In this document: piece after piece, positions 1 to 64,000 of the stretch
Layout of the letters: every line of letters begins with the position of its first letter
Position numbering within the stretch: position 1 is the stretch's first letter
Assembly (NCBI GenBank): GCA_902798205.1
Contig: CADBVV010000001.1
Location: forward strand, 69,621 to 133,620
Length of the DNA stretch: 64,000 nucleotides
Source: an uncultured Pseudomonadota bacterium
Lineage (GTDB): Bacteria; Pseudomonadota; Alphaproteobacteria; Rs-D84
Direction of reading: 5' to 3'
The notes under the pieces: generated by a model
Told to the model about the DNA's origin: nothing
The model's database searches: none
Seen by the model: only the letters and a program-made list of their open reading frames with translations
Made by a program: the position numbers and the translations under genes

Positions 1-1095
1 ATGGGAACATTTTCAAAGACATCTTTCTTTGGTGCCCCTGTTAATCCGTGGCAAATGGAAAAAAGATTAACAGCCGGTGGTTCATCTGGTGGTTCGACAT
101 CTGCCGTTGCCAGCGGTCTTGCAATTGCAGCAACCGGAACAGATACAGGTGGTTCAATTCGTTTTCCATCTGCAATGACTGGTTTGGTTGGTATGAAACC
201 AACATATGGTTTATGTTCACGTTGGGGTTGTGTTGCATTTGCATCCAGTCTTGATACCCCCGGCCCTATTACACGCACAGTTGATGATGCCGCGTTAATG
301 TTATCTGCGATGGCGGGACATGATGATAAAGATTCGACATCTTCTCCGAATGCACATTTTGAAAGCGATGGTAATTTACAACCAATTTTGGGTAATGGCA
401 AAAAATTACGTGTTGGCGTGATCAAAGAATTTAATGATGTAAAAATTTCAGACGACATGAAAAATCTGTTTGAAAAACGTATTGCCGATTTGAAATCTAT
501 GGGTGCAGAAATTGTCGAAGTATCGATTCCAAATATTTTGGACGCATTGGCGGCATATTATATTATCGCCCCTGCAGAAGCTTCTTCAAACCTGGCACGT
601 TATGATGGTATGAAATATGGTCTGCGCGTCGAAGGCGAAGATTTAATTGATACATATAAAAAGACACGTGCTGCCGGATTTGGCGAAGAAGTTCAACGTC
701 GTATGATTATCGGTACCGCGGTATTATCAAGTGAATCTTATGAAGTATATTTCATGCAGGCTGCCCGCGTTCGTCGTATGATTGCTGACAGTTTCAAATC
801 TGCATTTGAACAATGTGATTTGATTGTTTGTCCATCATCTGCCGGAACGGCAATGCCACTTGATTCAGATTTAACCCCACTTGAATACTATGCGCTTGAT
901 TTATTCACAGTTGCAATGAATTTGGCCGGGATACCATCGGTTTCTGTTCCATGTGGATTGGCACAAAATGGATTGCCACTCGGTATGCAGGTTGTTGGCC
1001 CAAGATTTGCAGATATGCAGGTTTTGCAATTGGCAAAACATATCGAAACCGCTGCAGCAATTGATAATCGTCCAACAATAATAATGGGGAAATAA
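1..1095 (+). CDS. gatA: Glu/Asp-tRNA amidotransferase subunit A, 5'-truncated by the window edge (C-terminal ~364 aa)
   Basis: Frame is open from base 1. Amidase signature GGSSGGS and TDTGGSIRFPS are present. gatB follows after a tRNA. Confidence 0.9.
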   Translation: MGTFSKTSFFGAPVNPWQMEKRLTAGGSSGGSTSAVASGLAIAATGTDTGGSIRFPSAMTGLVGMKPTYGLCSRWGCVAFASSLDTPGPITRTVDDAALMLSAMAGHDDKDSTSSPNAHFESDGNLQPILGNGKKLRVGVIKEFNDVKISDDMKNLFEKRIADLKSMGAEIVEVSIPNILDALAAYYIIAPAEASSNLARYDGMKYGLRVEGEDLIDTYKKTRAAGFGEEVQRRMIIGTAVLSSESYEVYFMQAARVRRMIADSFKSAFEQCDLIVCPSSAGTAMPLDSDLTPLEYYALDLFTVAMNLAGIPSVSVPCGLAQNGLPLGMQVVGPRFADMQVLQLAKHIETAAAIDNRPTIIMGK

Positions 1096-1099
1096 AAAA

Positions 1100-1175
1100 T
1101 GGTGGCTAGAAGTAGAATCGAACTACTGACACAGGGATTTTCAGTCCCTTGCTCTACCAACTGAGCTATCTAGCC
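1100..1175 (-). tRNA. tRNA-Phe (anticodon GAA), CCA encoded
   Basis: The reverse complement GGCTAGATAGCTCAGTTGGTAGAGCAAGGGACTGAAAATCCCTGTGTCAGTAGTTCGATTCTACTTCTAGCCACCA folds as a cloverleaf. It has a 7-bp acceptor stem, anticodon loop CTGAAAA and T-loop GTTCGATTC. Confidence 0.93.
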
Positions 1176-1229
1176 ATCCGTGAGGAACATAATATAGTAT
1201 AAAAAAACAAAAAGCAAGGAAAAATAAAA

Positions 1230-2756
1230 ATGTTTACGATAAAAGGCAAAACAACAGATTGGGAATTGGTTATTGGATTAGAAACTCATATCGAGGTTTT
1301 ATCTAACAGTAAAATTTTCAGCGGTGCATCCGCAAACTATAATCCAACAATTGCCTCTAATACCCAGGCTTGCATGGTTGACGTTGCAATGCCAGGAATG
1401 TTGCCGGTATTGAATAAATATTGTGTTGAACAAGCTATTAAATTTGGTTTGGGTATAAATGCAGAAATTTCCAAACATTCTAAATTTGCCCGTAAACAAT
1501 ATTTTTATCCTGACCTGCCCCAAGGTTATCAGATTTCACAACCAGCCGAAGAACCACCAGTGGTTGGACGTGGTTGGATTGAAATTATGGGTGACGATGG
1601 AAATCCAAAAAAGATTTTCATTGAACGCGCACATTTGGAACAGGATGCTGGTAAATTAAAACACGATATGCACCCAACAAAATCTATGGCGGACTATAAC
1701 CGTACAGGTGTTACATTACTTGAAATCGTTACATTTTTGGATGTTAAAAACCCTGAAAATAATTCATATATAACATCCCCTGATGAAGCCGAAAGATATC
1801 TGCGTGAAATCCGCGAAATTGCACGTGCATTGGGTGTTTCAAAAGCAAATATGGAAGAAGGTTCTATGCGTGCTGACGTAAACGTATCTGTTCGTCCTGT
1901 TGGCGAAAAAACTTTCCGCACACGTACAGAAACCAAAAACATGGTGTCATTTAAGTTTATAAAGTCTGCAATCGAATACGAAGCACGTCGTCAAATTGAA
2001 ATTTATGAAAATGGCGGAACAGTATCACAAGACACAATGCGCTATTCACAAAGCGAAGGAACAACATCTGTTTTGCGCAGCAAAGAAAATGCACTTGATT
2101 ACCGTTATTTCCCAGATCCAGATTTATTGGAATTAGAAATCACAGACGATGAAATTGAACGCATTCGTAAAACAATGCCAGAATTGCCATCTGCAACACG
2201 CGCAAGATACATTAATGAATATGGTTTATCCGAATATGATGCAAATCGTTTAACTGAAACAGTTGATATTTCACATTGGTATGACACAGCAGTTGATGGC
2301 AAAAAAGAACGTTCAAAACCAGTTGCTAACTGGATGATATCTGAATTGTTTGCACATCCTGAAAACTTTGATATCACAAATGAAATCAAAGAAAATACAG
2401 ATCCAGATGCACCACGTATTATTACACCTGAAAACATTTCTGAATTGGTCGATATGATTGCCAAAAACGAAATCAACGGTAAACAAGCCAAAGAAATATT
2501 CATCAAAATGTTGGATGGCGAACGTGGCACAATCCATGAAATTGCCGATAAATATGGTATGAAACAAATCACTGATACCGGTGCAATTGAAAGTGCCGTT
2601 GATGAAGTTATCAAAAACAATCCGTCCCAGGTTGAACAATATAAATCTGGCAAGGTTGGATTACTTGGCTTCTTTGTTGGCAATGTTATGAAAGCAACAC
2701 ATGGTCAGGCAAACCCAGCAATGGTAAGCGATTTATTAAAACAAAAATTGGGATAA
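1230..2756 (+). CDS. gatB: Glu/Asp-tRNA amidotransferase subunit B
   Basis: 508 aa. The N-terminus WELVIGLETHIEV and the YFYPDLPQGYQISQ motif are typical of GatB, and a C-terminal GatB/YqeY-like domain is present. Confidence 0.93.
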   Translation: MFTIKGKTTDWELVIGLETHIEVLSNSKIFSGASANYNPTIASNTQACMVDVAMPGMLPVLNKYCVEQAIKFGLGINAEISKHSKFARKQYFYPDLPQGYQISQPAEEPPVVGRGWIEIMGDDGNPKKIFIERAHLEQDAGKLKHDMHPTKSMADYNRTGVTLLEIVTFLDVKNPENNSYITSPDEAERYLREIREIARALGVSKANMEEGSMRADVNVSVRPVGEKTFRTRTETKNMVSFKFIKSAIEYEARRQIEIYENGGTVSQDTMRYSQSEGTTSVLRSKENALDYRYFPDPDLLELEITDDEIERIRKTMPELPSATRARYINEYGLSEYDANRLTETVDISHWYDTAVDGKKERSKPVANWMISELFAHPENFDITNEIKENTDPDAPRIITPENISELVDMIAKNEINGKQAKEIFIKMLDGERGTIHEIADKYGMKQITDTGAIESAVDEVIKNNPSQVEQYKSGKVGLLGFFVGNVMKATHGQANPAMVSDLLKQKLG

Positions 2757-2759
2757 TTT

Positions 2760-2942
2760 ATGAAAGATATGGTACATGCTTTGGCATTAATCAATCGTGA
2801 AATGATACGTTTTTCTGCGCTTGCAAAAATTGACAGTTCCGCAAAAAACAAACAATATAAATCTTTGCACGATTCTTATACCAAGGCACGCGCCAGACAA
2901 TATCAACAAATTCGAACAACCAAAAGAACAAAATATAAATAA
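2760..2942 (+). CDS. Hypothetical small protein (60 aa) with a basic K/R/Q-rich C-terminal tail
   Basis: The ORF starts 4 nt after the gatB stop on the same strand. No family recognised. Confidence 0.3.
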   Translation: MKDMVHALALINREMIRFSALAKIDSSAKNKQYKSLHDSYTKARARQYQQIRTTKRTKYK

Positions 2943-2952
2943 GGATAAACAA

Positions 2953-3120
2953 ATGCAAATAATAGCTATTGTCGAAGATAATCATGTAACTGGTGTTGTA
3001 TATGGCACAGTTGAAATACACGATGAAAAAATTTTAAAACAAAAACATCTAAAAGCTTATAACAAGGCAATCGCACAAACAAAACAAAGACAACATAAAA
3101 AAAATACAAGACAAAAATAA
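2953..3120 (+). CDS. Hypothetical small protein (55 aa) with a basic C-terminal tail
   Basis: An internal ATG of ORF 2821..3120 is preceded by AAGGA at 2941-2945. It starts 11 nt after the previous stop. No family recognised. Confidence 0.35.
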   Translation: MQIIAIVEDNHVTGVVYGTVEIHDEKILKQKHLKAYNKAIAQTKQRQHKKNTRQK

Positions 3121-3122
3121 AA

Positions 3123-3458
3123 ATGCAAAACATTATCGTTTTTATTTCACCAGACATAGATTATATGATGCGGGATAAAATAGCACATGTTTTATCCCTG
3201 AATCATATTGAAATAACACCCGATATAAATTGTGCAAATCTTGTAATACAAAAAGAAGATATTGAAGAAAGTATTCAGAAAATTTTTGAAAAATTAAATT
3301 CAAAACCTTATGAAATTGTTGGCTTTCCAATAGAAGTGCCAATAACACCAACAAAAAAAATTAAACACTATGTTCCAAAAAACATTGATATAAAACGTTT
3401 TAATAAAACAAGACAATTTAACAAACAAACAATATTTAACAGATATAAAAACAGATAA
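3123..3458 (+). CDS. Hypothetical protein (111 aa) with a basic C-terminal tail
   Basis: It starts 3 nt after the previous stop and ends 4 nt before miaB, on the same strand. No family recognised. Confidence 0.4.
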   Translation: MQNIIVFISPDIDYMMRDKIAHVLSLNHIEITPDINCANLVIQKEDIEESIQKIFEKLNSKPYEIVGFPIEVPITPTKKIKHYVPKNIDIKRFNKTRQFNKQTIFNRYKNR

Positions 3459-3461
3459 AAA

Positions 3462-4763
3462 ATGCAAAAATTCTTTATACAAACTTTTGGTTGCCAAATG
3501 AACGTGTATGACGGACAAAGAATTGCCGCCATGCTGGAAAAACATGGTTTCACACAGACAGAAGATGTTGCTGATGCAGATTTAATTATATTAAACACCT
3601 GCTCTGTTCGTGCCAAGGCAACCGATAAAGTTTATTCTGCATTGGGCAGAATACGACGTGTAAAGAAAGAATCTGCCCTGCTTGGGATCGTTGGTTGTGT
3701 TGCACGTGAATCTGGTTCTGATGCATTTAGACGAATTCCAGAATTGAATTTTGTTTTGGGTCCACAAAGTTATCATAAATTACCAGAAATTATTAAAAAC
3801 CCAGATACAAAATTATTAAATATTGATTTGGGTGGTTTGGAAAAATTCGACGAATTACCACAAATGACAAAAACCCCGTTGGTTGCGTATATTCCAATTC
3901 AAGAAGGTTGTAACCATTGTTGTACATATTGTATCGTTCCATACACACGTGGTCGTGAATTATCCCGTCCATTTAATGACGTTTTAAAAGACACAATAAA
4001 CGCTGCAAAAACTGGTGCAATTGAAATATGTTTTCTTGGGCAAAATGTAAATGGATATAAATATACCGATGAAAAAGGCACTTTATATAAACTGTCTGAT
4101 TTGATTCGCGAAACTGCTAAACTACCCGAAATCAGCCGTATACGCTTTACATCCAGTTATCCAACAGAAATGTCCGATGATTTGATTGAAATGTTTGGAA
4201 TTGAACCAAAATTATTACCATTTTTAAATATGCCTATTCAAAGTGGATCACCACGCATTTTGAAAAAAATGAACAGACCTGATGATATAGATGCATATAA
4301 AACGATTGTAAAAAAATTAAAAAACGTTCGTCCAGACATTCAAATATCATCTGATTTTATTGTTGGTTTTCCAGACGAAAATGATGAAGATTTCGAAGAA
4401 ACATTAAATATTGCACATGAAATAAAATATATAAATTCATATTCTTTTAAATATTCGCCACGTCCACATACGGCGGCAGCATTAATGCCAAACCAAATCA
4501 GCGAACAAATAAAATCGGTTCGCCTGCAAAGACTTGATTTACAATTAAATGAAAATCAACGCGAATTTAATATGTCTTGTATCGGCAAAGAAATGATTTG
4601 TTTATACGAAAGCGTTGACAAGACAGGTCGTCACCTTGTGTTCCGCACACCATATATGCAACAATGCATTGTTGATAAACCTGATTATGATATTGAACCA
4701 TTACAAAAAATAAAAATCACAGATGCTAATAAATCTTGTTTGCGGGGTGAAATAATCAAATAA
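3462..4763 (+). CDS. miaB: tRNA-2-methylthio-N6-dimethylallyladenosine synthase (radical SAM methylthiotransferase)
   Basis: 433 aa. It has the N-terminal FIQTFGCQMN and NTCSVR cysteines, the radical-SAM motif CNHCCTYCIVP, and a C-terminal TRAM-like region. Confidence 0.92.
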   Translation: MQKFFIQTFGCQMNVYDGQRIAAMLEKHGFTQTEDVADADLIILNTCSVRAKATDKVYSALGRIRRVKKESALLGIVGCVARESGSDAFRRIPELNFVLGPQSYHKLPEIIKNPDTKLLNIDLGGLEKFDELPQMTKTPLVAYIPIQEGCNHCCTYCIVPYTRGRELSRPFNDVLKDTINAAKTGAIEICFLGQNVNGYKYTDEKGTLYKLSDLIRETAKLPEISRIRFTSSYPTEMSDDLIEMFGIEPKLLPFLNMPIQSGSPRILKKMNRPDDIDAYKTIVKKLKNVRPDIQISSDFIVGFPDENDEDFEETLNIAHEIKYINSYSFKYSPRPHTAAALMPNQISEQIKSVRLQRLDLQLNENQREFNMSCIGKEMICLYESVDKTGRHLVFRTPYMQQCIVDKPDYDIEPLQKIKITDANKSCLRGEIIK

Positions 4764-4765
4764 AA

Positions 4766-6052
4766 TTAAAATTGAATATTTGCATTTAATGAGAATTTGT
4801 AATTTGTCGCAAATTCGTCCTTGAATGCATTGACTGATGCAAAAGCCCCTGCTTTATCAACAACAGACAAGAAACCTATCTTTAATCCAATATTCCAATC
4901 ACCTTGTTCATCCACAGAAACATTTGCGGCATATTCATATTTAATGCCATCCATTACAAAATCATATCTGGCGATTGCACCAGTATGTAAATTTATATCT
5001 GTATCCACCAAATCCATAACTGAATTTCTTTGAACCATAAAACCAACAAATGGCGAAATTGCAAATTCTGATATTTTTGCACAATCATACCCGACACTAA
5101 ATCGCACGTATTCCGACATTCCATTTGGATTATTTGAAATATTTTCATTTATGTATATATCATTAGTTTTGAAATTTGTACGATTTATACCAATCATACC
5201 ATCCAACCAAAGACGATCTATATATTGTTTTGCACGAACATTTAATCCATAGGCAAAACCTGTAAAATCATTAAGATTATCATTATATGAAAAACTGTTT
5301 AAATTAACACCGACCAGGAAATATAAATCTTTATATTTATTCTTTGTGTAAATATTTGCCCCAAAGTTATTTATTTTATCTGATAAGACATAATCAACAT
5401 TTGCCCCAAAACCAGAATCTGTTATATCAGTTAAAAAATCAGATAAATTTGAACGATTTATCGTTTTCATCGGATTCATCAAAATCATAGGATTAAAATG
5501 ATAAGATGAATTCATTACAGAATTCACTTCGTTCATATTTGTTGCCCTGTCCATTGCCAACAACATCTTATCATTTGGATTGTTTTGCCTTATACTTTCA
5601 AGGAATTTTCCACGACTGTTATTAAATACTTTTGTATAATTAGTTTCACGAACCAGATATAATTTTACATTTTCATATTCAGATTCAAAAAGTGTCCTGT
5701 ACAAACCATCAACGTCTTTGATTGTCACATCATTTAAAAGATCTGTACTGGTTATGTGTGCGACCAGATCTCCGTCTTTCCAATTGTTAATATGATTTAT
5801 ATATAATTGAACATTTTCCTTAACATCAACATCGGCAGACCAATTTTGCCAATCTGCCATATCATTTATCACAATTGAAGAATTTGATATTTCGTATTTA
5901 TCCGCATCAGTCCCTTTTATTTCATTAAAATTAATCCGATCAAAATTATTAACCTTTGCAATATGTAGCGCGCCATCAACTTCAACCGGAACATCTGCGA
6001 ATGCTCCAATTGTGACAAACGCCAATAAAAGCAACATTAGGTATTTATTCAT
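4766..6052 (-). CDS. Outer-membrane protein, autotransporter-like beta-barrel with a short passenger
   Basis: Signal peptide MNKYLMLLLLAFVTIGAFA. The C-terminal half shows alternating aromatic/hydrophobic beta-strand patterns and ends in a terminal Phe (NANIQF). Confidence 0.55.
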   Translation of the reverse strand: MNKYLMLLLLAFVTIGAFADVPVEVDGALHIAKVNNFDRINFNEIKGTDADKYEISNSSIVINDMADWQNWSADVDVKENVQLYINHINNWKDGDLVAHITSTDLLNDVTIKDVDGLYRTLFESEYENVKLYLVRETNYTKVFNNSRGKFLESIRQNNPNDKMLLAMDRATNMNEVNSVMNSSYHFNPMILMNPMKTINRSNLSDFLTDITDSGFGANVDYVLSDKINNFGANIYTKNKYKDLYFLVGVNLNSFSYNDNLNDFTGFAYGLNVRAKQYIDRLWLDGMIGINRTNFKTNDIYINENISNNPNGMSEYVRFSVGYDCAKISEFAISPFVGFMVQRNSVMDLVDTDINLHTGAIARYDFVMDGIKYEYAANVSVDEQGDWNIGLKIGFLSVVDKAGAFASVNAFKDEFATNYKFSLNANIQF

Positions 6053-6091
6053 AACACCTGTATGCTAGCACACTGAAAAATTTTTACACAA

Positions 6092-6120
6092 CAAAAAAAT
6101 CCCGTATAAAACGGGATTTC
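6092..6120 (-). terminator. Rho-independent terminator downstream of the 6142..6744 gene
   Basis: Stem atcccgt/acgggat with a 5-nt loop, followed on the minus strand by a T-run. Confidence 0.55.
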
Positions 6121-6141
6121 AAAGCGAAACGAGGAAATGTC

Positions 6142-6744
6142 CTAGAACATATAACGAATACCAACATCGGCACTGAAATTATGCATTCCAGATGCAACAT
6201 CGATATAGTTATAACGTGCGGCAACTTCAACATCAAAGCAACCAAATGGCATCGCCAAACCCAAAGTTCCCATTGCAGAAAATGCAGTGTTATTATCACT
6301 TTGATCTGCAGCCTGGGTATCAATAAATGCCATACCGGCACCAAGACCTGCGAATGGTTGGATATAATGGAAATGCCACAAATCCATATATGCATTGGCC
6401 ATCAATTCAATATTTTTTGATGACACCCCGACGTTTTCAATATCACCGAAAGATTTGTTTTTATTTCCTTTTGTAAAGAAAGAACCTTCAAATTCAACAC
6501 GTGTTTTATCATACAAAGATAAACCCAACGCTGCGCGTGCTTGATAAATATTTTGTGAAACACTTTCTTTTGTACCGTTATAAGAATAATTTAAATTTCC
6601 GTATGTAGCACCACCACGTAATGAAACATATGGTAAAATTTCCCAACCAAGAAAGTTCGATGTTTGTTGTTCATATGATTGTCCACCTGCAAACGCTGGT
6701 GCGGCAATTAATACTGCCATAGATGTGGCAATAAGTTTTTTCAT
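6142..6744 (-). CDS. Small outer-membrane beta-barrel protein (Omp25/OmpA-like 8-strand barrel type)
   Basis: The start was moved to MKKLIATSMAVLIAAPAFA (ATG 6742-6744), which is preceded by AGGAG. The protein has a signal peptide, an alternating strand pattern and a C-terminal IRYMF. Confidence 0.7.
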   Translation of the reverse strand: MKKLIATSMAVLIAAPAFAGGQSYEQQTSNFLGWEILPYVSLRGGATYGNLNYSYNGTKESVSQNIYQARAALGLSLYDKTRVEFEGSFFTKGNKNKSFGDIENVGVSSKNIELMANAYMDLWHFHYIQPFAGLGAGMAFIDTQAADQSDNNTAFSAMGTLGLAMPFGCFDVEVAARYNYIDVASGMHNFSADVGIRYMF

Positions 6745-6872
6745 AAGTTTCTCCTTTTGTTGCTGATTAATCTCAACACTTTGTATTCTATCAAAGAACA
6801 TACAATATTTATATAGGCACATATCCATAGGATATTTGTCATAATCCAGTAAATCAGCCGTATACAAAAGAT

Positions 6873-7547
6873 TTATGAAATTAATTTTTTAATTACAAAA
6901 TCTGACAAAAACAATCCGAAAGCACCGGTCACAGTTATCATTGAACCAAATTCACGTCCACCATTTGGTTGTGGCGTGGCCTGTTCAACAGAATAAACAA
7001 CTGGAAAATCTTTTAATCTTTCATCACGCACCAAATGTCTTATTTTTGATGCCAATGGACATACTGTTGTTTTTGATATTTTATTGATTTTTATTTTTGA
7101 TATATCTGTTTTTCTTGCTGCACCCATGCTGGAAATAAATGGTATATTATTTTGTTGGCACCATTTATAAAGTGCCATTTTTGATTGCACACTGTCAATG
7201 GCATCAATAACAAAATCAGGTTTTATATCAAGATTTGTTTTATCATCAAAAAATATATTAAATGTATCAACCACAATGTTCGGATTTATATCATGAATCC
7301 TTGATTTTGCTATTTCAACCTTTGGTTTTCCAATAGTGGAATCCAACGCAAACAATTGACGATTTATATTTGATTCTTCGACATTGTCAAAATCAATTAA
7401 TATAATATGCCCCACCCCACTGCGTGCCAAGGCTTCGATTGCAAACGATCCAACCGCGCCACATCCAACAACCATAACCGAAGATTGTTGCAATTTTTTT
7501 ATGGCTTCGTTTCCCAACAGCAAAGAAATTCTATGCAATCTATCCAT
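6873..7547 (-). CDS. tcdA: tRNA threonylcarbamoyladenosine dehydratase (ThiF/MoeB/HesA-fold E1-like)
   Basis: The nucleotide-binding loop VVGCGAVGSFAIEALARSGVGHIILIDFDNVEESNINRQ is typical of TcdA/CsdL. Confidence 0.8.
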   Translation of the reverse strand: MDRLHRISLLLGNEAIKKLQQSSVMVVGCGAVGSFAIEALARSGVGHIILIDFDNVEESNINRQLFALDSTIGKPKVEIAKSRIHDINPNIVVDTFNIFFDDKTNLDIKPDFVIDAIDSVQSKMALYKWCQQNNIPFISSMGAARKTDISKIKINKISKTTVCPLASKIRHLVRDERLKDFPVVYSVEQATPQPNGGREFGSMITVTGAFGLFLSDFVIKKLIS

Positions 7548-8214
7548 TTTGCAAAACCTTTAAAGTATTTTCATATATAATTTCGCCTGCATTGTTTTCA
7601 GATTTTATATTCGATATTTTATCAACCATATCAGATAACACAATATTATTCTTGCCATCTGTTTCGACCAAAATTTTGTTTATTGGTGTGTTTTGTATAT
7701 ATTCTGGCACAACTTTATTAAAAGATATAAAAACATTACCGTTATTGATTAAAGTGTCCAATATTTCAACACTGCCATTAAAACCGTGCGCAACAATCGT
7801 TGGTAATTCAGATTTTTTATATTGTTTTAATATATGCAAGATTTTATCCCACGCGCCAACACAATGTAAAAATACAGACCGCTTTAGTTTTATCGCAATT
7901 TCAAATTGTTTTTGGAACACATCAATTTGTTTATCCATATCTGGTTTATATTTATCCAACCCTATTTCCCCAATCATAAAGGAATCATTTGATTTTAACA
8001 AATTTTCCAATCTTAGTTCAAAACCATCTTTTATATCTGCAACAAACCAAGGATGTACCCCAAATGCGCCATAAACATTTTTATCAACATTGGTTATATT
8101 TATCAAATTTTGCCATTCGGATTCACATGTTGCACAACAAACAGTCGCCACAACACCAGTTTGAACATTGTGTGATATATAATCTATATGCGAATGTGCA
8201 TCTATTATCTTCAT
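7540..8214 (-). CDS. TatD-family metal-dependent hydrolase/DNase
   Basis: N-terminal IDAHSHID metal-binding motif, HCV.. and ETDG-type motifs. It overlaps tcdA by 8 nt. Confidence 0.78.
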   Translation of the reverse strand: MKIIDAHSHIDYISHNVQTGVVATVCCATCESEWQNLINITNVDKNVYGAFGVHPWFVADIKDGFELRLENLLKSNDSFMIGEIGLDKYKPDMDKQIDVFQKQFEIAIKLKRSVFLHCVGAWDKILHILKQYKKSELPTIVAHGFNGSVEILDTLINNGNVFISFNKVVPEYIQNTPINKILVETDGKNNIVLSDMVDKISNIKSENNAGEIIYENTLKVLQNG

Positions 8215-8266
8215 AAGGATTATTTAACCACAAAAAAGCATTTTTTCAAGAATACGCCATAAAAAC

Positions 8267-8295
8267 TTGCATTCGGTGAAAAAAGTGTTTAGAAT
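8267..8295 (+). promoter_or_regulatory. Candidate sigma70-type promoter for tRNA-Lys
   Basis: -35 TTGCAT (8267-8272), 17-nt spacer, -10 TAGAAT (8290-8295), 10 nt upstream of the mature tRNA 5' end. Confidence 0.4.
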
Positions 8296-8305
8296 TGCAA
8301 GCACT

Positions 8306-8381
8306 GGATGCATAGCTCAGTTGGTAGAGCAACTGACTCTTAATCAGTGGGTCCAGGGTTCGAGTCCCTGTGCGTCCACCA
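8306..8381 (+). tRNA. tRNA-Lys (anticodon CUU), CCA encoded
   Basis: GGATGCATAGCTCAGTTGGTAGAGCAACTGACTCTTAATCAGTGGGTCCAGGGTTCGAGTCCCTGTGCGTCCACCA folds as a cloverleaf. The anticodon loop is CTCTTAA and the T-loop is GTTCGAGTC. Confidence 0.93.
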
Positions 8382-8389
8382 GGATAATT

Positions 8390-8418
8390 AACCACCGCAA
8401 GGTGGTTTTTGTTTTTTT
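8390..8418 (+). terminator. Rho-independent terminator after tRNA-Lys
   Basis: Stem aaccacc/ggtggtt with loop gcaa, followed by a long T-run. Confidence 0.65.
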
Positions 8419-8483
8419 GCAAAAAAAATCATAAACTGTATATTTTTTTTGATTTTAGGTTTTTTTTCATTATAATAGTAAAC

Positions 8484-9776
8484 ATGTCAAAAAAATTATT
8501 ATTATTTCTTATAGCCTTGGCTTTACCGATGGTTTCGGTTGCTGGGACGCAAAATAGCCCTAAAACAAATGTTGTTGTATCACCGTATGATGACGTGCAA
8601 AATGTTTTAGAAAAAATACCTTTCCCAGAAGATTTGTCTGCAAATATCAAGCAATTGTATTTGTCTGCTCAAATAGAGCGAAAAAAAGGCAATATCAGAG
8701 CGGCCATACGTTTTTACAGAAAAGTTCTGGACAAACGCCCAAGCTTCGTGCGCGCCCGTTTTGAATTGGCTTTGTGTTATATGGCATCAGATCGTTGGGA
8801 TCGTGCTGATTATTATTTACGCTCGGCAATGGCATCTGAAGGTTTACCAAACGATGTGAAACACGTTATGGAAGAATACAGAGCCTTGGTACGCAGAAAC
8901 AAACACTGGGATTTCTGGTTTGAGTTTGGTGATGTACCTAATGTGCGTTCAAGCATTGTTGATAACGATGAATGTATTGGTGGTACATGTGAAAAATTAA
9001 CAGAACTAAAAAACGTATCAGGTGTAAATCTTGCGGCTGGTGCTGATTACGAATTTAAATTGTCAGATAATTGGCGTTGGAAAAACGATGTTGCATTTGA
9101 AACAAATCTGTACAAGGAAAATAAATATAATGATTTAAGTCTTGCCGGTTCAACGGGCCCTCGCTATGTATGGGACGATGGGGACATCTGGTTTGCCGGG
9201 GTTGTAGGCCGCAGTTGGTACAGTCAAAAACCGCTTGGTTGGTCATACGGTGCTAAAATTGATGCCAATTATGATTTAACACGCAGATTATCATCTGGTT
9301 TGATTTTAATGGGCTTGAACAATTCGTACGATGAATATAATGATTTACTTGGTGGACAGACATATACTGCGGTACCACATTTTACGTATTATATTGATTC
9401 TACGAAATACATTGAATTGCTTGGTGAAGTGGGACGCGAAACCGCAAAGATGGATTTTCTTGCTAATTATAACTATGGTATCGGGTTAAGTTTTGGTACG
9501 GAAATGCCTTATGGATTCCTTGTATCTTTAGAACCTTACTTATATTGGGTAGATTATGATGCAGAACGTGAAATTGAAAAAAGCGATAGTACGCGTCAAA
9601 GAATTAAACAAAGAGATTTTATTCAAAAGTGTACTTTGTCTTTAATCAATACTAACATAGAATTGCTTGGTTTTATGCCAGTTTTCAAAGTTACTTATAT
9701 AAATAAAGAATCTAATGTACCAGCCCCAGCATATGATAAATGGGTATTTGGTATAGGCATAAAAAGAAAGTTTTAA
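8484..9776 (+). CDS. Outer-membrane protein with an N-terminal TPR-like region and a C-terminal beta-barrel, DUF560/Slam-like (surface lipoprotein assembly modulator, type XI secretion family)
   Basis: The start was moved to MSKKLLLFLIALALPMVSVAG, which carries a signal peptide. A TPR-like segment (AAIRFYRKVLDKRPSFVRARFELALCYMASDRWDRADYYLRSA) is followed by a strand-rich region ending in GIGIKRKF. The family assignment is from memory of DUF560 architecture only. Confidence 0.5.
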   Translation: MSKKLLLFLIALALPMVSVAGTQNSPKTNVVVSPYDDVQNVLEKIPFPEDLSANIKQLYLSAQIERKKGNIRAAIRFYRKVLDKRPSFVRARFELALCYMASDRWDRADYYLRSAMASEGLPNDVKHVMEEYRALVRRNKHWDFWFEFGDVPNVRSSIVDNDECIGGTCEKLTELKNVSGVNLAAGADYEFKLSDNWRWKNDVAFETNLYKENKYNDLSLAGSTGPRYVWDDGDIWFAGVVGRSWYSQKPLGWSYGAKIDANYDLTRRLSSGLILMGLNNSYDEYNDLLGGQTYTAVPHFTYYIDSTKYIELLGEVGRETAKMDFLANYNYGIGLSFGTEMPYGFLVSLEPYLYWVDYDAEREIEKSDSTRQRIKQRDFIQKCTLSLINTNIELLGFMPVFKVTYINKESNVPAPAYDKWVFGIGIKRKF

Positions 9777-9784
9777 GTTAAAGC

Positions 9785-9811
9785 AAAACCCGCCTAAAAC
9801 GGCGGGTTTTT
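9785..9811. terminator. Bidirectional rho-independent terminator between converging genes
   Basis: Stem cccgcc/ggcggg with loop taaaac, flanked by an A-run and a T-run. Confidence 0.7.
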
Positions 9812-9816
9812 ATTTA

Positions 9817-10212
9817 CCTTTTATTTTTTCAAATACTGCGTTGGGTTGTATGCCTTGGTTCCCTTACGAATTTCAAAATGCAATTGTGGTTGATCAACCT
9901 TGCCTGTTTTGCCGACACGACCAATTTGTGTTCCAACACCAACACGTGCACCACGTTTCACAGACATAGAATCAAGATGTGCATAAATTGTCATCCATCC
10001 ATCACTGTGTTGAATAATTATTAAATTACCCATGCCCTTGACTTCATTACCAGCGTATGCAACAACACCATTTTCTGCTGCTTTGACCGCCGCACCCAAC
10101 GGTGCAGAAATATTGATACCGTCATTAAACAAACCGTTATTTTTTGCACCATATACAGATAAAATCTTGCCCCGCAACGGCCACGAAAACTTTGAACTTG
10201 AACGTGCAACAA
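9817..10212. repeat. Direct repeat copy A (~396 bp) of the nlpD 3' end
   Basis: Aligns base for base with 14030..14425 (constant offset 4213). I counted about 14 mismatches by eye. Confidence 0.92.
9821..10212 (-). pseudogene. Detached M23 (LytM) peptidase domain, a duplicated 3' fragment of nlpD lacking the signal peptide and LysM domains
   Basis: The translation VARSSSKFSWPLRGKIL...HFEIRKGTKAYNPTQYLKK differs at only 2 residues from the last ~130 aa of the 14034..15392 product. The upstream sequence is unrelated to nlpD. Confidence 0.7.
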
Positions 10213-10310
10213 TGTTTATCAATTGTATATTCATTTGGTTTTGTAAATGCATCCGCCAAAATAATATTTGGCATAAATAACAATAATAAAAATGTAAGTA
10301 TGTGTTTCAT
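10213..10310 (-). pseudogene. 5' remnant of a second trypsin-like protease gene (signal peptide plus ~12 aa), joined out of frame to the M23 fragment
   Basis: The reading MKHILTFLLLLFMPNIILADAFTKPNEYTIDK parallels MKRLLTFLLLLVPNVVLADACTNPNEYTIDKR of the 11217..12122 protease. This frame is offset by 1 nt from the M23 frame and stops after ~52 codons. Confidence 0.6.
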
Positions 10311-11213
10311 CTAATAAGAACTTTCTGTGTATGAATAAAACAAATCTCTGTCGCTCGTCATTCCTCTTATTTTTGCCCCAGGAATTTTTGAAGATTTCCA
10401 TTTTTCTATATCTTTAATTTCTATAATTTTGCAACCAAACGCTGGGTTACAATCTTGTTTTTTCTTTGGAACATATTGATACATACCGTCTTTTATATCT
10501 TGATTTAATTGATTTCTCCATTGATGCCATTCCTGATAATTATATACAGATTTAAACACATCCAAAAAAACACTATTGCTAATATTATTTGGATCATCAG
10601 AATCAGATTCTATAGTCAACGACACTTCGTATTCGGCACGAATATTTGTTAAATGATCATCTATGGACACCGATAAATACGGGCTTCCAAAATCTTGAGT
10701 TGTTATTTTATATTCTTCAAAACCATCTGGATACAAACAAGTATGTTTTCGTTCGTCACGTAACATTTTATTTACTTCGTATCTACCATTGTTTTTATTT
10801 TTATATAATTTATGTCCATTACATTGTTCAGAATCCATAATCCCTTCGTCCAACCAATAATATACTTCTCTACCATTTTCATATATTTCATTTTTTATTG
10901 CACGACCAGATTCTGCACTTTTTTGTTCCATTAACCACATAAAGAAATCTTTGTAATCGTTAAAAGTTTTTTCTGCCAGATAGTTGTTGTATTTTACAAC
11001 CTTTTGCACATCTGTATAATCTTTGTAAGATTCCACCAAATCAGGGTCTATTTGCTTCATTCGTTCTTCGATAATAGGCAATTGTTGTTTCATTATTTCG
11101 CTGTATTCCTGTAAATATCCAAATGTAGAATCTTGTTTTACAGCATCATACTTATCACCAAAACAAAATGTTGGTATAATCATTAACAACAAAAATGCAA
11201 ATATTCGTTTCAT
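10311..11213 (-). CDS. Secreted hypothetical protein, family A paralogue 2 (300 aa)
   Basis: Signal peptide MKRIFAFLLLMIIPTFCFG. It shares blocks with the 12124..13071 product (KYNNYLAEKTFN, GIMDSEQCNG, HTCLYPDGFEEY, QDIKDGM, EIKDIEKWKS) and 4 conserved Cys. Confidence 0.8.
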   Translation of the reverse strand: MKRIFAFLLLMIIPTFCFGDKYDAVKQDSTFGYLQEYSEIMKQQLPIIEERMKQIDPDLVESYKDYTDVQKVVKYNNYLAEKTFNDYKDFFMWLMEQKSAESGRAIKNEIYENGREVYYWLDEGIMDSEQCNGHKLYKNKNNGRYEVNKMLRDERKHTCLYPDGFEEYKITTQDFGSPYLSVSIDDHLTNIRAEYEVSLTIESDSDDPNNISNSVFLDVFKSVYNYQEWHQWRNQLNQDIKDGMYQYVPKKKQDCNPAFGCKIIEIKDIEKWKSSKIPGAKIRGMTSDRDLFYSYTESSY

Positions 11214-11216
11214 TGT

Positions 11217-12122
11217 TTATTTTAAATAATTTATAGCACCACCTATTCTAGCATGCACATTTCCGCCTATACCAGCACCACCTCTTGTTACAATACCCAT
11301 CATATTACCTTCATCATCAAAAACACCACCACCAGAGTTTCCACCCCATCCTCTGCAATCTTGTAAACCACCCGTACTAGCAATCTTACAATAAGATACT
11401 TTTAATATTTTATCAGCAAAAATGCTTTTATAATAATTTGTTTCCTGCTCTAACAAATATTTTAAAAAACCAATTGATGCTTCATGAATGAACATTATAC
11501 CATCTTCTTCTATTTCGTATTTGGGCTGTTTCAGATTGTTTTTTTGTAAATAATTAATATATTTTTGTTTAATTTCTTTTATTTCTTGATCACTCATTAT
11601 CTTTAAAGCTCCATATCCGATTAACCTGGCATCATAAGTACGATTATAAGAATAATTTATCAAAGGAATTTTTATATATATACGTTTATTATTTGTAATA
11701 TTTGTAGAAAGAATATTTTTTTGAATATTATCGATAGAATAAATAGCCCAATCACCAGTGACATATTCATTAAGAGATACATCATAATCACCGATTTTTT
11801 TATATCTACCTGTAATTATATCACCATTTTGCGTGATAAATCTTAAATTATCGCCATAAACATTATCTTGATTTACATCCGTACAATGTTTGGCAGTATA
11901 AATACTTAATTCGTCATTTTGCTCTAAAATTACAGTCCCTGTACAATAAATCACATCTTCATTGTCCATTATTCCAACTACAGAAACATATGGTTTTTCT
12001 TTCTTTTGTTCTTCTGTAACATAACAACGTTTATCAATTGTGTATTCATTTGGGTTTGTACACGCATCCGCCAAAACAACATTTGGAACAAGTAACAACA
12101 AAAAAGTCAGTAATCTTTTCAT
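11217..12122 (-). CDS. Secreted trypsin-like (S1/chymotrypsin-fold) serine protease
   Basis: Signal peptide MKRLLTFLLLLVPNVVLA. The candidate triad is His in YTAKHC, Asp in GDWAIY and Ser in GWGGNSGGGVF. An unusually long insert separates the Asp and Ser regions. Confidence 0.72.
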   Translation of the reverse strand: MKRLLTFLLLLVPNVVLADACTNPNEYTIDKRCYVTEEQKKEKPYVSVVGIMDNEDVIYCTGTVILEQNDELSIYTAKHCTDVNQDNVYGDNLRFITQNGDIITGRYKKIGDYDVSLNEYVTGDWAIYSIDNIQKNILSTNITNNKRIYIKIPLINYSYNRTYDARLIGYGALKIMSDQEIKEIKQKYINYLQKNNLKQPKYEIEEDGIMFIHEASIGFLKYLLEQETNYYKSIFADKILKVSYCKIASTGGLQDCRGWGGNSGGGVFDDEGNMMGIVTRGGAGIGGNVHARIGGAINYLK

Positions 12123-12123
12123 T

Positions 12124-13071
12124 TTAATCGATGTTTTCTTCTAATTCATGATGAATTGTATGTCCTGTTGCCAGCTCTTTAACTTTATAGTCTGCCCCCC
12201 AATTACCAGAACGCCATTTTGACATATCTTTAATCTCTGTAAATCGGCAACGGCCATCTAAACAATATCCGTCTTCTTTATATTCTCTCATTCCGTCTTT
12301 TATATCTTGTTGCCAATTGTTTCTTTCTGTTTGGTGTTCGTAATAAGTTGTTTCTTGTGATGAAATATCGAGATAAAAAGCACTTGTTTGGTTTTTAGAA
12401 TCATCCAAATAAGATTCTTTATTTAAAGATATCTTGTATGTTTTATGTGTGTTATTTGCAACAGAATCAATACTTAACAATAATATTTTTGTATTATTAT
12501 GATTTGCACCAGCATTTTCAATTACCAGAGTATAATCTTCAAAACCATCTGGGTAAAGGCAGGTGTGATCACGTTGGTCTTTCAATTGTTTTTCTACTTC
12601 TTCACGGCTATAATCTTTGGCTTTATATGTTCCACCATTACATTGATCGCTGTCCATTATCCCTGCATCTAACCAAATAAAACTTTCTTTGGTAAGATTT
12701 AGATTGCTTCCATCACCATAATTTTTCGTGCGTACTGCTCTATTAGTTTCATGGCCATGTCTATATAAATCTGCTATGAAACGATCTTTATATTCATTAA
12801 ATGTTTTTTCAGCCAAATAATTATTATATTTTACTATTTTTTGAAAAACCGTATCGTCTTTTGATGATCGAACCAATTTAGCACCTGTTCCAAGTGGGTC
12901 ATTAGCTAAACTAGATATTCTGGCTTCTATTATTGGTAATGATTGTTTCATAATATTGTCATATTCTTGAACACCAGAAAAAACAGGATCTTGTTTCATC
13001 TCGTCATAGTTCTTTGCAAAACAAGGTAATGATATGCTTAGCAATAATAAAAATGCATATGCTCGGTTCAT
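12124..13071 (-). CDS. Secreted hypothetical protein, family A paralogue 1 (315 aa)
   Basis: Signal peptide MNRAYAFLLLLSISLPCFA. It is a paralogue of the 10311..11213 product. Its start overlaps the upstream stop by 1 nt (TAATG). Confidence 0.8.
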   Translation of the reverse strand: MNRAYAFLLLLSISLPCFAKNYDEMKQDPVFSGVQEYDNIMKQSLPIIEARISSLANDPLGTGAKLVRSSKDDTVFQKIVKYNNYLAEKTFNEYKDRFIADLYRHGHETNRAVRTKNYGDGSNLNLTKESFIWLDAGIMDSDQCNGGTYKAKDYSREEVEKQLKDQRDHTCLYPDGFEDYTLVIENAGANHNNTKILLLSIDSVANNTHKTYKISLNKESYLDDSKNQTSAFYLDISSQETTYYEHQTERNNWQQDIKDGMREYKEDGYCLDGRCRFTEIKDMSKWRSGNWGADYKVKELATGHTIHHELEENID

Positions 13072-14021
13072 TATTGCAAAACCTCTTCACAGCGGCCGGC
13101 TTGTTCCATCAATTTTTTAGTTAATGTAATAAGTGATATATTTAAACCTGTTTCAACGGCACCGGTTGCAACATTTGCACCAGCCATTACATTGGCTGTT
13201 GTATTTAACGCATGTTCTTTTTTCTTTTCTTCTTCGGTTAATCTAACTTTATTAGCCGCATCCATATATTTATCAGAATTCGCCGCCGCACTGGTTCCGA
13301 CCCCAACAACACCAATCGCAGTCCCCGCAATTGATGTACCCATTACACCCTTCATTCGTTTTTCGATTTTTTCAATATCTTTTATATTAATTTGATTACA
13401 CCATGTACGAACATTGCTTAATTTTTTAACAACAGTGTGTTGATTTGGGTTGATACCGGCCTTTCTTAATTCATTTTCCATATCCGGTATTGATTTCACA
13501 ATTTCATTACATGCAGATATGTGTTGAACCAATTCTGATTGATTTGTGTTTAACCCCGACATAATGGCAGATGCCAGATTAGTTCCGATTGTTCCGGCCA
13601 TTAAACCTGTACGCCAATTACCCAGTTTTTTTGATTTATCTATCTTTTGTTGTAATTCGGCAATTTGCGCCATTGGTTGTAAAACGTTCATTAAAAACTG
13701 TTCATCACTCATTGCGTTTACGCCTTCGGCGCTGCAACCACCAGATGCACACATTTTAGCAATTAATTCTTCGATTTCTTGTTCTTCTTGGGACTTCTTT
13801 ATTCCGGCAACCAATGCACCGCCGGCCGCAACCGTCCCAACCGCAGTTACCGCCGTATTCGCCTTTGATATATTGGCGACACGCCCTATTTCGTCAGAAA
13901 TTCCAGAACATGCAATACGTGTTGCTTCAAAAACTTGTTCTGCATTTTTTACAACATCAATATCATCTGCAGATGCCATAAATGGCATAAAAATCAGAAT
14001 CATTGTCAATATTCGTTTCAT
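13071..14021 (-). CDS. Secreted protein with four Gly/Ala-rich glycine-zipper-like hydrophobic segments (316 aa)
   Basis: Signal peptide MKRILTMILIFMPFMASA. The four segments are TAVTAVGTVAAGGALVAGI, GLMAGTIGTNLASAIMSGL, GVMGTSIAGTAIGVVGVGTSAAA and NVMAGANVATGAVETGL, separated by charged helical stretches. Several Cys are present. Confidence 0.8.
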   Translation of the reverse strand: MKRILTMILIFMPFMASADDIDVVKNAEQVFEATRIACSGISDEIGRVANISKANTAVTAVGTVAAGGALVAGIKKSQEEQEIEELIAKMCASGGCSAEGVNAMSDEQFLMNVLQPMAQIAELQQKIDKSKKLGNWRTGLMAGTIGTNLASAIMSGLNTNQSELVQHISACNEIVKSIPDMENELRKAGINPNQHTVVKKLSNVRTWCNQINIKDIEKIEKRMKGVMGTSIAGTAIGVVGVGTSAAANSDKYMDAANKVRLTEEEKKKEHALNTTANVMAGANVATGAVETGLNISLITLTKKLMEQAGRCEEVLQ

Positions 14022-14029
14022 TTCTAAAG

Positions 14030-14425
14030 CCTTTTATTTTTTCAAATACTGCGTTGGGTTGTATGCCTTGGTTCCCTTGCGAATTTCAAAGTGCAATTGT
14101 GGTTGATCAACTTTGCCTGTTTTGCCGACACGACCAATTTGTGTTCCAACACCAACGCGTGCACCACGTTTCACAGACATAGAATCAAGATGTGCATAAA
14201 TTGTCATCCATCCATCACTGTGTTGAATAATTATTAAATTACCCATGCCTTTGACTTCATTACCGGCATATGCAACAACACCATTTTCCGCTGCTTTGAC
14301 CGCGGCACCAAACGGTGCAGAAATATTGATACCATCATTAAACAAACCATTATTTTTTGCACCATATGCAGATAAAATCTTGCCCCGCAACGGCCACGAA
14401 AACTTTGAACTTGAACGCGCAACAA
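14030..14425. repeat. Direct repeat copy B (~396 bp), the 3' end of intact nlpD
   Basis: See copy A at 9817..10212. Confidence 0.92.
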
Positions 14426-15392
14426 CCTTTGGTAATTGTTGTTTTGGGTTTGAAGATATCTTTTGTTTTTCTGTATTTTTCGCGACAGTTTTTGTATCCG
14501 CTGGCTTTGCGGTCGTTTTGTTTTCCGCTGTGTTTTTCGCAGGTGTAATTTTTACAACTGTTGTTTTCTCAGTTTTTATTTCCGACACAGACGCTGTTTT
14601 AACATTGTTTAACTTTGGCACTTTGATTTTTTGGCCAACAGACAAAACAAACGGACTGGATATTTTATTCATAACCGCCAAATCATTAACTGGTATTTCA
14701 TATTGACGCGACAAAGAATACAATGTATCGCCCTTTTGCACCGTGATTTCTTGCAAATCTACACGTTTGGTCCCTGTTGGTTTTATTGTTTCTTTGGCCA
14801 CAACTTTTTCTTTGGCAATAACATTTGGCACTTCCTGTTTTACAGTTGCACTTCGTTTTGTTGTTAATTTTTGACCGATCGATAAAGTATACGGTTCGTG
14901 TAAATTATTTACATCGGCAAATTCAGAAACCGTCATACCGTTTTTACGTGCCAACGAATAAACAGTGTCCCCTTTTGCAACAATTATAACATCACCACCG
15001 GCTGGTTCTTTCTTTGGTGCCGGTGTATCAATAATTGTATTTCCGCCATACATTGGAACAATTAAATAATCTTGTTCTGTTTGTTGTTCTGTGATTTTTG
15101 TTTCTTCGTTTTCTGGGACCAAAACGTAATCATCAACACTGGCATATAAAACATAATCATTTATATTTGACGAACCGTATAATTCAGGCGAAGCATACAC
15201 ACCATAATCAGTCACCGCAGAATTATAGATTTCAGGCTGGGTATTCGGATCCGCCAACAATGCCGGATATCTGTCTTCGATAAACATACCAATACTATCA
15301 GGAATAGAAGCAATTTTTGGTTGCAAATCACATGCGCCCAAGACAAGCGCACACAAAACAGACACTTTGAAAAAAGTTTTATACATTCTCAC
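14034..15392 (-). CDS. nlpD: LysM-domain M23 murein hydrolase activator lipoprotein (NlpD-like)
   Basis: Lipobox VLGAC, two LysM repeats (GDTVYSLARKNGMTVSEF and GDTLYSLSRQYEIPVNDL), a Thr/Lys-rich linker and a C-terminal M23 domain (HSDGWMTIYAHL, HFEIRK). Confidence 0.85.
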   Translation of the reverse strand: MRMYKTFFKVSVLCALVLGACDLQPKIASIPDSIGMFIEDRYPALLADPNTQPEIYNSAVTDYGVYASPELYGSSNINDYVLYASVDDYVLVPENEETKITEQQTEQDYLIVPMYGGNTIIDTPAPKKEPAGGDVIIVAKGDTVYSLARKNGMTVSEFADVNNLHEPYTLSIGQKLTTKRSATVKQEVPNVIAKEKVVAKETIKPTGTKRVDLQEITVQKGDTLYSLSRQYEIPVNDLAVMNKISSPFVLSVGQKIKVPKLNNVKTASVSEIKTEKTTVVKITPAKNTAENKTTAKPADTKTVAKNTEKQKISSNPKQQLPKVVARSSSKFSWPLRGKILSAYGAKNNGLFNDGINISAPFGAAVKAAENGVVAYAGNEVKGMGNLIIIQHSDGWMTIYAHLDSMSVKRGARVGVGTQIGRVGKTGKVDQPQLHFEIRKGTKAYNPTQYLKK

Positions 15393-15441
15393 ATTTTGAA
15401 TTATATCATAAAATCAATGTAAAATAAAATACTTATGCGCA

Positions 15442-16143
15442 TCAATCACGCATAAACAAAACGCTGATTTCAAACAACAACAACATCGGCACAGCCAATA
15501 AAATTTGGGACAAAATATCTGGTGGTGTTAACATTGCAGCCAATATAAAAACACCAATTATTACATATCTGCGACTTTTAATTGCCGTTTGTTTTGAAAG
15601 CAAACCCACCCTGTTCAAACCAACCAAAATCAAAGGTAATTGAAATGCCAAACCGAAAACTTTTAACAGCCCAATTGAAAAGGCCAAATATCCTTTTATT
15701 GATGGCAAAAGAACCGTTGGCACAGATGCGGATTCATTTATTTCAATAAAGAATTTAAATACAAATGGGAACAAAACATAAAAGGCAAATGCCGCCCCCA
15801 ACACAAATAATAACGGCGAAAAAAGAAATATAGGAATCAAAAATTGCTTTTCATTTTTATGCAATCCCGGTGCAATATATGCCCATATATTCCATAACAA
15901 TACTGGCGTAGTTATTATCAGCGCCACCAATGTTGCCAATGAAAATTGTATCATTAAACCATCGCTGATTTCTGTATATAACAATGCTGCATTTTCCCAT
16001 ACACTTATCAAAGGCGCACTTAAAAACGCTTCAACAAAATCTGATATCACCCAACCAAAAACAAAAGCCAACACAAATACAACCGCAGTCCATAATATTC
16101 TGCGACGCAATTCTGAAAAATGTTGCATTAATGTCATTTTCAT
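15442..16143 (-). CDS. tatC: Twin-arginine translocase subunit TatC
   Basis: N-terminus LMQHFSELRRRIL, six predicted TM segments, and a 4-nt overlap with the upstream TatB-like gene. Confidence 0.9.
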   Translation of the reverse strand: MKMTLMQHFSELRRRILWTAVVFVLAFVFGWVISDFVEAFLSAPLISVWENAALLYTEISDGLMIQFSLATLVALIITTPVLLWNIWAYIAPGLHKNEKQFLIPIFLFSPLLFVLGAAFAFYVLFPFVFKFFIEINESASVPTVLLPSIKGYLAFSIGLLKVFGLAFQLPLILVGLNRVGLLSKQTAIKSRRYVIIGVFILAAMLTPPDILSQILLAVPMLLLFEISVLFMRD

Positions 16144-16409
16144 TTTTTGCGACCATGTTTTTTAGTTTTTTTAATACTTTCACCAAACACGTCTTTGGTT
16201 GCGTTTTCCAATAAATCATCAATTGGTTTTTCCAAATCGATTCTTTGTTGTAAATTTTCTGAAAAATCTGTAATTTTCCAAACAATATTACGAATATATT
16301 TAAATGCACGCGCCAAAAATTTTGCAACATCAGGCCAATATTTAGCAGGCACAATACAAACTGCGACCAACAAAATAACTAAAAATTCAGTCCAACTGAT
16401 TCCCAGCAT
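16140..16409 (-). CDS. tatB: Twin-arginine translocase TatA/B-family protein (TatB by position)
   Basis: 89 aa with an N-terminal TM segment followed by an amphipathic helix, immediately upstream of tatC. Confidence 0.65.
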   Translation of the reverse strand: MLGISWTEFLVILLVAVCIVPAKYWPDVAKFLARAFKYIRNIVWKITDFSENLQQRIDLEKPIDDLLENATKDVFGESIKKTKKHGRKK

Positions 16410-16417
16410 ATTATACC

Positions 16418-17032
16418 TTAATCGTAAAAATCATCACCATCATTTGTTGATATTGTTTTATGACGTGATAATTGAAAATAATTTTTTCCAAAATCTGTTT
16501 TTGTTTTCAAATCATTAAACACAACATCAGTTTTCACAGATGTCGCATCAACAACAGACCATGATTTTAATTTCACAGGATTTTTATCAAACACAACATC
16601 CATATGTCCCAAACCTTCTTGGCCTTTCAAATTCATTTTCAAAGTAAACGTATTCTTGTCCGAACTTGTTTCGTATACGTTGATATCCGCATTTTGTAAA
16701 TCTATTTTTTTACGAACCAAAATTCCGGCTGGTGTACTGGTCAATGGAACAGTTGTAATTTGATCCAAAGATTTATCGTAAAAATACAAATCTTGACCAT
16801 CGGAAATTAATTGTATTGGGGCATTTTTATAATCCAGTCTAACACGACCCGGACGTAACATTGAAAACGTACCATCTTGGGTTTTACCATTTGATGTTTG
16901 TGTAAATCCACCGTTTAAACCGGTTATAGAATTAAGATATTTTTCAGCATTCACAACCAATTTCTTATCAACCGCCGCATTTGCAATACCAGACACAAAC
17001 AAACACACAATCATCATGATTATTTTTTTCAT
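16418..17032 (-). CDS. lolA: Outer-membrane lipoprotein carrier protein LolA-like
   Basis: Signal peptide, plus FTQTS..G.FSMLRPGRVRLDY....QLISDGQDLYFYD, which matches the LolA layout. Confidence 0.68.
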   Translation of the reverse strand: MKKIIMMIVCLFVSGIANAAVDKKLVVNAEKYLNSITGLNGGFTQTSNGKTQDGTFSMLRPGRVRLDYKNAPIQLISDGQDLYFYDKSLDQITTVPLTSTPAGILVRKKIDLQNADINVYETSSDKNTFTLKMNLKGQEGLGHMDVVFDKNPVKLKSWSVVDATSVKTDVVFNDLKTKTDFGKNYFQLSRHKTISTNDGDDFYD

Positions 17033-17034
17033 TT

Positions 17035-17985
17035 CTACATCCCCTTGAAAGCGTTTATAACTTTATCATGAACATTTTGCAAACTGTCTTCAATAACAGC
17101 CCCGGCTGCACATAAATGTCCACCCCCACCAAAAGATTCTGCAATTTTATTTATAGGTATTTCACGCGAACGTATTGAAACACCGATACGGTCTTCTTTT
17201 TGTTCTTTTAATAATACAACATATTGAACACCATGAATCTGGGCCAGCAAAGACAATACTATTTCACCACGTCCATCCAATTTTTTATAATCAGTATGAT
17301 TTATTGTCGCCACAGCCAGACGACCTTTCATCAAAAATTCTGCTTCTGTTACAACTTTGGATTCAACCAGAACAGTTTTTTTATCCTTGTTACTTAACAA
17401 ATTGACCAAACGTGTCATATCAGCACCCGCATCAACCAAAGATGCCGCATCTTTGAAAACATCACTGTTTCTGACAAATTTGAAATTACCAGTATCTGTA
17501 ATGATTGCCAATGTTAAAAGATCAACAATATCTTGATCTATATCGAATTTTCCGCTTTTTACAACATCATATATTATCTGTGATGTAGCGGCCTTTTTTT
17601 CATTATCAAAACACAAATTTCCAACCAAATCGTCATTAAAATGATGATCAAATTCAATTACAAAGTCTGCAGAATTTACATATTTTTCAACACCGCCCAA
17701 ATGTTTTCTGGTTCCATAATCAACCAAAATATATAAATCATAATTTGAATTTTCTGGCAGGTTTTTATAAAACACAGCATCTTCACGAAGCGGCACATTA
17801 TCCAATTCACGTGGTACATTTCCATCGTATATAACAGTCGCTTTTTTGCCGAAATTCAATTCTATTATCTTCATCAGTGCCAATGCAGAACACAATGCAT
17901 CACCATCCAAATTCTTATGCCCAGATATAGCAATAGATTTGGCGTTTTTTATTTTTTCTATAAAAATTTGTACTTTCTTGTTCAT
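17035..17985 (-). CDS. nrnA: DHH/DHHA1 phosphoesterase (NrnA-like oligoribonuclease / pAp phosphatase)
   Basis: GHKNLDGDALCS, EFDHH and a C-terminal GGGGHLCAAGA motif. Confidence 0.75.
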   Translation of the reverse strand: MNKKVQIFIEKIKNAKSIAISGHKNLDGDALCSALALMKIIELNFGKKATVIYDGNVPRELDNVPLREDAVFYKNLPENSNYDLYILVDYGTRKHLGGVEKYVNSADFVIEFDHHFNDDLVGNLCFDNEKKAATSQIIYDVVKSGKFDIDQDIVDLLTLAIITDTGNFKFVRNSDVFKDAASLVDAGADMTRLVNLLSNKDKKTVLVESKVVTEAEFLMKGRLAVATINHTDYKKLDGRGEIVLSLLAQIHGVQYVVLLKEQKEDRIGVSIRSREIPINKIAESFGGGGHLCAAGAVIEDSLQNVHDKVINAFKGM

Positions 17986-19736
17986 AATGCAATATCTTCC
18001 AAAGTAAATTGTGCACTTACACGGCCATTATATTCATTTTCTTTTAATTTACCCAACATCATTATTGTAGTATTTGTATTTGCATCGTCCAGTAAAAAAT
18101 CACCAACCGGCGTTCCAACCAAATTAAAGCCCACAAAGGATAATTGATTACCATTACTGCAACGAACTACGCCGCGCAAATGTGCCCCATTTCCCATAAC
18201 AGTTGCAAATTTTAAAACTGCGCCACGTAATACCAATGTTGGTTCTGGATTACATTGCCCGAACGGTGCCAAATCAGATAATTTTTCAACCAATTTCATA
18301 TCCGCACTGCCCGCATCAATTTGTGCGTCTACAAATATTTCTGGATTTGGTTTTATGCCACCCAATTGTTCATTAACAGATTTTTCAAGGAATTCACAAA
18401 AATCTTTTTCACGATCTGCATTTAATGTAAAACCTGCGGCTGCCGCATGTCCGCCACCTTCGGACAAAATACCAAGGGACAATGCTTCGTGAATAATTTT
18501 ACCCAAATCTATTTCTGGAATTGAACGACCTGACCCGTTTATAATTCCATCACCACGTGTTGCAACACATGTTGGTAAATTATATTTATCTTTCAGGCGT
18601 CCTGCGATAATCCCCATAACGCCACCATGCCAATTGTCACCACAAACAAACAAACTGCATTTTCCATCTTTGCAACATTTGTCTGCTATTTCGGCAGCAT
18701 CTATCATAATTGAATTTTGAATATCTATTCTTTCTTGATTCATATGATGCAATTGATTTGCCAAATCATTAGCAATTAATGGATTGTCTGTTAATAACAA
18801 TTCCAACGCCGGCGACGCAGAATCAAGACGTCCCGCGGCATTAAGTCGTGGTCCAATCGCAAACCCCGCAGCATAAACAGACGGTGTTTTTATTCCGGCC
18901 AAATCCATCAATGTTCTAAGGCCAAGATTTTGTCGCAACCCCATAACTTTTAAACCGGTTGCAACAAATGCACGATTCAACCCTATCAAAGGCATCGTAT
19001 CGCATATAGTCCCCAGTGCAACAAAATCCATATAATTTAACAAATTTATTTGCGGTTTGTTTTCATCAAAAAAGTGTCTGTTTTTTAATTCACGATTCAA
19101 AGAAACCAATGTCAAAAATGCAACACCGACACCGGCCAAAAATGAAAGTCCAGATGTATCATCAACGCGTTTAGGATTCACAACTGCATCTGCATTTGGC
19201 AAAACAGCATCAGGTGAATGGTGATCTGTAACGACAACTTTCAAGCCTAATTCTTTGGCTTTATCTACTTCTGCATTACCGCTTATCCCGCAATCAACAG
19301 TTATCATCAAAGAAACACCAGATTTTGCAATCTGTTCAACCGCAGCAATATTTAATCCGTATCCTTCGCCTTCACGTGTTGGCAAATGCCAAGACACATC
19401 AACACCAATACTGCGTAAATATTTCACAAAAACAGCGGTAGATGTTATTCCATCAACATCATAATCGCCATATATTGCAATCTTTTCACCATTACATATT
19501 GAATCAGCAATAACCTGGGTTGCTTTATCCATATCTTTCAAAACATATGGATCTGGCATATATTCTTTGATGGAAGGATGCAAAAATATATCAACCGCAT
19601 CATCGCCCACAATTCCACGAGATGCCAAAATATTTTTGACCAAATTTTTTGTATCGTTTAAATCTGATTCCAGACTATAATCATCCGACACAGCCCAGGC
19701 TTTTCCAAGCATGGACCTTTCTACTATCTTTCGCAC
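17982..19736 (-). CDS. recJ: Single-stranded-DNA-specific exonuclease RecJ
   Basis: 584 aa with YGDYDVDGITS, VVVTDHH and GGGHAAAAG motifs. Confidence 0.92.
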   Translation of the reverse strand: MRKIVERSMLGKAWAVSDDYSLESDLNDTKNLVKNILASRGIVGDDAVDIFLHPSIKEYMPDPYVLKDMDKATQVIADSICNGEKIAIYGDYDVDGITSTAVFVKYLRSIGVDVSWHLPTREGEGYGLNIAAVEQIAKSGVSLMITVDCGISGNAEVDKAKELGLKVVVTDHHSPDAVLPNADAVVNPKRVDDTSGLSFLAGVGVAFLTLVSLNRELKNRHFFDENKPQINLLNYMDFVALGTICDTMPLIGLNRAFVATGLKVMGLRQNLGLRTLMDLAGIKTPSVYAAGFAIGPRLNAAGRLDSASPALELLLTDNPLIANDLANQLHHMNQERIDIQNSIMIDAAEIADKCCKDGKCSLFVCGDNWHGGVMGIIAGRLKDKYNLPTCVATRGDGIINGSGRSIPEIDLGKIIHEALSLGILSEGGGHAAAAGFTLNADREKDFCEFLEKSVNEQLGGIKPNPEIFVDAQIDAGSADMKLVEKLSDLAPFGQCNPEPTLVLRGAVLKFATVMGNGAHLRGVVRCSNGNQLSFVGFNLVGTPVGDFLLDDANTNTTIMMLGKLKENEYNGRVSAQFTLEDIAL

Positions 19737-19778
19737 TCTATACTCTTTTCTTATTGTCGGTATTATTATAATACAAAA

Positions 19779-21443
19779 TTATTCAAATAGCAATGGCATG
19801 ATTCCATCAAGTATTGCACCTGCTGTTGGCACCGCATTCCATGCCGCAGTTTTCCAACCACCAGATTCTTTTGTCCCCTGTGGTTCGTCCAACATTATCA
19901 AAATTACATACTGGGGCGCTGCGACAGGGAAAATACCCGTAAACACAGTAACATTTCTGTTTTTATCGACATGTCTGTCCGCACCACGTTTTTCCGCAGT
20001 TCCCGTTTTACCACCAACTTCTATGCCTTTTACCCTGGCCTTTTTAGCCGTCGTTTCTTCTGCGATATGGAACATTATATTACGTAATTTTGCAGATATT
20101 TCTGGATTCAAGACCCTTTCACCACGAACAGCACCAATGCTTCTTTTTAACAACGTTGGATAAATATATATTCCACCATTTGTCATGGCATTAACGCCCA
20201 ATATCAAATGCATAGGTGTTACCGCAATACCATGTCCAAATGCCGCTGTTGCGCGTTCTGTTGGTCCCCATGTTTTATATGTTATCGCCCTTTCTGTTTT
20301 TCCAAATTCTAATTGCAAAGGTTTATTAAAATTAAGACGTTCAAAGAATTCTTTTTGAGCACCTTCTGGCAAATCCAGTGCGATACGCGCACTGCCAACA
20401 TTACAAGAATGCAACATAATTTCTGGTGCTTTTAATGTACGATGCCCGCCTTTTTTAACAACATCACGTTTAAAAGAAGACACATCGTCAATTGGTTTAC
20501 GCATCGCAGGACGACCATATTTATCGTATATCATCAACGGTTCATCAACCTTGTAATCTTTATTCTGCAAACCATTTTCATATGCCAATGCGGTATTAAA
20601 TATTTTGAATATAGATCCCATTTCAAAATTATCACGCATCAATTTAAATCTGCGTGTATTTACCGGTATTGAATTGATATTGTTTGGGTCAAAATCAGGT
20701 ATTTGAACCATCGCAATCATTTCACCGGTGGACGAATTCATTAACATACCCATTGCGCCTTTGGCATTATATTTATTCATCGCAATGGATAATTGTTCGT
20801 GGAAAATATTTTGCACACGCGAATCAATAGACAAACGCAACGGATCTTTGTTTTCGCGCAAATATTTATCGTAAGTTAATTCGATACCTTCCAACCCTTC
20901 GTCTTTACCAGAAAAACCGATAACATGTGCAAATACATTTCTTTGCGGATAACGACGTTGTGTAAATTGTTCAATTTCAAAACAGTCATATTGTTTATGT
21001 GCCTGCTTTACTAATTTTATTTGATCTTCGGTTGCATTCTTTTTTATATATAAACCACGACGACCAGACCTTATTAAATTTAAAGCATCTTCAATACTGT
21101 AATCCATTGGGGCAATTTCGTGAATAATGGCCGCAACTTCATTTATATGTCTTTCCTTAACACGTGGCGGGAATAATTTTATATTGCCAGATTTTACACT
21201 TTTGGCCAAAACAACACCATTTCTGTCGACTATATCTGCACGACTTTCTATTTGTGCATTTTGACCGTTATATTTTCTGTAATCATTGCTTTGTAAGCCT
21301 AATTCCAATGTACGAACAACAAATATTGCAAACAAAATAGAAAATGCAAATTTTACCCAATGCAGACGTGATGCACTTTCGTGATTATACACAGATCCCT
21401 TGTATTCATGTGGTAAAATATCTTTTCCTATGACGAATCGCAT
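19779..21443 (-). CDS. ftsI: Peptidoglycan D,D-transpeptidase FtsI (class B PBP3)
   Basis: N-terminal TM segment, plus SxxK (GSIFK), SxN (SCN) and KTG (KTGTA) motifs. Confidence 0.88.
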   Translation of the reverse strand: MRFVIGKDILPHEYKGSVYNHESASRLHWVKFAFSILFAIFVVRTLELGLQSNDYRKYNGQNAQIESRADIVDRNGVVLAKSVKSGNIKLFPPRVKERHINEVAAIIHEIAPMDYSIEDALNLIRSGRRGLYIKKNATEDQIKLVKQAHKQYDCFEIEQFTQRRYPQRNVFAHVIGFSGKDEGLEGIELTYDKYLRENKDPLRLSIDSRVQNIFHEQLSIAMNKYNAKGAMGMLMNSSTGEMIAMVQIPDFDPNNINSIPVNTRRFKLMRDNFEMGSIFKIFNTALAYENGLQNKDYKVDEPLMIYDKYGRPAMRKPIDDVSSFKRDVVKKGGHRTLKAPEIMLHSCNVGSARIALDLPEGAQKEFFERLNFNKPLQLEFGKTERAITYKTWGPTERATAAFGHGIAVTPMHLILGVNAMTNGGIYIYPTLLKRSIGAVRGERVLNPEISAKLRNIMFHIAEETTAKKARVKGIEVGGKTGTAEKRGADRHVDKNRNVTVFTGIFPVAAPQYVILIMLDEPQGTKESGGWKTAAWNAVPTAGAILDGIMPLLFE

Positions 21444-21733
21444 TATTCACCCACCATTGGTATACTATCTATATGTACAGTTTTACTGAAAGACACTGTT
21501 TCTGCCTTTGGATTAACACCAATAACAGAACCACGCAATGAATCCGCAGAAGTCAAAGCAGAAAATCTGGTTTTTGCAATATCGTATTCATGTCGCGTAT
21601 TTTCCATATCACGACGGATTTCATTAAGATTAGAATTCTGAACACGATATGCGACCTGTAAAAAAGAAATTATAAAACCAATGCCAATCAACATGGCCCA
21701 GCCTATATTATACATTTTTTCATCATCGCGCAT
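21443..21733 (-). CDS. ftsL: Cell-division protein FtsL-like (bitopic, coiled coil)
   Basis: 96 aa with a single TM segment (IGWAMLIGIGFIISFL). It overlaps the ftsI start by 1 nt. The call rests on position and topology. Confidence 0.5.
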   Translation of the reverse strand: MRDDEKMYNIGWAMLIGIGFIISFLQVAYRVQNSNLNEIRRDMENTRHEYDIAKTRFSALTSADSLRGSVIGVNPKAETVSFSKTVHIDSIPMVGE

Positions 21734-21764
21734 AAGATATTCCTTCCTTTATTGATACATTGTA

Positions 21765-22127
21765 TCACAAATTCTTAAAAAAACTAATCATAGATTGAAT
21801 ACCGTTTAATCTACCTGCACCAAAATTTAAATCAAGCGATGCAAACTGTACTGATAAATCCATTTCTTTTATTTCTTGGACGCTTTTGCCATTAACCATT
21901 GATAAAATTATGGCAACAATCCCGCGAACCATCATTGAATCAGCACGTCCATAAAAAGTGCCATCTTTTTCACAAATTTGAACAAACGAAGCGCACCCAA
22001 AAATTTCATTACATTTTGCATCATCCGGAACAACATCTAATGATTTACCCAAATCTATAACAAATTCCAATTTTTCAACTGGATTTTCAATCAAAGACAA
22101 AGCATTTTTTATATCATCGTATTTCAT
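21765..22127 (-). CDS. sufE: Cysteine desulfuration protein SufE-like
   Basis: 120 aa with the sulfur-acceptor Cys context EIFGCASFVQI, in a SUF gene neighbourhood. Confidence 0.72.
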   Translation of the reverse strand: MKYDDIKNALSLIENPVEKLEFVIDLGKSLDVVPDDAKCNEIFGCASFVQICEKDGTFYGRADSMMVRGIVAIILSMVNGKSVQEIKEMDLSVQFASLDLNFGAGRLNGIQSMISFFKNL

Positions 22128-22133
22128 TTTTAT

Positions 22134-22448
22134 TTACCATCCCTGCTCTGTTAAATCTAATTCAAGTCGTGCCGCTTCACTCATTCGTGATAAATCCCAT
22201 GCCGGATCCCAAACCAGTTTTACATCAACTGTTTTACCGTTTACCACACTTTCAATATTTGATTTAACCTGACTTAAAATATCTTCCATCATTGGACACG
22301 TAGGACTTGTAAAAGTCATTTCCACAATAACACTGTCTTCATTGATTGCGATATTATAAATCAAACCCAAATCCCAGATATTCACTGGAATTTCTGGATC
22401 ATAAACCTTCTTGATTTCATTTATAATATCATCGCGCAAATCAGACAT
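22134..22448 (-). CDS. sufT: DUF59/MIP18-family Fe-S assembly protein (SufT-like)
   Basis: VYDPEIPVNIWDLGLIY and TSPTCP motifs. Confidence 0.75.
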   Translation of the reverse strand: MSDLRDDIINEIKKVYDPEIPVNIWDLGLIYNIAINEDSVIVEMTFTSPTCPMMEDILSQVKSNIESVVNGKTVDVKLVWDPAWDLSRMSEAARLELDLTEQGW

Positions 22449-22449
22449 T

Positions 22450-23580
22450 TTATGCCACCAAATCTTTTATTGTTTCAACAACATATTTTGCATCATCCAT
22501 TGTATTCCATGGCCCAACAGATATACGAACACTGCCATCTATATTTAATCTTTTATGAATCCACGATGCACACATATTGCCGACACGAACACATATATTA
22601 TGTACACCCAACATTGCACCAAAATCTATTACATGCATACCATCAATTGTAAAAGATATCATATGTGAATCACGCGTTGTAAAGATTTTTATTTTTTCTG
22701 TTTTTGATAATTCGTCATACATATATTCAATTAAATCATGTCCACCGTTCCAATTGGATAAATTTTCTATCGCATTTTTTAGGCCGATAATTTGTGTTAA
22801 TGGCAACGTGCCTGCCTCAAATTTTTCTGGTGATTTATTTAATATTATATTATCAGAATCTATGATTCGATTAACCATACCACCACCAAATTTATCAACA
22901 TTCCAATCATCAGGTTTTCTTATATACATTACACCGACACCTGTATCGGCCCCAATTTTATGGCCAGAAAAGACAAGAAAATCACAATCATATTTTTTAA
23001 CATCTATTTTGTTGTATACGACAGATTGTGCGGCATCCACGATTATAATGGCATCTTTATTTTGTGCACGAATTGCTTTTGATATTTTTGAAACATCTTG
23101 GAATATTCCCATAACATTAGACATTGCCGTTACAACATAAATATCAGCAAATGGAATATTTTTTATATCAATATTTAATTGCGAATCCAATGGCAAAATA
23201 ATTGTTTTACAGCTACCATCTTTCGCCCACATTTCAAATGGCAGGCGTGCACTGTGATGATCCAAATCAGACACAGCAATAATTGGTGTTTTATTCGATA
23301 TTGTGTTTTTAATAATATTAACAATTCGATTCATCCCATCTGTTGTTCCAGATGTAAAAACTATATTTTCCTTGTTCGCACCTATAAAGTCTGCAACAGT
23401 GCCACGAACATCATCAACCATGGCATCAACATTGGCCGCACGGGCACAAATACCACGACCAGCATTTGCATATGAATTCGTCAGAAAATCAACTTCTGAT
23501 TCTATTACTGATTGTGGTTTCAGCCAACTGGCCGCCGCATCCATATACACGAATTTTTTCATATCGTTTTTCCCTTGCAT
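22450..23580 (-). CDS. sufS: Cysteine desulfurase (class V aminotransferase, SufS-like)
   Basis: YMDAAASW, PLP-lysine context FSGHKI, and a C-terminal active-site Cys region RVGNMCA. The alternative start MKKFVYMD is at 23562. Confidence 0.83.
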   Translation of the reverse strand: MQGKNDMKKFVYMDAAASWLKPQSVIESEVDFLTNSYANAGRGICARAANVDAMVDDVRGTVADFIGANKENIVFTSGTTDGMNRIVNIIKNTISNKTPIIAVSDLDHHSARLPFEMWAKDGSCKTIILPLDSQLNIDIKNIPFADIYVVTAMSNVMGIFQDVSKISKAIRAQNKDAIIIVDAAQSVVYNKIDVKKYDCDFLVFSGHKIGADTGVGVMYIRKPDDWNVDKFGGGMVNRIIDSDNIILNKSPEKFEAGTLPLTQIIGLKNAIENLSNWNGGHDLIEYMYDELSKTEKIKIFTTRDSHMISFTIDGMHVIDFGAMLGVHNICVRVGNMCASWIHKRLNIDGSVRISVGPWNTMDDAKYVVETIKDLVA

Positions 23581-23635
23581 TTTGTTATGATTATAATAAA
23601 CTAAATCGAAATATCAATAACATAAGGAGAAAAAG

Positions 23636-23953
23636 ATGGCGCTTAAACATGCTAATGATGAAACATTTGATTCGATGATTGGAAGCGGATTAACATTGGT
23701 AGATTTCTGGGCTTCTTGGTGCGGTCCTTGCCAAATGTTTGGCCCTATATTTGAAAGCGTTTCAAATGAAAAAACTGATGTTAATTTTGTAAAATTTGAA
23801 ATTGACGATGTCAATCGACGTACACCTGCAAAATTTGGTATACGCAGCATCCCAAGCGTTCTGGCATTTGTAGATGGCGAATTAAAAGAAGCCCGCTCAG
23901 GATTAATGGACGAAGAAACCCTTATCCAATGGATAGAAGAATTAAAAGGCTAA
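23636..23953 (+). CDS. trxA: Thioredoxin
   Basis: 105 aa with the WASWCGPCQ active site. Confidence 0.93.
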   Translation: MALKHANDETFDSMIGSGLTLVDFWASWCGPCQMFGPIFESVSNEKTDVNFVKFEIDDVNRRTPAKFGIRSIPSVLAFVDGELKEARSGLMDEETLIQWIEELKG

Positions 23954-23957
23954 TTCG

Positions 23958-24389
23958 ATGGTAAAAAAGAATTACAAGAACATAACACTTGATCCAAAAT
24001 ATACACCAAAAAAATCTGAACCATATATGTGCCCTGAACAATTGGCTTATTTTTACCAATTGTTAAACACACAACGCGACGAAATCATGCAAGACCGCGA
24101 AGATGTGTTGAACGATGTACGTATGGCAGAAAAAAATGAAACTGCCGGTGTTGGTGACGAACAAGATCAAGCAACAGCCGAACAAGAAATAACCATGAAT
24201 TTACGTATGTCTGAACGTAATGCAAATTTGTTACAAAAAATAAATGCTGCATTGGAACGCATTGAAAATGGCACATTTGGATACAGCGTAATATCCGGTG
24301 ATGAAATTGGATTACAACGTATGCTTGCACGACCATTGGCCACAATGACAGTCGAAGAACAAGAAGAATACGAACAAAAGAAAAGATAA
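23958..24389 (+). CDS. dksA: RNA polymerase-binding transcription factor DksA-like, lacking the Cys4 zinc finger
   Basis: PEQLAYFYQLL, a coiled-coil region with the acidic tip GVGDEQD, and ALERIENGTFGY..SGDEIGLQRMLARP. The Cys positions are replaced (S, S, T, E). Confidence 0.78.
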   Translation: MVKKNYKNITLDPKYTPKKSEPYMCPEQLAYFYQLLNTQRDEIMQDREDVLNDVRMAEKNETAGVGDEQDQATAEQEITMNLRMSERNANLLQKINAALERIENGTFGYSVISGDEIGLQRMLARPLATMTVEEQEEYEQKKR

Positions 24390-24393
24390 AAAC

Positions 24394-24418
24394 ACCGCCC
24401 ATTCGGGCGGTATTTTTT
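24394..24418. terminator. Rho-independent terminator between converging dksA and tatA
   Basis: Stem accgccc/gggcggt with loop attc, followed by a T-run. Confidence 0.7.
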
Positions 24419-24432
24419 ATATCTAAATAAAA

Positions 24433-24618
24433 TTATTTCGATTTCTTTTTTGCCGGTGCTTTTTTCTTAGCCACCGGTTTTGGTTCTTCTTTTAATTCAT
24501 GCTTAAAAGTTTTTATACCATTCGCAATATTCTTTGCCATAGCTGGAATTTTTGCAGAACCAAACAATACTAAAACCAAAATAACAATTAAAAGTACTTG
24601 TAAAATACCTGGACGCAT
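24433..24618 (-). CDS. tatA: Twin-arginine translocase subunit TatA/E
   Basis: 61 aa with a TM segment followed by LFGSAKIPAMAKNIANGIKTFK and a Lys-rich tail. Confidence 0.8.
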   Translation of the reverse strand: MRPGILQVLLIVILVLVLFGSAKIPAMAKNIANGIKTFKHELKEEPKPVAKKKAPAKKKSK

Positions 24619-24634
24619 AATTCACCCCTTTTTA

Positions 24635-25399
24635 TTATTTTGTTACATAACAATCCAAACCGTCTGATTTAGCATTTCTGCAAAAACCATTGGCATCTGT
24701 TGCATTTTGGAATGCTACACGTAATCTGTATGTTGTTTGACCGTTAACCTGGGCAGCCAAAATGACAAATTGTTTACCACTGAACAAACTGTTGTGTGAT
24801 GCACGCAATTTTTGTTCTGCAGATTGTGCTGCGGCACGTGTGCTGTATGAACCGAATTGAACATAAACACTGCCATTAGACGATGTAGCCACAGGTTTAG
24901 CAGCTGATTTAGCTGCAGGTTTTGCTGCTGGCTTTGCTGCAGGTTTCGCTGCCGGCTTTGTTGTTGTTTTATCTGGATCAAAAGTCACTTCTTTTCTGTC
25001 ATTAACAACACGAACAGGATTCCCATTTGATTCAACAGGTTTTGTTTCAACTGGTGCTGGTTTTGATTCCGCAACAGGTTTTGTTTCAGCCTTTGGTTCG
25101 ACTTTTGGTGCAACCTCTACTGGTTTTGCCGGAACATTTAAATCTGCAACAGGCTGTGGTGCATTATCAACTTTTTGCACTGGGGTATCCAAATCAATGT
25201 TCACCGTTGTACCCGAATCGCTTCCCACACGTGCGATAATTATCCATGTTGCCAATATAATAATTAAAACACCCAACCCCATTAAAAGCCACGGTTTCTT
25301 TGGACGCGGCGATGTAAAAGGTGTTGCTTCTGGTAAAGTATCAACACTTGAAGATTCTTCTTCAAGGTCTAATAAATCCAAATCTTGTTCTTGATCCAT
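24635..25399 (-). CDS. SPOR-domain (septal peptidoglycan-binding) membrane protein
   Basis: One TM segment, a Pro/Lys/Ala-rich linker with (KPAA)n, and a C-terminal SPOR-like YVQFGSYSTRAAAQSAEQKL...YRLRV. Confidence 0.75.
   Translation of the reverse strand: MDQEQDLDLLDLEEESSSVDTLPEATPFTSPRPKKPWLLMGLGVLIIILATWIIIARVGSDSGTTVNIDLDTPVQKVDNAPQPVADLNVPAKPVEVAPKVEPKAETKPVAESKPAPVETKPVESNGNPVRVVNDRKEVTFDPDKTTTKPAAKPAAKPAAKPAAKSAAKPVATSSNGSVYVQFGSYSTRAAAQSAEQKLRASHNSLFSGKQFVILAAQVNGQTTYRLRVAFQNATDANGFCRNAKSDGLDCYVTK
24893..24965. repeat. 15-bp in-frame tandem repeat encoding (A)KPAA x ~5 in the SPOR protein linker
   Basis: The translation TKPAAKPAAKPAAKPAAKSAAKP corresponds to repeated gctgc(a/t)gg(t/c)tt units. 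Confidence 0.6.
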
Positions 25400-25459
25400 A
25401 ATATCCCCCTATTTTTATTTCATAAGGACATTATATCATAAAAAAAGAACAAACCCAAA

Positions 25460-25600
25460 TTATTTTGGCATATTTCCAAAATTAGGTGGAACAATCAATT
25501 TATGGTTTTCTTCTACGATTGGTTCGTTTTCACATTTGCAGCATCCCGCAACACAAACAACCAGTGAACAAAGTGCCAATAAAATTGCAATTTTTTTCAT
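25460..25600 (-). CDS. Small lipoprotein (46 aa)
   Basis: The start was moved to MKKIAILLALCSLVVCVAGC (lipobox VAGC). The longer ORF would overlap the thrS 3' end. Confidence 0.5.
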   Translation of the reverse strand: MKKIAILLALCSLVVCVAGCCKCENEPIVEENHKLIVPPNFGNMPK

Positions 25601-25649
25601 GATTTCTTTCCTTGTCTTTAAAAGGGGCGAAATATTCGCCCCCCTATTT

Positions 25650-27383
25650 TTACAATGGCATTTTAACAGCATCAACCATTTCAGAAATAAATTCTGACAA
25701 TGATTTAACTGATTGGCCTTCTTTACCTAAATGACGCAGTGTTACTGATTTGTCATTCATTTCTTTTTCACCAACAACCGCAATTATTGGTGTTTTTGCT
25801 AATGACAATTCACGCACTTTATAATTAACCTTTTCGTCACGCAAATCAGCACGTGCAATTACGCCAGCTTCACGCAAAGATTCGACGACTTCATTTGCAT
25901 AGTCCTTGAATTTTTCAGAAACAGGAACAACAACAACAGGTTCTGGGGACAACCACAATGGTAAATTACCACCAGTGGCCTCCAACAAGATTCCCATAAA
26001 TCTTTCAATAGAACCTAACATTGCACGATGCAACATAATTGGACGATGTTTTTCACCATCTTCACCAACATAAGACAAATCGAATCTTTCTGGCAAATTC
26101 ATATCCAATTGAACCGTACCACATTGCCATACGCGCCCCATAGAATCTTTCAAATAGTTATCGATTTTTGGACCATAGAACGCCGCATCGTGTTCTGCAA
26201 TTTCGTATTCAATTCCGTTTGCATCTAATGCATGTTTTAATGCACCTTCGGCTTTATCCCAAACTTCATCAGAACCAATTCTAAATTCGGACAAAGGACG
26301 CGTTGCCAATTTCATTGTGATTTTTTCAAAACCGAATTTTCCATAAACATCTTTGATAAAGCGCAAGATTTTTACAACTTCGCTTTCCAATTGTTCTTCT
26401 GTGCAGAAAATATGCGCATCGTCTTGAGTAAATTCACGAACACGCGTTAACCCCGATAAAGCACCGGCGGCTTCATAACGATTAACTTTACCAAATTCAG
26501 CCAAATACAATGGCAAATCTTTGTAAGATTTCATACCGTTACCGAACACCAACATTCCACCAGGACAAGACATAGGTTTCACACAGAAAACTTTGCCATC
26601 TTGTGTCGTACCAGAATAGTTATGTGCACCGTATTTTGCCCAATGGCCAGACTTTTCCCACAAACATCTATCCATTACAGACGGCGTAGAAATTTCTTGA
26701 TAGCCAGCCCTTTCTTGACGTGCACGAATATATTCAATCAATTTACGATAGATACGATAACCCTTGTCATGCCAAAAAACAGCACCCGGTGCAAATTCAG
26801 GTTCAAAATGGAACAAATCCATATCTTTACCCAATTTACGATTATCACGGGCAGCAGCTTCTTCTTGCATTTTCAAGAAAGATTCCAAAGCTTCTGCACT
26901 TTCAAATGCATCAACATAAATACGTTGCAACATTTTATTTTTAGAATCACCTTTCCAATAAGCGCCCGCAACATTACGGATTTTGAAACCATCCCTTGGC
27001 AAATCTTTACTGGACGCAACGTGTGGACCACGGCATAAATCTGTGAAATCACGGAAAGTATAAATTGATAATACTTCACCATTTGCATCATATTCATTCA
27101 ACCATTCCATTTTATAAGGTTGATTTTTAAAGATTTCTTTTGCTTCTTCCAGTGAAATTTCGCGTCTTTCAAAACGACCATCGCTTTTAATAAGTGATTT
27201 CATTTCTTTTTCGATTGCCGCAAAATCTTCTTCGCTGAATCTGTGTTCAGTATCAAAATCATAATAAAACCCATTTTCAATTGCCGGACCACCAGCGAAT
27301 TTAACATCTGGATATAATTTTTGAACTGCTGCCGCCATCACGTGTGCCAGTGAATGACGAACTGTTTCTATTGGATAAGACAT
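25650..27383 (-). CDS. thrS: Threonine--tRNA ligase lacking the N-terminal TGS domain
   Basis: 577 aa. It starts at the editing domain (RHSLAHVMAAAV, GPAIENGFYYDF). Class II core motifs (FRDFTDLCRGPH, RVREFTQDDAHIF) and an anticodon-binding domain are present. Confidence 0.92.
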   Translation of the reverse strand: MSYPIETVRHSLAHVMAAAVQKLYPDVKFAGGPAIENGFYYDFDTEHRFSEEDFAAIEKEMKSLIKSDGRFERREISLEEAKEIFKNQPYKMEWLNEYDANGEVLSIYTFRDFTDLCRGPHVASSKDLPRDGFKIRNVAGAYWKGDSKNKMLQRIYVDAFESAEALESFLKMQEEAAARDNRKLGKDMDLFHFEPEFAPGAVFWHDKGYRIYRKLIEYIRARQERAGYQEISTPSVMDRCLWEKSGHWAKYGAHNYSGTTQDGKVFCVKPMSCPGGMLVFGNGMKSYKDLPLYLAEFGKVNRYEAAGALSGLTRVREFTQDDAHIFCTEEQLESEVVKILRFIKDVYGKFGFEKITMKLATRPLSEFRIGSDEVWDKAEGALKHALDANGIEYEIAEHDAAFYGPKIDNYLKDSMGRVWQCGTVQLDMNLPERFDLSYVGEDGEKHRPIMLHRAMLGSIERFMGILLEATGGNLPLWLSPEPVVVVPVSEKFKDYANEVVESLREAGVIARADLRDEKVNYKVRELSLAKTPIIAVVGEKEMNDKSVTLRHLGKEGQSVKSLSEFISEMVDAVKMPL

Positions 27384-27557
27384 AATTTACCTTCTTCTTT
27401 TTTATATATTATTATTTAATTGCTTGCTTATTATAATACGCGCGATATTTTTGCGCAAATAAAAATCTATACCCCCAAAGGGGTTGTAGTAGTCAATGTC
27501 AAAATAAATAATTTATAAATCATGATTTGTATTTTAATACCATAAAAATAAAAAGTC

Positions 27558-27590
27558 AAAAAAAATCCGCCGTTTTGGCGGATTTTTTAT
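27558..27590 (-). terminator. Rho-independent terminator downstream of the TPR gene
   Basis: Stem atccgcc/ggcggat with loop gtttt, flanked by A- and T-runs. Confidence 0.7.
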
Positions 27591-27592
27591 CT

Positions 27593-28552
27593 TTAATTCA
27601 AACCATTTAAAAGGTTTTGAATTCGGTTCATACTTTCTTCATCGTTTAATGCAACCGCTATTGCAAAAGCAGATTCCAAATCAGTTTTTGCAGCATCAGT
27701 ATTTCCGATATTCAAATTCAATGCAGCAGATTTTTCAAAATATCCCATTGCATTGCTTGATTGTTCTTCACGCATATCCTGTGTTGGTGCGGCCTGAATT
27801 TGTTCACTGATTACACGAACAGCAGATGTATAATCATTAATTGCGTTTTCATATTCACCCAATGCTGTATATGCTTCTGCACGTTCTGCATAAACATTTG
27901 CAGAAATACTGCCTTCTGTTCTTGCCAAAGAATTTGTATAATCAGCAACAGCACCCTGCCAATTCTTTAACCACAAATTTAATTGACCGCGTTTAGCATA
28001 CAAATCACGCAAATTCAAAACATCTGTTGGTTTCATAGATTGTGCAGCCAATGCATTATTGATATCTGCCAATGCCGCATCATAATTTTCAAGACGTGTA
28101 TTCAACAAAGATCTGTCATAGAAAGCAACTGCATTCATACCGTCTATTTCCAGCGCAGAATCAAAATCGCTTAATGCTTTTTGATAATCACCCATTTGCA
28201 TATATGCTTCACCACGCAAAGTATAAGTATTAGAAGCAGCATTTGAATCAATTGCAGCATTCAAACTTGCAATCGCTGCATCCATATCACCAGCAACCAA
28301 TTGTTCTTTGGCTGACGCAATATAATCTTCTGATTGAAGCAACGCTTCTTCGACAACAGACACATTTGTACGTGGGTGTGTGAATTCATGACTGCGTCCC
28401 AATATATAAAAAGTAGAAGCAATAAAGAACAAAATTATAAACCAGTATGCATAAATTGACCAAGACCAAACATTAACGCAACAAGCGCCCTGATTGGCTT
28501 TGCTGGCAATTGCTGTAGACTTTGTTTTCTTTGTATTTTTTGTTTTCTTCAT
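27593..28552 (-). CDS. Membrane-anchored tetratricopeptide-repeat protein
   Basis: A basic N-terminus and one TM segment are followed by repeated TPR-like A..Y..RG.AY...G.Y..A..D...A units. Confidence 0.7.
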   Translation of the reverse strand: MKKTKNTKKTKSTAIASKANQGACCVNVWSWSIYAYWFIILFFIASTFYILGRSHEFTHPRTNVSVVEEALLQSEDYIASAKEQLVAGDMDAAIASLNAAIDSNAASNTYTLRGEAYMQMGDYQKALSDFDSALEIDGMNAVAFYDRSLLNTRLENYDAALADINNALAAQSMKPTDVLNLRDLYAKRGQLNLWLKNWQGAVADYTNSLARTEGSISANVYAERAEAYTALGEYENAINDYTSAVRVISEQIQAAPTQDMREEQSSNAMGYFEKSAALNLNIGNTDAAKTDLESAFAIAVALNDEESMNRIQNLLNGLN

Positions 28553-28581
28553 AAGAATCTCCCTTCCCTGTTAATCTGATT

Positions 28582-29280
28582 TTAGAAATTTTTTAATATC
28601 AGGTCAATTGTTTTCTTATCAATTTCTAAAATTTTTTCTGGTTTCAAATTTCCTAATTTTATTGGCCCATAAGAAATACGATGTAATGCCTTTACTGGCG
28701 ATCCAATATGTTTTAATACGATTCGAATTTCGTTCTTTTTTCCTTCGATAACAGTGATCTTTAAATTATGTTCATCTATTTCTTCTATTTTCATTGGGCG
28801 ATAATTCACACTGTCAACACAAACACCACCACGCGCAATATCCAAACCATGTTTTGTATATTTATTAACAGTTGCAATATATGTACGTTCAATATGATTT
28901 TGTGGCAAAGACATTTTTCGTGCAAAATCACCATTATTTGTTAACAACAATAATCCTGTTGTTTTAAAATCAAGACGCCCAATGTATTTTAAATTTTTAT
29001 ATTTTTTGTCCAACACATCATATATGGTTTTTCGTCCCAACGGATCACGTGCCGTTGTCATTGTATTAATCGGCTTATGAAAAGCATATAATTTAATATC
29101 TTCGTTTTTCTTTATTTCGTGCCCGTCCACACAAACTTTATCACCATCTTCAACAAAAAATACCGGCGTATCTATAATCTTTCCATTAACAGATACAACA
29201 CCACTTTGTATTAATTCTTCTGCGCCACGTCGTGATGCATAACCAGTGTCCGCGATAAACTTTGCCAATCTTGTTGTCAT
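28582..29280 (-). CDS. Pseudouridine synthase, RsuA/RluB family (S4 domain plus catalytic domain)
   Basis: N-terminal S4-like RLAKFIADTGYASRRGAEELI and the catalytic motif IGRLDFKTTGLLLLTN. Confidence 0.8.
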   Translation of the reverse strand: MTTRLAKFIADTGYASRRGAEELIQSGVVSVNGKIIDTPVFFVEDGDKVCVDGHEIKKNEDIKLYAFHKPINTMTTARDPLGRKTIYDVLDKKYKNLKYIGRLDFKTTGLLLLTNNGDFARKMSLPQNHIERTYIATVNKYTKHGLDIARGGVCVDSVNYRPMKIEEIDEHNLKITVIEGKKNEIRIVLKHIGSPVKALHRISYGPIKLGNLKPEKILEIDKKTIDLILKNF

Positions 29281-29936
29281 TAATCTAACACCTTTGCTAT
29301 TGCAACTGTTGCTGCAGTTTCTGCACGTAATATTGTTTTACCCAACGACAAACCAGAAACCCCTGCTTTATCCATCTTTTCAAATTCTGCCGGTGAAAAG
29401 CCCCCTTCGGGTCCAATCAACAATCTTTTACCAGAAATCTTTTTATCTATGTTTTCTTTACCATGTGCAAATCTTTCATCTGCAACAATTAAACCAGATA
29501 AATCTAAATCATCAAATTTAACTGGTTCCATCAATTGTGGCACACTGTTACGATTTGATTGTTCGCATGCTTCAATTATAATTTTTCTTATACGGCCCCA
29601 ATTTATATGTCCTGCAACCGTCCGATTAGTAATCACAGGAACAAAAGTCCCAACACCCATTTGTGTTGCCATATTAACCAATTCATCAGTCTTTTTAATT
29701 GGTGCAAAATAAAGCATTAAATCATTAGATGGGTCAATATGATCTGTCTTTTCACCTATTATCATATTGTTATTATCCACGGATAATTTTGCACTGTATT
29801 CATCACCATTATTAAATACCAGGCAATCATCCCGACGCATTACACGACGCAGATAATGAACAACATCTTTATCAATAACAACCGATTTTCCTGGTTCTAA
29901 TTTTTCGTTTATAAATATTCTTGGTATATTTTGCAT
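29280..29936 (-). CDS. rsmE: 16S rRNA (uracil1498-N3)-methyltransferase RsmE
   Basis: The start was moved to MQNIPRIF. HYLRRVMR and the C-terminal LIGPEGGFSPAE...LGKTILRAETA are typical of RsmE. Confidence 0.83.
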   Translation of the reverse strand: MQNIPRIFINEKLEPGKSVVIDKDVVHYLRRVMRRDDCLVFNNGDEYSAKLSVDNNNMIIGEKTDHIDPSNDLMLYFAPIKKTDELVNMATQMGVGTFVPVITNRTVAGHINWGRIRKIIIEACEQSNRNSVPQLMEPVKFDDLDLSGLIVADERFAHGKENIDKKISGKRLLIGPEGGFSPAEFEKMDKAGVSGLSLGKTILRAETAATVAIAKVLD

Positions 29937-29973
29937 TTTTTTTATCTTTAATGTATAAAAAGGTTTCTTTTTA

Positions 29974-29982
29974 TGATATAAT
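29974..29982 (+). promoter_or_regulatory. Candidate extended -10 element (TGATATAAT) just upstream of the coupling-protein ATG
   Basis: Matches TGnTATAAT and ends 7 nt before the ATG at 29990. No Shine-Dalgarno lies between them. Chance matches are common in AT-rich DNA. Confidence 0.2.
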
Positions 29983-29989
29983 ATCAATC

Positions 29990-32257
29990 ATGGCAATAAA
30001 GTTCAACATTTTATCAAACAGTGGTTCTGGCAAAGGATTAAAAATCTTTGAATCCAGTGCATATAAAGAACACGAACAAACACCAATGGCGCGAAAATTC
30101 TGGAATATTCGCTGGAATGTTGGTATTTGGATAATATGCGCAATTTTGTTTGGATTATCTTTTGCAGTTGAACACATATGGCGATACGGTTGGGGCCCGG
30201 CCAGCATACATTGGGCTTTATTATATTGTAAAAATTTGCTTTTAACATTTGGACTTTCCGCAATTGCAGAGGTTCCATATTGGATATCACGCACATTGCA
30301 ACACCCAGATTTTGCATCCATCACACCCTTATTGCCAATATTGGGATATTATTTCTTGGTGGATGATACATTTAAATCAGAATTTAACCCACACGGCAAA
30401 GATAATTATGATGAAAAATCTGCACGCAAAGCAACTGCTGATGACATCAAAAAAATGGGGCAAGATCCAAAAAACAAAGAAGGTCTTTTCAATGGTTTTA
30501 TGATGGTTCTTGGATATTTCAAATATAAAAATAAATCAACACCATTAATGTTTGACGAAGCGTTATCTGCGTTATGTTTGGCGCCTCCGGGAACTGGTAA
30601 AACCGCTGGGGTTGTTATTCCAACTATTTTAGATTGTGATAAGGTATCAATGATTATTAACGACCCTAAACCTGAATTAAAACAGGCCACATCTGGATAC
30701 AGGGCAACGGTTGGACCGGTATTTATTATGAATTGGGCGGGCCAGGATGATCCACAACGTGGTATATATTACCCATCGTGGAACCCCCTTTCACCGGAAC
30801 ACGTTCCATATAATTCGGAGCAACGCGATTTGTACATTGATGCAATATGCAAAGTATTGGTCCCGGATGCAAAATCTGGCACCGCTGATCCGCACTGGGC
30901 AAATACAGGACGTGCCGGATTGTCCGGATTGGTAAACTTTATTGTATCAAAAGTAGAACGTGCCAAGGCCGATGATTATTTCTATACACGTTTGAACAAT
31001 GGAACATTTAACAGTGATGATGCCGCATTACTGGGCGATTATTATTTATCAATGATGAATGACCCAAATGCTTATGCCGCATATTCTTTATTACAGAAAG
31101 GCGAATTAAACACAACAAATTATGTTCATGTTGGAACATGGGCAAACATACAAGATTCATGGCGTGGCAAAGAAGCTTCGTTTGCAATGATTCTTGATTG
31201 GTTAACATCTTCCCAGGTTGCAATTGCCGAAGAAATGGAAGAACGCAGAAGACAAGGCGACCAAATGGTTATGATGGCAGATCCAATGAAAGATTTGCTG
31301 TTAAATGCTGTTGAAGAAGCCCGTCGTTATGCATATGCCAATCGTGCGGTTTCTGAATTAACACAATTAGCAAACACACCAGATAAAGAACGCGGATCTA
31401 TTTTATCTACAATGATGGAAGGTTTGGCAATATTCCGTAATGCCGCGGTCCGCAACAGAACATCTCATTCTGATTTTCATTTTGCCGATTTGCGCGGAAT
31501 GAAAGACCCAAGGGATGGAAAAATAAAACCAGTAACCGTTTATTTATCCATTAATATGGTTGACGCCCAGGCATTAAACCCTATCACTGCTATATTCATT
31601 GAATTAATGTCTAATTATTTGTTGGCACATAACACAGATCAGGTTGTTGATGGTGTAAAAATGGGACCATGCCCAGTATTATTCGTCCTTGATGAAATGC
31701 CAAAGATGCAAAAATTGGATGCGGTTATTCAGGGACCAGATTTGGGACGCGGCCAAAAAGTGTCTTACCTTATTATTGGTCAGGACATTCACCAAATCAG
31801 TGAAAGATATGGCAATGATGCAGCATCAACAATTATTTCCACCACGGCCGCAAAAATTGTTATGCGCCAAAACGATATTGAAACAGCAAAGAAATTTGCC
31901 AGCATGATCGGTATGAAGAAAACAAAGAAAATCGAAATCAAAGACGACAAAGAAGTTGAAACACCAAAAGAAGAGCCACTTTACAGTGAATACGACATCA
32001 TGAAACTTGGTAAAGGGAAACAGATTGTTATCTATCAAGGATGGTATCATCGTCCAATAGAAGCAGAACAAGAATTCCACTTCCTTAATAAAACACCAGT
32101 ACAAAAAAGATTGCACGAAAAAGTGCTGATGGGTGAAGCATCCCCATTACCTGAATTTTTGATTCCAAGCCATCATGCAATTATGGGATATGACGGAACC
32201 CCACGTGTTTTGAATCCAAACACTAATGAAATAAAAATATTGGAACCTTTGCATTAA
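29990..32257 (+). CDS. virD4: Type IV secretion coupling protein, VirD4/TraG family
   Basis: The start was moved to MAIKFNIL. Two N-terminal TM segments, Walker A LAPPGTGKTAGVVIPT, WNPL, ERGSILST and Walker B VLFVLDEMPKM, followed by IIGQDIHQI. Confidence 0.78.
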   Translation: MAIKFNILSNSGSGKGLKIFESSAYKEHEQTPMARKFWNIRWNVGIWIICAILFGLSFAVEHIWRYGWGPASIHWALLYCKNLLLTFGLSAIAEVPYWISRTLQHPDFASITPLLPILGYYFLVDDTFKSEFNPHGKDNYDEKSARKATADDIKKMGQDPKNKEGLFNGFMMVLGYFKYKNKSTPLMFDEALSALCLAPPGTGKTAGVVIPTILDCDKVSMIINDPKPELKQATSGYRATVGPVFIMNWAGQDDPQRGIYYPSWNPLSPEHVPYNSEQRDLYIDAICKVLVPDAKSGTADPHWANTGRAGLSGLVNFIVSKVERAKADDYFYTRLNNGTFNSDDAALLGDYYLSMMNDPNAYAAYSLLQKGELNTTNYVHVGTWANIQDSWRGKEASFAMILDWLTSSQVAIAEEMEERRRQGDQMVMMADPMKDLLLNAVEEARRYAYANRAVSELTQLANTPDKERGSILSTMMEGLAIFRNAAVRNRTSHSDFHFADLRGMKDPRDGKIKPVTVYLSINMVDAQALNPITAIFIELMSNYLLAHNTDQVVDGVKMGPCPVLFVLDEMPKMQKLDAVIQGPDLGRGQKVSYLIIGQDIHQISERYGNDAASTIISTTAAKIVMRQNDIETAKKFASMIGMKKTKKIEIKDDKEVETPKEEPLYSEYDIMKLGKGKQIVIYQGWYHRPIEAEQEFHFLNKTPVQKRLHEKVLMGEASPLPEFLIPSHHAIMGYDGTPRVLNPNTNEIKILEPLH

Positions 32258-32275
32258 GTGTTTTATAATCAGTAT

Positions 32276-33478
32276 ATGCGAAAAATATTATATATCGTAT
32301 TTGGTTTATCTTTATGCGGATGTGCATCAACTATGCAATCTCATTTGAATGATATACAAAATAATTTTGCAGATTCAAATTTCCAAACAACAACCGAAGA
32401 AACACCCGCAGAACAAAACAATCTTGATTTGTTAATCAATGGAAACGCCCTGTTCCTTGATGGCAAATATGCGGAAAGCGATAAAACTTTCGAAGAATTT
32501 AACAAAAGAAATTTAAACGAAACATCAACATCTGTATCGCGCGAAACCGCTGGTTTATTATTTGGACAAAGTGTTAATTCTTATAAACCATACATGATGG
32601 ATTCACTTTTCGTATCTTATTATCAAATATGGTATTTGTTGGCATTGCATGAATGGTCAAATGCACGCGTTGTTATAAATCAATCTTATCAGCGTCAACA
32701 AGATATGTCACGCGAATATAAGAAATTAATTGAAGAAAATAAAAAAGAAGTCAGCGAAAATAATCAAGTTGCCGAATTTATCGATAAAAACCAATCCGAC
32801 TGGTTGGCATTTCGTGATATTATGAATCCGGCATTAATGTATTTATCTGGAATATATTTTCTTAATGATGGCGATTTTGATAATGCAACAACATACCTTA
32901 AACGCGCAAACGGTATGGCACCGAACAATAAATATATCAAACAAGATTTGGAATTGGCCCAGAAAAAAATTCGCCCTACAAATACACAATGGAAATTTAC
33001 AGAAACAGGTTTTGCACCACGACTTCGCGAATCAAATGCATCTATTTATTTATTTGGTATTGGCCTTGTTCAATTTACTTTTTCTGATGCCTATCAAATG
33101 CCAAATTACACTATTCCACAAAATTCAGAAATGCTGGCCAATGTTGATGCCATGTTTATGACAGAATATAATGAATATAAAACAAATGAAATATTGCGTG
33201 CATATGCAGCCGCCGTCGCAAAAACAACAGCCCAAACAATGATTTATCATTCTAATTCAAATCATGCGGCATTATTTGGGGTAATGTCTTCAATTTATAC
33301 TGCCGCTTCTTCAAACGCAGATGTTCGCACATGGGCAACATTACCAAAATATATTTATGTTGAGCGCACAAAAAAATCTGATAACATCAAAACAAATGAT
33401 TTAATTTATGTTCGTGAAATAAATGGAAATATAACAGAAACAAAAACGATAGAATTAACAAAAGGAGAACACAAATGA
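32276..33478 (+). CDS. Lipoprotein, helical/TPR-like (possibly the conserved partner of LpoB-like lipoproteins)
   Basis: The start was moved to MRKILYIVFGLSLCGC, which carries a lipobox. The protein is helix-rich. Its stop overlaps the next gene's start (ATGA). Confidence 0.7.
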   Translation: MRKILYIVFGLSLCGCASTMQSHLNDIQNNFADSNFQTTTEETPAEQNNLDLLINGNALFLDGKYAESDKTFEEFNKRNLNETSTSVSRETAGLLFGQSVNSYKPYMMDSLFVSYYQIWYLLALHEWSNARVVINQSYQRQQDMSREYKKLIEENKKEVSENNQVAEFIDKNQSDWLAFRDIMNPALMYLSGIYFLNDGDFDNATTYLKRANGMAPNNKYIKQDLELAQKKIRPTNTQWKFTETGFAPRLRESNASIYLFGIGLVQFTFSDAYQMPNYTIPQNSEMLANVDAMFMTEYNEYKTNEILRAYAAAVAKTTAQTMIYHSNSNHAALFGVMSSIYTAASSNADVRTWATLPKYIYVERTKKSDNIKTNDLIYVREINGNITETKTIELTKGEHK

Positions 33479-34080
33479 AACGAATGATACCAATGGCTCT
33501 TTGCCTGGCACTGTGTGCATGTGGTGGAACACGTGTCGTTGATTTAAATGACAAAGATGAAGTTAATGCAATGCAACATGTTATGGAATTGGAATATCGC
33601 GATTGGACAAATACTGCTGAAAAAATGACTAATTCCATGATTAACAGCGGTGCATTAAAATCTGAACCAAAACCAATTATCGCAATGGGCAATATTGTCA
33701 ACGATACAACACAACGTTTTGATACCGATGTCTTGACCAAGAAAATCAGAACAACCTTGTTGAATTCTGGCAAAGCACAAATTGCAACTAACTTTTCTGG
33801 TGCAGATACAAATTCAGAAAAAATGCGTGCACAACGCGACAATGCAGAATATGATCAAAAAACAATTGCACAAAAAGGCACTTTGGTTGCACCAAACATG
33901 TCATTGTCTGGAAAAATGTTGCAAAGAAACTTGAAATTGGAATCTGGTTGGTTTTCATCTGTTGATACACGTGTAGAATATTATCTGCAATTAACATTAA
34001 CAGATTTGAAAACAGGTTTATCAGTTTGGGAAGACGAACAACCTATTATCAAAGAAGGCAAAGACGCACCAACTTGGTAA
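33475..34080 (+). CDS. LpoB-like (COG3417-type) lipoprotein
   Basis: Lipobox LALCAC. The blocks RDWTNTAEKMTNSMI, IIAMGNIVNDTTQRFDTDVLTKKIRTTLLNSGK and YYLQLTLTDLKTGLSVWE parallel E. coli LpoB blocks as I remember them. Confidence 0.6.
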   Translation: MKRMIPMALCLALCACGGTRVVDLNDKDEVNAMQHVMELEYRDWTNTAEKMTNSMINSGALKSEPKPIIAMGNIVNDTTQRFDTDVLTKKIRTTLLNSGKAQIATNFSGADTNSEKMRAQRDNAEYDQKTIAQKGTLVAPNMSLSGKMLQRNLKLESGWFSSVDTRVEYYLQLTLTDLKTGLSVWEDEQPIIKEGKDAPTW

Positions 34081-34097
34081 TCATAAACAAAAGAAAT

Positions 34098-34129
34098 AAA
34101 AACACCGACAAAATTGTCGGTGTTTTTTT
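34098..34129. terminator. Bidirectional terminator between converging genes
   Basis: Stem acaccgaca/tgtcggtgt with a 4-nt loop, flanked by A- and T-runs. The T-run overlaps the stop codon of the bamB-like gene. Confidence 0.7.
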
Positions 34130-34871
34130 ATAACCATGATGATTTTATTAACGAACCATCTTTTGAATTTATCCGCTGTTTTCCAACGGTTATAATTTTT
34201 TCATTATAATTTGGTTTAACTTGTCTTTTGATTTCAGCCCGCCAATAAACTTCACCATTTTGCTTGTTTATTGCATATAAATTATTATCTGTTCCAACAA
34301 CAAAGATGAAATCATCAACCATTATAAAATCAACACCAGTTGAAATATTCAAACACCATACTTTGTCACCAGTATTTGCATTTAATTTACAAAACGCATC
34401 GCCCAGTCCCCCAGCATAAACATATTTCCCATCAATACCGACATGGGCGATAATATCAACCATTGATGCACCGCCGGTTAAATTATTTGCGCGAAAAACA
34501 TCTGTTACCCAAACAGGCTTTTTTGACGACGTATTTATCTTTATTACTTCCCCTGTGGACAGGCCGGTATAAATAAAATTGCCATCACATATTGGTGATT
34601 GATTTGATTTGACCGCACTGTTTGTTGCAAAACCAGCCCAGATTTTTTTATCATTCAACCATATTATGTTTGATTTGTCTTGTCTGTATTCACAATTTGC
34701 ATCACCAGATATATTGGTTATGTTACCAGATAATTCTGGCACTTCGCGATTTTGCACAATAACATCATTTGCGTCAAAAATATCACTGCGCACACCAGGC
34801 AATATCGGATCATGTTTTGAACACGAAGATATTGCAAAGGCACATAATAAAAATGCAAATACTTTTTTCAT
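34128..34871 (-). CDS. bamB: PQQ-like beta-propeller lipoprotein, short BamB-like protein
   Basis: Lipobox AISSCS. Repeated G.vy.in..tG...W blades (EVIKINTSSKKPVW, FCKLNANTGDKVW, NLYAINKQNGEVYW). It lies immediately downstream of a YfgM-like gene, as in the yfgM-bamB arrangement. Confidence 0.62.
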   Translation of the reverse strand: MKKVFAFLLCAFAISSCSKHDPILPGVRSDIFDANDVIVQNREVPELSGNITNISGDANCEYRQDKSNIIWLNDKKIWAGFATNSAVKSNQSPICDGNFIYTGLSTGEVIKINTSSKKPVWVTDVFRANNLTGGASMVDIIAHVGIDGKYVYAGGLGDAFCKLNANTGDKVWCLNISTGVDFIMVDDFIFVVGTDNNLYAINKQNGEVYWRAEIKRQVKPNYNEKIITVGKQRINSKDGSLIKSSWL

Positions 34872-34874
34872 ATT

Positions 34875-35528
34875 TTATCTAAGTGTTTGTGCTATTGCAG
34901 AAATAGAAGCGGGTGCGTTTTTATCGCTTATGATTACATCCAATATTTTATCTGCCTTTTCTTTTTCACCACTGGCCAAATATTTTTGTGCAACCATTAA
35001 ACGCGAAGTATAAAAGAAAGGTGAATTTTTTGTATCCATTGATGAAACAGATTTTTCAAATTCAACTGCATCCATCTTGTCCCCGTTGATTGTTGCCAAA
35101 TGCAATTTTGCCAAATCTTTGAAATCACGTGTATGACCTTTTTGTGCCAAAGTTTCTAATTTATTAATATCTTTATCAATTAAATAAGCCTGGAACAAAG
35201 CCAAATCTGATGTTGCCCCACCCTTGTCATGTGCCAAATTTGCCAATGCGTTTGCATCAACATTTGCAATCGCGTTTTCATAAACAACAGCTGTTGCAAC
35301 CTTTGATGAATGGTAAATACGTGCACCGATTTGGATTACACTTACCACTATCATTATTCCCAAAACAGCCGCAACAATATAACGCCAATATTTTTTCAAA
35401 AATTCTTGGGTTTTTTCGTTATTAACATCTTCCCAAACTTCACGATAAAGTGCGTCTTCTGCATATTCTTCACGTGTCTTTTTGACTGGCTGTTTAAGAT
35501 TTTTCTTTCTTTCTAAGATTGTGGTCAT
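34875..35528 (-). CDS. YfgM-like membrane-anchored TPR-type protein
   Basis: An N-terminal charged region, a single TM segment (YIVAAVLGIMIVVSVIQIG) and a helical periplasmic domain. It sits next to the bamB-like gene. Confidence 0.55.
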   Translation of the reverse strand: MTTILERKKNLKQPVKKTREEYAEDALYREVWEDVNNEKTQEFLKKYWRYIVAAVLGIMIVVSVIQIGARIYHSSKVATAVVYENAIANVDANALANLAHDKGGATSDLALFQAYLIDKDINKLETLAQKGHTRDFKDLAKLHLATINGDKMDAVEFEKSVSSMDTKNSPFFYTSRLMVAQKYLASGEKEKADKILDVIISDKNAPASISAIAQTLR

Positions 35529-35580
35529 ATTAAATCTCCTGTCTTGATAATTTGTATTTTATTGCTATACTATAAAAGTT

Positions 35581-36513
35581 ATGAGCAAGGAAATCAAGAC
35601 AACTTTACCAACAACCAAAACTAATACCCCTGTTCCTTTTGTTGGGGGGGCTGGTGACGACGTCAGTTTGGCTAAATATATCACAGAAATTCAAAAATTC
35701 CCTATTTTGTCCGCCGAACAAGAATACGAATACGCAACAAAATGGGTCCAAGAACACGATAATATCGCCGCTGAAAAATTGGTGGCATCACATTTGCGCC
35801 TGGTGGTTTCTGTTGCGTATGATTTCAAAAATTACGGTTTACCGGTGTCTGATTTGATTGCCAGTGGCAACATGGGGCTTATGCAAGCATTACAAAAATT
35901 CGATCCAGAAAAAGGATTTCGTTTTTCAACATACGCCATGTTTTGGATAAAGGCCGAAATATATGAAACAATTCTTAACAATTGGTCAATTATCAAATTG
36001 GGAAATTCTGCGAACCAAAAACGTGTTTTCTTTAATCTGACACGCGCAAAACGCGCGCTGGGCATTATGGACAATTCGTTATCAGACGAACAAACAAAAC
36101 AAATTGCAGAATACTTATCTGTCCCAGAAAACGACGTTGACCGTATGGCAACACGCATGTCGGCCCGTGATGTGTCTTTGAATTCACCACTTAATACAGA
36201 TTCTGATTCCAAAGATATTTTATCAAATATGGCAGATTCGCGTATCAATATTGAAGATGGTTTGGAACAATTAGAATTCAAACGCAAGGGATATGAATTA
36301 TTAAAAAAACATTTATCAGACCTGCCAGAACGTGATCGCGAAATATTACGTGCAAGACGCCTTTCTGATCCGGCAATGACATTGGAAACATTATCGCAAA
36401 AATACGGTATTTCACGCGAACGTGTCCGTCAAATAGAAGAAAGGGCTTTTAATAAACTTAGAAATGCGATATTATCCGAATCAGAACCAAAAAAAATCAC
36501 TGGAAAAAAATAA
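35581..36513 (+). CDS. rpoH: RNA polymerase sigma-32 factor
   Basis: Sigma70 regions 2-4 and an RpoH-box-like NQKRVFFNLTRAKRAL. Confidence 0.9.
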   Translation: MSKEIKTTLPTTKTNTPVPFVGGAGDDVSLAKYITEIQKFPILSAEQEYEYATKWVQEHDNIAAEKLVASHLRLVVSVAYDFKNYGLPVSDLIASGNMGLMQALQKFDPEKGFRFSTYAMFWIKAEIYETILNNWSIIKLGNSANQKRVFFNLTRAKRALGIMDNSLSDEQTKQIAEYLSVPENDVDRMATRMSARDVSLNSPLNTDSDSKDILSNMADSRINIEDGLEQLEFKRKGYELLKKHLSDLPERDREILRARRLSDPAMTLETLSQKYGISRERVRQIEERAFNKLRNAILSESEPKKITGKK

Positions 36514-37547
36514 TGAAGAAAATATCTTTAATCACCATTTGTTATTTGTTCAGCACAAATGCATTTGCACTTGATTATTCAACACGCAAATGGGATTTGC
36601 AACTTGATGCTGATGGTATGGCTGGATTTTTAGAAACCAAGAACGATAAACCACTTGGCATATTTGATTGGGATGTTAAAGCCAGCGCAATATATCACCT
36701 TAATTCTACACAACGTATTGGTGCGGTCTATTCAATTGATGCAGCATGCGTCGAAGATGACGAATATATCCACGATGCATTTGTTTTATTCCAAGACAGG
36801 ACCATCGGACGTGCGGAATTTGGTTTGACACATTCGATTGCGCGTAAAATGGGTTTAGGTTTACCGGACGTTGGCGATTTAAGATTAAACAATAAATCTA
36901 TTCTTTACAACAAATTGAATTTTGACAAAGTATTAATATCTGACACCACCGCAACAACCGGACATGAATCTTTACGATTAAATTTGGCAACCATACCTAC
37001 AGGCTTCGGTCAATACGGTGTTTCATTCGCCGCTTTTGGATCCGATTATGATTTTGCAATTGACACCGCTGTAAAATTCAAACAATCTGGCGGTAAATTA
37101 AAATCTGCATATTCATTTGCATTATCATATATGGACAAACCACATGGTTATGAAGAAAACTCTTATACCCCATCAGTACATGCCGATTGGCGCGGACAAG
37201 CAGCATTAGGTTTAAATTTGCAATATAACAGTTTTATTTTTGGAACATCGCTTCGTTTAATCTATGATGAAAAACCAACATTAAAAACATCTGATGGTCT
37301 GGTTGCTGGCACAGGTATCAGTTACGAATTTTTACAAAGCAGTATTTCTTTTAACTATTTATTTTCAGACACAAATCTGTGGAAACATCATGATATAAGA
37401 ACCGGAAAGGAAATGTCTGGCGATTATATAAATACAATCATCGCATCCTTCAAATATAAATATACCGAACACACATCTATATTTATGTCTGGCGGTATAG
37501 CATACACAACACCATTTTTTGCGGTTGGCATAAAAACAGGATTTTAA
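36513..37547 (+). CDS. Outer-membrane beta-barrel (porin-like) protein, uncharacterised
   Basis: Signal peptide MKKISLITICYLFSTNAFA, an alternating strand pattern and a C-terminal GIKTGF. Confidence 0.6.
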   Translation: MKKISLITICYLFSTNAFALDYSTRKWDLQLDADGMAGFLETKNDKPLGIFDWDVKASAIYHLNSTQRIGAVYSIDAACVEDDEYIHDAFVLFQDRTIGRAEFGLTHSIARKMGLGLPDVGDLRLNNKSILYNKLNFDKVLISDTTATTGHESLRLNLATIPTGFGQYGVSFAAFGSDYDFAIDTAVKFKQSGGKLKSAYSFALSYMDKPHGYEENSYTPSVHADWRGQAALGLNLQYNSFIFGTSLRLIYDEKPTLKTSDGLVAGTGISYEFLQSSISFNYLFSDTNLWKHHDIRTGKEMSGDYINTIIASFKYKYTEHTSIFMSGGIAYTTPFFAVGIKTGF

Positions 37548-37575
37548 AAAACCGCCATATTGGCGGTATTTGTTT
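37546..37575. terminator. Rho-independent terminator between converging genes
   Basis: Stem accgcca/tggcggt, with an A-run before and a T-rich tract after. Confidence 0.6.
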
Positions 37576-38176
37576 AGAAAGCACAAATCGATGTCGCATC
37601 TATGTTTTTAACCATAAACCAAACAGTTTTATAATCAGACATATACATACATCCCAATAATACCAGACACGCCATAACGACAAATAATACGCTTACCCTT
37701 TTGCCATGCATACAATAAACAGCGATATTATAAAGTAAAAATGCCATATATAAATCTGTCAGTAAACTGATAAACCAAATAGACATACAATCAACTGCTA
37801 ATGAATTCAAAATCAATGCCAACGGGTAAATAAAGAATATCGATGCGATACCCTTTACTGCGATTTCCCAGTCACGTTCACCACCTGTAATTTCAGATAC
37901 CAACATCATCAATCCAGAAAATATAAATAATAACATAACCGCCAATACAGGATAAATTATCAAAGATTTAAAAAATGCCCCTATTGTAAACGCATCCAAA
38001 CCGGCACGACAAATGTTTATTACAAAAACCAATATGCCACCAACCAATCCCCAAAGGAAAGCCTTTAACATTGCATCTTCCATTTTGCCGTCTGCAACAA
38101 TACGTGAAAAGAAGTATTTTGGACGAAAGAATATATCTGTTAAATGTGAAAACCAATTTCTTTTCTTTGCTTTCAT
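37574..38176 (-). CDS. Polytopic inner-membrane protein, Yip1-domain-like
   Basis: N-terminus LTDIFFRPKYFFSRI followed by ~5 TM segments. The family call is tentative. Confidence 0.45.
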   Translation of the reverse strand: MKAKKRNWFSHLTDIFFRPKYFFSRIVADGKMEDAMLKAFLWGLVGGILVFVINICRAGLDAFTIGAFFKSLIIYPVLAVMLLFIFSGLMMLVSEITGGERDWEIAVKGIASIFFIYPLALILNSLAVDCMSIWFISLLTDLYMAFLLYNIAVYCMHGKRVSVLFVVMACLVLLGCMYMSDYKTVWFMVKNIDATSICAF

Positions 38177-38244
38177 TTTTTGCCCCCAATGTTTGATTAT
38201 TTATATTTTTGCTTTATAATTATAAAAAATCAATGGAAAAAGAC

Positions 38245-39570
38245 ATGAAGAACATAGTTATAGTTGGTCGTCCTAATACTGGTAAATCGACTCTTTTTAA
38301 TGGCTTAACAAATTCACGTGACGCATTGGTCCACGATCGTCCAGGTGTTACACGTGATGTTATTTCTGGAAAAATTCCAAATCATCCATGGACAGTATTT
38401 GACACCGCAGGCCTTGAAAACGAAAAATCTGGCATTGCACATAATTCAACCGATATGGCGATAAAAACCATTGAAAATGCAGATGCTATTTTATTTGTGG
38501 TGGATGGGCGCGTTGGATTGAACCCTATGGATTTAGAATGGGCAAAATTAGTTCATAAAAAAAGCAAAGCACCCGCCCTGCTTTTAATAAACAAATCAGA
38601 ATCTGCAAAAAGATTATCTGATGTTCACGATTTTTATAAACTTGGTTTTGGCGAACCTTTGTTAATATCCGCAGAACATAAACGTGGTTTTGATGAAATA
38701 TACGAATTTATGGATAAAATTTCTGGCACAGAAACAACAGAAGAAGAAACCGAAGATAAAACAATAAAGATTGCCGTGCTTGGACAACCAAATGTTGGAA
38801 AGTCAACTTTTGTAAATCGTGTTTTGGGCGAAGAACGTCAAATTGTTATGGACGCCCCGGGTATTACACGTGACACTGTCAAAATCCCAACACGTTTTTA
38901 TGGCCGCGATATTGTTATTATGGATACCGCTGGATTGCGCAGAAAGGCCGGCGTCACAGATGATGTTGAAACATTATCTGCACTGAAATCATTGGACGCG
39001 ATTGAAAAATCAAATATTGTTATTTTAATAGTTGATGCAACCAAGAACATTGAAAATCAGGCTTTATCAATTGCTGCACGCGTTTATGACGCTGGCAAAA
39101 TTTTGTGTGTTGCATTAAACAAATGGGATTTGGTCGAAGAAGCAGAACGGGACGAAAAATTATTAAAATTAAAACACCAATTTACTAATTCGTTTCACCA
39201 AATTATCAAACCACTTATACTCGCAATATCTGCTGAAAAAGGGACCGGGGTTCAAAACCTTTTCAAACGTATTTATGAACAATGGGATATATCGAACACT
39301 GATGCCCCAACCAGTTTGATAAACCGTATTGTTGAAAAATTGGTTGCAGAACGTCAACCACCTATGTCACGTTTGAAACGACCAATGAAAATAAAATTTG
39401 CACGTCAAACGGGACACCACCCTGTAAAAATTACAATCAATGTAGGTGGTGCATCTGATATTCCAGAATCTTATACCCGTTATCTGCGACGTGGTATTGC
39501 AACGGCATTACATATGGAACATTTGCCAATTATCATTGAATATAAAAAAGAAGAAAATCCATTTGATTAA
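38245..39570 (+). CDS. der: Ribosome-associated GTPase Der/EngA (tandem GTPase domains plus KH-like domain)
   Basis: Two G domains (GRPNTGKSTLFN/DTAG/NKSE and GQPNVGKSTFVN/DTAGLR/NKWD). Alternative starts are at 38209 and 38233. Confidence 0.9.
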   Translation: MKNIVIVGRPNTGKSTLFNGLTNSRDALVHDRPGVTRDVISGKIPNHPWTVFDTAGLENEKSGIAHNSTDMAIKTIENADAILFVVDGRVGLNPMDLEWAKLVHKKSKAPALLLINKSESAKRLSDVHDFYKLGFGEPLLISAEHKRGFDEIYEFMDKISGTETTEEETEDKTIKIAVLGQPNVGKSTFVNRVLGEERQIVMDAPGITRDTVKIPTRFYGRDIVIMDTAGLRRKAGVTDDVETLSALKSLDAIEKSNIVILIVDATKNIENQALSIAARVYDAGKILCVALNKWDLVEEAERDEKLLKLKHQFTNSFHQIIKPLILAISAEKGTGVQNLFKRIYEQWDISNTDAPTSLINRIVEKLVAERQPPMSRLKRPMKIKFARQTGHHPVKITINVGGASDIPESYTRYLRRGIATALHMEHLPIIIEYKKEENPFD

Positions 39571-39579
39571 ATTAAAGTA

Positions 39580-39604
39580 AAAACCGCCAATACGGCGGTT
39601 TTAT
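39580..39604. terminator. Bidirectional terminator between der and the OmpA-like gene
   Basis: Stem aaccgcc/ggcggtt with loop aatac, flanked by A- and T-runs. Confidence 0.65.
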
Positions 39605-39999
39605 TATAACACTGTCACATTTACACGACGATGTTCTTTATAGTCATCACCTTTTTCTATGCCATGCCATTGTGTATATATGCGTTTTTCAGCGACACCT
39701 TTTGAAATAATATAATCACGAATTGCGTTTGCACGTTTTTCTGTTAATTTTTTATTATATTCTTCGTTGCCTAATTGGTCCGCATATGCATCAATTCTGA
39801 TTCTTCTGAATCTGTGTTTACGCAAGAATTCGACACCTTCGTCCAAATTAGCCTTAGCTTGTGGTGTTATATCAGATTTATCAAATGCAAAATAAACAGG
39901 AACTTCCAATTTATCTTTGTATTCATGACAAGATTTACCACCGTGTTGACACCCAGCCAACACGGAAGCGATAATTGATAATACTAATAATTTACGCAT
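39604..39999 (-). CDS. OmpA-domain peptidoglycan-associated lipoprotein (Pal/TpgA-like)
   Basis: The start was moved to MRKLLVLSIIASVLAGC, which carries a lipobox. OmpA_C-like VYFAFDKSDI...IRIDAYADQLGNEEYNKKLTEKRANAIRDYI. Confidence 0.8.
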   Translation of the reverse strand: MRKLLVLSIIASVLAGCQHGGKSCHEYKDKLEVPVYFAFDKSDITPQAKANLDEGVEFLRKHRFRRIRIDAYADQLGNEEYNKKLTEKRANAIRDYIISKGVAEKRIYTQWHGIEKGDDYKEHRRVNVTVL

Positions 40000-40024
40000 A
40001 ATATTATCCCTTTTTGTTAAATCA

Positions 40025-41890
40025 TTATAAACCAAATGTGATACCCGCACGGAAAGCCCACTGTTCGTGTCCACCATACGAAGCACCAGCATTAAGCAAT
40101 ACATGATCATTGACATAATGAAATGCACCGGCTGCAATACCAAATTTATCTTGGTAAGAACCTGTCCCCACAGATATTTGTGTATCCCCACAATCACGAG
40201 CATTTGGAACCAAAGCAGACATTGCGGTCACTGCGGCCAAACCACTGTGGGCTTCACGTTTGATTGTTTGCATTTCGTTTTCTACACGGTGCAAATTTCC
40301 ATCCAACGCACGCACTGCACCAGACAAATCTGTTTGTCCGACTAAATACGCAGTATTATCAAATGCCATATCACCAATCAAATTGCCAGTTGTTTGGAAT
40401 GCACGGGCAAAATCTTCGTTTTTAACAGATTCATTTAATGCCTTATTTAATGAAACAATGTTACGGTTACCAACAACAGCGTCAATCAAATCAAGATTTT
40501 CATTAACTGATTTATCTGACTTGATGTTGCCATTTGTCCCATTTACATTTGCACCGATTGCTTTATCCAAAGCACTTACTGCAACTGCAACACTTGAGCC
40601 TGCCGCAACTTGGTTAGTACTTGTATATGTACGATTTCCAATTGCATTATCCAAAGCAACCAAATGTTGTTCAACGGTTGTTCCATCGGCCAAATTAGAA
40701 TTAGCCTTTAAATCGGAATTTCCAGCTTTCAAACCATGGATTTGACCCAATGTTGCATCAATGTTATTCAATGCCGAAACAATTGTTGTTGGTTGTGTTC
40801 CATTACCATTGGACAGTGCATTACCAACAGAACCTGTACCAGCATTCAATGTTGATACATCACCAATTGTCGCATTTACTGCATCTATATTTTGATTCAC
40901 AGAATTTGTGGTTGCAACATTGTTATATGTATTCGTCACATTTGCACCGATTGCGGTATCTAATGCCTTGATATTATCATTAACAGTATTTGTTGCAGAT
41001 ATTGCACCTGTGTCACGCGATTGTACAGAATCAATTGCACCACCAATATTAGATGCAACCTGAGATACAGCGGCCGTCAAATCTGTATTAGCTGTGCTTT
41101 GTCCATACGCAACTGTTGTATCAGCATACTGACGGCTACCAATTGCATTATCCAAGGCTTCCAAATCAGCAACAACGTCTGAGCCAGTTAAGTTTTTGGT
41201 TGTGTCAATATTGGCGTAATCACCAATCACTGTATCGATCGCATCTAAAGATGTTGTGATACTGTCGCCATCAGAGATGTTATAACCATTTGTGTAGGTT
41301 CTTTCACCAATAGCAGCATCCAAAGCATCAAGGTTAGCATTAACTGTATTTGTTGCAACAACATTACCATTTGTTGCAGAAACAACACCACCAATATTAC
41401 TTGCAACCTGAGACACTGCATCAACAACGGTTGTATTATCTGCAATTTCATCATAATTTACAGTATTTGTGTTACTGTATGCAGTACGGTCACCGATTGC
41501 AGAATCCAATGATGATATTGCAACATTTATTGTACCATTTGATACATTTTTCGCATCGGTTGCCGCTGTAAACGTTGCATTTTCAGCACTTGTTAATACA
41601 GTTGCTGTTGTTGCTAATACAGATGCATCACCAGATATTTGTGCGGTTACTCCATTATCAATGCCAGAAACCGTATTACCAGCCATTGTTAAAGAATCAA
41701 CTGTTGTATCACCAGCTGTCAATCCACCCAATGTTGTGTCACCTGTTACAGTTAAATCTCCACCAACTGTCGCATCATTTGTAATACCCAAAGAAGCTAA
41801 TGTTGTATCACCAGCTGTCAATCCATCCAATGTTGTGTCACCTGTTACAGTTAAATCTCCACCAACTGTCGCATCATTTGTAATACCCAA
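40025..41890 (-). CDS. Trimeric autotransporter adhesin, C-terminal portion (stalk plus YadA-type membrane anchor); probably the 3' part of one frameshifted gene
   Basis: The C-terminus GLAAVTAMSAL...QISVGTGSYQDKFGIAAGAFHY...AGITFGL is a YadA-like anchor. The ORF 'start' is TTG, which is the Leu codon of an internal repeat (LGITNDATVGG). Confidence 0.78.
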   Translation of the reverse strand: MGITNDATVGGDLTVTGDTTLDGLTAGDTTLASLGITNDATVGGDLTVTGDTTLGGLTAGDTTVDSLTMAGNTVSGIDNGVTAQISGDASVLATTATVLTSAENATFTAATDAKNVSNGTINVAISSLDSAIGDRTAYSNTNTVNYDEIADNTTVVDAVSQVASNIGGVVSATNGNVVATNTVNANLDALDAAIGERTYTNGYNISDGDSITTSLDAIDTVIGDYANIDTTKNLTGSDVVADLEALDNAIGSRQYADTTVAYGQSTANTDLTAAVSQVASNIGGAIDSVQSRDTGAISATNTVNDNIKALDTAIGANVTNTYNNVATTNSVNQNIDAVNATIGDVSTLNAGTGSVGNALSNGNGTQPTTIVSALNNIDATLGQIHGLKAGNSDLKANSNLADGTTVEQHLVALDNAIGNRTYTSTNQVAAGSSVAVAVSALDKAIGANVNGTNGNIKSDKSVNENLDLIDAVVGNRNIVSLNKALNESVKNEDFARAFQTTGNLIGDMAFDNTAYLVGQTDLSGAVRALDGNLHRVENEMQTIKREAHSGLAAVTAMSALVPNARDCGDTQISVGTGSYQDKFGIAAGAFHYVNDHVLLNAGASYGGHEQWAFRAGITFGL

Positions 41891-41899
41891 AGAAGCTAA
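41702..41899. repeat. 99-bp in-frame tandem repeat (2 near-identical copies; a third diverged copy follows at ~41900-42018)
   Basis: Each unit encodes LASLGITNDATVGGDLTVTGDTTLDGLTAGDTT. The third copy carries the 2-bp insertion. Confidence 0.85.
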
Positions 41900-43053
41900 T
41901 GTTGTGTCACCTGCTCTGTCAATCCATCCAATGTTGTGTCGCCTGTTACGGTTAAAGTTCCTCCGACATTCGAATTCCCTGTGACATTCGCATCGCCTGT
42001 AACACCCAAAGAAGCTAATGTCGTGTTTCCTGACACATTTAAATTACCTGTGACATCTGAATTACCTGTAACTTCTGAATTACCATTTACGGTTAACCCT
42101 GTTGTCGAAACAGCCCCTGTAAATGCGGCACCAGCCAAATCTGCTTTTTTGGCTAATTCTGTATTTACATATGTTTGATCTGCTTTTGTTGTTGCATAGG
42201 CATCATACGTTGCTACTTTTGTTGAAGTAATACCAGAATTAACAGCAGACATTTGATCCGCATTCAATGCATCTTGTTTTCCGGCTATCGTTGTTGCATA
42301 GGCATCATACGTTGCTACTTTTGTTGAAGTAATACCAGAATTAACAGCATTCATTTGATCTGTATTCAATGCATCTTGTTTTCCAGATATCGTTGTTGCA
42401 TAGGCATCATACGCGGCTACTTTTGTTGAAGTAATACCAGAATTAACAGCAGACATTTGACCTGCATTCAATGCATCTTGTTTTCCAGATATCGTTGTTG
42501 CATAGGCATCATACGCGGCTACTTTTGTTGAAGTAATACCAGAATTAACAGCAGACATTTGATCTGCATTCAATGCATCTTGTTTTCCGGCTATCGTTGT
42601 TGCATAGGCATCATACGCGGCTACTTTTGTTGAAGTAATACCAGAATTAACAGCATTCATTTGATCTGTATTTAATGCATCTTGTTTTCCAGATATCGTT
42701 GTTGCATAGGCATCATAAGTAGCCATTTTGGATGCTGTAATACCAGAATTAACAGCAGACATTTGTGTATCATCCAACTTATTTTGTTTGTTACCCAACA
42801 AATCGTTCACTTCGTTTTTTGTGTATGTGTTAGAAGCATCTGCTTTTGCATCCAATGCTGTATTCACATTATCTAATAAACCATCAACTTCGCTTTGTGT
42901 ATATGTGGTATCCGTATTATATACTGTATAACTTGTACCATCTGTAATTGTAACAACACCGTTACCATCCTGAGACACAGTCACTTCTGCAAGTGCGACA
43001 TTTACAACTGTCATCATCGCAATCGCTGATGTAAAAATAGAAATTTTTTTCAT
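41896..43053 (-). CDS. Trimeric autotransporter adhesin, N-terminal portion (signal peptide plus repeats)
   Basis: Signal peptide MKKISIFTSAIAMMTVVNVALA and ~5.7 copies of a 34-aa repeat. The ORF ends ...GDTTLDGLTEQVTQH* inside the repeat that continues in the next ORF. Confidence 0.78.
   Translation of the reverse strand: MKKISIFTSAIAMMTVVNVALAEVTVSQDGNGVVTITDGTSYTVYNTDTTYTQSEVDGLLDNVNTALDAKADASNTYTKNEVNDLLGNKQNKLDDTQMSAVNSGITASKMATYDAYATTISGKQDALNTDQMNAVNSGITSTKVAAYDAYATTIAGKQDALNADQMSAVNSGITSTKVAAYDAYATTISGKQDALNAGQMSAVNSGITSTKVAAYDAYATTISGKQDALNTDQMNAVNSGITSTKVATYDAYATTIAGKQDALNADQMSAVNSGITSTKVATYDAYATTKADQTYVNTELAKKADLAGAAFTGAVSTTGLTVNGNSEVTGNSDVTGNLNVSGNTTLASLGVTGDANVTGNSNVGGTLTVTGDTTLDGLTEQVTQH
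42186..42766. repeat. 102-bp in-frame tandem repeat, ~5.7 near-identical copies
   Basis: Each unit encodes QM(S/N)AVNSGITSTKVA(A/T)YDAYATTI(S/A)GKQDALN(A/T)(D/G). Confidence 0.88.
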
Positions 43054-43062
43054 TTTTTTGCC

Positions 43063-43404
43063 TTATTTTGTTTTATTAACAACACCATGTTTTTCAATTT
43101 CATGATCGTTCGATTCTTTTGGCCGACATACAGACAATACCTTTGACAAAGCGACTGCGTCTTCTTCATCCATAAATTCCAGTATATTTGCATTCGGATA
43201 TTTTTTTATCTCTCCTAGGAATTTCGTGAAACCACGAATTTGTTTCCCGCTTAAACGGTTATCAACAACATTGGCAAAGCAGCGGCAATCCATTCCGACA
43301 CCACACTGCTCTTTCAAATTGTTATGAAAAAAGAAACCGTAAATTACACAAAAAATCAGCATGACAAAAAAACATATAATCAATATCTTTTTGGTAGCAG
43401 ACAT
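43063..43404 (-). CDS. Hypothetical membrane-anchored protein (113 aa)
   Basis: N-terminal TM segment ILIICFFVMLIFCVIYGFFF. No family recognised. Confidence 0.5.
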   Translation of the reverse strand: MSATKKILIICFFVMLIFCVIYGFFFHNNLKEQCGVGMDCRCFANVVDNRLSGKQIRGFTKFLGEIKKYPNANILEFMDEEDAVALSKVLSVCRPKESNDHEIEKHGVVNKTK

Positions 43405-43554
43405 GTGTGCACTCCTTGTTAAGTGTTACAAAAGAAACTTTCGTTTCTGGTAATGAAAAAATACCCAAACAAACAAAAATGTCAAGAAAAAAATCCTGTG
43501 TAAAAACACCGCAAAACCGCGATTTACAAGGCAAACAGGAAATTAAAAAAATTA

Positions 43555-43631
43555 AAAAAAGCCGGCAAATGCCGGTATTTTTTCACAAACAATAAAAACC
43601 AGGAAAATACCGGCATTTGCCGGTATTTTCT
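43555..43631 (-). terminator. Two adjacent GC-stem hairpins downstream of the hemolysin-III-family gene
   Basis: The hairpins are gccggcaaatgccggt (43561-43576) and taccggcatttgccggta (43609-43626), each flanked by A- and T-runs. Confidence 0.55.
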
Positions 43632-44408
43632 TTAAAAAGCACATTTTGTCGCAAAATCGATAATCGAACCATAAAGTACAGCGAAAAAGAAACACACACT
43701 GCCACCGATAACAAACAAATGCCAAAGTGCATGTGCAAATTTCATACGACGCCATAAATAGAAAATAACACCAACGGAATAAGATAATCCACCGGCTAAT
43801 AAAAACCACATACCGCGTGCTGAAATTGTTTGAATCATTGCCGGCAAAATCCAAAGCAATGCCCAACCCATTACCAGATATAAAGCAACCATCCATTTTG
43901 GTTGTTTGTGCGGACTAACTATTTTCATAACAGCCCCAAATATAACTATGGCCCACATAATTCCGAACATAGTCCACCCAAGTGCTGTATGACCACAACG
44001 ATTCAAATTAACCAATAAAAACGGAGTATAAGTTCCAGCAATCAACGCATATATCGCGATTGTATCCCACACTTCAAAAAAGCATTCGCATTTATCACCA
44101 ATCGTTGCATGACACATTGTCGAACCAAAATACAAAGTGAACATGGTTGCACCAAATATAGAACAAGCAACCGTTGCCCAAACATTATGATGCACAACCG
44201 CAAAGGCCACCAACAAACAAAGCGCGGCTATGGCCAATCCAATTCCAATACCATGTGTTAAAATATTGATTGCTTCTTCTGCATGGGTGCTTGGACGTTC
44301 CCAACGAAAAAGTCCTGTTGCCTGTAATACTTTTAACAATTTTGATGCATGTTTATCTTTTTTTACCGCACGCAATTTTTGTTTTATAACTTTTTTATTT
44401 TTTGTCAT
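43632..44408 (-). CDS. Hemolysin III / PAQR-family channel protein
   Basis: Seven TM segments, an N-terminal EEAINILTHGIG and a C-terminal HALWHLFVIGGSVCFF motif. Confidence 0.83.
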   Translation of the reverse strand: MTKNKKVIKQKLRAVKKDKHASKLLKVLQATGLFRWERPSTHAEEAINILTHGIGIGLAIAALCLLVAFAVVHHNVWATVACSIFGATMFTLYFGSTMCHATIGDKCECFFEVWDTIAIYALIAGTYTPFLLVNLNRCGHTALGWTMFGIMWAIVIFGAVMKIVSPHKQPKWMVALYLVMGWALLWILPAMIQTISARGMWFLLAGGLSYSVGVIFYLWRRMKFAHALWHLFVIGGSVCFFFAVLYGSIIDFATKCAF

Positions 44409-44436
44409 TAAAAATCCCCTTTCCTTCCATTTTTAA

Positions 44437-46023
44437 TTATAAAACCATATTTATTCTTTCAATAACACGTTCGCCACCCAACACATGCATCAAAGAATAA
44501 AGGTCTGGTGTATTTGTACGACCAGTCATCGCAACACGTAAATTCATTGCGACATCACCCGGTTTAACACCACATTTTTCGGCAACCGCGACAATTTTAT
44601 TCCACCAAGTATCTTTGTCATCAGCACCATCAAAAGTTGCCAAGAATTCACGCAACACATCTTTGTTATATTCGTATTCTTTATTTGCATTGAACAAGAA
44701 ATCCCAGAAATATGAAACTTCATTTAATGTCTGTTGCCATGTGATAAAATCTTTACGTATACGTTTTGGATTGTCGCGTTCAATAGATAATACAGATGTC
44801 AAATAATCAATATCAGCAATTTGTTTTTTATTATCTTCATTTCCATATTCTTTTGCCCAATCAACAACAGATTTTACCAATACATCAACAGGTAATGTGG
44901 CAATATATTCTTTTGCCCACCAATCTAATTTTTCCGTATTGAACAAAGCACTGCTTGTTGGGATCTTTTTTATTCTTAATGGATAATTCCAAATATTTGT
45001 TTCTGGCTTCTTAGCCTTTTCTTCTTCATAACCAGACGCAACAATATTATATAAATAATTCAACACCGCTTCTTGTGGGTATCCAGCAATTAAATATTGC
45101 ATTGTGTTTGCTTCTGGGTCGGTTCGTTTAGACAATTTTCTTGAATTATGTGTTTGTTCATCCAATTTGTTTATTGTTGCAACATGGATATAATCTGGGT
45201 TTTGCCACCCCATCATTCTAAATAATTGCAAATGCAAATTCAATGAAGACAACCATTCTTCACCACGTTGGACCAATGTAGTTCTCATAAAATGATCATC
45301 ACATAAATGTGCAAAATGATATGTTGGTAATCTGTCATTAGATTTAATCAACACAATATCTTCTTCATTTTCAGGGAACATTAAACGCCCGCGCACTTTA
45401 TCATTATAATAAATCTTGTTTTCTTTACTGCCCATTGAATACAGACGAATTGTAGGCACTTCACCATTATCAAGATGTGCAATAATTTCTTCTTCTGTTA
45501 AATTTCTATCTCTGGCCCATTCACCATAAATACCAGTTGCCCAACCGGCAGACTTTTGTTTTTCGCGAATTTCGTCCATTTCTTCTGCGGTTAAAAAGCA
45601 CGGATACGCCAATCCTTTTTCTAACAAATACGCGGCGACACTGTGATACACATCTTTACGCATTGATTGATAATAAGGACCATATTCGCCACCGTATTCA
45701 GGTCCTTCATCAGGAATCAAATTAAATGCTTTGGCACATTTCAAGATAACCGCAACAGCGCCTTCGACCTCACGCTTGGTATCTGTATCTTCGATACGCA
45801 ACATGAACACACCATCGCTTTGTTGTGCCAATTTTTTTGCAATCATCATTTGATACAATGTTCCCAAATGCATGAATCCCGTAGGACTTGGTGCAACACG
45901 ACTTACAATGGCCCCTTCTGGCAATTGACGGTTGGGGAATTTTTCTTCTAATTCATCCAATGTATATTTTGGTGCCCCACCCAATACGCGCGCTATCAAA
46001 TCTTTGCTTAATCCATTTCGCAT
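44437..46023 (-). CDS. gltX: Glutamate--tRNA ligase
   Basis: HIGH-type motif SRVAPSPTGFMHLGT and KMSKS-type motif KLSKR. At 528 aa it has a long C-terminal region. Confidence 0.88.
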   Translation of the reverse strand: MRNGLSKDLIARVLGGAPKYTLDELEEKFPNRQLPEGAIVSRVAPSPTGFMHLGTLYQMMIAKKLAQQSDGVFMLRIEDTDTKREVEGAVAVILKCAKAFNLIPDEGPEYGGEYGPYYQSMRKDVYHSVAAYLLEKGLAYPCFLTAEEMDEIREKQKSAGWATGIYGEWARDRNLTEEEIIAHLDNGEVPTIRLYSMGSKENKIYYNDKVRGRLMFPENEEDIVLIKSNDRLPTYHFAHLCDDHFMRTTLVQRGEEWLSSLNLHLQLFRMMGWQNPDYIHVATINKLDEQTHNSRKLSKRTDPEANTMQYLIAGYPQEAVLNYLYNIVASGYEEEKAKKPETNIWNYPLRIKKIPTSSALFNTEKLDWWAKEYIATLPVDVLVKSVVDWAKEYGNEDNKKQIADIDYLTSVLSIERDNPKRIRKDFITWQQTLNEVSYFWDFLFNANKEYEYNKDVLREFLATFDGADDKDTWWNKIVAVAEKCGVKPGDVAMNLRVAMTGRTNTPDLYSLMHVLGGERVIERINMVL

Positions 46024-46070
46024 TTTATTTCATCCTTGTTTTTATGACAAACTGATTTTATACTAATTAT

Positions 46071-46745
46071 ATGGAAAAACAAGAATTAAAAAATTTTGAA
46101 AATCAAAAATTACGCACATTTGGTCGCCGTCACGGCAAGAAACTATCAAACCGGAAACAATGGCTGATGGATAATTTATTGCCAAAAATTGCACCAAACA
46201 TCACTGATTTTGCTGAAAAACCAGTAATTTTAGAGGTTGGATTTGGCAATGGCGAACATTTACGTGATTTGGCAATCCAAAATCCAGATTCGATTATTAT
46301 CGGTGCAGAACCATTTGCAAACGGTGTTGCCGCCCTGCTTTCTGCCATCACAAACGAATCGGATAACAGCCTGATTGATGAATATAAAAACATCCGAATT
46401 CACCCAGATGATGTTCGTTTAATGTTGGAAAACGATAAATTTAAAAACATTAAATTTAATGAAATTTGGGTATTACACCCTGATCCATGGCCAAAGGCAA
46501 GACATGAAAAACGCCGTTTATTGAATCATGATTTCTTGAATCTGTTATCAAAATTTATGACAAAAGAATCTTCTATAATCATTGGTACAGATCATTGGGA
46601 ATATTACGATTGGATTGTGGAACAATTAAAACAAACCAATCTTGTTATAAAATCTACAGAATTAGATACCATAAAAACCAGATACCAGATAAAAAACAAG
46701 GCTGGCACAACTAACCCAAAATACCTGATTTTATCGATTAATTAA
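46071..46745 (+). CDS. trmB: tRNA (guanine46-N7)-methyltransferase
   Basis: LEVGFGNGEHL, IGAEPF and HPDPWPKARHEKRRL motifs. Confidence 0.88.
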   Translation: MEKQELKNFENQKLRTFGRRHGKKLSNRKQWLMDNLLPKIAPNITDFAEKPVILEVGFGNGEHLRDLAIQNPDSIIIGAEPFANGVAALLSAITNESDNSLIDEYKNIRIHPDDVRLMLENDKFKNIKFNEIWVLHPDPWPKARHEKRRLLNHDFLNLLSKFMTKESSIIIGTDHWEYYDWIVEQLKQTNLVIKSTELDTIKTRYQIKNKAGTTNPKYLILSIN

Positions 46746-47431
46746 TAATCAAGGAAAAATCTTAATTTATCGCTTAATTCTGGACGTTGGCATTCTGTCA
46801 AACGCATAACTTGGTCAATTCTGTCAAAATTATTACCCAATATAAAATGTAACTCCCCGTCAAAATCAAAATGTTCCAACAAAGCATAAACGCGTCCAAC
46901 AAAATCAGACCGATTGCCCATATCTTCATTTAAAGTTAAAGCAAAAGCATCCGCACGAATATCACGCAATTTTTGAAACACAAAATCCAGGTTATTTATA
47001 TCTAAATCTTGTATATCCATCGCAAAAGATAAACTGTGCCCAAAAAACAAATCATCCCTGACCATTTCCAGTTTATTTATAAATTGTTCAAAATCTTGCA
47101 TTTTTATAAATATTTGGATCCCGTCTGCGCCTGTTTTATTGGCATTTGTTATATCAGCACCCAATTTATACATATCATCATCAATATTTTTAGATACTGG
47201 ATAAAAGTCAAACCGTGTAAAGATTTTGACATTTCTTTTTTCAAGATAAGTCCAAACATTCGGCACTATTTCCGCAGGAACAGATATCAAATGGACATCA
47301 TTATTTATTATATTTTCGCACATTAATGCCAAATCGTTGGTATCTGCTACTTCATCACACCAGATAGCCACCCTTTTGTCCGAATCAGAAAAAATTTCAT
47401 CCATCTCAATCATTTTATTCCAGTTTATCAT
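46742..47431 (-). CDS. Hypothetical protein (229 aa)
   Basis: Long ORF whose 3' end overlaps the trmB stop by 4 nt. No family recognised. Confidence 0.6.
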   Translation of the reverse strand: MINWNKMIEMDEIFSDSDKRVAIWCDEVADTNDLALMCENIINNDVHLISVPAEIVPNVWTYLEKRNVKIFTRFDFYPVSKNIDDDMYKLGADITNANKTGADGIQIFIKMQDFEQFINKLEMVRDDLFFGHSLSFAMDIQDLDINNLDFVFQKLRDIRADAFALTLNEDMGNRSDFVGRVYALLEHFDFDGELHFILGNNFDRIDQVMRLTECQRPELSDKLRFFLDY

Positions 47432-47455
47432 AAAATATGATAGAATAGAAACGAA

Positions 47456-48343
47456 ATGAGAAATAAATTAGAACATATTTTACTGTCTGTACTTTTGGGA
47501 TTATCCATTTTATTGGGGCTGTCATTTTGGCTGAATACCGTATTTAGCTTCAATTTATTTTGCCCTGCGCATTGGGATGAATTCGCCAGATTACAGGCTT
47601 CACATACACCAATTGCAACTGGGTTTTATGTATCTTTTGCGGTGGCCTTGCTGTTATTTGTTATTGGTTTTTATTTAATATACCGCCCAACAAAGCGACA
47701 TGTTGTCGTTGAAAAACAACCTGATAATATTGTTACAAAGCCAATTGTTGAAGATATTCCACAACAAACAGAACCAGAAAAAGAAGAAACACCTGTTGTG
47801 GCACAAATGCCAATAAATCGTCCACCACGTTTGAACCTGCCAAAAAATATGGCACAAATTGCGGCACAAAAAAATTCTGCACGCGAACAATCTGTTGTCG
47901 CTAAACAAAAAGAAGACCCTTCTCAAAATCCATATAACCCTGTGGTGTCAGAAATATTTTCTAATGCCGGATATATTGTAAAGCCAAACCCAACAATTTC
48001 TGGATTTGTTCCAAATTTGTTTGCAATTGGTGCCAATGAAATTGTTTGGATTGGTGGCATAGATTGTGATGTTGAAAAAATAATGCAGGCAATTGAAAAA
48101 TTACAATCTGTATTCCAAAGCACATTGGAAGATATACCAATTAATATAAACGCGTTTGTTTTGGACAATCTTAATCGATATGATTCAGAAAATTCGCCTT
48201 TGATGGTTTTCAAATCAATTGATGAATTAAAAGAATTTATCACCGAACATCCTGCGGATAAAATAACAGACGAAGAACAAGAAAGTTTTGATTCATATTC
48301 TGAATACATTGATACAATAATACAATATATAAAGAATTTATAG
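47456..48343 (+). CDS. Hypothetical membrane protein (2 TM segments, Pro/Gln/Glu-rich linker, C-terminal globular domain)
   Basis: The TM segments are ILLSVLLGLSILLGLSFWL and FYVSFAVALLLFVIGFYLIY. It is the first gene of a tight four-gene cluster. Confidence 0.65.
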   Translation: MRNKLEHILLSVLLGLSILLGLSFWLNTVFSFNLFCPAHWDEFARLQASHTPIATGFYVSFAVALLLFVIGFYLIYRPTKRHVVVEKQPDNIVTKPIVEDIPQQTEPEKEETPVVAQMPINRPPRLNLPKNMAQIAAQKNSAREQSVVAKQKEDPSQNPYNPVVSEIFSNAGYIVKPNPTISGFVPNLFAIGANEIVWIGGIDCDVEKIMQAIEKLQSVFQSTLEDIPININAFVLDNLNRYDSENSPLMVFKSIDELKEFITEHPADKITDEEQESFDSYSEYIDTIIQYIKNL

Positions 48344-48355
48344 GGACAACATATT

Positions 48356-48862
48356 ATGCAATTAAACGAACATTCCGCAACAGAAAGACTTGGTATATTG
48401 GGTATGGATGATATGCCCGTAATTGCATACGAACCAAAAAAATGCTCTTTAGATAATGATTGGTTTAAAAAATATTCTGCATTACGCCGTGAATTTTTAT
48501 CGTCACTTACAGATTCAATTGAAGAAATTGCATTTATGAACCTGTCACAAGAAGACTTTATAAATTTAATTATGGGAAAATCTTTGCCAGATAATGTATC
48601 TATAAGATTCAGAATACCTTTGCTTTGGGGTGGTGATTTGGATATATCAAATATGTTTTTGTGTTGGACTTTTCCACATTCTCATAACATGGATCGTTTT
48701 ATAATTGAACAAAGTGACGCAAAAACAATCTATTTACCGAACCCAGAAAAAAAAGTATATATTCCGGCACACACTGGTGGTGGTGGCGATGGCGGAAACG
48801 CAACTTCAGACAGATTAAGTCAGGCTGCATTTAATGCAATGTCCGGACGTGGGAACGAATAA
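48356..48862 (+). CDS. Small protein with an HNH-like (His-Me finger) motif lacking the canonical general-base His
   Basis: IRFRIPLLWGGDLDISNMFLCWTFPHSHN aligns position for position with the HNH template HHIIPLSxGGxxxxxNxxxLCxxCHxxxH, with F in place of the catalytic H. Confidence 0.45.
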   Translation: MQLNEHSATERLGILGMDDMPVIAYEPKKCSLDNDWFKKYSALRREFLSSLTDSIEEIAFMNLSQEDFINLIMGKSLPDNVSIRFRIPLLWGGDLDISNMFLCWTFPHSHNMDRFIIEQSDAKTIYLPNPEKKVYIPAHTGGGGDGGNATSDRLSQAAFNAMSGRGNE

Positions 48863-48865
48863 GAA

Positions 48866-49300
48866 ATGAAAAAAGAAGAATTTTTATCTTTGATAAAATC
48901 ACGCGGTGCAACAATTTTTGCCCCGGGTGCTTTGACAGATATAAGTATTGCAAATACAAATCTTCAAAACATGCGCGCCGCTATGTTACCGTCTTTTTTG
49001 CAAGATTTTTATACATCGTGCTTTGGTATTTCTTTGGGTTCCGCATGTGTATTTGGTCCAAAAGAAATCGAACGTGGTACAAAATACCCTTTGCCAGACA
49101 TTGTAAAAATTAACAAAGATATGGTTGGTAATAAAAACCTTTTTGGCAAAACAATTTTTGGCAGAAACGATTTGTTCTGGTTTGTATTTGATACATCTGG
49201 CACCTGTTTTATGTTGGATAATTTAACATTATCTGTTTTAAGAAAATATGACGATCCTTATCGTGCAATGATTGATTGTTTAATTGTTGGGAAAATATAA
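48866..49300 (+). CDS. SUKH/SMI1-KNR4-like small protein (candidate immunity-type protein)
   Basis: AMLPSFLQDFYTSCFGISLG (compare the LPxdYkeFl..nG motif) and a later FGRNDLFWFVFDTSGTCFMLD block. It starts 3 nt after the previous stop. Confidence 0.4.
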   Translation: MKKEEFLSLIKSRGATIFAPGALTDISIANTNLQNMRAAMLPSFLQDFYTSCFGISLGSACVFGPKEIERGTKYPLPDIVKINKDMVGNKNLFGKTIFGRNDLFWFVFDTSGTCFMLDNLTLSVLRKYDDPYRAMIDCLIVGKI

Positions 49301-49301
49301 A

Positions 49302-49514
49302 ATGCATAAAATATCAGTATCTTTATCGGGACATCAAACCAGTATATCATTGGAACAAGAATTTTTTGATGTATTACAACACATTGCGAAAACACGCAAT
49401 ATATCAATTGCTTCTATTATAAAAAACATTGATGAAAATCGTGATCCAAAATCTAATCTTTCTTCTGAAATAAGGATATGGATATTGAAGCAAATATTGA
49501 AAACATCAAAATAA
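49302..49514 (+). CDS. Ribbon-helix-helix (RHH_4-type) protein
   Basis: The start was moved to MHKISVSLSGHQTSISLEQEFFDVLQHIAKTRNISIASIIKNID...NLSSEIRIWIL, which fits the small RHH family common in alphaproteobacteria. Confidence 0.68.
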   Translation: MHKISVSLSGHQTSISLEQEFFDVLQHIAKTRNISIASIIKNIDENRDPKSNLSSEIRIWILKQILKTSK

Positions 49515-51456
49515 ATATCATCCACAAATCACGACCAATTGTTCTGTATGGTGTATCATGTGCACCCCAAACAAAACCATCCAAAGAACCTGTTTCTCCT
49601 GCTGGTATTATGGATATAATATTTCCATCTGCACCAATGAATGCACTTATTCCCGAATAATTAGATCTGACAACTGGAACACCTGATTCAATTGCATATC
49701 TGCGAACCATATCCAAATGTTGATAAATTCCCGGGGTTAAACCAAACCAGGTATCATTTGTTATATTAATAATCGCATCAGGTGTTGTGCCAGACGGAAT
49801 CAAAGAATCAGAAAAGATTATTTCATAACAAATCGCCGGGGCAAAAGTAAAATCACCCTTGTTTGTATTTATTGTTATTAATTCTTTACCATTGCCACGA
49901 CTTAATTGCCCTGGGGTTGGAATAATATCCCCGAATGGTCTGTATTCGCCAAATGGTACCAAATGAGATTTACTGTATAAATGTTTTACAATTCCTGTTT
50001 TGTCTGCGACAACCATCGAATTGTATAAATTTCCACCACTATAAGAGTTTGTCCCCATAATAACATTTGTATTTAATACACGTGATAAAGGAAAGGCATT
50101 ATCAACAACAGTATATGGATAGGCTGTTTCTGGATACACAATTAAATCCGGGGCTTCGCTTTTATCTTCTGTCGCCCAAACAAACAAATCACGTATTTTT
50201 TGTTTTGCTATATTTTGTGCTTCTTCTTTTGATGTTGGCATCTTGTATACGGCAGATTTGGCCGGTTGCACTATTCTTATCAACGGCGCTTTGTGCATAT
50301 TATCAGACAAATTCATATTATGATAACCTGCACAACAACCAATCAAAAACAATACAATATACAAACAAAAAACAAACAAATTTGATTTCTGATTTTTACG
50401 CAATAATTCAACAAAAGCAGCAATAAAACCAATTATAACAAAAGTCAAACCTGTTGCACCCCACAAAGACATTGAATTTGCAATCATTGGCATATTCATT
50501 GTTATATTAGCAATCGGATTCCACGGAAAACCTGTTAAAAACCATTCGCGTCCCCACAAAACCAATGTCCATAAACACGCGAATAAAATCGCCCTTTGCG
50601 CCGGTTTTCTTTGAACATAACGAATAATTGCAAATGGCAAAGAAAGTATTGCACCACACAATAAACCTATTCCGATTAATGCGGGCAATGTCCATATTGC
50701 AAATTGTGCCGCCAATTCAGGAATCACATATATTGAATTCAAAACCCACCAAAACATTGCTATGCCATAAAAAGCACCGAATGTAAAAGATAACAAATAA
50801 GATTTCCAAAAACTGACATGATTTGTTTGTCTGGTTACCAATGCATACATTGCGCCAATACCAAACAAAGACAACATCCATAAATTAAATGGCGCAAAAC
50901 CAAACGATGTTATAACACCCAAAACAGATGCGGTCAAATACCACCAAAAACTGTTTTCGCGAATTTTAAGGGATTTTAATTTATTGATAAATTTACACGA
51001 ACCACACGATATATCACATGTATTTGTTTCATCTGCATAAGGGTTTTTATACCCCAACTTTTTTAATATTTTTATTTCTTTATCTTCCATAACTTTGGCA
51101 TCTTTATCTTTGATATGATCATATCCTTGTAAATGCAACATACCATGAACAACCATATGCGCCGTATGTTCTTCGACAGAAATACCTGCTGCCTTTGCTT
51201 CGCGTTTAACAGTATCAAGAGATATAAAAATATCACCCAACAACACATCATCGCCCAATTCAAAAGACAAAACATTTGTTGGTTTATCCATACCACGATA
51301 TTGTTTATTTAATTTATGAATTTGTTTATCATCAACCAAAGTAATTGAAGCTTCTGAATTCTTATGTACGGGTAAAACCGCGGCATTTGCAATTTTTTCA
51401 AAATCTATTTTATATTTTTTCCATGCCTTATTTTCAATATTAACATAAACTTGCAT
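49453..51456 (-). CDS. Single ORF fusing endoribonuclease YbeY (N-terminal ~150 aa) to apolipoprotein N-acyltransferase Lnt (C-terminal ~510 aa)
   Basis: The YbeY zinc motif HGMLHLQGYDH is followed, with no stop and no in-frame ATG, by Lnt TM helices, GFPWNPI, a CN-hydrolase domain (VYPETAYP, KSHLVPFGEY, AICYEIIF, TNDTWFG) and a C-terminal TM segment. Confidence 0.85.
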   Translation of the reverse strand: MQVYVNIENKAWKKYKIDFEKIANAAVLPVHKNSEASITLVDDKQIHKLNKQYRGMDKPTNVLSFELGDDVLLGDIFISLDTVKREAKAAGISVEEHTAHMVVHGMLHLQGYDHIKDKDAKVMEDKEIKILKKLGYKNPYADETNTCDISCGSCKFINKLKSLKIRENSFWWYLTASVLGVITSFGFAPFNLWMLSLFGIGAMYALVTRQTNHVSFWKSYLLSFTFGAFYGIAMFWWVLNSIYVIPELAAQFAIWTLPALIGIGLLCGAILSLPFAIIRYVQRKPAQRAILFACLWTLVLWGREWFLTGFPWNPIANITMNMPMIANSMSLWGATGLTFVIIGFIAAFVELLRKNQKSNLFVFCLYIVLFLIGCCAGYHNMNLSDNMHKAPLIRIVQPAKSAVYKMPTSKEEAQNIAKQKIRDLFVWATEDKSEAPDLIVYPETAYPYTVVDNAFPLSRVLNTNVIMGTNSYSGGNLYNSMVVADKTGIVKHLYSKSHLVPFGEYRPFGDIIPTPGQLSRGNGKELITINTNKGDFTFAPAICYEIIFSDSLIPSGTTPDAIINITNDTWFGLTPGIYQHLDMVRRYAIESGVPVVRSNYSGISAFIGADGNIISIIPAGETGSLDGFVWGAHDTPYRTIGRDLWMIFILMFSIFASISISLFQKKD

Positions 51457-51525
51457 TTTATTTTTCCTTCGTATTTTTTAATTTTTATGCCGCTAAATTA
51501 AAATTCAGAATTTCTATCAAGCAAC

Positions 51526-51554
51526 TTGATAATCCTTTGTTTTTTTACTATGAT
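51526..51554 (+). promoter_or_regulatory. Candidate sigma70-type promoter upstream of rarA
   Basis: -35 TTGATA (51526-51531), 17-nt spacer, -10 TATGAT (51549-51554), 41 nt upstream of the ATG. Confidence 0.35.
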
Positions 51555-51595
51555 ACATTATATCATAAATAGACATTAAATAAAACAAAACTAAA

Positions 51596-52852
51596 ATGAC
51601 ACGACCACTTGCAGATTTAATGCGCCCACAAACCATAGACGACATTGTCGGTCAAACTGATTTATTGGGCGAAAACGGTATCATTCACAGAATGGTAAAA
51701 AGTGGTAATTTATCAAATTTGCTTTTATGGGGGCCACCGGGATGTGGAAAAACAACTATCGCACGTGCATTGGCAAATTCTGTTGATATGGATTTTGTGG
51801 CACTTTCTGCGGTATTTTCTGGAACAGCCGATATAAAAAAAGTAATGGATGCCGCACGACAAAATCATAATCTTGGTCGTAATACTTTGTTATTTATTGA
51901 TGAAATTCACAGATTTAATAAGACACAACAAGATACGCTGTTGCCATATTTGGAAGACGGAACCGTAACTTTTATTGGCGCAACAACCGAAAACCCAAGT
52001 TTTAATTTGAATAACGCCCTGCTTTCAAGATGTCATGTTGGTGTATTAAAACCATTGTCCACGACAGATTTATTGACATTGATTGATCGCGCAGAAAAAT
52101 TTTTGGGTAAAAAATTACCATTAACAGCGGACGCAAAAACACATTTGGCAAACATGGCGGATGGGGATGCACGCTTTTTATTAAACAGCATTGAATATAT
52201 ATCTGGGGCAAAATTTAAAAAAGAATTAGATGCAGATAAATTAAATGAAATTATTGAAAAACGCGCACCAATGTCTGACAAAAGTGGTGACGAACATTAT
52301 AATTTAATTTCCGCTGTTCATAAATCATTACGTTCATCTGATACAGATGCCGCACTTTATTGGGTTGCCAGAATGATGATATCTGGTCAAGATCCACGAT
52401 ATATATTGCGCCGTTTAACACGTTTTGCAATGGAAGATGTCGGCTTAGCAGATCCAAATGCAATGCAAATTGCATTATCTGCATGGCAAATTTATGAACG
52501 CATGGGGTCACCCGAAGGCGACATTGCATTAACAGAATTGGTTATATATTTGGCAACTGCACCAAAAAGCATTTCAGCATATAAGGCCCAGATGGCTTCA
52601 TATAGCGTGGCAAAAGATACCGGTTCTTTGATGCCACCAAAGAATATATTAAACGCCCCAACCCGTATGATGAAAAACCTTGGGTATGGGGATGGTTATA
52701 TTTATGATCCAGAAACAGAAACTGGTTGCAGCGGTCAAAACTGTTTTCCAGAAAATATGGAACGTGCAAGTTTTTATAAACCAGTCGAACGTGGTTTCGA
52801 ACGCGAAATCAAAAAACGTTTTGAATATTGGAATTCGTTCCGTAAAAAATAA
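51596..52852 (+). CDS. rarA: Replication-associated recombination protein A (AAA+ ATPase)
   Basis: RPQTIDDIVGQ, Walker A GPPGCGKTT, Walker B LFIDEIHRFNK, and a C-terminal MgsA-type domain (HYNLISAVHKSLRSSD). Confidence 0.92.
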   Translation: MTRPLADLMRPQTIDDIVGQTDLLGENGIIHRMVKSGNLSNLLLWGPPGCGKTTIARALANSVDMDFVALSAVFSGTADIKKVMDAARQNHNLGRNTLLFIDEIHRFNKTQQDTLLPYLEDGTVTFIGATTENPSFNLNNALLSRCHVGVLKPLSTTDLLTLIDRAEKFLGKKLPLTADAKTHLANMADGDARFLLNSIEYISGAKFKKELDADKLNEIIEKRAPMSDKSGDEHYNLISAVHKSLRSSDTDAALYWVARMMISGQDPRYILRRLTRFAMEDVGLADPNAMQIALSAWQIYERMGSPEGDIALTELVIYLATAPKSISAYKAQMASYSVAKDTGSLMPPKNILNAPTRMMKNLGYGDGYIYDPETETGCSGQNCFPENMERASFYKPVERGFEREIKKRFEYWNSFRKK

Positions 52853-52855
52853 AAC

Positions 52856-53728
52856 CTAGAACAATATTTTTACGTCAGCACCCAATTGAATTTCTTTGTC
52901 TTCAAATTCATAATCGAATTTAGCAACATATTGTGTGTTCCCATATTGACGCAACAATTTCAAATTCAACCATTCTTGATTTTTTAACAAATTGGTATTT
53001 GTTGATTTTCGAAGATCAAATCCGATGCCTGCGCGCCAATCATACATAAAACGGAAATATGCTTCTGGGATAAAATCAAGGTAAGACAAACCACGTGTAT
53101 CATCAAAGACCCATGTAGATTTCACAGTACCCGCCAATGTTACACCTGTATATTGACGTCCCATACGAAGTCCTGCATAATAGGTAGAATCTGCATATTC
53201 AGGTGTTCTTACATGTGAAGATCCCCAAACCTTTAAACCAAACAAAACGTCTGATATAATATGATTTTCATTAAATCCGTGACTTGTACGATATGTTCCA
53301 CCAAGTTCTGTACTGGAAAAACCGCTTTCGTTATGACCGGACCAATCCCATTGATATAACATATTTGCATGCACAACGAAATTATTGTTTATACCATATC
53401 CTATGTGTTCTCCAAAACGCATACGTTCATCAAAATATGAAATATATGTATCTGATAAAAATTGGTTATCGCCAACCAAGAATAACGGATCAGATAAATC
53501 ATTAGATAACAAACTTTTTTTGGCAGGCTTTATTTGTTTTCCCGCATAAGAATTTGATTGTGATGATGAATAAGTATTCGATGTTTTTGGTGCAACAAAT
53601 GGTTCTTCATTTACAGAACTTTCAACACTTTCATCATCCGCGACATAAGTATCGGATAAAACAACACCTTCGCCGTATGCACTGGTTAAGCCGAACATGG
53701 CAATCATCAAAAACATATATTTTTTCAT
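52856..53728 (-). CDS. Outer-membrane beta-barrel protein, uncharacterised
   Basis: The start was moved to the ATG of MKKYMFLMIAMFGLTSAYG (signal peptide). The protein is strand-rich with a C-terminal VKILF. Confidence 0.6.
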   Translation of the reverse strand: MKKYMFLMIAMFGLTSAYGEGVVLSDTYVADDESVESSVNEEPFVAPKTSNTYSSSQSNSYAGKQIKPAKKSLLSNDLSDPLFLVGDNQFLSDTYISYFDERMRFGEHIGYGINNNFVVHANMLYQWDWSGHNESGFSSTELGGTYRTSHGFNENHIISDVLFGLKVWGSSHVRTPEYADSTYYAGLRMGRQYTGVTLAGTVKSTWVFDDTRGLSYLDFIPEAYFRFMYDWRAGIGFDLRKSTNTNLLKNQEWLNLKLLRQYGNTQYVAKFDYEFEDKEIQLGADVKILF

Positions 53729-53759
53729 ATCTATCACACCAATTTGTTAAATAAGAACC

Positions 53760-55043
53760 TTAGAAGTACAAGATCGCTTGAACCCCGATTTTCCATTCAT
53801 TGTAATCTTTGATTTTATAATCACCAACAGTGTACAAATGTTTACTGTCTGTGAACACAGGATTATCAGAAGAATCTTTTGGATATATTGTTGGATTAAT
53901 ATCGTTGTTCATATATTGTCTTGTTTTACCTTTTGCAGAATCATAAAGGCTTGTTGATGCATAAATGTTCAATGCAAAACTATCTGCAGGTTGCCATCCA
54001 ATTGCACCTTTGATATTTAATTGGTTATGCCAATCGTAATGGCCATACATCAATTCGCCATTTAATGTGAAATATTTATTCAAAACTGCGAACGCACCAA
54101 TACCACCTTCTATTTGCAAGATATTTTTAACATCTGTGTTATATGAAAGCATCAAATAATCGCCAGTATTATTATCAACATAGATACCATAAATATCATT
54201 TTCTATTAAATTCGTGTATGCAATACGGCCAACACCGTAAACTGTTGTTCTGTCAATTTTGTATCCAGCCTTTACTGCCCCCATAAATGTATTTGCGGCA
54301 TCTTTTTGATGTTGATAAAATGCTTCAAACATCGCAATCCATTCGTTTGTATCAACAAAACGATTTTGTAAACCAATTCCAAATATATTTAATCCAGAAT
54401 CAGATTTACTGTCAGTGCCAGCAGTTGGGTCAGACCAATCTTTGAATGTAATCTTGGTTGAATCGTATTGTGCCATCAAAACCAATGACAAAGTATCGGT
54501 CAAACCATAACTTAAATCTTCTTTGATTGCAAATTGACCTGTTTGCGCCTTGCCAGAAAGAATTGGATTTATTTCACCATAAAGACTTCCGAGATATGTA
54601 GTTGATGCAGGATCAATATTGTACACCGTACCATTTAACATATCAAAATTAAAACTGTTACGTGCATACGACAAATCTGTCACAGATCCAATTTTACCTT
54701 GTAATGGTTGAAAGAAAGGATTTGCCAAAAAGAATTTTCTTTCTTGGGATGAATAAGATTTTTTAACAGCCTTTGTCTGTTTTTGTTCAGGATTATAATA
54801 ACCTGTATTTTTATATGTTCCACGTGGTGCATATGATTGAACCGGTTGACCATAATAAAAATTATTGGTTATCACATTGCTGTACCCACCAGTTTTACGG
54901 CTTGTGCTTGCCCTTTTATACGTATTTGTCTTTACAGATGGCGTTGTATAATATGCCTTGCCAGATTGTTTGTATTCATATGCAGATGCAGAAACAAACG
55001 GCATCAATGCGACCAAAGCCAAAGCAAGCGAATACTTTCTCAT
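53760..55043 (-). CDS. Outer-membrane beta-barrel protein, uncharacterised
   Basis: The start was moved to MRKYSLALALVALMPFVSASA (ATG 55041-55043), preceded by GGAG. The C-terminus is VQAILYF. Confidence 0.65.
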   Translation of the reverse strand: MRKYSLALALVALMPFVSASAYEYKQSGKAYYTTPSVKTNTYKRASTSRKTGGYSNVITNNFYYGQPVQSYAPRGTYKNTGYYNPEQKQTKAVKKSYSSQERKFFLANPFFQPLQGKIGSVTDLSYARNSFNFDMLNGTVYNIDPASTTYLGSLYGEINPILSGKAQTGQFAIKEDLSYGLTDTLSLVLMAQYDSTKITFKDWSDPTAGTDSKSDSGLNIFGIGLQNRFVDTNEWIAMFEAFYQHQKDAANTFMGAVKAGYKIDRTTVYGVGRIAYTNLIENDIYGIYVDNNTGDYLMLSYNTDVKNILQIEGGIGAFAVLNKYFTLNGELMYGHYDWHNQLNIKGAIGWQPADSFALNIYASTSLYDSAKGKTRQYMNNDINPTIYPKDSSDNPVFTDSKHLYTVGDYKIKDYNEWKIGVQAILYF

Positions 55044-55124
55044 AAAAAAACTCCTTTCCATTTTGTTTTATTATATCACAAAAAAGGCTTACAAAAAAGA
55101 CAAAAAATACAAAAGAAATAAAAA

Positions 55125-57365
55125 TTATAAAATATGTCTTTTGCCACTGGCATCAGGCGCACTTACCACGCCATCATTTTCCATACGTTCTATCAATGTA
55201 GCGGCTTTGTTATATCCAATACCAAGTCTACGTTGGATATATGAAATGGTTGGTTTTTTATCACGAATAACAATTTCTTTGGCCTGTTCATAAAGATCAT
55301 TCGATTTTGCTTCTTTTGACATAGGCATTCCAGGAATAACACCGCCAGAAACATCACCTGCTTCTTCGTTTGTAACGCCATCTGCATATTCTGGTTCGCC
55401 CTGTTCACGCAAGAAATCTGCGACACGATTTACTTCTTCGTTATCAACCAATGCGGCATGTATACGCACAGGTGCACGACCAGCTTCACTGAACAACATA
55501 TCACCCTGAGGCAACAATTGTTCTGCGCCCTTTTCACCCAATGTTGTCATTGAATCAATAGGTGAACGTGCCTGGAACGATATACGCGTTGGGAAATTCG
55601 CTTTAATAACACCAGTAATAACATCCGCACTTGGACGCTGGGTTGCCATGACAAGATGGATACCTGCGGCACGTGCTTTTTGTGCCAATCTTTGTACGCA
55701 CATTTCAACATCTTTGCGCGCAATTGTCATAAGATCTGCCACCTCGTCTATAATAATAACAAGGTATGCCATATCTGATAAATCAACAGCTTTGGTTTCA
55801 AATTCAAATTCACCGGTTTCTGGATCTGTGCCGACAACAACCTGTTCGGTCATTACTTCGCCACTTTCACGTAATTTTGAAACTTTTTCATTGTATTCAC
55901 CAATATTTCGCACACCCATTTTCTTAAGTTTTTGATATCTGTCTTCCATATCACGCACAGACCATTTTAACGCATTAACAGCCTCTGTTGCATCTGTAAC
56001 AACTGGTGTAATAAGATGTGGTACATTATCCCACGCGGCAAAATCTACCGCCTTTGGATCGATAATCATTAATTTACATTTATCCGGTGTAAAATGATAA
56101 ACGATGGACGTGATAATAGATTGAACAAATACAGATTTTCCAGAACCTGTACGCCCTGCAACCAACATATGTGGCATTTTTGCCAAATCATAATACATGG
56201 CCTCACCACTGATATTAACCCCCAACGCCAACGGTATCGCATATTTAGAATTAACAAACATAGGATTAGACATTAATGTTTGATAACGAACAATCTTTCT
56301 GTCCACATTAACCATTTCAACACCAATATATTGCGTTCCCGCAACTGGTGTGATACGAATTTTTTCTGTTGCCATTGCACGCGTCATATCACGCGCAGTA
56401 TCTGTAACTTTATTTATACGCGTTCCTGGTTCTGGTTCAAATTCATATTGCGTTACAATTGGCCCAGGTTTAATTCCAACAACCTTGCCATATATACCAA
56501 ATTCTTCGAAATGGTCTTGTAACAAAATAGCGGTTTGTTTAAATTCAGGTGTAACAACATTTTTACCAAACAAAGATTTTTCCAATAATTCTGGTGGTGG
56601 TAATTCATATTCGTGTGCTTCGGCTGCACCAATGGCAATGGCGCGTTTACGTGATGCCTTGCGACGCTTTGGTTTTTCTTCTATTTCTTCTTCGTCATCA
56701 TCTTCTTCGTATTCTTCTTCGTCTGTTTCTTCGTCATCTTCGTCATATTCTTCTTCGTCATCAGTATTTTCATCCATAGGCATCAAATGGAAAACAGACA
56801 ACAACCATCTTGTCCCATTTACTGTAAATTCAAATGCGGCCCTTACATGCGACCATTTTATATGTAATAAAATTCCAGACATAACCAAAAACAACAACAA
56901 AAACACTATACCAACAGGCAATGCAGCAAAACCCAAAATTGGTGCAACATCACCGGCGACAATAGCACCGGCAAGTCCGCCAAAACTTTTATCTGGCCAC
57001 ATTAACCCCAATGCTGCGCAACCAATACACAACGTCACAAAACCACGTAATAAATTGTATTCTGGTGCCCTTTCTTCATCCCATCCTATGAATAAACTTA
57101 AACCAAAACGTCCCAAACATAAAAATAAAAACAACGCCGGTATAAAACCAACAACATATCTTGTAAATGTAACAATATTTCCAATTATACCCTGGGAACC
57201 AAATGTACCCTGAACCGCAAAGCCGGATAAATATGGATTATAGAAAAACAACGCGAACACCAACCACAAAGAACACAAACAGAATAAAATTCCAATACCG
57301 CGCACAGATAACTTGCGCAACATATCAGAAATACTGGTTGGCAAAAACTTTGACTTTTTGTTCAT
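55125..57365 (-). CDS. ftsK: DNA translocase FtsK
   Basis: The start was moved to MNKKSKF. N-terminal TM domain, acidic linker, motor domain with Walker A AGRTGSGKSV and Walker B IIIDEVADL, and a C-terminal gamma (winged-helix) domain. Confidence 0.92.
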   Translation of the reverse strand: MNKKSKFLPTSISDMLRKLSVRGIGILFCLCSLWLVFALFFYNPYLSGFAVQGTFGSQGIIGNIVTFTRYVVGFIPALFLFLCLGRFGLSLFIGWDEERAPEYNLLRGFVTLCIGCAALGLMWPDKSFGGLAGAIVAGDVAPILGFAALPVGIVFLLLFLVMSGILLHIKWSHVRAAFEFTVNGTRWLLSVFHLMPMDENTDDEEEYDEDDEETDEEEYEEDDDEEEIEEKPKRRKASRKRAIAIGAAEAHEYELPPPELLEKSLFGKNVVTPEFKQTAILLQDHFEEFGIYGKVVGIKPGPIVTQYEFEPEPGTRINKVTDTARDMTRAMATEKIRITPVAGTQYIGVEMVNVDRKIVRYQTLMSNPMFVNSKYAIPLALGVNISGEAMYYDLAKMPHMLVAGRTGSGKSVFVQSIITSIVYHFTPDKCKLMIIDPKAVDFAAWDNVPHLITPVVTDATEAVNALKWSVRDMEDRYQKLKKMGVRNIGEYNEKVSKLRESGEVMTEQVVVGTDPETGEFEFETKAVDLSDMAYLVIIIDEVADLMTIARKDVEMCVQRLAQKARAAGIHLVMATQRPSADVITGVIKANFPTRISFQARSPIDSMTTLGEKGAEQLLPQGDMLFSEAGRAPVRIHAALVDNEEVNRVADFLREQGEPEYADGVTNEEAGDVSGGVIPGMPMSKEAKSNDLYEQAKEIVIRDKKPTISYIQRRLGIGYNKAATLIERMENDGVVSAPDASGKRHIL

Positions 57366-57405
57366 AATCGGTATTTTATCACAAATTAAGACAAAGTGCA
57401 AAAAT

Positions 57406-58083
57406 CTATTTTGAATTGATTTTCTTTAATAATGCTTTTGCAAAATCGGCACACAACATACCAATAAAAGCACCGACAATAACATCACTGGCCCAATGTG
57501 CACCAACATAAACACGTGATACACCAATTATTATGGCCAATGTCCATGTTAACCATTTAATCTTTGGAAACAACATCCCCAACATAACCAGTCCAGCGAA
57601 ACTGATTGACGCATGCCCAGATGGCATAGAATGAAAATCATGACTGGTTGAAAACATATTGAATAATGCAGGATCAGAAAATATAGGTCTTGCACGTCCA
57701 ATTATTATTTTTAACACTTCTGTAAAACCGCATGCAAAAAATAGAGATAAAAACAGATAAAAAACATAGCTGTTTTTAATTTTTATAAAAGCATATCTAA
57801 AATCATATTCGTTTGTTACGGCTTTATAACCAAAAAATACAGCAACAGAAATTAATGAAAAACATACCCATACTTTCCAATTAAAGATTGTGCTTAAAAC
57901 CAAAGCAGCAACACATAAATTATTTGATGTATCTGGAACATTAAGATTACATGCCGGGTTATTAATTAAATCAAACAAAGGTTTGTCAAAAAATAAAATA
58001 CCCAACAAAGCCAACACCAATGTGATAACGGTGCCCCAACCAATCCATTTCCATTTCAAAGTATTATCGTTTCTAATAAACAT
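57406..58083 (-). CDS. PAP2-family membrane lipid phosphatase
   Basis: Acid-phosphatase motifs KIIIGRARP, PSGH and SRVYVGAHWASDV. Confidence 0.8.
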   Translation of the reverse strand: MFIRNDNTLKWKWIGWGTVITLVLALLGILFFDKPLFDLINNPACNLNVPDTSNNLCVAALVLSTIFNWKVWVCFSLISVAVFFGYKAVTNEYDFRYAFIKIKNSYVFYLFLSLFFACGFTEVLKIIIGRARPIFSDPALFNMFSTSHDFHSMPSGHASISFAGLVMLGMLFPKIKWLTWTLAIIIGVSRVYVGAHWASDVIVGAFIGMLCADFAKALLKKINSK

Positions 58084-58084
58084 A

Positions 58085-59593
58085 TTATAAATCCATTAAT
58101 TCGCTGTATATTTTTTTATCGGTTAAAATTTTCATACTGACAGCAGTAGCCATACTGTCTTCGTCTTCACCACTGGTGATACTTGGACATGCTTTACGCA
58201 AAGCCTTTATATCAACTTTCTTGTCATTATTATAATCGCGCGCATTAAATTCGCCGTTTATTATGTTAAGGAAAAAGGCTTCTCTTTGTTCTGCGTTTCT
58301 TATATTAGATAAACAAACCAATGGGAAAACACCACGTCCATCGATGGCATTGCCCTTTCCTGTTTTTACAGATTTATTTAACAATTCCAAAACACCACCA
58401 TTTTTTAAATCTATGTGGCTGGCAATTCTTGAACGGCCCGCGGTTGGTGTTCCAATTAAAACACCGCGTTTATTTTCATAGAAAGCTGATGCTATTGCTT
58501 CGCTGGTTCCACTGGTATTATCCGAAATCAAAACAACAACAGGTGCCTTGGTAACAGCATCACCACCTGGAACAATTTCCAATTCATCAACCGCTGTTTC
58601 GCTTACACGCATCACAGGAACAGAACCCATGAATAATCCAGCCATCTTGGCAGCAGCTTTTTCATTATCACCCTTTGTTGTTCTTAAATCTAAAACAATA
58701 CCGTCAACATTGTTATATTTTGCCAATGCTTCATTAACTATATCAACCGCCCCATCAGATACTTTGTGAACAACAATTTCTAATATACCATTTGTTGTTT
58801 CATTCTTTGGACGATAGACAATATCTGCATCTGCCAACACAACGGTTGCGCGACGAAGTGTCACATTTCTGTTTCCAAAAGGTGTTAATAATTTTACTTT
58901 CACTGTCCCAGAATTATATCCGGCCAATATCGCACTCATATCCGCATCAGACATTTGTGCAACACGTTTTCCGTTAACTTCTGATATTATATCGCCTTCG
59001 TGGATACCGGCAATATCAGCAGGCGAATCTTTATAAACACCAGTAATTCTGAAATTAGATTTAAAATCACGTCCACCATCAAAACCAATACTGGTCAAAA
59101 TACGTGTATCTGCATCATTTATCGCATCACGTGAATATATATATGTACCATTTTGATCAATACCACTAAGCAATGCATTAACAACAACCTGGTATAAACC
59201 AGAAACAGGCAACGAACGTAATTGCGCATCTTTTTCACGCATCTTTAAAATCAAAGCAGTTGTGATTTCACCGTATGCCTTCCAATCTTTATCTTCTGGA
59301 TAAGGATAATTAGCAATCAATTCATCGCCCCAAACCAAAACAGCCCTTTCACCAGTTGCTGCGATATGTGCACTTGGGTTTATTTTTTCCAAACTTTCAA
59401 TTGCTACATCAATATTTTTTCCGGCCCAATTAACACCGTCCAATTTTTCATAAATATCAGCAAACACATCAGATACAGCATGAACATCTATACCGTCCAT
59501 ATATTTAACATCGTCATGAAATAAATCTGATGCACAAAGCACACCAGGGAAACTGATTAACCCCATTACAAAAAGTAAATTAGTTATTTTCAT
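58085..59593 (-). CDS. ctpA: S41-family C-terminal processing peptidase with a PDZ domain
   Basis: Signal peptide, PDZ-like GVYKDSPADIAGIHEGDIISEVNG, and an S41-like LDLRTTKGDN and SGTSEAIASAF region. Confidence 0.72.
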   Translation of the reverse strand: MKITNLLFVMGLISFPGVLCASDLFHDDVKYMDGIDVHAVSDVFADIYEKLDGVNWAGKNIDVAIESLEKINPSAHIAATGERAVLVWGDELIANYPYPEDKDWKAYGEITTALILKMREKDAQLRSLPVSGLYQVVVNALLSGIDQNGTYIYSRDAINDADTRILTSIGFDGGRDFKSNFRITGVYKDSPADIAGIHEGDIISEVNGKRVAQMSDADMSAILAGYNSGTVKVKLLTPFGNRNVTLRRATVVLADADIVYRPKNETTNGILEIVVHKVSDGAVDIVNEALAKYNNVDGIVLDLRTTKGDNEKAAAKMAGLFMGSVPVMRVSETAVDELEIVPGGDAVTKAPVVVLISDNTSGTSEAIASAFYENKRGVLIGTPTAGRSRIASHIDLKNGGVLELLNKSVKTGKGNAIDGRGVFPLVCLSNIRNAEQREAFFLNIINGEFNARDYNNDKKVDIKALRKACPSITSGEDEDSMATAVSMKILTDKKIYSELMDL

Positions 59594-59623
59594 TTTGTTC
59601 TCCTTTCCCCTGGTGTTTGTATC

Positions 59624-60487
59624 TTAATAATTTGTTTCTCTTAAATTAAAATGATACAAGATAACATTTGAAATATAGATACTGGTCAATGTTCCACTTA
59701 CGATAGAGAATGTCATTGCAACTGCAAATTCACGCAACATTTGCCCACCAAACATATAAATACCGACCATAGCCAATATAGTTGAAACAGATGTCATGAT
59801 TGTTCTGTATAACATTTCATTAACAGATAAATCAATCACATCACTTATTGGCATTTTGTGATATTTTTTAATATTTTCATCAATACGGTCATAATTCACA
59901 ACTTTATCATTAACGGAATAACCAACACCCATCAAAATAACCGCAATTGCTGTTTGGTTAAATTCAAGACCTGCGATTGAAAAGAATCCAAACATCAATA
60001 CAAGGTCGAATATCAATGATACAAATGAACCAACCGCATATCCGCCACGATATCTTATCCAGATATATACAGCCATCATTACAAAAGATACCAATATTGC
60101 CAAGATACCACCGCGAATTAATTCACCACCGATTTTTGGTCCAACAACCTGCACCTGGGAATAAGTTACACGATTGCCCAAAATGTTTTTAATTTCTGCA
60201 ACACGAACATTTTGTTCTTCATCGGTTGAACCCTTTGGCAAACCAACGCGCAACAATACGGCATTACCATCAATTGCCTGTAATTCTGGTTTAAACGCCG
60301 CCAAATCGTGACGCATTTTATCGACAGTATATTCCGCACTGGTTGGGACAACTTCCATAGATATACCACCGGAAAAGTCGATACCATAATTAAAGCCTTT
60401 GAATACGATTGACAATATGGACAGCACAACACAAATTGCAGAAATCCAATATGATAATTTACGATATTTCATAAAATGCAGTTTCAT
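59624..60487 (-). CDS. secF: Protein translocase subunit SecF
   Basis: GIDFSGG and typical SecF TM organisation, downstream of secD. Confidence 0.9.
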   Translation of the reverse strand: MKLHFMKYRKLSYWISAICVVLSILSIVFKGFNYGIDFSGGISMEVVPTSAEYTVDKMRHDLAAFKPELQAIDGNAVLLRVGLPKGSTDEEQNVRVAEIKNILGNRVTYSQVQVVGPKIGGELIRGGILAILVSFVMMAVYIWIRYRGGYAVGSFVSLIFDLVLMFGFFSIAGLEFNQTAIAVILMGVGYSVNDKVVNYDRIDENIKKYHKMPISDVIDLSVNEMLYRTIMTSVSTILAMVGIYMFGGQMLREFAVAMTFSIVSGTLTSIYISNVILYHFNLRETNY

Positions 60488-60519
60488 AATTTTACCCCTT
60501 TGATTGCATTTTCTTTATA

Positions 60520-62079
60520 TTATTTATTTCTTATATAACCAATTTTTTTGCTTTTGCCGTTCATATAATAATCAACAAAAACACGTGTTAACAACAAACA
60601 TGTAAACAATGTTGTTGCCACACCAATTGATAATGTAACTGCGAATCCACGAATTGGACCTGCACCGAATTGGAACAAAATCAATGCGCAGATTAAATTG
60701 GTTAATTCACCGTCCAATACAGTTTTTGTAGAACGTGTAAATCCATAATCAACTGCACGTAATGTTGGAACACCGGCACGCACTTCATCACGAATTCTTT
60801 CGAATGGCAAAATGTTTGCGTCCACCGCCATACCAAGTGTTAACACGATACCGGCAATACCAGGCAATGTAAGCGTTGCACCAAACAATGCAGAAACACC
60901 AACAATCATTAACAGGTTAACAATCAAAACGATGTCTGCGAACAAACCAAATATTCCATACAACATTGCCATGAATACTAATACAAATAATACACCGACC
61001 ACAGAACCAATCTTACCAGTTGCAATTGTATCAGCACCAAGTCCCGCACCAACTGTTCTTTCTTCGATAACTTCCAATGGGGCTGGCAAAGCACCAGAAC
61101 GCAAAAGAACAGCCAAATCTTTCGCACTTTGCAATGTAAAGTTTCCAGAAATCTGTCCACGACCACCAGGAATTGGTTCACGAATTGTTGGGGCGGACAA
61201 AACTTTATCATCCAAAACAATTGCAAAACGTTCGTTAACATGTTCTGTTGTTAACTTTGCAAAACGACGTGCACCAGATGCATCAAATTCAGTTGTCACA
61301 ACAGGCATATTATTTTGATCAAATGATGCTTCTGAATTTTTCAAACTATCCCCTGATACTTCGACACGTGAATAAACAGCAACCTTTTGACCTGGGTTTT
61401 CCATATAATCAAGGAACATTGTACCACTTGGTGCATGACCAGATGACAATTGTTCATTGGTAATATTTTCATTTACCAAATGGAAAGTCATCTTTGCTGT
61501 ACGACCAATTAATTCTTTGATATGTTCTGGGTTATCCACACCAGGTAATTGAACCAAAATGTATTTACCGCCCTGGGATTGAATCGAAGGTTCTTTTGTT
61601 CCCAACGCATCAATACGACGACGAACAATTTCAATACTGCGGTTCATAGCATCTTGAATCATTTCTTCGCGCGCTTTCGAAGTATATGTTATTGTCAAAG
61701 TTTTACCAGAAGATGTAACATCTACCCCGTTACCCAAAACACTGCGTAAACGACCTTTGGCTTTTGATACTTCATCGCTTTCACGAACAACTAATGACAC
61801 ACCATTACCAGTATTACGTAATTCAGAAAAACGAATAACACCTTTGCTTCTGTCAATCAAGGCACTGCGTGTTTCATCATAAAGTTGTGCAGATTTTTCT
61901 TTTAACATAACATCTGTATCAACTTCCAATAAAAGTTGTGCGCCACCTTTCAAATCCAAACCCAATGGGATCGGTTGAATCCAAGATGGGAAATACGGTG
62001 CCAATTTTGGAGAAATTGTTGGAACAGCCAACAACATACCAAACAAAGAAATAAATATAATTGCTAATTTCCTAAACAT
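60520..62079 (-). CDS. secD: Protein translocase subunit SecD
   Basis: LGLDLKGGAQL, a periplasmic domain and a C-terminal 6-TM bundle (AGIAGIVLTLGMAVDANIL). Confidence 0.9.
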   Translation of the reverse strand: MFRKLAIIFISLFGMLLAVPTISPKLAPYFPSWIQPIPLGLDLKGGAQLLLEVDTDVMLKEKSAQLYDETRSALIDRSKGVIRFSELRNTGNGVSLVVRESDEVSKAKGRLRSVLGNGVDVTSSGKTLTITYTSKAREEMIQDAMNRSIEIVRRRIDALGTKEPSIQSQGGKYILVQLPGVDNPEHIKELIGRTAKMTFHLVNENITNEQLSSGHAPSGTMFLDYMENPGQKVAVYSRVEVSGDSLKNSEASFDQNNMPVVTTEFDASGARRFAKLTTEHVNERFAIVLDDKVLSAPTIREPIPGGRGQISGNFTLQSAKDLAVLLRSGALPAPLEVIEERTVGAGLGADTIATGKIGSVVGVLFVLVFMAMLYGIFGLFADIVLIVNLLMIVGVSALFGATLTLPGIAGIVLTLGMAVDANILPFERIRDEVRAGVPTLRAVDYGFTRSTKTVLDGELTNLICALILFQFGAGPIRGFAVTLSIGVATTLFTCLLLTRVFVDYYMNGKSKKIGYIRNK

Positions 62080-62097
62080 TTACATACCCCTGTGAAA

Positions 62098-62412
62098 TTA
62101 TTCAATACTTGCGATTGCGTGTTTGCTGACTTCGACAACAACACCTTTGGCAATTTCCATATCGATTGTTTTTTCATTTACTTTTTTTACAACACCATAA
62201 ATTCCGGCAGCCAAAACACGATTGCCAACCTTTATACTGTCTAACATTTTTTGATATTCAGCCATACGTTTTTTATTTGGACGTATCATAAAGAAATACA
62301 ATATTGCCATGATAATAACGCAATATAAAATCATGCCCCACATACCATCGCCTGCCTGGGCAGCAGGAACAGTTTGTGTCACTTGATTTGCAACTTCGAT
62401 TCCTTGATTCAT
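62098..62412 (-). CDS. yajC: Preprotein translocase subunit YajC
   Basis: A single TM segment followed by FFMIRPNKKRMAEYQKMLDSIKVGNRV, upstream of secDF. Confidence 0.85.
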   Translation of the reverse strand: MNQGIEVANQVTQTVPAAQAGDGMWGMILYCVIIMAILYFFMIRPNKKRMAEYQKMLDSIKVGNRVLAAGIYGVVKKVNEKTIDMEIAKGVVVEVSKHAIASIE

Positions 62413-62480
62413 AAAAAATCTCCTTTTTTATATGGGAATACTAGTAAAAAATCAAAGATAAGTAAAGCCAAAAAACCGAA

Positions 62481-64000
62481 TTATATCCGTTCGAACATTT
62501 CATCCAATTTTGATATTGGAATAACCCGATAAACCGGGCGTCCATGGTTGCATTCGCCGCCATGTTCTGTGCGTTCGATATCGCGTAAAAGTGCGTCCAT
62601 TTCCGCCATATTTAATTTGCGCCCTGCACGTACAGAATGATGGCATGCATAATTTGCCAACTTTAAATGTAATTTTTCTTGAACACGCGAAGAATGTCCG
62701 TATGCACGCACTTCGTCTGCGATTTCTTGGAAACATTTTTCCCAATTCAAATCCCAATCGACTGGCTTTTCAAAAATTGCTATTGCGCCATCACCAAAAG
62801 AATCTATCTGTAAACCGCATTGTTTTAAATCGTCTTTTATTACCAAAACAGATTCAGCATCTTCGCTTTTTAATTTAACAACAATTGGCGCCAATAATGG
62901 TTGTGTTTTAATTTCATGTTTTCTTAATTTTTCATATGTAATACGTTCGTGTGCTGCATGTTGATCAACAATAACAAAGCCATCTTTGTTTTCTGCCAAT
63001 ATATATTTATTGTTTAATTGCCCGATCACACGTCCCAATGGCAAATCAAAAGCGTCCGGTTCAAACACATTTTCCACTTTGTCCGCTGGTCTGACATTAT
63101 TATTAAATGTTGTATCTGCAACAAACGAACGCGCAAAAGAATTTTCAGATTGAATATTGGATGCACTGAAATATGTTTGACGCGTCGGTGCCAATTTAAA
63201 ACCATTGTCTTGTTCGATTGTATTTTGTGTATTTAATTGGGAAACATTTTGATTTAATGTTTGTGATAAAACATCACGCAAAGTTTTAATTATAAATGCA
63301 CGAACATGTGTTGGTTCCAAGAAATGCACTTCTGTTTTCGCAGGCGACACATTAACATCAACATTACGTGATGGCATTTCCAAATATAATGCACAAAGTG
63401 GGAATTCACGCGCATGCATAACATCCATATATGCCGCACGCAATGCCGCAACCAAAACTTTATCTTTAACGGGACGGCCATTCACAAATAAATATTGATC
63501 CACAGATGATGCACGACGTAATGTTGGATTGGAAATATAACCATGTATGCGCATTTGTGATGATGAAGATGTTGCGTCAACCGGCAACATTTGTCCCCGA
63601 ACATCTTCGCCCATAACAGAAATTATACGTTCCAATAAATCCTGATTTTTTGGAAAACGCCATTTGTCGTTTAATACAAAACCAACGTCTACACGGGCCA
63701 TTGCCAATCTTTTTACAACATCTAAAACAGCCAACATTTCTGATTTATCAGAATTCAAAAACTTTAAACGCGCCGGTGTTTTTACAAACAAATTTGAAAC
63801 ACGAATACGGGTTCCGCTTTCCCATGCAGACGGACGTATTTCATTTGTATTTGCATCAAGACACCAACCGTTTGGTTCACCGTTTCTAAATGTATCTATG
63901 TTCATATCTGATACAGATGCGATTGATGGCAAAGCTTCACCACGAAATCCCATAAAATTAATATTCAACAAATCATCATCTGGTAATTTAGAAGTTGCAT
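62481..64000 (-). CDS. mutL: DNA mismatch repair protein MutL, 5'-truncated by the window edge
   Basis: The frame stays open to base 64000 (..ATSKLPDDDLLNINFMGFRGEALPSIA). The C-terminal dimerisation/endonuclease domain carries DQHAAHERI and ACHHSVRAG motifs. Confidence 0.9.
   Translation of the reverse strand, partial: ATSKLPDDDLLNINFMGFRGEALPSIASVSDMNIDTFRNGEPNGWCLDANTNEIRPSAWESGTRIRVSNLFVKTPARLKFLNSDKSEMLAVLDVVKRLAMARVDVGFVLNDKWRFPKNQDLLERIISVMGEDVRGQMLPVDATSSSSQMRIHGYISNPTLRRASSVDQYLFVNGRPVKDKVLVAALRAAYMDVMHAREFPLCALYLEMPSRNVDVNVSPAKTEVHFLEPTHVRAFIIKTLRDVLSQTLNQNVSQLNTQNTIEQDNGFKLAPTRQTYFSASNIQSENSFARSFVADTTFNNNVRPADKVENVFEPDAFDLPLGRVIGQLNNKYILAENKDGFVIVDQHAAHERITYEKLRKHEIKTQPLLAPIVVKLKSEDAESVLVIKDDLKQCGLQIDSFGDGAIAIFEKPVDWDLNWEKCFQEIADEVRAYGHSSRVQEKLHLKLANYACHHSVRAGRKLNMAEMDALLRDIERTEHGGECNHGRPVYRVIPISKLDEMFERI

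Follow-up and report, generated by a model that had tools for sequence, protein, structure and literature searches.

The window (the whole stretch of DNA that was analyzed, 64,000 nt) belongs to the genome of a rumen Candidatus Enterousia. Uncultured gut alphaproteobacteria of the Enterousia type have strongly reduced genomes of under 1 Mb (PMC12306168). The locus described here comprises an intact nlpD gene, the four cassette genes g1 to g4, the remnant of a fifth gene (g3b) and a second, detached nlpD 3′ end, followed by a convergent unit of a tRNA-Lys gene and a gene for a Slam outer-membrane protein. All features are listed in Table 1. The reading frame of nlpD is intact and codes for 452 amino acids, with Pfam matches to two LysM domains (E = 4e-29) and to Peptidase_M23 (E = 4e-30). 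Synteny upstream of nlpD is undisturbed in the window, and the gene order lolA-tatB-tatC-nlpD matches in at least 150 Enterousia loci.

Table 1. Features of the nlpD locus (positions in the window).
Feature	Position	Strand	Description
tRNA-Lys(ctt)	8306-8381	+	Predicted by ARAGORN
Slam outer-membrane protein gene	8484-9776	+	Pfam SlipAM
Bidirectional hairpin terminator	9785-9811		Between the convergent Slam gene and nlpD′; scored on both strands; now ends the nlpD-cassette operon
Repeat copy A	9817-10212	-	Detached nlpD end (M23 domain) without signal peptide; 143-aa ORF at 9821-10252
Crossover microhomology	10208-10212		Plus-strand AACAA (TTGTT as the genes are read); part of a patchy 15/21 match of g3 to nlpD
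Truncated g3-like gene (g3b)	10208-10310	-	First 34 codons: signal peptide and CTxPxEYTIDKxC motif; fusion to nlpD at codon ~320 is out of frame
g4	10311-11213	-	300-aa paralogue of g2, 45% identity (tblastn and alignment)
g3	11217-12122	-	301-aa secreted candidate trypsin-like (S1) serine protease (motifs and sub-threshold Pfam)
g2	12124-13071	-	315-aa secreted protein of an undescribed family; start overlaps g1 stop
g1	13071-14021	-	316-aa secreted protein, all-helical; four Gly/Ala-rich segments are conserved; start 12 nt past nlpD stop
Repeat copy B	14030-14425	-	3′-terminal 130 codons of nlpD with the stop codon, plus the 4 nt that follow; contiguous with the remaining nlpD
Intact nlpD	14034-15392	-	Signal peptide, two LysM, variable linker, M23; first gene of the operon

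The island is led by g1, a conserved gene that lies directly 3′ of nlpD in many species. None of its 706 homologues carries a name, searches gave no family and no PDB matches, and the AF2 model is of low confidence (pLDDT 52). For g2 only 13 homologues were found. Its AF2 model (pLDDT 79, pTM 0.75) has no fold match in the PDB (best E-value 0.46). The Pfam matches of g3 to Trypsin_2 and Trypsin are sub-threshold (Trypsin_2: 22.2 bits, gathering cut-off 27.6), and the motifs TAxHC, D and GxSG of the His-Asp-Ser triad are kept in 20 family members. The N-terminal CTxPxEYTIDKxC motif is also kept in relatives of g3; the g3b fragment shares 86% nucleotide identity with g3 at 12023-12105. No cassette protein matched a known toxin or immunity family, and no replication or recombinase function was found among the genes of the 4.2-kb insert.

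Repeat copies A and B align without gaps over 396 nt at a constant offset of 4213. This exact alignment confirmed the bracketing of the insert by direct repeats, which a sequence-only reading of the window had described with the same coordinates and offset. The reading's estimate of about 14 mismatches, two of them changing an amino acid, was correct as well: we counted 14 (96.5% identity), 13 of them at third codon positions in the nlpD frame on the minus strand, and the two replacements are V/A at 10155 and L/F at 10097. With 12 synonymous and two non-synonymous differences the Nei-Gojobori method yielded dS = 0.149, dN = 0.0067 and dN/dS = 0.045. Under neutrality, the binomial probability that at most two of 14 changes are non-synonymous is 1.2e-6. 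These values are in line with the earlier proposal that the copies diverged mainly under purifying selection. Homology between them ends 4 nt past the stop codon on one side and at the microhomology joint on the other. The ORF of copy A starts with an ATG at 10252, includes the whole M23 domain and contains neither a stop nor a frameshift; Peptidase_M23 is its only Pfam match (E = 2e-31).

The repeat structure is not an assembly duplication, which the sequence-only reading had named as a finding that would overturn its interpretation. The longest identical run between copies A and B is 92 nt and thus shorter than the k of 141 used for one of the assemblies, so 141-mers phase every copy-specific base from flank to flank. 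Two ENA contigs (ERZ27280571 k141_8580 and ERZ28614831 STEW19-1 scaffold_168) match the window at 100% identity throughout the region. In Logan run ERR3201377 (k = 31) the unitigs end at 14388, 10175, 14059 and 9846, in each case exactly k-1 = 30 nt beyond the last copy-specific base, as predicted for a two-copy repeat. The read sets behind these three assemblies may overlap, and the contigs show the integrated form only. A chimera of two co-occurring strains with and without the cassette, or of a chromosome and a free circle, might be suspected, because all long contigs are metagenome assemblies, possibly with shared reads, and the repeat interrupts the k = 31 unitigs. The g3 fragment and nlpD′, however, form a novel adjacency with an exact overlap of just 5 nt, and this joint is bridged by one unitig that includes the A-specific base 10205. 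Together with the phasing by 141-mers and the base-for-base agreement of the two ENA contigs, which the Logan unitigs match, this makes a chimera highly improbable.

In relatives, the region 3′ of nlpD is a variable island. Homologues of cassette genes are present at 15 of 111 loci, and four loci of the closest relatives (L001, L002, L019 and L015) are empty sites, as the sequence-only reading had suggested one should look for in related genomes. Since empty sites exist and the cassette is patchy, the objection raised in that reading, a universally present cassette with no empty site, does not hold. A second nlpD 3′ end was observed in none of the 153 loci of the nlpD-seeded scans, the 15 cassette-bearing ones included. 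Insertion thus does not normally duplicate the nlpD end, and the duplication is a rare by-product.

A third strain (L156) is informative about the origin of the two copies. At 12 scorable sites it has the A state four times and the B state eight times, and this mixture indicates that the differences between A and B are segregating alleles. From 14152 to 12778 (1375 nt) L156 is identical to the window except for a 23-nt deletion inside nlpD. Further upstream, 14153-14418 contains 10 differences, and the nlpD linker many more. Up to a recombination breakpoint inside nlpD the cassette of L156 is identical to that of the window, a pattern which shows that strains exchange the cassette through crossovers that fall in the 3′ region of nlpD. 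A comparison of both copies with L156 resulted in a star-like pattern. Polarization on L001, the nearest other species, placed about six synonymous and one non-synonymous change on each branch; both copies are 89.8% identical to L001. Judged by these comparisons, A and B are most likely two alleles of one species, with copy A most likely being the displaced resident allele. Without a signal peptide it is very probably a non-functional relic. The low dN/dS, the even branches and the mixed states of L156 all favor orthologous alleles over a pseudogene decaying in place, as had been argued from the two copies before.

One could also imagine an old duplication in place with both copies kept by selection, in which case copy A would be a functional, free-standing M23 (degenerate LytM) protein of 143 residues. 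Its intact ORF with the complete domain and the low dN/dS are compatible with this. Proteins of the NlpD type, however, act outside the cytoplasm, and copy A has neither a signal peptide nor a lipobox; the signal-peptide fragment that precedes it is in another frame. Furthermore, no relative has such a free-standing gene, the A states shared with L156 fit an allelic origin, and a simple tandem duplication would have copied g1 after copy A, too. We regard a selected duplication as very unlikely.

On the nlpD side of the insert, the junction with g1 is native: L156 has the same one, and similar ones occur in L162, L157 and L010. The four nucleotides AAGG that follow the stop codon in both copies resemble the ribosome-binding site of g1, so copy A may once have preceded g1 as well. 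The opposite end is a joint at a short microhomology without extended homology, where a gene that the sequence-only reading had missed, g3b, breaks off at a conserved motif with a change of frame, and nothing resembles an att site. The microhomology was read from a three-way alignment, and the register of this joint is the single best among 1339 registers of the g3 21-mer against nlpD (15/21; runner-up 13/21).

Beyond the joint, copy A abuts the flank formed by tRNA-Lys and the Slam gene, with no cassette in between. The unit of tRNA-Lys, Slam gene and hairpin is inverted with respect to all relatives compared (the two genes span 8306-9776). The hairpin, presumed in the sequence-only reading to be the terminator that nlpD originally had, more likely terminates the Slam gene, since it lies 8 nt past the Slam stop codon and a similar hairpin is equally placed after Slam in L002. 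We regard the tRNA-Lys/Slam unit as the flank of the former empty site.

Based on these results we propose that one rare event, homology-facilitated illegitimate recombination (HFIR) of linear donor DNA between two conspecific strains of Candidatus Enterousia, left the repeat as its scar. We give this proposal about an even chance of being correct. The recipient would have been an empty-site strain, in which nlpD was directly followed by the inverted tRNA-Lys/Slam unit, and in the donor a co-transcribed island, g1-g2-g3-g4-g3b, would have come after nlpD. A homologous crossover at some point upstream of nlpD codon ~320 would have anchored the linear donor DNA in the recipient. The other end of this DNA, where a break had cut g3b, would have been joined illegitimately to the recipient nlpD where microhomology was best (TTGTT, part of the 15/21 patch). 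The product would be an intact nlpD of the donor type (copy B), with four genes for secreted proteins now under control of the nlpD promoter, and the recipient's own M23-coding end would be left stranded downstream as copy A. Neither an empty-site strain nor a donor with full g3b was found as a conspecific genome of parental type, so we infer the upstream crossover and which copy came from donor and recipient, as we do the linearity of the donor DNA and the mode of uptake. According to PMC3240628, experiments on conjugating E. coli have demonstrated HFIR, which was also proposed for an analogous displacement of effector genes in T6SS clusters of Vibrio cholerae (PMC5361080).

The sequence-only reading had explained the geometry by Campbell-type integration of circular DNA. 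Its observation that direct repeats bracket the insert stands, but a circle is not the only topology that leads to this product. In such a scenario microhomology-mediated excision or circularization of donor DNA would have produced a circle of 4213 bp (the nlpD M23 end, g1-g4 and the N-terminus of g3b), which was then integrated by one homologous crossover within the 396-nt nlpD segment of the recipient. The end product would be identical to that of HFIR with a linear donor: the homology segment stands as a direct repeat on either side of the inserted DNA, which, taken together with one repeat copy, forms a circular permutation with a single new joint. The crossover documented by L156 inside the nlpD 3′ region and the about even division of derived, copy-specific changes between the copies would also suit a circle. 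Two rare steps would be needed, however, in addition to the transfer or survival of a non-replicating circle. The 4.2 kb encode no function for replication or recombination, and evidence specific to a circle was not found. Integration of a circle is therefore possible but rather unlikely in our view, and we favor a linear donor with an illegitimate, microhomology-guided joint at 10208-10212, which fits equally well and requires fewer steps.

Integration by a site-specific enzyme was considered as well. An element with a replacement 3′ end could have inserted into the 3′ part of nlpD, with its recombinase either lost or supplied in trans, e.g. from an island like that of L172, where homologues of g1 (80% amino acid identity) and g2 (96.5%) sit together with a small and a large serine recombinase. 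The geometry of icd and icdC, with an element-borne end on the intact gene and a displaced pseudogene end that differs mostly synonymously (PMC13626634), matches the duplicated nlpD end, the intact target reading frame and the low dN/dS. On the other hand, Pfam annotation of all called genes revealed no recombinase gene in the insert or within about 10 kb, which bears out the earlier statement that integrase and transposase are missing. The element would end in a gene cut out of frame at a conserved motif and not in an att-like site, none of the 15 cassette-bearing nlpD loci with their lack of a second nlpD end points to reuse of an attachment site, and the L172 island has no nlpD fragment. 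All this leaves site-specific integration with very little probability.

Coming back to the proposed recombination between strains, the scar is evidence at the sequence level that uncultured gut alphaproteobacteria with reduced genomes still exchange accessory genes between strains by recombination. At nlpD this exchange proceeds without enzymes of mobile elements at the site, and the region 3′ of nlpD is marked as an exchange hot spot. The stranded copy A keeps the allele of the former empty site within the same genome, which is rarely seen. RecA-mediated recombination between the 396-nt copies is predicted to delete the cassette precisely and to leave a single, hybrid nlpD. As a lead, the cassette may be of more use. 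Its co-transcribed genes encode secreted proteins (a conserved Gly/Ala-rich helical protein, S1-like proteases and a family with a confident predicted fold unmatched in the PDB) and it is patchy, rapidly reshuffled and driven by the nlpD promoter, features expected for genes of competition or of contact with host or partner cells. In a wider and rather doubtful reading, the M23-coding end of nlpD would be a standing homology handle for integrase-free mobile cassettes, which code for secreted proteins (g1, trypsin-like proteases and g2/g4 with their predicted fold unmatched in solved structures), move between strains as well as species and are at times carried by serine-recombinase islands. The duplicated end would then be an intermediate of exchange, and the cassette would represent a secreted system, based on proteases and so far undescribed, by which bacteria with less than 1 Mb of DNA antagonize others or interact with a host.

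The arrangement resembles several known systems. Displacement of effector-immunity modules in Rhs, CDI and T6SS loci also has a conserved upstream handle, a resident 3′ part that is pushed downstream as an orphan, and hypervariability between strains (PMC5361080). Here, however, the handle is the M23 domain of nlpD, a housekeeping gene of cell division and not a toxin gene, and there is a single displaced fragment instead of an array. This handle and the lack of toxin or immunity family matches for g1-g4 speak against C-terminal displacement of a polymorphic toxin.

In E. coli K-12 the prophage e14 is inserted at icd, which yields icd and the pseudogene icdC (PMC13626634, citing Hill et al. 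1989). As at nlpD, the original 3′ end remains as a downstream fragment with mainly conservative or synonymous differences. Excision of e14 leads to a chimeric gene, as is predicted for nlpD. In both cases a gene of the essential type stays intact because the inserted DNA supplies its own 3′ end. In contrast to the nlpD scar, which has no recombinase, a truncated gene at the joint and an arrangement that does not recur, e14 is a prophage with a site-specific recombinase and a defined att site. Campbell-type insertion-duplication shares the direct repeats of the homology segment on both sides of the insert and its possible loss by recombination between them. At nlpD, by contrast, neither a plasmid nor a circle is known, an illegitimate joint would have been needed to make the presumed circle, and the repeats have diverged by 3.5%.

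HFIR has been described in the transformation of Acinetobacter, Streptococcus pneumoniae and Pseudomonas stutzeri (as cited in PMC5361080). As proposed for nlpD, one incoming end is anchored by homology and the other is joined at a short microhomology, by which DNA without a counterpart in the recipient is trapped and a gene is truncated at the joint. The present case, deduced from its sequence alone, differs in the position of the illegitimate joint inside the recipient's copy of the anchor gene, and for this reason the 396-nt nlpD end was duplicated and no recipient DNA was deleted. The nlpD scar is a fresh example of an already known type of recombination.

The 3' end of nlpD is present twice in the window. 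In a gap-free comparison, bases 9817–10212 (copy A, the detached end) and 14030–14425 (copy B, the 3' end of the intact gene) aligned over 396 nt at an offset of 4213, with 14 mismatches, two of which alter an amino acid. This confirms the repeat described in the sequence-only reading. Similarity drops sharply beyond both repeat ends, 4 nt past the nlpD stop codon on one side and at 10213/14426 on the other. Copy B lies in an nlpD that encodes LysM twice along with M23; in copy A, M23 is the sole domain. In the nlpD reading frame (minus strand), 13 of the differences affect third codon positions. A Nei-Gojobori comparison yielded 12 synonymous and 2 non-synonymous changes (dS 0.149, dN 0.0067, dN/dS 0.045), and under neutrality the probability of at most 2 non-synonymous changes among 14 is ~1e-6. 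Identity between the copies is 96.5%; against L001, the locus of the closest relative (NlpD identity 90%), either copy scores 89.8%. Polarised on L001, the differences amount to ~7 changes per branch, six synonymous and one non-synonymous on each. A functional, free-standing M23 protein made from copy A is unlikely, since copy A carries no signal for export and a gene of this kind is absent from the relatives.

The arrangement was checked against other assemblies. The window is 100% identical to sequences in ERZ27280571 (k141_8580, 203 kb) and ERZ28614831 (STEW19-1_SAMEA5383984 scaffold_168, 100 kb). Nowhere do the copies agree for more than 92 nt in a row, so every 141-mer holds a copy-specific base and reads can phase the path through each copy. 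The k=31 Logan assembly, made independently from run ERR3201377 of the source sample SAMEA5383984, may have reads in common with the ENA assemblies, so that their agreement does not necessarily come from separate samples. In it, four unitigs stop at 14388, 10175, 14059 and 9846. Each of these ends lies exactly 30 nt beyond the last copy-specific base, as a two-copy repeat predicts, and one of the four (L155) spans the novel joint, including the A-specific base 10205. An assembly chimera is very unlikely, because the exact overlap at the joint is just 5 nt.

By nlpD-seeded scans the window was assigned to Candidatus Enterousia, a group of uncultured alphaproteobacteria (order Rs-D84) that live in the rumen and gut and mostly have genomes below 1 Mb (PMC12306168). 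The conserved order at this locus runs from lolA through tatB, tatC and nlpD to a variable island, and continues with tRNA-Lys(ctt), optionally Slam (an outer-membrane protein gene), tatD, thiF and genes for an OMP and an autotransporter. The empty sites that had been sought in relatives were found: L001 has nlpD, tRNA-Lys and tatD without anything between, and the relatives L002 and L019 have nlpD, tRNA-Lys, Slam and tatD. Among the 111 loci whose sequence extends 1.5 kb or more past nlpD, 15 have homologues of g1–g4, the four secreted-protein genes between the copies; these usually begin within ~10–25 nt of the nlpD stop codon. A second nlpD 3' copy was absent from all of the 153 nlpD loci scanned except that of the window's own genome; in the same set, apparent detached M23 ends (L139–L141) proved to be nlpD genes truncated where the contig stops, and their linker is divergent. 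Empty sites, a patchy cassette and a single duplicated locus mark the cassette as accessory and the duplication as exceptional. Neither the metagenome nor the genome scan contained a same-species genome (best nlpD identity 78% and 90%). A conspecific either lacking the cassette or carrying a complete g3b (the further g3-like gene truncated in the window) was sought with the exact sequences of nlpD, the 143-aa ORF of copy A, TatC, ThiF and Slam; all matches came from the same genome (ENA, Logan) or from contigs that do not extend to the island. Contigs of other rumen samples (ERZ914854, SAMEA5383881 and ERZ27280228) have an identical TatC.

Three further observations concern this locus. TatD (7540–8214), beside the hot spot, is 55–67% identical to its counterparts, compared with 80–94% for ThiF, TatC and LolA of the same relatives; it either evolves fast or was replaced through recombination. 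In another relative, L022, a 53-aa C-terminal g1 remnant (11521–11690, 85% identical) lies 8 nt past the nlpD stop codon; here a different species bears a further illegitimate deletion scar at this position. In L001 (11389–11700) the last ~20 nt of tRNA-Lys (GTCCCTGTGCGTCCACCAG) are repeated ~190 nt past the tRNA gene and are followed by another hairpin, which looks like an att-type scar of an integrative element lost from the hot spot downstream of nlpD.

L156, a contig of a different sample (ERZ914859) that carries nlpD, g1 and g2, matches the window at 12778–14543. Of its 12 scorable sites, 4 agree with copy A and 8 with copy B, and there are 6 private changes besides; this mixture indicates that the A/B differences are alleles segregating in one species. 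Together with the low dN/dS, it upholds the earlier proposal of purifying selection and orthologous origin, and we regard A and B as two alleles rather than as the product of decay in place. L156 equals the window along 1375 nt that start at 14152, span g1 and end within g2, except for a 23-nt deletion in nlpD; 10 sites differ in 14153–14418, and the linker is heavily different. This pattern marks a recombination breakpoint within the nlpD 3' region and shows that the cassette passed between strains recently, the M23-coding end providing the upstream homology. The 23-nt deletion (~14107–14129, in the M23-coding region) would shift the frame and could be genuine or an error of the old scaffold.

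Coordinates of the nlpD cassette and its flanks, in minus-strand order
Feature	Coordinates	Strand	Remark
nlpD	14034–15392	minus	followed by a 12-nt gap to g1
g1	13071–14021	minus	stop overlaps g2 start
g2	12124–13071	minus	
g3	11217–12122	minus	
g4	10311–11213	minus	
g3-like N-terminal fragment, 34 codons	10310–10209	minus	
Copy A	to 9821	minus	out-of-frame junction with the g3-like fragment
Hairpin	9785–9811		last element

The unit from repeat to repeat measures 4213 bp. All four complete cassette genes encode signal peptides. Every cassette gene, the g3-like fragment included, starts with a member of a 31-nt family (10281–10311, 11184–11214, 12093–12123, 13042–13072 and 13992–14022; 71–81% identity to the reference copy); the family specifies the signal peptide MKR(I/L)..FLLL that the genes share and could provide a substrate for reshuffling the cassette internally. 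The module of g4 and the g3-like fragment is a diverged paralogue of the g2–g3 module at a spacing of ~1815 nt. A scan for terminator-like hairpins on the minus strand inside the 4213-bp unit gave no convincing one; the cassette is thus most likely transcribed from the nlpD promoter, with predicted termination at 9785–9811.

g1 has hundreds of unnamed homologues on Enterousia-like contigs, and sequence searches of Pfam, NCBIfam, PADLOC, PHROGs and the PDB for its function were all without a match. Its AF2 model is all-helical and of low confidence (pLDDT 52); four Gly/Ala-rich segments are conserved. From conserved motifs and sub-threshold Pfam hits, g3 was judged to be a putative S1-type serine protease. 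The g2/g4 family has just 13 homologues among 5.8 billion proteins. The AlphaFold model of g2 is confident (pLDDT 79, pTM 0.75), and a Foldseek comparison with the PDB yielded no match with E <0.4 (best E 0.46). Homologues of g1 (80% aa identity) and g2 (96.5%) are located on a serine-recombinase island in two other contigs, L172 and L173, so cassette genes also travel on bona fide mobile elements. This ~11-kb island (L172 7599–18738; also in L173) lies between aspS and pagL/udg, with a resolvase (186 aa) and a large serine recombinase (564 aa) as its boundaries. Its other cargo comprises a further g2-like gene, an RloB/AAA_21 pair, a protein with subtilisin-like motifs (by eye) and an NPPY-motif protein, possibly a methyltransferase. 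A role of the cassette in competition or in host or partner contact would fit the secreted products, the patchy distribution, the fast reshuffling and relics such as the g1 remnant of L022.

On the far side of copy A, bases 8306–9811 hold a promoter, tRNA-Lys(ctt), a terminator, Slam and a hairpin in the same internal order as in L002. The unit is inverted relative to nlpD and tatD compared with all relatives having it (e.g. L002 and L019), and no convincing inverted repeats flank it. The hairpin (9785–9811) lies 8 nt past the Slam stop codon; in L002 a similar one (AAAACCGCC...GGCGGTTTT) lies 10 nt past it, and in L001 and L002 nlpD leads directly into the tRNA promoter without a hairpin. For these reasons it is more likely the Slam terminator, and its earlier assignment as the original nlpD terminator is probably wrong. 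It now appears to serve both convergent transcripts. A simple tandem duplication was rejected, as it would put g1 after copy A, where the Slam hairpin is found. Copy A with its flank looks like the fossil of a cassette-free allele. Speculatively, the inverted flank may have removed the colinear homology for an ordinary double crossover and so favoured illegitimate resolution.

The two ends of the repeat differ in kind. The nlpD-AAGG-g1 junction is native in L156, with similar ones in L162, L157, L010 and others, and this end is no rearrangement joint. At the other end, read in gene orientation, the hybrid is g3-type up to ...GATAAACATTGTT and nlpD from TTGTTGCACG.... The break lies immediately 3' of CTxPxEYTIDKRC, a motif conserved across the g3 family. 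TTGTT (10208–10212) is common to g3 and nlpD within a patchy 15/21 match, and this register is the single best of 1339 when the g3 21-mer is slid along nlpD (runner-up 13/21). The joint thus bears the signature of microhomology-guided illegitimate recombination, and the register explains why it sits at the start of the M23 domain. An in-frame fusion or programmed frameshift joining the g3 signal peptide to M23 was informally rejected (the frames differ and no slippery site was seen).

Based on these results we favour, with moderate confidence, homology-facilitated illegitimate recombination (HFIR) of a linear donor. The donor would have carried upstream sequence, nlpD, g1–g4 and g3b; a homologous crossover would have occurred upstream of nlpD codon ~320, and g3b would have been joined illegitimately to the recipient nlpD. 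The Campbell-type integration proposed earlier, in which a 4213-bp circle closed by the same microhomology joint integrates via one crossover within the 396 nt, gives the observed product just as well. As a specific model it is possible but less likely, because it requires a circular, non-replicating intermediate whereas HFIR is a single event. For a lineage that is little known and has a reduced genome, the locus pinpoints a recombination hot spot and brings an uncharacterised secreted-protein cassette to light. Site-specific integration of the e14/icd type also yields this geometry (PMC13626634), but fails two defining tests: unlike e14, the nlpD insert has no recombinase gene, either within it or in the surrounding ~10 kb, and the site shows no recurrent use. 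HFIR is known from transformation and conjugation (PMC5361080 and PMC3240628) and was put forward as an explanation of how T6SS effector genes are displaced (PMC5361080). The duplicated nlpD end is a fresh example of an already known kind of recombination scar.

What the first reader, a model, noticed from the sequence alone, without database searches (positions are those of the whole stretch)
10311..14021. Four-gene cassette of secreted proteins (glycine-zipper protein, two Cys-containing paralogues, S1-like protease) with no characterised counterpart I recognise
Four co-directional genes are packed with spacings of -1, 1 and 3 nt, and the first starts 12 nt after the nlpD stop, so they look co-transcribed. 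All four products have clear N-terminal signal peptides. The order is a 316-aa protein with four Gly/Ala-rich glycine-zipper-like segments, a 315-aa family A protein, a trypsin-fold protease (His TAKHC, Asp GDWAIY, Ser GNSGGG), and a 300-aa family A paralogue. This is followed by the remnant of a second protease gene, so an A-plus-protease module appears to be iterated. Glycine-zipper segments occur in membrane-inserting toxins, bacteriocins and surface antigens, and secreted proteases often mature or activate such proteins. The set could therefore be an exported toxin/bacteriocin, a host-interaction system or an envelope-remodelling system. The region also looks more AT-rich than its flanks, but I did not compute this.
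Basis: partly seen in the sequence, partly recalled or inferred. Interest (0 to 1): 0.8.

Follow-up and report, generated by a model that had tools for sequence, protein, structure and literature searches.

The report
Conserved exported gene heading swappable secreted-protein array
A real four-gene operon of exported proteins in an uncultured, genome-reduced rumen alphaproteobacterium turns out to be one copy of a widespread, unannotated module in which a highly conserved exported helical protein is followed by strain-variable secreted proteins (mostly trypsin-like proteases); its function is still unknown.

Summary
On the minus strand, nlpD is followed at 12, -1, 1 and 3 nt by G (316 aa), A1 (315 aa), an S1-fold protease P (301 aa) and A2 (300 aa). 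The first 103 nt of a second P gene come next.

The conserved unit is not "A plus protease". It is G plus whichever exported gene follows it. G belongs to a large unannotated family (444 clusters at 50% identity) seen almost only in Candidatus Enterousia/Rs-D84 gut MAGs, often several copies per genome.

- Of 88 G genes, 76 have a co-directional next gene within 45 nt, and 61 of these overlap G.
- 73 of the 76 partners have signal-peptide-like N-termini. P is the partner in 40 cases and A in only 5.
- G is about as conserved as TatC and LolA, whereas the array downstream differs even between conspecific strains.
- The recombination breakpoints lie in signal-peptide codons.

G and A match nothing in Pfam, NCBIfam or PDB.

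My best reading, which is inferred, is a constant membrane-associating platform protein with exchangeable exported enzymes or binders for partner-cell interaction. Function is unproven.

The parts
14034..15392 (-). nlpD (LysM x2 + M23 peptidase lipoprotein), the gene immediately upstream. G starts 12 nt after its stop. The likely true start is the ATG at 15386.
   Evidence: Pfam Peptidase_M23 4e-30 and LysM 4e-29. The tatB-tatC-nlpD-G order recurs in L008, L010, L013, L014, L018, L026, L035, L069, L091, L094 and L095.
13071..14021 (-). G: a 316-aa exported, predicted all-helical protein. It has four uncharged segments rich in small residues (52-75, 134-160, 225-250, 273-298) and four family-invariant Cys (C38, C171, C208, C311). 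It is the constant first gene of the module.
   Evidence: 706 and 1946 homologues in two searches, all unnamed or 'hypothetical'. 444 clusters at 50% identity. Invariant residues, composition. AF2 pLDDT is 48.8.
12124..13071 (-). A1: a 315-aa exported protein of the rare family A. The predicted fold is an N-terminal helical region plus a beta-rich domain, with no known structural relative.
   Evidence: Only 13 homologues in 5.8e9 proteins. AF2 pLDDT 78.4 and pTM 0.76. Best Foldseek E is 0.33 against PDB and 0.09 against BFVD.
11217..12122 (-). P: a 301-aa exported chymotrypsin-fold (S1) serine protease. It has the triad H79/D124/S263, an N-terminal Cys loop (C21...YTIDKRC33YVT), and a stretch of roughly 70 aa between the Asp and Ser regions that is not aligned to the S1 structures.
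   Evidence: Profile hits to S1 structures, E=1e-12. Triad conservation. The window protein itself is below the Pfam cut-offs (22.2 vs 27.6; 17.8 vs 20.6).
10311..11213 (-). A2: a 300-aa exported paralogue of A1.
   Evidence: 45% identity to A1. A 79%-identical orthologue lies directly after G in L009.
10208..10310 (-). P': the first ~34 codons of a second P-family gene. It starts right after the A2 stop and is truncated at a microhomology junction.
   Evidence: 86% identity to the 5' end of P (D3). Translation. Three-way alignment of the junction.
9817..10212 (-). nlpD': a second, 5'-truncated copy of the last 396 nt of nlpD including the stop. It is out of frame with P' and is a recombination scar.
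   Evidence: 96.5% identity with 14 mismatches, of which 12 are synonymous and 2 nonsynonymous. Homology ends 5 nt after the stop codon.
9785..9810 (.). Bidirectional hairpin terminator shared by the array transcript and the convergent Slam gene. It is the only strong terminator downstream of nlpD on the minus strand.
   Evidence: 10-bp stem with 6 GC pairs and a T-run on both strands (I10, 73).
8306..9776 (+). Context: tRNA-Lys (8306-8381) followed by a Slam (SlipAM) outer-membrane gene (8484-9776), convergent with the array. This block marks the distal border of the variable region.
   Evidence: ARAGORN. Pfam SlipAM 1.4e-22. tRNA-Lys borders the arrays in L010, L013, L035, L069 and L095.

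Best explanation
The region is one instance of a lineage-specific module of genome-reduced gut Alphaproteobacteria (Candidatus Enterousia / order Rs-D84). The module is a constant exported protein, G, followed by an exchangeable set of exported proteins.

**Shown**
- G is as conserved as neighbouring housekeeping genes and occurs in several copies per genome.
- G is almost always the first gene. Its stop usually overlaps the start of a signal-peptide-bearing gene.
- The downstream genes come from a changing repertoire. This includes S1-fold proteases (P), family A, small Cys-rich families and 900-1800-aa proteins.
- The downstream genes differ even between conspecific strains.
- Exchange breakpoints sit in the conserved signal-peptide-coding 5' ends.
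- In this window the distal end of the array is a scar. A truncated second protease gene is joined by microhomology to an allelic nlpD 3' fragment. This is what one homologous crossover plus one illegitimate join between two haplotypes would leave.

**Inferred**
- nlpD, G, A1, P and A2 are transcribed together and exported by Sec.
- G is oxidised to a disulfide-stapled helical/coiled-coil protein. Its four uncharged, small-residue-rich segments associate with or insert into a membrane after export, either the cell's own outer membrane or a partner cell's membrane.
- G then serves as the invariant platform (anchor or pore) for the variable proteins.
- P is an active endoprotease. A1 and A2 are binding or accessory proteins of a new fold.
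- The variable part is under diversifying selection because it meets a partner cell, host or competitor.

I do not know which of anchor, pore or export device G is.
For: **Linkage.** 76 of 88 G genes have a co-directional next gene within 45 nt. 61 overlap G, 40 of them by the 4-nt ATGA overlap. 73 of the 76 partners have signal-peptide-like N-termini. Partners are P 40, f3 12, f13 8, A 5 and others.

**Conservation contrast in syntenic loci.** G is 67-78% identical, against TatC 64-85% and LolA 72-89%. The best P is only 25-41% identical.

**Strain-level replacement.** L094 is 96.5% identical to the window over 11 kb, up to 28 nt into A1. It then carries different A-family genes. L016 and L001 share G-A1 and lose homology 135 and 38 nt into P. 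A 31-nt similarity recurs at all five gene starts (D2).

**Scar.** The microhomology junction is shown. The two nlpD copies differ by 12 synonymous and 2 nonsynonymous changes, so they diverged as functional alleles.

**Multi-copy and dispersed.** There are five loci in MAG JAZNGD01. Upstream neighbours are unrelated housekeeping genes. One G-A pair lies in a resolvase-flanked island.

**G features.**
- A conserved AXA-type cleavage site.
- Four invariant Cys.
- Uncharged small-residue segments with Hessa sums of +2.8 to +7.5, too polar for Sec-inserted TM helices.
- A coiled-coil insert of variable length between segments 1 and 2 in 520-640-aa relatives.

**P.** It is S1-fold with a conserved triad.

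**Lifestyle.** Rs-D84 genomes are usually under 1 Mb (range 0.67-1.6 Mb), lack respiration and lack recognised sugar, amino-acid and peptide transporters. They are thought to be partner-dependent (PMC12306168; PMC13196213).
Against: - There is no direct evidence that G touches a membrane or binds its partner.
- The AF2 model of G is unusable (pLDDT 48.8).
- Its top Foldseek hits (AhlB, ClyA, MakB) are not significant (E 0.3-0.9, TM 0.13).
- GxxxG motifs are not enriched.
- About 12 of 88 G genes have no close co-directional partner, so G may work alone.
- G's housekeeping-like conservation and its conserved position after nlpD also fit an envelope role.
- No route across the outer membrane was identified.
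- No toxin, immunity or adhesin domain was recognised in any partner.
- Signal peptides were judged by rule, not by a trained predictor.
Confidence: 0.45

Rival explanations
1. Envelope housekeeping. G is a periplasmic or outer-membrane-associated structural or regulatory protein that works with NlpD-type cell-wall factors. The P proteases are periplasmic quality-control or processing enzymes. The module maintains the producer's own envelope.
For: - G starts 12 nt after nlpD with no terminator in between.
- tatB-tatC-nlpD-G synteny holds in at least 11 loci.
- Another G copy follows an LppC/LpoA-like lipoprotein gene.
- G evolves like TatC and LolA.
- HtrA/DegQ proteases are among the PDB hits of P.
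Against: - Other G copies follow acyl-ACP thioesterase, ArgRS, CvpA and GNAT genes, or sit in a resolvase-flanked island.
- There are several copies per small (0.67-1.6 Mb) genome.
- Arrays differ between conspecific strains.
- Partners include unrelated Cys-rich families and 900-1800-aa proteins.
- P has no PDZ domain. Its best PDB matches are secreted proteases rather than HtrA.
Confidence: 0.17
2. Bacteriocin-like or pore-forming toxin locus. G is a membrane-damaging toxin, analogous in function to glycine-zipper toxins such as Caulobacter CdzC/D or to ClyA-type alpha-pore formers. The downstream proteins are co-toxins, activators or periplasmic immunity proteins.
For: - G has uncharged, small-residue-rich segments flanked by charged helices and is predicted all-helical.
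- A constant gene followed by strain-variable downstream genes, with an HFIR-type scar, resembles effector/immunity loci (PMC5361080).
- A glycine-zipper contact-dependent bacteriocin exists in Alphaproteobacteria (PMC5380434).
- P is followed in 12 loci by a ~120-aa exported helical protein (f5) that could be an inhibitor.
Against: - There is no hit to any Gly-zipper, colicin or ClyA model.
- GxxxG is not enriched.
- No type I secretion genes or small TM immunity gene lie next to G.
- A toxin would be expected to be the variable part, yet G is the most conserved gene of the locus.
- f5 is absent from this window.
Confidence: 0.15
3. Dedicated export device. G is an outer-membrane translocation or release factor for the protein encoded next to it, a two-gene secretion route in a lineage with few recognised secretion systems.
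For: - G comes first, its stop overlaps the partner's start, and every partner has its own Sec signal.
- Partner class partly follows G subfamily. f13 occurs only with G copies under 42% identical to the window's, and A only with those at 60% or more.
- The genome is tiny (PMC12306168).
Against: - The same G (at least 96% identical) precedes different partners in conspecific strains.
- Long arrays have one G for up to five cargo genes.
- About 14% of G genes have no partner.
- G has no beta-barrel or known secretin features.
- The rest of the genome was not examined for other secretion systems.
Confidence: 0.1
4. An iterated 'family A plus protease' module in which the protease matures or activates the glycine-zipper protein or the A proteins.
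For: - The window order is A1-P-A2-P'.
- L016 has G-A-P and L013 has G-P-A-P.
Against: - A occurs without P in L004 (G-A-A-A-A), L001, L009, L094 and L092/L093.
- P occurs without A in more than 30 loci.
- A is the partner of G in only 5 of 76 cases.
Confidence: 0.06

Closest known systems
Staphylococcal S1B secreted proteases (Spl operon proteases, exfoliative toxins, V8/glutamyl endopeptidases) and Streptomyces trypsins
   Same: - P shares the chymotrypsin fold and the His-Asp-Ser triad.
- These proteins are among the best profile matches (1p3c, 2as9, 2w7s SplA, 5mm8 SplE, 1agj ETA).
- From general knowledge, the spl genes also form a tandem array of secreted paralogues.
   Different: - Identity is very low. 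The window protein is below the Pfam gathering scores.
- P has a conserved N-terminal Cys-loop motif YTIDKRCYVT and roughly 70 aa not aligned to the S1 structures.
- P is coupled to an unrelated conserved gene, G.
- Substrate and activity are unknown.
Effector/immunity arrays downstream of conserved T6SS, Rhs or CDI genes, diversified by homologous or homology-facilitated illegitimate recombination
   Same: - A constant upstream gene provides the homology anchor, and the variable downstream genes are displaced.
- Truncated or orphan remnants accumulate at the distal end (PMC5361080).
- Here G and nlpD are constant, the array differs between conspecific strains, and a truncated P' plus nlpD' scar remains.
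   Different: - No T6SS, Rhs, CDI, PAAR or VgrG genes are present.
- There are no recognisable toxin or immunity domains.
- Every protein has its own Sec signal peptide.
- Variation is by whole genes, not by C-terminal toxin tips.
Caulobacter Cdz contact-dependent bacteriocin (CdzC/CdzD glycine-zipper proteins)
   Same: Both are alphaproteobacterial exported proteins with Gly/Ala-rich uncharged stretches. In the case of Cdz these act at the cell surface (PMC5380434).
   Different: [quoted passage not shown] Neither is present here.
- G is Sec-dependent.
- G is not enriched in GxxxG.
- G shows no detectable similarity to any Gly-zipper Pfam model.
ClyA-family alpha-pore-forming toxins (ClyA/HlyE, AhlB, MakB)
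   Same: - Both are elongated all-helical proteins of about 300-360 aa.
- The hydrophobic, small-residue-rich segments are thought to insert only after export.
- These toxins are the nominal top Foldseek hits of the G model.
   Different: - The hits are not significant (E 0.27-0.9, TM about 0.13) and the model is of low confidence (pLDDT 48.8).
- There is no sequence or profile similarity.
- G has four such segments rather than one head region.

Membership tests
Peptidase family S1 (chymotrypsin fold) - for P | Catalytic His, Asp and Ser in that order, in the TAxHC / D / GxSGG contexts | tested here: met
   H79 (TAKHC), D124 (GDWAIY) and S263 (GNSGGG). H79 is invariant, and D124 and S263 are at least 90% conserved in 33 members.
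Peptidase family S1 (chymotrypsin fold) - for P | Significant sequence or profile similarity to established S1 members | tested here: met
   The family profile against PDB gives glutamyl endopeptidase 1p3c at E=1.2e-12, trypsins, Spl proteases and exfoliative toxins. 458 sequences score E<=1.
Peptidase family S1 (chymotrypsin fold) - for P | Score above the Pfam Trypsin or Trypsin_2 gathering threshold | tested here: inconclusive
   The window protein is below threshold (22.2 < 27.6; 17.8 < 20.6). Longer family members pass (L064 30.9 > 20.6; L061 27.8 > 27.6).
Peptidase family S1 (chymotrypsin fold) - for P | Proteolytic activity | not testable with these tools
   Needs enzyme assays with wild type and an S263A mutant.
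Glycine-zipper membrane proteins (Pfam Gly-zipper_Omp/OmpA/YMGG, Rick_17kDa_Anti; Cdz-like bacteriocins) - for G | Match to a Gly-zipper family model | tested here: not met
   No such family appears among the hits of 32 G members even at E<=1.
Glycine-zipper membrane proteins (Pfam Gly-zipper_Omp/OmpA/YMGG, Rick_17kDa_Anti; Cdz-like bacteriocins) - for G | Repeated GxxxG / GxxxGxxxG motifs beyond what composition gives | tested here: not met
   GxxxG: 2 observed against 2.0 expected. Zipper-like triplets: 3 against 1.6, and 23% of shuffles reach this.
Glycine-zipper membrane proteins (Pfam Gly-zipper_Omp/OmpA/YMGG, Rick_17kDa_Anti; Cdz-like bacteriocins) - for G | For Cdz: adjacent type I secretion genes and a small TM immunity gene | tested here: not met
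   Neighbours are nlpD, A1, P and A2 in the window and housekeeping genes elsewhere.
ClyA-family alpha-pore-forming toxins - for G | Sequence or structural similarity to ClyA, Hbl, Nhe, Ahl or Mak proteins | tested here: inconclusive
   There is no profile hit in PDB. Foldseek's top hits are AhlB, ClyA and MakB, but at E 0.27-0.9 and TM 0.13 on a model with pLDDT 48.8.
Polymorphic toxin systems (Rhs, CDI, MafB or T6SS effector-immunity type) | Recognisable trafficking domain, variable C-terminal toxin domain and adjacent cognate immunity gene | tested here: not met
   No toxin, immunity or trafficking domain was found in G, A, P or eight other partner families. Variation is by whole-gene replacement.
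Slam-dependent surface lipoproteins | Lipobox Cys, and a conserved gene pairing with the adjacent Slam | tested here: not met
   None of the four proteins has a lipobox, and the Cys in the A signal peptides is not conserved. Slam adjacency is absent in most related loci. Elsewhere Slam is paired with a separate Gly-linker lipoprotein, f41.
Integrative genomic island (integrase plus att repeats) | Site-specific recombinase gene and short att direct repeats at the borders | tested here: not met
   There is no recombinase between nlpD and tRNA-Lys. The flanking repeat is a 396-bp diverged gene fragment, not an att site. The window holds no second copy of the tRNA-Lys 3' end. A related G-A pair does lie between two serine-recombinase genes in L001.

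The most novel reading that the evidence does not exclude
The G family is a previously unrecognised kind of exported alpha-helical membrane device. It would be a constant anchor, pore or release factor that is translationally coupled to interchangeable Sec-exported enzymes. Genome-reduced, transporter-poor Rs-D84 bacteria would use it to attach to, permeabilise or digest a partner cell. This would be a new two-gene delivery or secretion system, diversified by cassette exchange at signal-peptide codons.
Probability: 0.17. Interest if true: 0.85.

Novelty: new variant of a known kind. Interest (0 to 1): 0.6.

Why it matters
Rs-D84/Candidatus Enterousia bacteria are common in ruminant and other animal guts. 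Their genomes are mostly under 1 Mb, and they lack respiration and recognisable nutrient transporters. They are assumed to live off a partner, but nobody knows how (PMC12306168, PMC13196213).

A conserved, multi-copy, completely unannotated exported protein family heads strain-variable arrays of secreted proteases and novel-fold proteins. That takes up a noticeable part of such a small genome and makes it an obvious candidate for the interaction machinery.

The work also gives concrete targets. Family G has 444 clusters at 50% identity, and family A has a new fold. It further gives a clear example of cassette exchange whose breakpoints lie in signal-peptide codons.

If G proves to be a new anchoring, pore-forming or export device, it would add a new kind of protein-delivery mechanism. 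If it proves to be a periplasmic envelope factor, the finding would be of local interest only.

Tried and rejected
- **Family libraries.** Pfam, NCBIfam, PHROGs and PADLOC scans of G, A1, P and A2 gave nothing above threshold apart from weak trypsin hits for P. Scanning all 32 G and 15 A members gave only coiled-coil or compositional noise, such as sub-threshold P5CR_dimer in 16 of 32 G members.\n- **PDB profile searches.** Searches for G and A found nothing.\n- **Structure of G.** AF2 with a 32-sequence alignment spanning 33-100% identity failed (pLDDT 48.8). I ran Foldseek on it anyway and discard the AhlB/ClyA/MakB ranking as non-significant.\n- **Structure of A1.** Foldseek against PDB and BFVD gave no match. 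The weak START/Ups1/PagP-like hits are below any threshold, so I rejected a lipid-binding assignment.\n- **Internal duplication in G.** hhalign of the N half against the C half gave only 14 columns at probability 2%.\n- **G as a polytopic inner-membrane protein.** Rejected as unlikely. The segments have Hessa sums of +2.8 to +7.5 and the charge distribution does not follow the positive-inside rule consistently.\n- **Slam substrates.** Rejected (see membership test).\n- **tRNA-Lys island.** The window holds no attR copy.\n- **Empty-site haplotype.** I searched for nlpD followed directly by the terminator and Slam. An exact-pattern scan of JGI metagenomes found nothing. A Slam-based scan returned one 2.3-kb contig without the relevant flank.\n- **Shared motif RC[YVL][VL][TK].** It occurs in P, f3, f162, f188 and A1-type proteins against 1.4% of background ORFs. 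The motif was defined post hoc, so I do not rely on it.\n- **Domains in partners and long G variants.** Pfam scans of the 900-1800-aa f13 partners and of long G variants revealed no informative domain.

Full report
**1. What is there**

The cassette lies on the minus strand.

| Gene | Coordinates | Size | Spacing to the previous gene |
|---|---|---|---|
| nlpD | 14034-15392 | 452 aa | - |
| G | 13071-14021 | 316 aa | 12-nt gap |
| A1 | 12124-13071 | 315 aa | 1-nt overlap |
| P | 11217-12122 | 301 aa | 1-nt gap |
| A2 | 10311-11213 | 300 aa | 3-nt gap |

- nlpD has two LysM domains and an M23 domain.
- No terminator-like hairpin lies on this strand between nlpD and 9810. A strong bidirectional hairpin sits at 9785-9810. 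Co-transcription of nlpD-G-A1-P-A2 is therefore plausible, but it is not shown.
- Each product has a basic n-region, a hydrophobic core and a small -3/-1 site: ASA|DD, CFA|KN, VLA|DA and CFG|DK. The -1 Ala is conserved across G homologues. I had no trained signal-peptide predictor.
- A1 and A2 are 45% identical.
- GC is low for A1, P and A2 (0.321, 0.291, 0.301 against a window mean of 0.357). G (0.389) matches its flanks.

**2. The distal end is a recombination scar**

- Directly after the A2 stop, an ATG at 10310 opens the first 34 codons of a second P-family gene. Positions 10208-10290 are 86% identical to the 5' end of P, and the translation is.
- At about 10205-10226 this stub joins a second copy of the last 396 nt of nlpD (9817-10212 against 14030-14425). 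Identity is 96.5% with 14 mismatches and no gaps.
- The join lies in a stretch where P (ACAATTGATAAACGTTGTT) and nlpD (ACAATTACCAAAGGTTGTTGC) happen to resemble each other.
- Homology between the two nlpD copies stops 5 nt after the stop codon. The full copy continues into G, and the fragment continues into the terminator.
- Of the 14 differences, 12 are synonymous and 2 are not. The two copies therefore diverged while both were functional genes, that is, in different genomes, and were later brought together.
- The simplest history is one homologous crossover plus one microhomology-mediated illegitimate join. The two conspecific haplotypes would be one with nlpD-G-array and one with nlpD-terminator-Slam. 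This is homology-facilitated illegitimate recombination, as proposed for the displacement of T6SS effector modules (PMC5361080).
- Which haplotype was donor cannot be told, and I did not find the second haplotype.
- The arrangement is identical in two other public assemblies. These may come from the same raw data.

**3. Who carries it**

- The nearest loci come from MAGs labelled Candidatus Enterousia sp. or uncultured Alphaproteobacteria. The sources are rumen and gut samples of cattle, sheep, goat, yak, deer, buffalo and horse.
- In loci with the same tatC-nlpD-G gene order, RecJ is 73-88% identical to the window's.
- NCBI places Candidatus Enterousia in Alphaproteobacteria incertae sedis. 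GTDB places it in order Rs-D84 (PMC12306168).
- These organisms mostly have genomes under 1 Mb. They have no TCA cycle or respiratory chain and no recognised sugar, amino-acid or peptide transporters. They are presumed to be partner-dependent.

**4. The proteins**

*P*
- The family profile matches S1 proteases of known structure. Hits include glutamyl endopeptidase 1p3c (E=1.2e-12), Streptomyces trypsins, SplA, SplE, exfoliative toxins and HtrA/DegQ.
- H79 is invariant, and D124 and S263 are at least 90% conserved.
- The window protein itself is below the Pfam cut-offs. Longer relatives pass.
- P is a divergent but probably active S1-fold serine protease. It has a conserved N-terminal Cys loop (YTIDKRCYVT) and roughly 70 aa between the Asp and Ser regions that are not aligned to the S1 structures.

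*A*
- Only 13 homologues exist among 5.8 billion proteins. All come from metagenomes and none is named.
- AlphaFold2 gives a usable model (pLDDT 78.4, pTM 0.76). It has a helical N-terminal third and a beta-rich domain.
- Nothing in PDB or BFVD matches it (best E 0.33 and 0.09).

*G*
- The two homologue searches returned 706 and 1946 proteins. The family forms 444 clusters at 50% identity.
- The members I could place come almost entirely from this lineage, and no listed hit carries a name other than 'hypothetical protein'.
- There is no Pfam, NCBIfam or PDB relative.
- Four Cys are invariant: C38, C171, C208 and C311.
- Four segments of about 25 residues are 57% G/A/S/T and 5% charged. They are too polar to be Sec-inserted TM helices, with Hessa sums of +2.8 to +7.5. 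They are not enriched in GxxxG.
- Longer relatives (520-640 aa) carry a long coiled coil between segments 1 and 2.
- AF2 predicts only helices, with low confidence (pLDDT 48.8). The Foldseek ranking (AhlB, ClyA, MakB) is not significant.

**5. The conserved unit**

I called ORFs in 86 related loci and clustered them.

- Of 88 G genes in non-redundant loci, 76 are followed on the same strand within 45 nt. 61 overlap G, and 40 of those have the 4-nt ATGA overlap.
- 73 of the 76 partners have signal-peptide-like N-termini.
- Partner families are:

| Partner family | Cases |
|---|---|
| P | 40 |
| f3 (~230-260 aa, Cys-rich) | 12 |
| f13 (880-1800 aa) | 8 |
| A | 5 |
| f135, f162, f188 | 2 each |

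- Arrays range from G alone to G-P-A-P-f5-P.
- A occurs without P in L004 (G-A-A-A-A), L001, L009 and L094. It occurs without G in L092/L093.
- The 'A + protease' repeat of this window is therefore local. The general rule is 'G + exported partner(s)'.
- G copies sit after unrelated housekeeping genes: nlpD, an LppC/LpoA-like gene, cvpA, an acyl-ACP thioesterase gene and argS. One G-A pair lies in an island with two serine recombinases and an AAA_21/RloB pair.
- Single MAGs hold up to five G loci.

**6. Constant G, variable array**

- In loci that share the tatC-nlpD-G order, G is 67-78% identical to the window's G. That is similar to TatC (64-85%) and LolA (72-89%). The best P is only 25-41% identical.
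- Conspecific contig L094 is 96.5% identical to the window over 11 kb through nlpD and G. It loses homology 28 nt into A1 and then encodes different A-family proteins.
- L016 shares G-A1 at 92% and diverges 135 nt into P. L001 shares G-A1 at 89% and diverges 38 nt into P, where a family-A gene carries a P-like signal peptide.
- A 31-nt similarity recurs at all five gene starts in the window (D2).
- Cassette exchange therefore uses the conserved signal-peptide-coding 5' ends as recombination anchors.

**7. Interpretation**

*Shown:* a constant exported gene is coupled to exchangeable exported genes. The module is multi-copy, lineage-restricted and strain-variable, and this window carries a recombination scar.

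*Inferred:*
- G is a disulfide-stapled helical protein whose uncharged segments engage a membrane after export. It acts as the common platform (anchor, pore or release factor) for variable enzymes and binders.
- Those variable proteins face a partner cell, host or competitor. I give this reading 0.45.
- G cannot be a specific inhibitor or immunity protein, because the same G precedes unrelated partners.

*Rivals:*
- An envelope-maintenance role linked to nlpD (0.17).
- A bacteriocin-like or pore-forming toxin locus (0.15).
- A dedicated export device (0.10).

**8. Comparison with known systems**

- P is a member of the S1 fold, with a family-level match and a conserved triad. It is a new, very divergent subfamily.
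- G is not a member of any glycine-zipper family, of the Cdz system (PMC5380434) or, on present evidence, of the ClyA family.
- The locus behaves like effector arrays behind conserved T6SS, Rhs or CDI genes in how it diversifies. It has none of their defining genes or domains.
- It is not a Slam-substrate locus. It is also not a classical integrase/att island.

**9. Verdict**

- The protein families G and A are new. The organisation is a new variant of the constant-gene-plus-variable-cassette theme. The function is unknown.
- Interest is 0.6. That is high for people working on genome-reduced symbionts and secretion. It is limited because the mechanism rests on inference and the only structure prediction for the key protein failed.

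Noticed in passing
window 40025-43053 (-), repeats at 41691-42891: A trimeric-autotransporter-like gene (YadA_anchor, E=2e-9) is split into two ORFs of 621 and 385 aa, separated by 5 nt. It contains 102-nt and 99-nt tandem repeats with up to 6 copies. It may be a frameshifted or phase-variable adhesin, or an assembly problem in the repeats.
   Followed up: partly
window 8306-9776 (+): tRNA-Lys(ctt) lies directly upstream of a Slam (SlipAM) gene that has no adjacent lipoprotein substrate. The same tRNA-Lys-Slam unit is seen in L013 and L090. In the window it is inverted relative to L013. In L026 Slam follows a Gly-linker lipoprotein gene (f41), which L010 also carries, but the first 26 kb of the window has none. 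tRNA-Lys marks the far border of the G arrays in five related loci, twice as a duplicated copy.
   Followed up: partly
L001 5338-18738 (same in L002): A G-A-A' cassette is 84% (G) and 97% (A1) identical to the window's. It lies in an island with an AAA_21/RloB pair, a small resolvase, an HTH gene, several exported or lipoprotein genes and a 564-aa serine recombinase. The module can therefore ride on a mobile element.
   Followed up: partly
L059, L076, L079-L086 (gene after G): G copies under 42% identical to the window's are followed by 880-1800-aa exported proteins (family f13). These have no Pfam domain. Their C-terminal region in L059 contains an 'LGFHGTD...GYGIAGDY' stretch that reminded me of H-Y-E ADP-ribosyltransferases. 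I did not test this.
   Followed up: no
P, f3, f162, f188 and A1-type proteins in the related loci; window P residues 30-36: A short motif RC[YVL][VL][TK] recurs in otherwise unrelated partner families. It is near the N-terminus in P and in the C-terminal third of the others. It occurs in 1.4% of background ORFs. The motif was defined post hoc, so its weight is low.
   Followed up: partly
L013, L015, L018, L024, L025, L028, L043, L044, L047, L060, L066: A ~100-190-aa exported, predicted coiled-coil protein (family f5) directly follows P genes in 12 cases. It could be an inhibitor or partner of the protease. It is absent from the window.
   Followed up: no
L008, L010, L013, L014, L016, L018, L091, L095 (gene convergent with the array): A ~185-aa lipoprotein with a His/Lys-rich N-terminal region (family f26) closes the nlpD-linked arrays on the opposite strand in most relatives. 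In the window it is missing, and the nlpD' fragment and Slam take its place.
   Followed up: no
P0369, P0372, P0390, P0399 (G relatives of 520-640 aa): Some G-family members carry a 200-350-aa coiled-coil insert between the first and second small-residue segments. The family therefore tolerates a stalk of variable length at that point.
   Followed up: partly
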